Shown one piece after another: positions 1 to 15,374 of a stretch of 15,374 nucleotides of DNA. Within the stretch, counting starts at the first letter, position 1, and the number at the start of each line of letters is the position of its first letter. The DNA is taken from assembly GCA_042217695.1 (NCBI GenBank), contig JBDGSE010000027.1, positions 1 to 15,374 of the forward strand, in the 5' to 3' direction. A program made the translations under genes and the position numbers. This DNA is from Candidatus Nanohaloarchaea archaeon. Its GTDB lineage: Archaea > Nanohalarchaeota > Nanosalinia > Nanosalinales > Nanosalinaceae. Under the pieces are notes generated by a model, which did not search any database, had not been told where the DNA came from, and saw nothing but the letters and a program-made list of their open reading frames with translations.

Positions 1-7
1 GAACACC

Positions 8-1363
8 TCAATCCATGTAGGTATAGGCAGTGTTGAGTATTTTTTGCTCCTCGAACTGGTCTCCGATTATCTGGAGACCGGTCGGCATTCCGTTGCTTTC
101 ACCGTTCGGGACAGATATAGTGGGCATCCCTGCCAGGTTCGGGCCGACGGTCAGGGTGTCCATCGCATAGACTTCCGTGGGTTTCATGGATTCCGCATCC
201 TCTATCCTCGGCGCGATATTGGGCATCGAGGGAGAGACAAGCACATCGTACTCGCCGAACGCGGACCGGAAACTTTCTATTATCCTCTGCCTCACCTTTG
301 CGGCCTTCAGGTAGTACTGGTCGCGGTAGCCGGCCATCCGGGTGTAGGTCCCGAGCAGTATACGCCGCTTGGCCTCCTCCCCGAAACCTTCTGTACGGAC
401 CTCCGAGAAGTAGTCGTTGTACTCCTTCTGTTCGGGGTCGGTCTCAAGTCCGTAACGCATCCCGCTCATCTTCGCCAGATTTGTGGAGGTCTCCGCCATC
501 GCCAGCACATAGTAAGCCGGGACCGAGTAGTCAGCGGAGAGCAGCGGTAAATCAACTTCCTCGACCGTTGCACCTTTCTCCTCAAGTTCTTCCAGCGAGG
601 CCTCAAAGTTTTCCCTGACCCCGTCCTGAAGCCCCTCGAGTTCCAGGTACTGTTTCGGGACGCCTATCCGGGGTTCCACTTTTTCAAGGTCGGAGTACTC
701 CGGAACTTTCCTCGAGGAGGTGGTCTGGTCTCTCGGGTCCTCGCCCGCGATTACCTCCAGAGCCTTTGCCGCGCCCCAGACTTCGCTGGTCAGCACCCCG
801 ATCTTGTCGAGAGAGTTGGCGTAGTCCACGAGACCGTAGCGGGAAACCCTTCCATACGTGGGCGTTAAACCCACTACACCGTTGTAGGCCGCAGGGTTAG
901 TTATCGAGCCGCCAGTCGACTCACCGATGGAGATCAGGGGCTGATCCATGGCGGCGACTATGGCTCCCGCCCCTCCCGAGGAACCGCCCACCACCCTTTC
1001 CGGATCGTGAGGGTTCTTCGGTGTGCCGAAGGCACAGTTCGTGGAGAAAGTGCCGAAACCGAACTCGTCCTGCTGTGTTTTTCCATAGAAGGTGGCTCCT
1101 GCGTCCTTTAACCGGGAAACAACCGTCGCGTCGAAAACCGGGCGGTAGTCTTCAAGTATCTCTGAACCCGCACTGGTCGTGACATCTTCTGTACATATGG
1201 CGTCCTTCACCACGAAGGGGACGCCCTGGAGTTCACCGTCGTTTTCTTCCCGGGATACCTCCCGCATGAACCCCAGTTCGCTGTTTTTATCCCTTAACTC
1301 GTCCAGGAAACGGTCGTGATCCAGTTTTTCTCCCCGCAGGACCACGTCCTTCACGGTTTTCAT
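8..1363 (-). CDS. gatA: Asp-tRNA(Asn)/Glu-tRNA(Gln) amidotransferase subunit A
   Basis: Amidase signature (VKDAI, GGSSGG, ESTGGSI), GatA-typical E-x-KRRILLGTY and YYLKAAKVR. Start placed at ATG 1363 (GGGAGT upstream, TTTTTAAG about 25 nt upstream); the in-frame GTG at 1420 is an alternative. Confidence 0.93.
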   Translation of the reverse strand: MKTVKDVVLRGEKLDHDRFLDELRDKNSELGFMREVSREENDGELQGVPFVVKDAICTEDVTTSAGSEILEDYRPVFDATVVSRLKDAGATFYGKTQQDEFGFGTFSTNCAFGTPKNPHDPERVVGGSSGGAGAIVAAMDQPLISIGESTGGSITNPAAYNGVVGLTPTYGRVSRYGLVDYANSLDKIGVLTSEVWGAAKALEVIAGEDPRDQTTSSRKVPEYSDLEKVEPRIGVPKQYLELEGLQDGVRENFEASLEELEEKGATVEEVDLPLLSADYSVPAYYVLAMAETSTNLAKMSGMRYGLETDPEQKEYNDYFSEVRTEGFGEEAKRRILLGTYTRMAGYRDQYYLKAAKVRQRIIESFRSAFGEYDVLVSPSMPNIAPRIEDAESMKPTEVYAMDTLTVGPNLAGMPTISVPNGESNGMPTGLQIIGDQFEEQKILNTAYTYMD

Positions 1364-1420
1364 ACTCCCGGCTTCTCTACCGAACCTTAAAAATTCAACT
1401 ACTCCAGGGCCCTCTTCCAC

Positions 1421-1540
1421 CTATACCTCTTCACACTCGTCCAGGTGGAAACTCTTCCCGCATTCCTCGCACTTGGGAAACAGGGGGCGGTAACCGTCCC
1501 AGTACATCTCTCCCCCGCATTCAGGGCATCGGTAGCCCAC
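1421..1540 (-). CDS. CPxCG-type zinc-finger microprotein, 39 aa (MGYRCPECGGEMYWDGYRPLFPKCEECGKSFHLDECEEV)
   Basis: Translated by hand; absent from the ORF track. GTG start directly after the upstream TGA, GAGGTG SD-like motif 6 nt upstream, CPECG and CEECG motifs, TAG at 1423-1421. Confidence 0.85.
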   Translation of the reverse strand: MGYRCPECGGEMYWDGYRPLFPKCEECGKSFHLDECEEV

Positions 1541-2029
1541 TCAGTCCACCTCGTGGAATTCAACGTCGCCGTCGGAAAGATCGACCGTGGCCACGTGGAA
1601 CTCCTCCTCAGCCCCTGGAATCGGTATCCCGCCAGGGTTTACCTCGACCGTACCGTTAAACTCGCGGAGCTTTTTCTCGTGGGTGTGGCCGCGGAAGACA
1701 TAGTCGTATCTTCCCGAGGTTACGAGTGCGTCGGCTATCGACTCCTCTGTTCCGTGGTAGACCGCTATCTTCTCGTCTTCCAGCTCCAGCTCTGCCACGT
1801 TGTTGAAGAACTCTCCGAACTCCTCGACCGTTGACTTGAGGTTCCATTCTCCGTCGTTGTTTCCCCTCACAGCGTAGAAATCGAACTCACGGTCGAATAG
1901 CTGAGCGGTGAACGGCGCCACCATGTCGCCACAGTGCAGAACAGTGTCGACCCGGGTCTCAAGGAATTCAATAGCCTTTCTGGCTGTCTCCAGATCGTCA
2001 TGGGTATCGGATATGACTCCGATCTCCAT
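1541..2029 (-). CDS. YfcE/MJ0936-family metallophosphoesterase
   Basis: Motifs SDTHD, HCGD, VRGNND, YHG, GHTH, NPG. Real start is ATG 2029 (MEIGVISD), not 2185, which overlaps gatC. Confidence 0.92.
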   Translation of the reverse strand: MEIGVISDTHDDLETARKAIEFLETRVDTVLHCGDMVAPFTAQLFDREFDFYAVRGNNDGEWNLKSTVEEFGEFFNNVAELELEDEKIAVYHGTEESIADALVTSGRYDYVFRGHTHEKKLREFNGTVEVNPGGIPIPGAEEEFHVATVDLSDGDVEFHEVD

Positions 2030-2033
2030 CTGC

Positions 2034-2312
2034 TCACACCTTCGGACCCTTGAACTGGTCCTCTTCAACATTATCGGTGTTCTGGAAGACTTCTTCCCTT
2101 GAGAGAGTCTCCTCTCTCTCATCTTCCCTGGTCTCTGGTTCGATTTCGACGGGGTGGAACGCAGGCTCAGTATCGCTGGTGTCAACCTCGTTCAGTTTCG
2201 AGAACATCTCCAGTATCTCTTCAAATTCTCCGGCGAACTCCTCAACCTCTTCCTCGGTTATATCGAGACGTGCGTTTTCTGCAACACGCCTGACCTCATC
2301 GGTGTCAACCAT
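2034..2312 (-). CDS. gatC: Amidotransferase subunit C
   Basis: 92 aa with VAENARL, LNEVDT, RED and FKGPKV pattern; same strand and cluster as gatA. Confidence 0.92.
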   Translation of the reverse strand: MVDTDEVRRVAENARLDITEEEVEEFAGEFEEILEMFSKLNEVDTSDTEPAFHPVEIEPETREDEREETLSREEVFQNTDNVEEDQFKGPKV

Positions 2313-2393
2313 GTTGTATTTGAGAGCATTGAAGCTTTTTCAATTCAACCTTTCCTTTCCGGAAAACCTTTCTCAGGTATATCCTCTCACCTG

Positions 2394-2470
2394 ATGAACA
2401 GTTATGAACAATCGATGTGTAAAAACGTTGAACAGTCTGTAAAACACACGTATGCCGAACATTTATAAAG
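2394..2470 (+). promoter_or_regulatory. ftsZ-locus promoter: TATA box with upstream direct repeats
   Basis: TTTATAAA at 2462-2469; TGAACA at 2395, 2405, 2429, CGAACA at 2456; TGTAAAA at 2418 and 2438. Confidence 0.55.
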
Positions 2471-2503
2471 GAGCTTAGAAAATGTTAGATTAGACTAATA
2501 CTA

Positions 2504-2691
2504 GTTTCAGTTCGTGTTGGGCCACGAACCTGAAACGACTTCAAACTCGTTTGGGCGCGAGTTTGAGACACGCTTTCGGGCGACTTGAATTGGGCTTCAA
2601 GTCAACCGAGTTGGGCTAACGTATTGGGCATTCGATTGGGCTATCTTCTAAGGTAGAGTTACCTACGCCGACTTAAAAAGGTTAGGTGTAG
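2504..2691 (+). ncRNA. Structured leader or sRNA with repeated UUGGGC hairpin loops upstream of ftsZ
   Basis: Three stems with different sequences close an identical TTGGGC loop (2504-2536, 2541-2566, 2582-2603); further TTGGGC at 2611, 2624, 2636 and TCGGGC at 2576; extra hairpin 2663-2691; no ORF. Confidence 0.7.
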
Positions 2692-2715
2692 CTATACCGC
2701 AGCAGGGTTTGGTTA

Positions 2716-3780
2716 ATGGAATCCATCATAAACAACAACTCGAAAACCGAAGAAGAGCTTCAAAACCTCGAAGATGTTAAAGACGCAAAGATACTAGTTG
2801 TCGGAGCAGGAGGAGCTGGTAACAACCAGATAACCAGGATACAGAAGAAGGATGTCGAGGGCGCCGAAACCGTCGCCATCAACACCGACAAACAGCACCT
2901 GGAGATGTCCTCCGCCGACAGGAAAATACTCGTAGGGAAAGACCTTACCAGAGGCCTTGGCGCCGGCGGCCACCCGGAAAAGGGCGAAAGGGCCGCTGAA
3001 GAGAACCGGGCCGAACTCCGCTCGCTGTTCAAGGACGCCGACATGGTGTTCCTCACCGCGGGACTCGGAGGCGGAACCGGTACAGGAGTCTCTCCGGTAC
3101 TGGCGGAGATAGCCAAGAAGGAGGGATGCATTGTCATCGGAACAGTAACGATGCCTTTCAGCATAGAAGGCGCCAGGATGAGCAAGGCGGAAGAAGGCCT
3201 CTACAAACTCAGACAGCACGTTGACACCGCAATCGTGATCGAAAACGACAGGCTACTGGACATCGCGGGTGACATGCCTCTCGATCAGGCGTTCGGTGTC
3301 GCGGACGAACTGATAACAACGATGATCAAGGGCATCACGGAGACGATCTCCAAGCCATCCCTGGTCAACCTGGACTACGCAGATGTCCAGGCAGTCATGA
3401 ACCAGGGTGGCGTGGCCGTGGTAGGATACGGCGAGTCGAACACCGCAAACAAGGGCGAGGAAGCGATCCATGAAGCCCTCTCCAACCCGCTGCTCGACGT
3501 AGAGTTCGAGGGAGCAAACGGTGCACTCCTGCATGTCGCGGGAGGCGAGGACCTGACCCTCAACGAAATCAACGACGTAGGGCAGATGGTCACGGACAAG
3601 CTCGATAGCGGCGCCCAGGTGATCTGGGGCGCACGGATTCGCGAAGAACTTCAGGGCAAACTCCAGGTAATCTCCATAATCACGGGGGTCGAATCACCCT
3701 ACGTGCTTGGAGAGGTAGAGGAAGAGGAAACCGAAGTTACAGGTGACGTCAACGACCTGGGACTGGAGATAGTCAAGTAA
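2716..3780 (+). CDS. ftsZ: Cell division protein FtsZ (FtsZ2-type)
   Basis: GAGGAGNN, GGGTGTG tubulin signature; TDKQHL, KAEEGL, ETISKPSLVNLDYAD and WGARI resemble archaeal FtsZ2 more than FtsZ1. Confidence 0.97.
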   Translation: MESIINNNSKTEEELQNLEDVKDAKILVVGAGGAGNNQITRIQKKDVEGAETVAINTDKQHLEMSSADRKILVGKDLTRGLGAGGHPEKGERAAEENRAELRSLFKDADMVFLTAGLGGGTGTGVSPVLAEIAKKEGCIVIGTVTMPFSIEGARMSKAEEGLYKLRQHVDTAIVIENDRLLDIAGDMPLDQAFGVADELITTMIKGITETISKPSLVNLDYADVQAVMNQGGVAVVGYGESNTANKGEEAIHEALSNPLLDVEFEGANGALLHVAGGEDLTLNEINDVGQMVTDKLDSGAQVIWGARIREELQGKLQVISIITGVESPYVLGEVEEEETEVTGDVNDLGLEIVK

Positions 3781-3785
3781 AAACG

Positions 3786-3918
3786 ATATTATGGAGGAAG
3801 GCCTCTCGAAATCACCCCCTCCCCCCTTCGATGGCCTTTCCTCCTAAACCATATTAACCGGAAGGCCTCCGCACGATACAAATCACCCCCTCCCCCCTCC
3901 ATTGTGCGGAGGTCTCCG
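3786..3918 (+). ncRNA. Tandem hairpins with identical C-rich loops downstream of ftsZ
   Basis: AAATCACCCCCTCCCCCCT at 3809-3827 and 3880-3898, each mostly or wholly in the loop of a long stem (3793-3844, 3859-3918); G-U pairs favour folding on the + strand. Confidence 0.7.
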
Positions 3919-3982
3919 TGTACTCTTATTTCATCTTCTTTACAGCCAAAAACGGTTTAACTGTCGAAACAAGTTTTAAACC

Positions 3983-4486
3983 GTGAGAGAACTCTATTTC
4001 AACGCCGGAACCGGGACAGGAGTTCTGTCCGCAGTATTCGCCGGGCTGGCCATAAACCAGGGCTACAGTCTGCTGGCAGCCCTGCTCGCCCTGGGCTCCC
4101 TTGCAGCCATCACCTACACGGAGTCAAGGTCCCGGCAGGAGGGCAGAGACCGGCAGGAAAAGTTCCTGATAACTTTCTCGGCCATATTCTATGAGGTGGT
4201 GATGCTGGTCGGACTTCTGGTGACCGAACCCGTCTCGATACATCTGGCCGTCCTTGTACTTGCAGTGATATTCGCCTCTGAGGCCCTCAGCCTGGAACTT
4301 CTGCAGGAGATGCAGCAGAACTTTGAACTGGCGCTCGGCAGTGAGATCCGGGTGATCGCGGTTGCCGTGACGTTCTTCGCGTCCTACTTCAACCCGGCCT
4401 ACCTCTACTGGGGAACCCTGCTCGTCGGCCTGATAGCGTTCTACGACTTCGGAGACATCCTGAGACAGGTATACACAGAGATATAG
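3983..4486 (+). CDS. Multi-pass membrane protein, possibly a degenerate CDP-alcohol phosphatidyltransferase homologue
   Basis: 167 aa, about six hydrophobic segments; GTG start with TTTAA upstream. Family guess rests on helix layout and motif spacing only. Confidence 0.7.
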   Translation: MRELYFNAGTGTGVLSAVFAGLAINQGYSLLAALLALGSLAAITYTESRSRQEGRDRQEKFLITFSAIFYEVVMLVGLLVTEPVSIHLAVLVLAVIFASEALSLELLQEMQQNFELALGSEIRVIAVAVTFFASYFNPAYLYWGTLLVGLIAFYDFGDILRQVYTEI

Positions 4487-4551
4487 AACCGGTTCATCTC
4501 CGCCAGGCCACGTCCTCAACTATTTAATTTTTCCCGAACCCTGTTATCATT

Positions 4552-5055
4552 ATGAAGGCGCCAATATGCAACGTATGTCTTAAGAGCGATGTTCTCTGCA
4601 GCAATTGCGAGGAGAAGCTGGAGAACGGAGAGATCACGGAGCTAGACGTCCGTGTCTCCCGGATCCTTCAGGACCTCAGCAACGAGTACGGCTCCCTCAG
4701 AGACTCGGAGATCATCCGGGTCTACGACACCGATAACGTGGTCGTGATAGTGACCGCGGAAGGCGACGGGGCCAAGGTCGTCGGACGCAGCGGAGACATC
4801 GTGAAGGAGCTCGCCGACAGGATCGAGAAGTCTATCCGGGTAGTGGAGAAGTCGCCCGAGGACCGTGAAGTCATCAAGGGGCTTCTCTCTCCGGCAGAGA
4901 TAGAGTCGATCAACACGGTTTTCTCGCCGGAAGGCCAGCACAAGAAGGTCGTGGTAGACGAGGACTACCGCGGAAAAATCAACCTCGACACGGATGAGTT
5001 CGAGGAACTGATCGAGAAGATAACCGGCGAGCGGTACGAGCTCTCCTTCGAATAA
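4552..5055 (+). CDS. Archaeal NusA-like KH-domain protein with N-terminal Cys4 motif
   Basis: PICNVCLKSDVLCSNC N-terminus; KH-like VVGRSG..VKEL...IEKSIRVVE; TATTTAA about 25-30 nt upstream. Confidence 0.82.
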   Translation: MKAPICNVCLKSDVLCSNCEEKLENGEITELDVRVSRILQDLSNEYGSLRDSEIIRVYDTDNVVVIVTAEGDGAKVVGRSGDIVKELADRIEKSIRVVEKSPEDREVIKGLLSPAEIESINTVFSPEGQHKKVVVDEDYRGKINLDTDEFEELIEKITGERYELSFE

Positions 5056-5058
5056 AAC

Positions 5059-5075
5059 TTTTCCTTTTTCTTTTT
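5059..5075 (+). terminator. Oligo-T archaeal terminator
   Basis: TTTTCCTTTTTCTTTTT right after the stop codon. Confidence 0.55.
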
Positions 5076-5115
5076 GTAAAAAAGAGTATTTAACAACATC
5101 AGAGAAAGGTGAAAC

Positions 5116-6897
5116 ATGGACCAGGACAAACCGAAGGACGTTATAGCGGTTGTAGACCGCGAGAAGTGCCGGCCAGACAAGTGTAACCACGAGTGCATCA
5201 ACTTCGACCCGATAAACCGGTCGGGTGGAGAAGGTTTCCACATAGGCGACCACGGAAAGGCCGAGATAGACGACGACGTGGTGACCGAGGCACACAAGAT
5301 ATGCGCGAAGAAATGCCCCTTCAACGCCATCAAGATAGTGAACCTGGACCAGGAGGTCGGCGAAAAGATACACCAGTTCTCCGAGAACAGTTTCAGGCTC
5401 TACAGCCTGCCGCAGCCGAAGGAAGGTATGGTCGTCGGCATGCTTGGAAGAAACGGTATAGGAAAGTCCACCGCCCTGAAAATACTTGCAGGAAATATAA
5501 AGCCGAACCTGGGCGACTACGAGGACGAACCCTCATGGGACAGGATAATGGAGGAGTACCGGGGTACCGGTCTCCAAGACCACTTCGGAGAGCTTTCAGA
5601 GGGTGAAGTGGACGCGGCTTTCAAGCCACAGCAGGTCGACAAGATCCCGGGTCTTCACGACGGTACCGTCAAAGAACTACTTGAAGAAGTGGACGAACGT
5701 GATGCACTGGAATCGGTTGCGGAAACAGCCGACATAGGACATCTGCTTGAAAGAGAGATAGATGAACTCTCCGGAGGTGAGCTTCAACGGGTAGCGATCG
5801 CGTCAACCATGCTGAAGGACGCCAGTCTATACGTTTTCGACGAACCCTCCTCGTTCCTTGACGTGAAGCAGCGGCTGAAGATGGGGCGGGCTATAAGGGA
5901 ACTCGGACAGGAGAACAAGGTGCTCGTAGTAGAGCACGACCTTGCCACCCTTGACCTGGTCTCACACTCCATCCACGTGTTCCACGGCGACCCTGGTGCC
6001 TACGGGATGGTTTCCAATGCCCTGTCCTCGAGAGAGGGCATCAACCAGTACCTGGACGGCTACCTGAAATCGCACAACCTCCAGATACGGAGCGAGTCCA
6101 TAAGCTTCGACCGTTCAAAGCGGTCCGACGTGGAGAACAAACCGGTTGTACTCGAGTTCCCCGAGATGGAGAAAGACTTTGGAGAGGACGAGTTCTCTCT
6201 GGAGGTCGCGGAGGGGGAACTCCACGAGGAGGAGATACTTGGAATATTCGGGGAGAACGGGCTGGGTAAAACAACGTTTGCAAGGATGCTGGCCGGCGCA
6301 GTCGAACCCGAAACCGGGGAGACCCCCGATGTTTCTGTCTCCTACAAACCTCAGTACCTGGAGTCACAGAACGCAAACGTCCGCGGCGTGATATCCCGGC
6401 ATGTGAACCCGGAGAGCAAGAAGTTCAAGGCCCGGATAGCGGAACCCCTGGAACTGGAGGAACTCTATGAACAGGACCTGGAAGAGCTCTCCGGCGGAGA
6501 ACTCCAGAAGGTGGGTATCGCCATCGCGCTTTCAAGGGACGCAGACGTGTACCTTCTCGACGAGCCTTCAGCGTACCTCGACGTGGAATCCAGGGTGAAG
6601 CTGGGCAAGGTCCTGAAAAGATTCGCAAGGAAGACGGAGAAACCTCTCATGGTGATCGACCACGACCTTTTGCTGTTAGATTACATCGCCGACCGTGGCA
6701 TGGTCTTCACCGGGGAACCCGGTGTCCGGGGCGAGGCGGACTCGCCAGTCGGTATAGAGGCAGCGCTGAACACTTTCCTTGAAGAGGTCGACCTGACCTT
6801 CAGGAAGGACCCGGAATCCGGGCGTCCCAGGGCAAACAAACCCGGAAGCCAGAAAGACCGTGAACAGCGGGAAAGAGGCGAGTACTATGAACAGTAA
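5116..6897 (+). CDS. rli: Ribosome recycling ATPase ABCE1/RLI
   Basis: N-terminal Fe-S domain, two ABC cassettes (GRNGIGKST, LSGGELQ, DEPSSFLD; GENGLGKTT, LSGGELQ, DEPSAYLD), C-terminal GRPRANK..S.KD..Q; GGTGA SD at 5108-5112. Confidence 0.97.
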   Translation: MDQDKPKDVIAVVDREKCRPDKCNHECINFDPINRSGGEGFHIGDHGKAEIDDDVVTEAHKICAKKCPFNAIKIVNLDQEVGEKIHQFSENSFRLYSLPQPKEGMVVGMLGRNGIGKSTALKILAGNIKPNLGDYEDEPSWDRIMEEYRGTGLQDHFGELSEGEVDAAFKPQQVDKIPGLHDGTVKELLEEVDERDALESVAETADIGHLLEREIDELSGGELQRVAIASTMLKDASLYVFDEPSSFLDVKQRLKMGRAIRELGQENKVLVVEHDLATLDLVSHSIHVFHGDPGAYGMVSNALSSREGINQYLDGYLKSHNLQIRSESISFDRSKRSDVENKPVVLEFPEMEKDFGEDEFSLEVAEGELHEEEILGIFGENGLGKTTFARMLAGAVEPETGETPDVSVSYKPQYLESQNANVRGVISRHVNPESKKFKARIAEPLELEELYEQDLEELSGGELQKVGIAIALSRDADVYLLDEPSAYLDVESRVKLGKVLKRFARKTEKPLMVIDHDLLLLDYIADRGMVFTGEPGVRGEADSPVGIEAALNTFLEEVDLTFRKDPESGRPRANKPGSQKDREQRERGEYYEQ

Positions 6898-6913
6898 ATC
6901 AGAACGGTATAGA

Positions 6914-6946
6914 CCCTCTTTTTCCAGTAAAGAAAGAGAAGAAAGC
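6914..6946. terminator. Convergent pyrimidine-tract terminators
   Basis: CCTCTTTTTCC on + after ABCE1; CTTTCTTCTCTTTCTTT on - after the tRNA-like RNA. Confidence 0.45.
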
Positions 6947-6947
6947 T

Positions 6948-7026
6948 CATGGGGTGTGGGATTCGAACCCACCTGTTCGGACCAACCGGCCCGCGGGTGT
7001 GATATGCCAAGCTACCCTAACCCACT
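6948..7026 (-). ncRNA. tRNA-like cloverleaf RNA (atypical or pseudo-tRNA; isotype not assignable)
   Basis: Perfect T arm GTGGG-TTCGAAT-CCCAC, D stem GGGT/ACCC with AGCTTGG loop start, anticodon-position stem CGGGC/GTCCG, partial acceptor stem; 6-nt anticodon loop without U33. Confidence 0.75.
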
Positions 7027-7052
7027 ATTCTAGTTAATATATAATCCCTAAG

Positions 7053-7065
7053 TTTTTATATATTT
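7053..7065. promoter_or_regulatory. TATA box, probably for the tRNA-like RNA and possibly bidirectional
   Basis: TTTTTATATATTT about 30 nt upstream of 7026 on the - strand. Confidence 0.55.
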
Positions 7066-7142
7066 ACCCAAAATCCTTCCCCCCATTCCTCCAAAAAGAG
7101 TTCAAAAGAATAGAGGTACACTCTCTGAACAGGAGCGACAAA

Positions 7143-7829
7143 ATGAGGTATTTTAGACTTCACCCCATACAGGAAAAGATACTGAAGAGGCTCTCCTATG
7201 ACCTCGAAGAGAAGACTTTCTCAGAGATAAGAGGGGACATAGAGAGCAACAAGTTTGCCTTCCACCTGAAGAAACTTCAAGAGAGAGATATGATAGAGAA
7301 GACGAAAGACGGTTATCTCTTGTCCTCTCAGGGCCGGGAGATACTTCCACATCTGGATCTGGAGGAGAGTTACCACCCTGTCATCGCGGTAGATATACTC
7401 GTTTTCTCAGAGGACAAGGTCTACCTACTTCCAAAGGACGAAGACCCCTTAGATCCTTTCACGGGGGATTACAGAGCACTTTCCTCGCGTGTAAGCGGAA
7501 AGGAACGTCTCCTAGGTAAACCCACTAGAGTTTTCATCGACGAGTTCGGGGAAAAACCAGACTCCTTACAACCCGCCGCCATATTCGACAGCCAGGTGAC
7601 TTTCCTGGATGGTTCCAAGCAGCATTACCTCCTGTTCTACTTCAAGGCTGCTATAGACCGTCCTGACGATGAGAACTGGTTTAAGATGGACGAACTTGAA
7701 TCGATCGACCTGCTGCCGGGCTTGGAAAAGACCGCCAAGGAGATCAAGGAACACGACGGCCTCATTATGGGGACCTGGGACATAAAGGAGACAGAGGACG
7801 GCTTCGAGGTCGAGAAGCTGGAGTTCTAA
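7143..7829 (+). CDS. Winged-HTH plus degenerate Nudix-fold protein, putative regulator
   Basis: N-terminal TFSEI...SNKFAFHLKKL....MIEK...GYLLSSQG (ArsR-like wHTH); C-terminal half follows Nudix spacing with an eroded Nudix box. Confidence 0.75.
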   Translation: MRYFRLHPIQEKILKRLSYDLEEKTFSEIRGDIESNKFAFHLKKLQERDMIEKTKDGYLLSSQGREILPHLDLEESYHPVIAVDILVFSEDKVYLLPKDEDPLDPFTGDYRALSSRVSGKERLLGKPTRVFIDEFGEKPDSLQPAAIFDSQVTFLDGSKQHYLLFYFKAAIDRPDDENWFKMDELESIDLLPGLEKTAKEIKEHDGLIMGTWDIKETEDGFEVEKLEF

Positions 7830-7942
7830 GACGCCGATAGTAGAGTTTTCCAACTCCACGGGAGCCAGACAAAAGATTTATTAATCTCTCCATACCACAT
7901 TTAGTCAAGTTCCCTTGAGCAAGGGGAGGGGTTCTGGAACAC

Positions 7943-8419
7943 ATGTACGAGATCGAAAACGCTCTGGCACGTGAAACGCTGTCAGAGGCGGAATTAAAGG
8001 AAGAACAGGATGAAACGCACTACCTGTTCGGAAAGAACGGGATATACTCGTTCGACGAGGACGGCTCCATCTACTCTTACATAGTGGGTGAGGAGAGCTT
8101 CATCGCGCACGAGTTCGAGTTCCGGGGAAAGGTCCGACGAGAAGTCACCAGCACCGAAGACGGTGAACCTGTCAATTTCCTGCTGGACATGGGATTCAGG
8201 CCATTCATGAGGTTCGACATCGAACGTTACCGCCTGAAAAGGGAAGGCCGTGAACTGGTTATCGAGAAAGTCGACCAGCTTGGCTTCTTTACAAACGATG
8301 CCGAGATGGGAGGAAGAGAGGTCAACTATGGCGAACTCCTGAAGGAAGAGATGAAAAAGAACAGGGATAAGAGGAGACTGGTCAAGGACCAGGCAGAGCA
8401 GATACTCCAGCAGATCTAG
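7943..8419 (+). CDS. Degenerate CYTH-like (class IV adenylyl cyclase/TTM fold) protein
   Basis: MYEIE start, RREV, LLDMGF, IEKVDQLGFF and YGELL follow the CyaB layout; several catalytic residues appear absent. Confidence 0.6.
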   Translation: MYEIENALARETLSEAELKEEQDETHYLFGKNGIYSFDEDGSIYSYIVGEESFIAHEFEFRGKVRREVTSTEDGEPVNFLLDMGFRPFMRFDIERYRLKREGRELVIEKVDQLGFFTNDAEMGGREVNYGELLKEEMKKNRDKRRLVKDQAEQILQQI

Positions 8420-9138
8420 TCCTCGAGCTCGAACTCGATACGCTCGGTGTCCGCCCCCTTGGAGATCCTGTTAGTGATGTTTATGCCTCCTATCTCGCCC
8501 AGTGAGTCGACGTGTGTGCCGCCGCAGGGACAGAGGTCCTCGTCGCCGATTACCACCACGCGCAGAGGATCCACGCTGTCAGGTATGAGATCCAGGTTTG
8601 TACGACCCTCCTCCACCTCGGATTCGACCCGGTCGCGGGACATCGATTCCTTCTCAACTTCCAAGTCCTTCTGTATGAAGGCGTTCACCTGTTTCTCTAT
8701 GGTCTCGATATCTCCCTCATCGAACTCCACCGGGGCGAAATCTATACGGGAGCGGTCCTCATGTATCTGGTTTCCCGCAGTCGAGGCACCGTAGCGCTGG
8801 AGCACCACCCAGGACAGAAGGTGCTGGGCGGTATGCATGCGCATGTGTTTGTACCTGCGGTCCCAGTCTATGGTGCCGTGTACCTCGGTGCCGGGCTCGG
8901 GAAGGTCGTCTCCCTCCACGAAGTGGCGGACCTCGGAGCCATTCTTCTTTACATCGGTTACCTCTCGCTCTTCTCCTTCCCAGGAGATCACCCCTCTATC
9001 CGCGGGCTGTCCGCCGCCCTCAGGGTAGAAAAGCGTTCTATCCAGGACGATGTAGCCGTCCATTTCCCGGGTTTTCGTGACTTCTGCTTCAAACTCTTTA
9101 TCGTAGTTTCTGTCCGGAAGATACAGGAGCTCGGTCAT
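8416..9138 (-). CDS. alaX: Free-standing alanyl-tRNA editing protein AlaX (M type)
   Basis: LDRTLFYPEGGGQPADRG, HTAQH and CGGTH zinc motifs, 240 aa. Confidence 0.95.
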   Translation of the reverse strand: MTELLYLPDRNYDKEFEAEVTKTREMDGYIVLDRTLFYPEGGGQPADRGVISWEGEEREVTDVKKNGSEVRHFVEGDDLPEPGTEVHGTIDWDRRYKHMRMHTAQHLLSWVVLQRYGASTAGNQIHEDRSRIDFAPVEFDEGDIETIEKQVNAFIQKDLEVEKESMSRDRVESEVEEGRTNLDLIPDSVDPLRVVVIGDEDLCPCGGTHVDSLGEIGGINITNRISKGADTERIEFELED

Positions 9139-9357
9139 GGACTGGAATTACCTGCATACATATGTAAAATTTCCTGATAAACCGGTTCCAATCAGAGGTG
9201 TAACGCTATCCCTGGATCCGGCGCTGATCTGAATGAGAGACCCTCGATTTATGCTTTCCGACGGCCCAGAGGCCTCCTGAGCACCAGCTTTGACTCCAGA
9301 GAGTTCTTCGATGATGCAGATCTGCTGGAGGAATCACTGGAACATTTCCCTGGAGAG

Positions 9358-9633
9358 GTGGAGCGCAGTGGCGGTGCAGGAATCGAATACATGGAGACAG
9401 AAGTTACTGCAACAGACCCAGAGATGTACAACGATCTCGTGGGCCTCTATGGCAAACCCAGCGGGGATAACAGAGCGGAATACGTCTGGGAAGGCGGCCA
9501 CGCCAGTCTGAGGTGGGACAGCCACGGCCTACTGCAACCAGACGAACTGGTCTTCCAGGGCCGGGCAGATAACAGAGAGGTGATTGCCTCGCTGATGCAT
9601 GTGCTTGATGAAGAAGGTTACCGAGTGCTTTAA
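9358..9633 (+). CDS. Acidic hypothetical protein, 5' end uncertain
   Basis: Acidic composition like neighbouring genes; frame stays open back to 9181 without ATG; converges on the VIT1 gene with a 4-nt overlap. Confidence 0.5.
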   Translation: MERSGGAGIEYMETEVTATDPEMYNDLVGLYGKPSGDNRAEYVWEGGHASLRWDSHGLLQPDELVFQGRADNREVIASLMHVLDEEGYRVL

Positions 9634-10199
9634 CCTGGCAGCACCAGGTTAAGCAGGGCCACAACGAGCCCTGCAAGACCCATCCGCAGCCCGGCGATGT
9701 ACCACTTCTGCCTCGATATCTCTCCCATGTAGGCCCCGAACGAGAACAGTAACACTACACCTGTAGCCACCGCGAGGACTGTGGCCTGCAACATGGTTAT
9801 AACTCCCTCGAAGAGGAAGGGCAGGACGGGCAACAGTATGCCTATTAAAGGCCCTATACCGCTCATCACGGCGTTTATCTTCCGGGCAGTCTGTTTGCTG
9901 GAGTGCAACCTGGTGCCCTCCAGGTCGGTCTGCATCGCCTTTTCCAGCTCCTGGAGCTCCGCAAGTTTCTCCGCGCGCTCTATCTCCCAGACGCTCCACA
10001 CACCGGAGGTGGCGAGGCCTATCGCCGCTCCAACCGCGACCTTGAAAACAGTCATGCCAGATGGGACGCCGGAGAGAAAGGATCCAACAGCTATGCCAAC
10101 GCTTGTCAATGTACCGTCAAAACCGTTGGATATAAAGTAACGCCTGGATATCGAACGGACCTCTTCCTTCTGGAGTTCTTCACGGATATCTTCAAGCAT
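9630..10199 (-). CDS. VIT1/CCC1-family metal transporter
   Basis: RRYFISNGFDG, E.ERAE..AEL.ELEKAM, five hydrophobic segments; paired with DUF211 as is common in archaea. Confidence 0.88.
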   Translation of the reverse strand: MLEDIREELQKEEVRSISRRYFISNGFDGTLTSVGIAVGSFLSGVPSGMTVFKVAVGAAIGLATSGVWSVWEIERAEKLAELQELEKAMQTDLEGTRLHSSKQTARKINAVMSGIGPLIGILLPVLPFLFEGVITMLQATVLAVATGVVLLFSFGAYMGEISRQKWYIAGLRMGLAGLVVALLNLVLPG

Positions 10200-10203
10200 C
10201 CTT

Positions 10204-10488
10204 TCAGTCCTGTGGCGTCTCTATCTTGTCAACGAGTTCTTCGCCCGCGGCCACCTCGTCCACGCTGTGGATACTGGCCCCCTCGTTTTCGATAAGGCTG
10301 CGTACCTCGTCGGCGTCTATCTTGCCCTCCATCGTCAGCTTGATGTTCTTGACCTCCTCGTCCACCTCTATCAGGGAGCTGTTGACTCCCTCCACGCCTT
10401 CCAGATCGGCGAGCCTTTCCGTTATCTCGATTATCGGTGGTTCATGCGGCTTCAGTATATCCAGCACCAGTCTTCTGACAGTGGCCAT
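10204..10488 (-). CDS. DUF211 family protein
   Basis: RRLVLDILKPHEP, GVEGVN, GASIHSVDEVAAG. Confidence 0.9.
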   Translation of the reverse strand: MATVRRLVLDILKPHEPPIIEITERLADLEGVEGVNSSLIEVDEEVKNIKLTMEGKIDADEVRSLIENEGASIHSVDEVAAGEELVDKIETPQD

Positions 10489-10504
10489 AGGTGTAAAAAC
10501 GGCT

Positions 10505-10550
10505 CTCTGGAATATAAATCCTGCTTCCCCGGCCAGTTAGTTTAAGAAGT
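10505..10550. promoter_or_regulatory. Divergent TATA boxes for DUF211-VIT1 (-) and rps17e (+)
   Basis: TTTATA on - at about 10513-10518 and TTTAAG on + at 10541-10546, each about 25 nt from an ATG, suggesting leaderless transcripts. Confidence 0.5.
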
Positions 10551-10570
10551 TTGGCGTCCCGGACAAATAC

Positions 10571-10762
10571 ATGGGAAGAGTACGACAGACATACGTGAAA
10601 CGGCTCGCGAAAGATCTTGTCGAGGCTGACCCGGAAAGGTTCAGCGAGGATTTCGACCACAACAAGGAGGAGCTCAAGGAGATGGACGAGTTCAACTCCA
10701 AGAAGCTCAGGAACAGGGTAGCGGGCTACATGGTACGTGTCCTCCAGAACCAGGAGAACTAG
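10571..10762 (+). CDS. rps17e: 30S ribosomal protein S17e
   Basis: MGRVRQTYVKR, F..DFDHNK, SKKLRNRVAGY. Confidence 0.97.
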   Translation: MGRVRQTYVKRLAKDLVEADPERFSEDFDHNKEELKEMDEFNSKKLRNRVAGYMVRVLQNQEN

Positions 10763-11238
10763 ATACTTCTAGAGTAAAACACTGTTGCAAGCAGTGAGAG
10801 CAGCACCAGTTGTATAAAGCCGGGTCCTGGGAGGTCTGCCGTGGTCGGCAGCGTCTCCAGCGCGGTAACTCTTACGCGGTCAACGTTCGCCGTACCAAGT
10901 TCGCGGTTGTAGGTCGTCACAGTAAGGTTCTCCCTGCCTGTTTTCAGCGGAGAGACAGCTATCTGGAAAGTTTTCCGGGAGTTCGCCGGGATCGTGTGGT
11001 AAACTCCCTGCCTGTGGTTAACCCAGAACCACGAGTTCACCCCTGTCAGGTTTATCATCAGCTCCTTTTCCCGGGACACATGGTTTTCGACCGTGAACTC
11101 CACGGTCCTTGTCGAGTCCACCGAGACAAGTATAGTGCTGTAAGGATGCTCTATGGAGGTCTCAAGCTGGGCGGACTGGACTGCAAACGCTGCAGGGATG
11201 AAAAGGATGGCCATGACCAGAACCGTTCCACGCTCCAT
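10759..11238 (-). CDS. Small secreted, C-terminally anchored beta-sandwich protein
   Basis: Signal peptide (PAAFA), C-terminal LPGPGF plus TM helix; aligns with the C-terminal module of the adjacent 1140-aa protein. Confidence 0.8.
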   Translation of the reverse strand: MERGTVLVMAILFIPAAFAVQSAQLETSIEHPYSTILVSVDSTRTVEFTVENHVSREKELMINLTGVNSWFWVNHRQGVYHTIPANSRKTFQIAVSPLKTGRENLTVTTYNRELGTANVDRVRVTALETLPTTADLPGPGFIQLVLLSLLATVFYSRSI

Positions 11239-11269
11239 AACCTAAATTACCCTCTCGTGGTTAAAGATT

Positions 11270-14200
11270 TCAGGGCAGCGAGTAGAAGTACACCGTGGCC
11301 GCCACCAGTACAACAGTGACAAGCTGAAGGTAGCCCATCCCCGGCACCGATCTCTCCAGGGAGCGGAAGTCTGTCACGTAGACCGGGAACCTGTCAACGT
11401 TCTTTGTGCCGAGCATAGTGTTTCTCGTGATAACTCTCAGAGTCTTTTCGCCGTTACTGGTGGGAGAGACACCTATCTGGAAGCTTTTCTCCTCACCCCC
11501 CGACAGGGTGTAAGAGATGCTGTCCTGATCGTTCTTCAGGAACTTGGCGTTCACCCCTGCAAGAGATGTCTGCAACTGTTTCGATTCGCTGACAAGGTTT
11601 TCGACCTCCAGGGTGATATAGGCGGTGCGGCCCGTCGATGTGATGATGGTAGAGTACCTGTACCTCAGGTCCGTCCTGGTCCTGTAACTCTGGGAAGTCA
11701 CCTTAACGAACTTCCATGTCGCACTTGTCGCGTTCTCGTAGCTGTCACTCACCTTCACAAACCATTCGTAAGTCTGGCCGACCTCCACAGACCCCCAGGA
11801 GGCATCAGCTATGCCGGAGTTCAGTTCCTCGTAGCCAAGGAGATCGCCCGTGTCCTGGTTGAAGAACCAGACCTTCAACGGGGCGTCCTCCATGTCGGAG
11901 ACATCCACCTGGAGATCGATAACGTCTCCCGATACACTGGAATCATCAGCGGGCGAGACAAGGTTTATGATCGGTCTCTGGTTCGGTATACGGTGGATCG
12001 ACGAGGCCGAACCTGTCGCACCGTGGTCGTCGTAAACGGTGAGATCCACGGTTATCGGCTCCATTACCTCGAAGCCCGGATAGACGCTGGAACTGGTGTT
12101 TATCTCGCTGTAACTGCAGCGGCCCTGGTCCGTTTCCCCGTAGTTCACGTTTACAGACACGGTCCTGGAATAACTGTTGCCGTCCGTATCTGTGAAGGTG
12201 TACTCGCAGCGGTCCAGCTCAAACCTGTTCGCGTCCGAGTCGTAGACCACCGCGGAGACGTTAAACGCATGCCGCGTGGAGTAGTTGGAATAGAAGAAAC
12301 TGGATACCGAGGGCGCGTGGTTGGGGAAAGTGTTCTTCCCGGTCTCTGTCGCTGTATTGCCCTCTGAATCGGTGGCCGTCACCGTCACATCCGTCGTGGC
12401 AAGGTGTGCCCAGGGCCCATCCCGGTAGTTCACCCCGTCATAGATGCACTGGGCCTCACTCGAGTTTCCATAGGCAGTATCTATGTTCATCGAGTAGGAG
12501 ACGGTATTGCCTCCCGACGTTGCATCCATGCCACAGCTCTGGATATCGCCCTCGCCGTCGGGATCGTAAACGTTCGCTGCAACGCTGTAACTGTGTTCAG
12601 TGGTGGAGTTCGTGAAAACCAGGGAGAGGATCTTCGGCGGCTTGTTGCACGTCAGGGTGAAGGTCCAGGTCGAACTGGTCACGGTCGTGGAACCGTCATC
12701 CGCCTCCACGTACCAGTTGTACGTTTTCCCGCACTGAAGGTTGCTCCACTCTACAGATGCGGTCCCCGAACCGGAGACTGTGTCCGTGCCGATCAGGCTC
12801 GTGCTCTTCCGAAGATTCATCCTGTATAGCTGGGAGCGGTCCCACCATTCGTTAAGGGAGTTTTCCATGTCGCTCGCCATGTAGAACCGGGTCAGTTCGT
12901 TTGGGGCGTTGACAGAGAACTGGCCGTTCCACTCAAAGTTTGAGCTGTCCTGGCCGCAGCTGAAACTGTCGTAGGCCCCATCGTTGTCGCACCTGAAGAC
13001 GTACTGGTTGCCGGAGGAGTCTTCCGCCCAGAAGTATACTCCCGAGGCTTCGTAGGACTCTCCCCGGAAATGCAGGTCGAGTACCAGGTTGCCGTTGTTC
13101 GGAGGCAGGTTCTTTGAGTACTTCATCCTTCCATCACTGTCTGACTCCGCCCACCTGAGATAGTTGGACTGGTGGTCGTACATCAGGCCCCAGTCGTAGT
13201 CCTGGTTCATCCTGTCCCTGAGGTCTGTAAGGGTGTCTCCCCTGCTCTCCCTGTCCCACCGGAGTATGCTTTTACGGTAGAACCTGCTGGCCGGCACGTA
13301 GGAATAACTTGAATCCGAGGGCTTCATCCAGAAAAGCTTGTAATCATCTCCACCGCCACGGTCGCTCATCCTGTACATAAACGAGTGATAACCCTTGCTG
13401 AGGCTGACCTGACCGTTGTAGCTCTTGCAGCTCCCGCAGTCACCGTGGGAGCCGTACCATGAAGCAACCCGGTTACCCGACGATACGCTGTCGCAGTGGT
13501 TCATCGCCGTGGAGGGAACATCGATGAAGAAGTCGCTGGCGTCATCCGAATCCGTGGCAAAACTGTATGTTCCCGACTCCGGAGCATAGATATAACCCGT
13601 TATACACGTCGAGTAGGTATCCGAAGAGGCGAAAAGGTTGCATTCCTCGCCGTCGCCACAGTCGATCCTGTCCTGGACCGTTTTCTCGCCAAATTTTCCA
13701 GTGACCTGGCTCCCATCATCCATCCTGGCCGAGAGCTCCGACATCGAATTCGCGCCATCCGAACGACTATGGTCCCACTGCATAACCTTCATACCCTGGA
13801 CGTAGCCCGTGGAACCTCCCGCGTTGTAGAATTTCACGTCAACACTGTCCCCGTTGGAGTCGGAGACATCCACCTTTAACTGGGGGTTCTGGGAGTTCAC
13901 AGGGCTGGTGCTTGTTGCCTGGGCGGGCCTTGGGTTGGAGACGGAGGGTGGAGAATTGCACTGTTCGGACCAGGAAAGCGTAGTCCTCAACCCAAGCACG
14001 TCTGCTTCACCTCCGCTGTAGTGGCTTGCCTTGACAGTCAGGTAGTCATCGCTAGCCTCTGAAGTGACATCGTAGGGACTGGAGGGACAGCTCTCCCAGC
14101 CATACACGGGACAGGAATAAGTGTCTCCGTAGATATTCTGGCCGCAGTCGTCTTTGTAGTTGCCGTCTGCATATATATTGGATCTTCCCTCGTAACCTCC

Positions 14201-14692
14201 CAGGTCGCCATCCATACTGACATAGGCCGTTGCAGAGCTCAGGCTACAGCCGTTGGTGATAAAATTGCTGAAAGTTACGCTAGTAGAACACTGATCGCAG
14301 TAGTCGTAACAGGCGGTTCTGGTCTGTGAAGGGTCCATCCACCGGAAAGATTTCATAACTCCTCCGCTCGGAGTCCTGACACGTACGAAAGAAGTGTACT
14401 CCCTACTTTCGGTCCCGGTCACCTTCCAGGAAGCCTTCCATACCGTTCTGTTCCCGATATCCTGGATTTTCTCCATCCGGATAGTGGTGTTGGAAAGCAT
14501 CAGGTCGACACGCTCTATAGGTTTCTTCGACCTGATCTCGGCTGTGACGTTAAGATAGTTTCCCGGTCCAACTCTGTCTGGTTCATGTGTTATTTCAGTT
14601 ATCCGGGTGGAAAGACCCGGACCCTCTGCCGCAGCGGTCATCGAAGAAAACAATACCAGGAATACCAAGAGCCAGGAGAACTCTAACCTCAT
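11270..14692 (-). CDS. Large cell-surface protein with PA14 domain and Ig-like repeats, putative adhesin/lectin
   Basis: Signal peptide; PA14 motif TGYIYAPESGTYSFATDSDDASDFFID...GQVSLSKGYH...LFW..P...VP; N-x-x-P-initiated Ig-like repeats; Cys pairs; VPGMGY plus TM at the C-terminus. Confidence 0.85.
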   Translation of the reverse strand: MRLEFSWLLVFLVLFSSMTAAAEGPGLSTRITEITHEPDRVGPGNYLNVTAEIRSKKPIERVDLMLSNTTIRMEKIQDIGNRTVWKASWKVTGTESREYTSFVRVRTPSGGVMKSFRWMDPSQTRTACYDYCDQCSTSVTFSNFITNGCSLSSATAYVSMDGDLGGYEGRSNIYADGNYKDDCGQNIYGDTYSCPVYGWESCPSSPYDVTSEASDDYLTVKASHYSGGEADVLGLRTTLSWSEQCNSPPSVSNPRPAQATSTSPVNSQNPQLKVDVSDSNGDSVDVKFYNAGGSTGYVQGMKVMQWDHSRSDGANSMSELSARMDDGSQVTGKFGEKTVQDRIDCGDGEECNLFASSDTYSTCITGYIYAPESGTYSFATDSDDASDFFIDVPSTAMNHCDSVSSGNRVASWYGSHGDCGSCKSYNGQVSLSKGYHSFMYRMSDRGGGDDYKLFWMKPSDSSYSYVPASRFYRKSILRWDRESRGDTLTDLRDRMNQDYDWGLMYDHQSNYLRWAESDSDGRMKYSKNLPPNNGNLVLDLHFRGESYEASGVYFWAEDSSGNQYVFRCDNDGAYDSFSCGQDSSNFEWNGQFSVNAPNELTRFYMASDMENSLNEWWDRSQLYRMNLRKSTSLIGTDTVSGSGTASVEWSNLQCGKTYNWYVEADDGSTTVTSSTWTFTLTCNKPPKILSLVFTNSTTEHSYSVAANVYDPDGEGDIQSCGMDATSGGNTVSYSMNIDTAYGNSSEAQCIYDGVNYRDGPWAHLATTDVTVTATDSEGNTATETGKNTFPNHAPSVSSFFYSNYSTRHAFNVSAVVYDSDANRFELDRCEYTFTDTDGNSYSRTVSVNVNYGETDQGRCSYSEINTSSSVYPGFEVMEPITVDLTVYDDHGATGSASSIHRIPNQRPIINLVSPADDSSVSGDVIDLQVDVSDMEDAPLKVWFFNQDTGDLLGYEELNSGIADASWGSVEVGQTYEWFVKVSDSYENATSATWKFVKVTSQSYRTRTDLRYRYSTIITSTGRTAYITLEVENLVSESKQLQTSLAGVNAKFLKNDQDSISYTLSGGEEKSFQIGVSPTSNGEKTLRVITRNTMLGTKNVDRFPVYVTDFRSLERSVPGMGYLQLVTVVLVAATVYFYSLP

Positions 14693-15258
14693 CCCAGTTC
14701 ACCTCCGATCCTTGAGGGAAAGACTACCAGCTGTGTGATGTCATCGTCTCTGACCACGCCAACCCTGAATGTATAGGCCGTGATATTAGAGGCAAATGCC
14801 CTGTAGCTGGAAAGCCTGTTATCTTTAACTCTCAATGGCTCACCGCTCACCCTCCCCGAGACGGAGGAAAGCCTCAATACAGCGCCCTTATACCTCTGGA
14901 GAGGCAGCCTCTTTTCGAGCAGGAACGCTCTTGACCCAGCTTTTAGCGCGGCGAGACTCAGTTTTTTACCTACCTGGAAGCTGTGGTTCCTGGAGTCGCC
15001 CTGTAATATGAGTCGCTCAACATAGAAACTCGCATTGGAACTCTGGGAGATAGATATCACGGAGTTTTCTTCAGCTAGAGAGACAAAGAAAGAGACATTA
15101 TGGCGCCTCTCTTCAGATGTGTTGCTCCCGCTACGGTTCGCTCTATCAGGCAAATCCCGGGTTCCAGAACCGGTAAAGAAGAACAGAAGAGATAAAAGCA
15201 GCCCTGTCACCAGAACCAGTCCTACTGCAACCAGCACCATTCTCTGCCGCCGCGCCAT
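14689..15258 (-). CDS. N-terminally anchored exported protein, possibly DUF4382-like
   Basis: Basic N-terminus plus TM helix; LSLAAL..G...LL....LP..RY....L pattern recalls DUF4382; 4-nt overlap with the large gene. Confidence 0.6.
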   Translation of the reverse strand: MARRQRMVLVAVGLVLVTGLLLSLLFFFTGSGTRDLPDRANRSGSNTSEERRHNVSFFVSLAEENSVISISQSSNASFYVERLILQGDSRNHSFQVGKKLSLAALKAGSRAFLLEKRLPLQRYKGAVLRLSSVSGRVSGEPLRVKDNRLSSYRAFASNITAYTFRVGVVRDDDITQLVVFPSRIGGELG

Positions 15259-15349
15259 CTAAAGGTTATTGACCACGGCTAGTTTTTATTATCTCTTGAA
15301 GCCACGGCCGTAGGACAGCTATAAGAGATTTCAAGCCGGTTTTAACAGT

Positions 15350-15374
15350 ATGGACATCGACGAACTCGACGAGA
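15350..15374 (+). CDS. Start of a CDS cut by the window edge (MDIDELDE...), possibly Lrp/AsnC-like
   Basis: ATG at 15350 with TATAAG about 25-30 nt upstream; IDELD resembles Lrp N-termini but only 8 codons are visible. Confidence 0.4.

What the first reader, a model, noticed from the sequence alone, without database searches (positions are those of the whole stretch)
2504..2691. Array of hairpins displaying an identical UUGGGC loop upstream of ftsZ
Seen: GTTTCAGTTCGTG-TTGGGC-CACGAA(C)CTGAAAC (2504-2536), TCAAACTCGT-TTGGGC-GCGAGTTTGA (2541-2566) and GACTTGAA-TTGGGC-TTCAAGTC (2582-2603). The stems differ and the loop is constant. Three more TTGGGC follow at 2611, 2624 and 2636, with a UUCG mini-hairpin (2571-2582) and a hairpin at 2663-2691. 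The array starts about 35 nt after a TATA box and has no ORF. Established: constant loops on variable stems are the design of CsrB/RsmZ-type protein-binding RNAs, which use GGA loops. Inference: a multivalent binding platform for an RNA-binding protein, either the ftsZ 5' UTR or a sponge RNA. I do not recognise it as a described family.
Basis: partly seen in the sequence, partly recalled or inferred. Interest (0 to 1): 0.88.

Follow-up and report, generated by a model that had tools for sequence, protein, structure and literature searches.

The report
Repeated-loop RNA leader before ftsZ
In front of a cell-division gene, these tiny salt-loving archaea keep a stretch that should fold, as RNA, into several hairpins all showing the same short G-rich loop, most likely a landing pad for a still unknown regulator of cell division.

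Summary
Six of the window's seven TTGGGC lie at 2517-2641 on one strand. Three of them cap stems of 7-11 bp, the only such hairpins in the 757-kb genome. The array lies between a conserved archaeal-type promoter (TATA 2462-2469) and ftsZ (2716).

The same design sits upstream of the orthologous ftsZ in every family of the phylum Nanohaloarchaeota held (62 genomes). Of 250 GGGC sites, 179 are in hairpin loops, against 1 of 48 in a coding control. Stems covary, and G.U pairs point to the sense strand. The loop word changes in concert within lineages: GGGA in two separate clades, GGCG in one family. Near the start codon is a second conserved hairpin with a UUUAAAAAG loop.

There is no Rfam match and no CsrA gene, and no paper turned up in my searches.

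Best reading: a structured 5' leader that acts as a multivalent docking platform for a sequence-specific reader, probably a protein of unknown identity.

The 3' UTR carries conserved C-rich loops, but I found no co-evolution with the G-loops. No expression data were available.

This scan has already reported the same leader on other genomes (e1-6893056, e1-6948791, e1-6895468), and the trailer as well (e1-5128025).

The parts
2394..2436 (+). Three TGAACA(G/A)T words (2394-2402, 2405-2412, 2428-2436) upstream of the promoter. Relatives carry TGTTCA-N-TGAACA inverted pairs here. Probably a transcription-factor site.
   Evidence: by eye. The 9-mers are not enriched genome-wide. The function is inferred.
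2456..2469 (+). Distal promoter: a purine-rich BRE-like CGAACA followed by the TATA box TTTATAAA (2462-2469).
   Evidence: TTTATAAA is invariant in 19 of 19 aligned leaders. A TATA of this type lies 207-328 nt (median 258) upstream of the ATG in 53 of 62 genomes.
2491..2492 (+). Predicted transcription start (T-A, 22-23 nt after the TATA box), preceded by the conserved AAATG word.
   Evidence: T30 and A31 are nearly invariant in alignment A1. The distance rule for archaeal promoters is established knowledge. The start was not mapped.
2504..2536 (+). Hairpin H1, loop UUGGGC (2517-2522), 13 bp with one bulged C.
   Evidence: Orthologous stems covary: 8 of 8 positions show compensatory changes in 37 distinct rows. 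RNAalifold predicts it independently.
2540..2567 (+). Hairpin H2, loop UUGGGC (2551-2556), 11-bp stem with a U.G closing pair.
   Evidence: On the sequence-only alignment A3, 7 of 9 pairs show compensatory change, 85.1% of cells are paired, and 0 of 500 shuffles reach this.
2571..2582 (+). Possible UUCG mini-hairpin that holds a further GGGC. Not conserved.
   Evidence: The region is mostly gaps in relatives.
2582..2603 (+). Hairpin H3, loop UUGGGC (2590-2595), 8-bp stem.
   Evidence: 6 of 8 pairs are compensatory in A1. 96.6% of cells are paired against 45% for shuffled arms.
2611..2641 (+). Three more UUGGGC (2611, 2624, 2636), 12-13 nt apart, not in strong hairpins here. In relatives some of the matching sites are hairpin loops.
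2646..2662 (+). Conserved block UUCUAAGGUAGAGUUAC, with a small UUCU/AGAR stem predicted.
   Evidence: TTCTA is invariant and the block is 84-90% identical across genera. It is unique in the genome.
2663..2691 (+). A-box hairpin: stem CUACGCC/GGUGUAG, loop GACUUAAAAAGGUUA.
   Evidence: 4 of 7 pairs are compensatory and 84.2% of cells are paired. An A-rich box flanked by a stem of 5 bp or more occurs in 49 of 58 genomes that have the box, and the stems differ between families. It is unique in the genome.
2716..3780 (+). ftsZ (354 aa), the more divergent of the phylum's two FtsZ paralogs.
   Evidence: Pfam Tubulin + FtsZ_C. TIGR00065..
3793..3844 (+). 3' UTR hairpin 1. Its loop holds the C-rich word CCCCCUCCCCCC (3815-3826).
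   Evidence: Conserved in relatives.
3859..3918 (+). 3' UTR hairpin 2 (CCUCCGCAC/GUGCGGAGG stem). Its loop holds the same C-rich word (3886-3897). A T-rich run follows at 3920-3943.

Best explanation
The array is the 5' part of a roughly 225-nt structured leader of the ftsZ mRNA, transcribed from the conserved promoter at 2462-2469 with a predicted start near 2492.

The leader displays three to six copies of a GGGC-core word (UUGGGC here), mostly as apical loops on stems whose sequence is free to vary. It ends in a second conserved hairpin (UUUAAAAAG loop) about 25 nt before the start codon.

The repeated loops are a multivalent docking platform for one sequence-specific reader acting in trans. 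Its binding sets how much FtsZ is made.

Because the array starts about 12 nt from the predicted 5' end and lies 70-200 nt from the ribosome site, I lean to control of mRNA stability or of the leader's overall fold, rather than direct blocking of the ribosome site.

Shown: structure, conservation, strand, link to this gene, concerted change of the loops.
For: 1. Conservation.
- 18 of 24 same-family genomes match the spacer at DNA level.
- G-loop hairpins lie upstream of the orthologous ftsZ in all five families.
- In 62 leaders, 179 of 250 GGGC sites sit in loops closed by stems of 5 bp or more. The controls give 1 of 48 in coding sequence and 1 of 6 on the reverse complement.

2. RNA structure.
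- A1: 82.8% of cells paired, 15 of 25 pairs with compensatory change, 0 of 500 shuffles as high; partners slid by one column drop to 38% or less.
- A3: 7 of 9 pairs compensatory.
- Anchored stems are 89-97% paired, against 45-61% for shuffled arms.
- RNAalifold finds H1-H3 on its own.

3. Strand.
- 56 G.U cells against 23 A.C cells.
- The H2 closing pair is U.G in 19 rows and U-A in 5.
- All sites are on the sense strand.

4. A reader acting in trans.
- Nine genomes have only GGGA loops and no GGGC loop. Eight form one clade; G011 lies elsewhere on the FtsZ tree.
- The only f5 genome has UUGGCG in 3 of 3 loops.

5. Leader rather than separate RNA.
- The longest T-run is 4 or less in 49 of 53 leaders.
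- The A-box hairpin next to the ATG covaries.

6. Specificity.
- The paralogous ftsZ has 0 TTGGGC upstream in 7 of 7 loci.
- The array, the block and the A-box are unique in the genome.
Against: - There are no expression data, so neither the start nor read-through into ftsZ is shown (no RNA holder was listed).
- No candidate protein emerged. The Zn-ribbon/KH NusA-like gene downstream is syntenic only in family f1, and no residue of it tracks the GGGC-to-GGGA change.
- The A-box loop resembles a TATA box. It could be a second promoter, which would make the array a separate RNA.
- The opposite strand also folds well.
- My anchored stem counts pre-select hairpins with at least 4 pairs, so the inner positions are paired by construction.
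- Relatives are not independent, so the shuffle controls overstate.
- All genomes but a few are metagenome bins.
Confidence: 0.55

Rival explanations
1. Pairing of the two ends. The G-rich loops of the leader kiss the C-rich loops of the conserved 3' UTR of the same mRNA (GGG with CCC, at several points). This closes the mRNA and tunes translation or decay, in the manner of icaR in Staphylococcus aureus.
For: - The 3' UTR holds two hairpins with CCCCCUCCCCCC in the loop.
- C4+ tracts average 3.88 per 260-nt trailer in 58 genomes, against 0.08 in a coding control.
- They are present in all families inspected.
- 48 of 160 G-loops have a Watson-Crick complement of 5 nt or more in their own trailer, against 7 of 160 in coding sequence.
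- Mean number of G sites (5.0) is close to the C-tract capacity (5.3).
Against: - No co-evolution. A loop's complement to its own trailer (4.11 nt) equals that to other genomes' trailers (4.06), and own exceeds other in 27 of 56.
- The numbers of G sites and C tracts are not correlated (Spearman 0.10-0.24, p > 0.07).
- The concerted C-to-A and GGGC-to-GGCG changes have no counterpart in the trailers (by eye).
- Only 3 bp are guaranteed.
- Pseudoknotted kissing could not be modelled.
Confidence: 0.15
2. A free small RNA (sponge). The promoter at 2462 makes a ~200-nt RNA that ends before ftsZ. The A-box (TTAAAAA, 2673-2679) is the TATA box of a second promoter that drives ftsZ with a short leader. 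The RNA titrates a regulator, as CsrB and RsmZ do.
For: - The A-box is invariant and lies 37-90 nt before the ATG, with a conserved C-A about 22 nt after it.
- The loops plus the single-stranded copies of the word resemble the sponge design (recalled).
Against: - No T5+ terminator run in 49 of 53 leaders.
- The stems on both sides of the A-box covary, and they are entirely different in families f3 and f4. Both arms must therefore be transcribed.
- There is no A-rich BRE before the A-box.
- The element is always directly upstream of this one gene.
Confidence: 0.12
3. The reader is a small RNA encoded elsewhere, with GCCCA-type words, that pairs with the loops.
For: - Concerted loop change fits any sequence-specific partner.
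Against: - In 10 genomes of this phylum the Sm gene is followed by rpl37e and/or a tRNA, with no such hairpin seen by eye.
- In G000 the only hairpins with stems of 6 bp or more and GCCCAA or CCCAAA in the loop, apart from the array's own reverse strand, number five. Four lie in long open frames and none is clustered.
- No rRNA site changes in step with the loops.
Confidence: 0.06
4. A DNA-level element: direct repeats of TTGGGC, or cruciforms, bound by a transcription factor upstream of ftsZ.
For: - Six same-strand repeats lie near a promoter.
- Both strands fold.
Against: - Stem complementarity is kept through compensatory changes and G.U intermediates, which double-stranded DNA does not need.
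- The spacing is irregular: 34, 39, 21, 13 and 12 nt.
- The sites lie downstream of the promoter.
Confidence: 0.05
5. An RNA G-quadruplex or potassium sensor built from the GGG tracts.
For: - Each leader holds four or more GGG tracts in most genomes.
- These organisms are expected to have high internal K+ (recalled).
Against: - The tracts sit inside loops closed by strong stems.
- The f5 genome has GGCG loops without GGG.
- The base after GGG is under concerted selection, which a quadruplex would not need.
Confidence: 0.03
6. T-box-like sensing of uncharged tRNA: UGGN in the loops pairs with the NCCA 3' ends.
For: UGG is common to UUGGGC, GUGGGA and UUGGCG.
Against: - CGGGCA loops lack the U.
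- There is no specifier or T-box sequence and no Rfam T-box match.
- The discriminator base would have to differ between lineages.
Confidence: 0.02

Closest known systems
CsrB/RsmZ sponge RNAs and CsrA-bound mRNA leaders of bacteria (features recalled, not re-derived here)
   Same: - Many copies of one short G-rich word.
- The copies are shown in hairpin loops on unrelated stems and in single-stranded linkers.
- The expected logic is multivalent binding of one small regulator.
   Different: - The word is GGGC (GGGA or GGCG in some lineages), not GGA.
- CsrA is found in 0 of 70 genomes of the phylum.
- The organism is an archaeon.
- The element is tied to one gene as its leader.
- No sequence or Rfam relation.
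icaR mRNA 5'-3' UTR pairing in Staphylococcus aureus (PMC3868564; abstract read)
   Same: A C-rich motif in a long conserved 3' UTR of the same mRNA that carries a G-rich partner in its 5' UTR.
   Different: - In icaR one UCCCCUG pairs with the Shine-Dalgarno region.
- Here there are several C tracts and several G loops far from the ribosome site.
- No co-evolution between the two was found.
cdrS-ftsZ2 operon of Halobacteria and other archaea (PMC7439475; passages read)
   Same: A short conserved regulatory unit directly upstream of, and transcribed with, the FtsZ2-type gene.
   Different: - There the unit is a ribbon-helix-helix protein gene. The paper reports CdrS in every major archaeal group except DPANN.
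- Here the slot holds a non-coding hairpin array.
- Whether this ftsZ is FtsZ2 is only suggested.
TRAP-bound trp leader of Bacillus (11 spaced GAG/UAG triplets) and Nova YCAY clusters (both recalled)
   Same: A short word repeated with variable spacing, read by a ring-shaped or multi-domain protein.
   Different: - Those words are single-stranded, not loop-displayed.
- No homologous protein was sought or found here.

Membership tests
Csr/Rsm system (CsrB, RsmZ, CsrA-bound leaders) | A CsrA/RsmA protein is encoded in the genome | tested here: not met
   PF02599 found in 0 of 70 genomes of the phylum. The control search rings in E. coli, B. subtilis and T. maritima.
Csr/Rsm system (CsrB, RsmZ, CsrA-bound leaders) | Repeated GGA (ANGGA) in loops and linkers | tested here: not met
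   The loops are UUGGGC, CGGGCA or UUGGCG. GGA occurs only as part of GGGA in 9 genomes.
Csr/Rsm system (CsrB, RsmZ, CsrA-bound leaders) | Match to the Rfam models of the family | tested here: not met
   No match at gathering score in the window or in 11 relatives' loci. At E <= 10 within 2300-2800 the only hit is a chance lncRNA match.
Free-standing sRNA (sponge) | Its own terminator and a discrete 3' end before the next gene | tested here: inconclusive
   49 of 53 leaders have no T-run above 4. No RNA data.
cis-regulatory 5' leader RNA | Lies between a promoter and the start codon of one orthologous gene across species, on the sense strand, with conserved structure | tested here: met
   The paralog lacks it.
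cis-regulatory 5' leader RNA | Transcribed together with the gene | not testable with these tools
   No RNA holder was listed.
icaR-type 5'-3' UTR pairing | Complementary motifs in the two UTRs that co-vary | tested here: inconclusive
   Complementarity is present at the level of composition (48 of 160 against 7 of 160). There is no own-versus-other excess (27 of 56) and no correlation of counts.
T-box leader | Specifier loop, T-box sequence, terminator/antiterminator | tested here: not met
   No Rfam match. No terminator.
RNA G-quadruplex | Four or more G3 tracts free to stack | tested here: not met
   The tracts are enclosed by stems. The f5 genome has GGCG loops.

The most novel reading that the evidence does not exclude
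Nanohaloarchaeota belong to DPANN, the one major archaeal group in which Darnell et al. did not detect the CdrS protein switch (PMC7439475, passages). The reading: in its place they control their FtsZ2-type gene with an RNA device on both ends of the mRNA.

A G-loop array in the leader and a C-loop array in the trailer are read by a dedicated, co-evolving RNA-binding factor, or they kiss each other under that factor's control. The same factor could couple division of the symbiont to a signal from its host.

This would be the first Csr-like multivalent post-transcriptional regulator in archaea, and it would have a defined target.
Probability: 0.2. Interest if true: 0.9.

Novelty: new variant of a known kind. 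Interest (0 to 1): 0.78.

Why it matters
How DPANN symbionts time cell division is unknown. The transcriptional CdrS-ftsZ2 circuit described for other archaea is reported missing from DPANN (PMC7439475, passages read).

This element is a phylum-wide, strongly constrained RNA sitting exactly on a division gene. It has a simple, mutable recognition word, and natural specificity variants exist (GGGC, GGGA, GGCG).

That gives a direct handle. The leader can serve as bait to fish out the regulator. The natural variants predict which residues or bases of the partner must differ.

It would also add an archaeal example to the small set of RNAs that work by displaying one loop many times.

Tried and rejected
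- **RNA-seq evidence.** No RNA holder was listed for window 2300-3800; read laying was not used.
- **Rfam.** Nothing in the window or in 11 related loci.
- **tRNA scan of the window.** None.
- **Avoidance of the hexamer.** TTGGGC is rare (67 copies, rank about 200 of 4096). Lower-order composition mostly explains this (observed/expected 0.81), so avoidance was dropped.
- **rRNA as pairing partner.** Of 7 GCCCA sites in the 16S and 23S of a GGGC genome, none becomes UCCCA in both GGGA genomes and CGCCA in f5.
- **KH/NusA-like protein (4552-5055) as reader.** It is syntenic with ftsZ only in family f1. In 21 aligned orthologs no column separates the GGGA clade from the f1 GGGC genomes. The GXXG loop is GRSG in genus g18 (GGGA) as in GGGC genomes. 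This weakens the idea but does not exclude it.
- **sRNA next to the Sm gene (lead e1-6910365).** Not seen in 10 genomes of this phylum, by eye only. ARAGORN missed the intron-bearing tRNA there.
- **duplexfold of the long leader against that region.** It gave a meaningless full-length duplex.
- **Genome-wide loose scan for GGG-loop hairpins.** It gave 308 hits and no second cluster, and was too permissive to use. The unbiased hairpin census was noisy.
- **MAFFT on anchored H1 and H3 segments.** It shifted rows, so A2 and A4 were not used for pair counts. I counted anchored arms in a script instead. Rows dropped as wrongly anchored: G022 (H1), G045 and G001 (H3). G017 and G011 were not assigned an H2.
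- **Other C-rich word sites in G000.** 10 in all. One lies upstream of an orc1/cdc6-like gene. They gave no clear pattern.
- **Leader-trailer co-variation.** Negative.
- **Literature.**
  - 'Nanohaloarchaea' + 'ftsZ': 6 papers, none on this, judged from the listing.
  - 'Nanohaloarchaeota' + 'non-coding RNA': 12 papers, listing only.
  - 'UUGGGC' anywhere: 599 papers; the 15 listed are unrelated.
  - One search failed on a term format.
- **Not searched.** Outside the phylum; metagenome contigs.

Full report
**What is there**

The 403-bp spacer between gatC (minus strand, 2034-2312) and ftsZ (plus strand, 2716-3780; Pfam Tubulin + FtsZ_C; TIGR00065) holds the following.
- A perfect archaeal TATA box, TTTATAAA, at 2462-2469.
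- From 2504, three hairpins capped by UUGGGC: H1 2504-2536, H2 2540-2567, H3 2582-2603.
- Three further UUGGGC at 2611, 2624 and 2636.
- A conserved block at 2646-2662.
- A last hairpin at 2663-2691.
- No ORF longer than 28 aa.

The total number of TTGGGC in the window is unremarkable (7 against 6.8 expected). Their placement is not.
- The genome (757,484 bp, 44 contigs, 54.7% G+C) holds only 67 copies on both strands.
- The only three with flanking stems of 7 bp or more are these.
- The rarity of the word is mostly compositional (observed/expected 0.81).

**Who has it**

Record titles of related ftsZ loci name Nanohaloarchaea. The held phylum comprises 70 genomes in one order and five families.
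- At DNA level the spacer matches in 18 of 24 other genomes of the same family and in 0 of 16 of the other families.
- The best-kept part is 2646-2702, at 84-90% identity between genera.
- In the 19 family loci first collected, 15 carry 4-6 TTGGGC and 18 carry at least 2, all on the sense strand.
- I fetched the region upstream of the orthologous ftsZ for 62 genomes. The design is present in all five families.
- Of 250 GGGC sites in the 330 nt before the ATG, 179 lie in loops closed by at least 5 uninterrupted pairs. The controls give 1 of 48 in a coding segment of equal length and 1 of 6 on the reverse complement.
- The second FtsZ paralog (about 50% identical) has an ordinary promoter and leader and no TTGGGC in 7 of 7 loci.
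- The paralog scores higher than this gene against M. jannaschii 'FtsZ homolog 1' (418 against 357 bits). This gene is therefore the more divergent, FtsZ2-like copy. That label is not proven.

**RNA, and which strand**

On the sequence-only MAFFT alignment of 19 leaders, I tested the structure H2 + H3 + last hairpin.
- 82.8% of cells are paired.
- 15 of 25 pairs have changes on both sides.
- 0 of 500 column shuffles reach either value.
- Sliding the partners by one column drops pairing to 38% or less.

H2 alone on 38 distinct rows has 7 of 9 compensatory pairs. RNAalifold predicts H1, H2 and H3 without guidance.

I also counted stems anchored on the loop in a script.
- They are 89-97% paired, against 45-61% when the 3' arms are shuffled between genomes.
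- There are 19-28 different 8-nt arms per hairpin.
- The inner four pairs are paired by selection, so the outer four carry the weight.

G.U cells outnumber A.C cells 56 to 23. The closing pair of H2 is U.G in 19 rows and U-A in 5. This fits the sense strand.

**Promoter and read-through**

A TATA of the type RAAC/G-W-TTTATAAA lies 207-328 nt (median 258) before the ATG in 53 of 62 genomes. A conserved AAATG follows it, and a nearly invariant T-A sits 22-23 nt after the box. That is where archaeal transcription is expected to begin (established rule; not mapped here). On this reading the RNA starts near 2492, about 12 nt before H1.

In 49 of 53 leaders the longest T-run before the ATG is 4 or less, so there is no obvious archaeal terminator.

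The last hairpin encloses an invariant UUUAAAAAG-type loop.
- Its stems differ completely between families: CUAYRCC/GGYRUAG in f1, GCGCCG/CGGCGC in f4.
- It has 4 of 7 compensatory pairs within f1.
- Both of its arms must therefore be transcribed. This argues that the functional transcript runs from the distal promoter to the gene.
- The loop does look like a TATA box, so I keep a second promoter as a rival.

**The loops change in concert**

Most genomes use UUGGGC, CGGGCA or UGGGCA. The GGGC core can shift by one position within a six-base loop.
- Nine genomes have no GGGC loop at all and use (G/U)UGGGA instead.
- Eight of them (genera g2 and g18) form one clade on an FtsZ codon tree. The ninth (G011) branches elsewhere (single-gene tree).
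- The one genome of family f5 has UUGGCG in 3 of 3 loops.

All copies changing together, at least twice, is what a sequence-specific partner would impose. It is hard to square with a quadruplex or with plain GGG:CCC pairing.

**Search for the partner**
- CsrA is absent (0 of 70).
- No 16S or 23S site changes in step with the loops.
- The Zn-ribbon/KH NusA-like protein (4552-5055; PRK06418-like) is an obvious candidate, because KH domains read about four bases (recalled). It is syntenic only in f1, and no residue of it tracks the loop change.
I found nothing like it in 10 genomes of this phylum, by eye.
- Only five other hairpins in G000 show GCCCAA or CCCAAA in a loop. Four are in long open frames.

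**The other end of the mRNA**

I saw, before reading note e1-5128025, that the ftsZ 3' UTR has two hairpins whose loops carry CCCCCUCCCCCC (3815-3826 and 3886-3897). A T-rich run follows them.
- C4+ tracts average 3.88 per 260-nt trailer in 58 genomes, against 0.08 in coding sequence.
- They occur in all families inspected.

G-loops and C-loops on one mRNA invite an icaR-like model (PMC3868564, abstract read). My tests give it no evolutionary support.
- A loop's complement to its own trailer equals that to foreign trailers (4.11 against 4.06 nt; own exceeds other in 27 of 56).
- The counts are uncorrelated.
- Complementarity as such is real (48 of 160 loops against 7 of 160).

So the model stays open at modest odds.

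**Comparison and novelty**

The design is that of Csr/Rsm RNAs, but every defining feature of that family that I could test fails.

Darnell et al. report cdrS-ftsZ2 co-transcription and state that CdrS is detected in every major archaeal group except DPANN (PMC7439475, passages read). Here a non-coding array occupies that slot.

My literature searches turned up no description of this element. I saw listings only.

The scan itself has reported the same leader on three other genomes. I cite those notes as agreement, not as evidence.

**Limits**
- No expression data.
- Most genomes are bins.
- Relatives are not independent.
- Nothing outside the phylum was searched.

Noticed in passing
window 3793-3943: The ftsZ 3' UTR has two hairpins whose loops both hold CCCCCUCCCCCC (in G000 preceded by AAUCA, reminiscent of the 16S 3' end GGAUCACCUCCA seen in relatives). 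A T-rich run follows. C-tract trailers are phylum-wide.
   Followed up: partly
window 2394-2436: Three TGAACA(G/A)T words lie upstream of the ftsZ promoter. Relatives have TGTTCA-N-TGAACA inverted pairs at the same place. Likely a transcription-factor operator shared with the divergent gatC.
   Followed up: partly
G000:C16:16920-16930 (L-less; from /data/genome.fa): Another copy of the CCUCCGCA...CCCCCUCCCCC word lies in the spacer upstream of an orc1/cdc6-like gene. It may be a small repeat family or an origin-linked element.
   Followed up: partly
L147:1940-2130 (G000:C30): Downstream of Sm and rpl37e lies an intron-bearing tRNA (UUU anticodon loop) that ARAGORN missed, followed by a partial second copy of its 3' half. 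G016 has several such partial copies, like remnants of integration.
   Followed up: no
window 4552-5055: A Zn-ribbon + KH 'NusA-like' protein (PRK06418-like). In family f1 it is kept within about 1-2 kb downstream of ftsZ, and directly after it in G008, G058 and G011.
   Followed up: yes
window 11270-14692 (minus strand): A 1140-aa protein with PA14/GLEYA-type sugar-binding domain matches. A possible adhesin of this symbiont.
   Followed up: no
window 1541-2312 (minus strand): The listed Metallophos ORF (TTG start at 2185) overlaps gatC by about 150 nt. The Pfam match begins at residue 53, so its true start is probably further downstream.
   Followed up: no

Follow-up and report, generated by a model that had tools for sequence, protein, structure and literature searches.

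Regulons built on sequence-specific 3'-UTR elements are familiar from eukaryotes but, as far as we are aware, have hardly been described for archaea. Among described RNAs, the cuckoo family of alphaproteobacteria is the closest in shape to the element reported here, since it too consists of adjacent hairpins that repeat a single C-rich loop on stems of very variable sequence (PMC4615179; papers are cited by PMC number for the parts of their text that were available). Targets of PCBP include C-rich loops and C-rich elements of 3' UTRs, the KH core sites being UCCC, ACCC, or CCCU (PMC1885661). In archaeal cell division, the cdrS-ftsZ2 pair is reported in all clades except DPANN, as far as the available part of PMC7439475 goes. 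The locus analyzed here comes from a nanohaloarchaeal contig, and the whole stretch of 15,374 nt that was analyzed is referred to as the window. Behind its ftsZ gene lies a hairpin trailer that is a real, undescribed, lineage-wide RNA element, conserved and structured. A literature search whose coverage left out subscription journals and bioRxiv supplements returned no published description of it.

Twin C-loop hairpins behind ftsZ

From the gene to the likely transcript end, the window carries the following features.

2716..3780, plus strand: ftsZ, the paralogue that does not adjoin secE-nusG, likely ftsZ2 (TIGR00065, tree, and neighbors)
3786..3790, plus strand: AUAUU motif 5' of hairpin 1, also found near the stem base of relatives' hairpins
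3793..3844, plus strand: hairpin 1 with its C-rich loop, 19-mer at 3809-3827 and C-tract at 3815-3826 (fold, and pair counts on homologous first units)
3851..3855, plus strand: AUAUU motif 5' of hairpin 2 (sequence)
3858..3918, plus strand: hairpin 2 with its C-rich loop, 19-mer at 3880-3898 and C-tract at 3886-3897 (fold)
3922..3943, plus strand: U-rich tail, likely transcript end (U content after the last hairpin in family loci)

Close relatives of this FtsZ bear titles mostly naming Nanohaloarchaea, and most genomes of the phylum encode two FtsZ genes. The other paralogue forms a separate clade in the tree and is followed by ORFs that we recognized by eye, without a profile search, as SecE and NusG; since we take secE/nusG synteny to be the mark of ftsZ1, the gene in the window is likely ftsZ2. 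Five loci of the other paralogue have neither the hairpin trailer nor the array of leader motifs described below; its copy in this genome has a short C-rich stretch past the stop codon that is absent in two other whole genomes. Downstream of ftsZ, the window encodes a NusA-like KH protein with a Cys-rich N terminus, together with RLI/ABCE1 (4552-6897). A nusA-like gene occupies this downstream position at 39 of 41 family loci and at 0 of 11 loci in the other four families; the element therefore travels with ftsZ and not with the downstream gene. Farther along the window, on the minus strand (10759-14692), secreted proteins of 159 aa and 1140 aa (the latter PA14-like) have a near-identical C-terminal segment (repeat D13), which suggests a shared anchor module.

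The trailer itself consists of two units, much as a first-pass annotation of the letters had described them. ATATTA stands at 3786-3791 and 3851-3856, once per unit; GGAAGGCCTC is present in each; the two 19-mer copies are identical; and the inner stems differ in sequence yet keep their pairing. Over positions 3770-3930, the plus strand is predicted to form two long hairpins, each presenting its copy of the 19-mer as loop sequence, at -53.8 kcal/mol (z -7.11, 0/200 shuffles as good), versus a z score of -1.92 on the minus strand, where 5/200 shuffles were as good. When 68 trailer hairpins were folded with Watson-Crick pairs only, G-U accounted for 40 of their single mismatches and A-C for 14, which favors the plus strand and agrees with the earlier proposal of a plus-strand RNA. 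Past the last hairpin, U makes up on average 43% of the next 25 nt (44 family loci), and by analogy with established archaeal U-tract termination, the tail at 3922..3943 is a likely terminator.

Conservation was assessed at 60 of the 112 loci with an FtsZ hit; duplicates (26), loci lacking a trailer (2), distant homologues (15), and loci of the paralogue or an outgroup (9) were set aside. A two-tract C-run (about CCCC-U-CCCCCC) lies within 420 nt of the ftsZ stop codon at 45 of 46 family loci, the sole miss being a contig end; the loops, whose conservation the first-pass annotation had singled out for checking, are thus kept in relatives. Other families have the two-tract run at 3/4, 1/1, and 1/1 loci. 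In family f3, the strict form occurs at 0/8 loci, and seven full-length trailers carry separate runs of four or more C, three to seven per 300 nt. Family loci hold two or three units in 22 cases out of 46 and one unit in 23. Tract length ranges from 3 to 10 C, with U or UU as the separator in 74/84 cases. Predicted folds leave the tracts open, with a mean unpaired probability of at least 0.7 in 70/74 units and 183 of the 244 runs of three or more C in trailers unpaired. Their placement varies among apical loops, internal loops, and linkers, and they are unpaired in all of these. At the stem base, an AUAUU-like motif is found in 57/63 family hairpins versus 54/1196 coding windows.

The 63 hairpins include 60 distinct 5' arms, and a hairpin's own arms pair at -16.5 kcal/mol, versus -7.4 for arms swapped between genomes, a comparison biased in favor of the former because the arms were taken from MFE folds; the own partner arm was the best partner in just 26/63. 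The first-pass annotation had also called for covariation among ftsZ 3' regions, and stem double changes do exceed shuffles (10 double-change cells in alignment A3 and 9 in A2, each reached in 0/500 shuffles), with structures named by hand and a control inflated by kin. RNAalifold, run on trailer alignments as sequence only, returned a consensus on one and none on two others; its failure on alignments A1, A2, and A4 probably arises because variable stem lengths break the register. The stems of the trailer serve as a scaffold with no constraint on sequence, and the conserved signal is the AUAUU-like motif, CCCC-U-CCCCCC, and the U-tail.

We regard it as scarcely credible that the trailer is a DNA-level or mobile feature (MITE, cruciform, or G-quadruplex/i-motif) or an H/ACA-type guide. 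The minus strand does have G-runs and a lower raw MFE in 47/68 trailer hairpins, presumably because the G-rich complement of the loop finds extra pairs, and G-strings mark origin-like boxes in these genomes. Nonetheless, the G-U:A-C imbalance and the covarying stems argue for RNA. The search for further copies suggested by the first-pass annotation found the 19-mer just twice in the 757-kb genome (83% complete), even allowing four mismatches, and the occurrence of one locus per genome, at a fixed position behind ftsZ, disposes of the MITE that it had named as a concern. An H/ACA guide is at odds with the position of ACA, just 3' of the hairpin in only 6/68. The element has no match in Rfam 15: at E<=1, the search of the window returned nothing but a weak ssnA match at 4068-4116, outside the element, and the ftsZ loci of three relatives, screened among nine sources, had no match at E<=0.5. 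In viral contigs there were two C-tract matches, neither with hairpin context, and two matches to the leader pattern. Cultured nanohaloarchaeal consortia with transcriptomes exist, and the RPKM table shows two ftsZ genes expressed, UTRs not being addressed in the available part of that source (PMC10266531); five SVXNc ncRNA sequences in its supplement, compared by eye, hold neither the C-tract nor a GGG-loop array.

Other motifs recur in these genomes. An origin-recognition-box-like motif with a G-string is conserved (C6 at about 3007 in this genome; L179, L180, L181, L196, and L207 elsewhere) and adjoins a cdc6-like gene in this genome, which points to a likely replication origin. Two palindromic boxes with a G/C tract between them lie upstream of nrdR-like and ribonucleotide-reductase-like genes (L184, L189, and L190) and resemble NrdR boxes. 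A noncoding motif, CCCCTCCCCAG...CTCACCGATG, is often found 3' of an Elp3-like gene (L192, L194, L205, L210, L211, and L212; C30 at about 31726 in this genome), and its L192 copy has no Rfam match at E<=0.5.

The ftsZ leader and candidate pairing partners

Upstream of the start codon, the ftsZ leader is structured as well.

2462..2469, plus strand: upstream TATA-like box P1, about 250 nt from the gene and likely start of the ~230-nt ftsZ leader; in most relatives it is conserved at roughly 207-346 nt 5' of the start codon
2510..2641, plus strand: seven YGGGC motifs, three of them in perfect hairpins with UUGGGC loops at 2517-2522, 2551-2556, and 2590-2595
2646..2694, strand left open: conserved inverted repeat around a TTAAAAA core, either an RNA hairpin or a promoter (76% of cells paired, six pairs with double changes)

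Promoter scores of P1 are like those of the genome's own promoters (median 10.6 versus 10.5). In 58 leaders, 280 runs of three or more G contrast with 4 runs of three or more C; 277 of the 280 are exactly GGG, and many YGGG(C/A) motifs sit at hairpin tips with changing arms. At nine loci, the entire array has switched from GGGC to GGGA; in one family, the loops have only GG. This GGG-loop array is the only one in the genome and the only such array common to three genomes. No G-quadruplex appeared in the 58 MFE folds of leaders, under a model that ignores molar K+. Scored as a promoter at 57 loci, the element at 2646..2694 has a higher median on the minus strand (9.7) than on the plus strand (8.2). 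A minus-strand promoter at the end of the leader might yield an antisense RNA, which would be a better, perfectly matched partner for the leader loops.

Leaders rich in G runs extend to more distant FtsZ loci, for which 5 of 10 looked-up proteins had cluster members named Aenigmatarchaeota. These contain 142 G runs versus 17 C runs (43 leaders, two rows having been left out of the count), with some Aenigmatarchaeota runs of 4-5 G. Past the stop codon, such loci have short, inconsistent C-runs (four or more C in 29/44, some of them paired), and no C-loop hairpin was found among the loci listed. Just 5' of the ftsZ start, loci L322-L373 have conserved TTCTAAG, AAACC-TATAAA-GGTTTTC, and a kink-turn-like CGATGA hairpin, a block with apparent homology to the leader end in Nanohaloarchaea. 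Directly 3' of ftsZ, many of the Aenigmatarchaeota-like loci (L323-L373) carry a very acidic micro-ORF of ~20 codons (MDEDVWDP...).

A C-rich trailer facing a G-rich leader brings up a loop-loop interaction, possible but in our view doubtful, in which the 3' C-tracts would pair with the GGG loops, closing the mRNA or acting in trans after release of the trailer, while the C-tract of a ribbon-helix-helix (RHH) gene described below would compete for the same loops. The genome's only GGG-loop array and its only C-loop hairpins flank one gene; beside the scarcity of C runs in leaders, 0/74 runs of three or more G are unpaired in trailers; and the best accessible duplex joins a GGG loop to a C-tract in most of 42 genomes. 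An Sm protein is encoded, Aenigmatarchaeota leaders likewise repeat G runs, and precedents exist in RNAIII, whose hairpins pair with UUGGGA motifs in rot (PMC4691137), and in icaR, where UCCCCUG in the 3'-UTR pairs with its own 5'-UTR (PMC3868564). However, each contact would offer just 3 G-C pairs, worth about -4 to -7 kcal/mol. Most GGG runs lie within YGGGC, where the flanking bases have no pairing partner in the tract. Cognate and noncognate duplexes are equal in energy (-5.75 versus -5.75, p 0.47), and loop number barely correlates with tract number (rho 0.25, p 0.06, kin not being independent). The nine GGGA loci have not gained a U before the C-tract (18/25 versus 99/123), the GG-only loops of one family likewise fit poorly, and the possible antisense promoter would supply the leader loops with another, perfectly matched partner.

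The principal proposal of the first-pass annotation was a different kind of pairing, by a trailer-derived small RNA that occludes the G-rich Shine-Dalgarno sites of other mRNAs through AUCACC and CCUCC in its loop. Both motifs are present here, and CCUCC recurs in 58/74 units, but AUCACC is found in 2/74, from this genome only. The 16S 3' end that the annotation had assumed, GGAUCACCUCCA, is indeed found in 4/5 relatives. The architecture is also like that of cuckoo RNAs (PMC4615179), and the loop has strong complementarity to a few start regions of this genome, e.g., that of the cdc6-like gene at -25 kcal/mol. Against these points, complementary starts are not enriched over coding controls (5 versus 3 of 317 at -18 kcal/mol or lower; 24 versus 41 at -12 or lower), and the best conserved start-site duplex among 375 three-way orthologues reaches just -12.4 kcal/mol, which leaves no conserved target. 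The Shine-Dalgarno sequence of this genome, which is GAGGUGA-like, is rare (about 8% of 317 starts), and many mRNAs look leaderless, judging by the TATA-like peak 28-30 nt upstream of start codons. Hairpin 1 begins only 13 nt past the stop codon, so the gap has no room for a promoter. Nor does the ftsZ start region itself pair with the trailer in a conserved manner (median -5.8 kcal/mol; 9/48 at -10 or lower). Regulation of ribosome-binding sites in trans, as first proposed, is therefore very unlikely. A 16S pattern, which assumed a base that differs here, had no match in 41 genomes, and no 16S gene is present in the genome under study. In one relative (L117), the 16S model match ends in non-rRNA-like sequence near the 3' end, which suggests an insertion or intron there.

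An RHH gene with the same 3' tract

A second message carries the C-tract. On another contig (L128:1471-1617, minus strand), CATCACCCCCCTCCCCC lies directly 3' of a gene for a 48-residue RHH protein. Among orthologues with at least 60% identity, the tract occurs within 110 nt past the stop codon in 27/27 and is preceded by an AUAUU-like motif in 22/27, and 0/27 have YGGG(C/A) within 30 nt upstream of the start codon; on this mRNA, the tract thus cannot serve cis pairing with its own leader. A survey of downstream gaps in three genomes from three genera, based on crude gene calls of our own on unjoined pieces, found the C-tract behind 16/437, 12/685, and 9/597 genes (versus 16, 16, and 14 for the mirror G-tract), with ftsZ2 and the RHH gene as the only genes that have it in all three. 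With the strict pattern, ftsZ2 and RHH were the recurring 3' sites in seven single-contig genomes, alongside unrelated recurring CCCCWCCCC sites in origin-like G-strings, between palindromes upstream of the nrdR-like gene, and after the Elp3-like gene.

Identification of the RHH gene as cdrS was rejected (E 2e-4 and 21 bits versus an NCBIfam cutoff of 100; different contig from ftsZ2), and no RHH-like ORF was found in the ftsZ leader. In relatives, the arms of an inverted repeat (GTAATAC ... GTATTAC/GTAGTAC) flank the TATA box of the RHH promoter, which suggests that the gene is autoregulated. Inverted repeats of the GTAATAC-N34-GTATTAC type also occur elsewhere in two relatives (L173, L222, L223, L228, L229, L244, L260, and L284); the only called gene start at a distance of 90 nt or less was that of the RHH gene.

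Since ftsZ2 and the RHH gene carry the same signal, the two mRNAs likely form a small posttranscriptional regulon. Our preferred reading, to which we assign a probability of about 0.47, is that the trailer is a cis-acting 3'-UTR protein-docking element common to both. The trailer would be transcribed with ftsZ as its 3' untranslated region, the hairpins, as folded in silico, would hold the C-tract unpaired, and a C-specific RNA-binding protein, perhaps of the KH type by analogy with PCBP, would dock on the tract and set the stability or translation of the ftsZ message. A protein site best accommodates the interrupting U, the AUAUU motif, the free position in the fold, and the presence of the tract on an mRNA that has no G-loop leader. 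Neither the interrupting U nor AUAUU has a complement in the leader loops, and a tract that is unpaired in apical loops, internal loops, and linkers alike suits a flexible single-stranded site better than a fixed kissing geometry. A poly(C)-binding protein site had been the secondary idea of the first-pass annotation, and as an idea it has come out ahead, binding itself being predicted. KH and Sm proteins, as candidate docking partners, are encoded in the genome, where no PCBP-like triple-KH partner was identified.

Several findings count against protein docking. The genome's only GGG-loop array, with its complementarity to the tract, lies in front of this very gene, a match that the docking reading treats as coincidence or as indirect. 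In addition, the RHH gene is patchy (strong matches in 27/50 family genomes, none in three single-contig genomes), RHH and ftsZ tracts of the same genome show no significant likeness (p 0.15; 0.08 at one genome per genus), family f3 is without the strict tract, and RNAalifold failed on several alignments.

The same shared tract could act during transcription, as a gene-specific termination or 3'-end-processing signal in which the C-tract and AUAUU are read by NusA-like or aCPSF1 KH domains, or by an endonuclease at AUAUU, thereby setting read-through or trimming. We consider this improbable. It would suit the position of the tract just 5' of a U-rich tail in both genes, the frequent NusA-like KH gene 3' of ftsZ in the family, and the processing of ftsZ2 mRNA reported in Halobacterium (PMC8303175). 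Yet C-tracts are not enriched past stop codons genome-wide, being no commoner there than the mirror G-tract in the three-genome survey; the gene downstream of ftsZ has its own TATA-like box, at 3956; and the nusA-like neighbor is missing from the other four families.

Leader, trailer, and RHH message may also be combined in one scheme, rather unlikely in our estimate, in which an RNA circuit replaces the cdrS-ftsZ2 operon in Nanohaloarchaea. The GGG-loop leader and C-loop trailer would lock together, multivalently or via proteins, and the C-tract of the RHH mRNA would be the competing key. If true, this circuit would give archaea a first 5'-3' UTR switch that features cross-talk between mRNAs. 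For the timing of division in DPANN symbionts, a signal on the ftsZ2 and RHH messages, plus a structured leader, provides concrete handles.

Comparison with known systems

RNAs of the RNAIII/RsaE/RoxS type have conserved complementarity to the Shine-Dalgarno regions of their targets, which sets them apart from the trailer. The icaR 5'-3' UTR interaction (PMC3868564) and RNAIII-rot (PMC4691137) resemble the present locus in that C-rich 3' elements face G-rich 5' elements with UUGGGA-like motifs. In the icaR case, pairing involves the Shine-Dalgarno sequence (PMC3868564), whereas the ftsZ start region has no conserved pairing with its trailer. The ftsZ leader loops also differ from both systems in offering 3 base pairs only, without covariation with the trailer.

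Resemblance to the cuckoo RNAs stops short of the loop itself, since their loop motif, CCUCCUCCC, as given in the available part of PMC4615179, occurs in 0/60 trailers. Moreover, the trailer has one to three units in a likely archaeal ftsZ 3' UTR, and its tract is also found outside hairpin tips, which distinguishes it from the family as described there. PCBP targets such as the alpha-globin alpha-complex and loop B of the poliovirus cloverleaf share with the trailer tandem C-tracts split by U or A, single-stranded and located in 3' regions or loops (PMC1885661). Those targets are eukaryotic and viral, and the tandem C-tracts of the trailer are single-stranded by prediction.

The nearest parallel in biological terms is the cdrS-ftsZ2 system of Halobacteria, where, as here, an RHH protein and ftsZ2 appear linked by regulation (PMC7439475, PMC8406309). 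There, according to the available parts of both papers, the link consists of an operon and DNA binding; in the nanohaloarchaeal genomes, the RHH gene is unlinked to ftsZ2 and weakly CdrS-like, and what the two genes share is a 3' signal.
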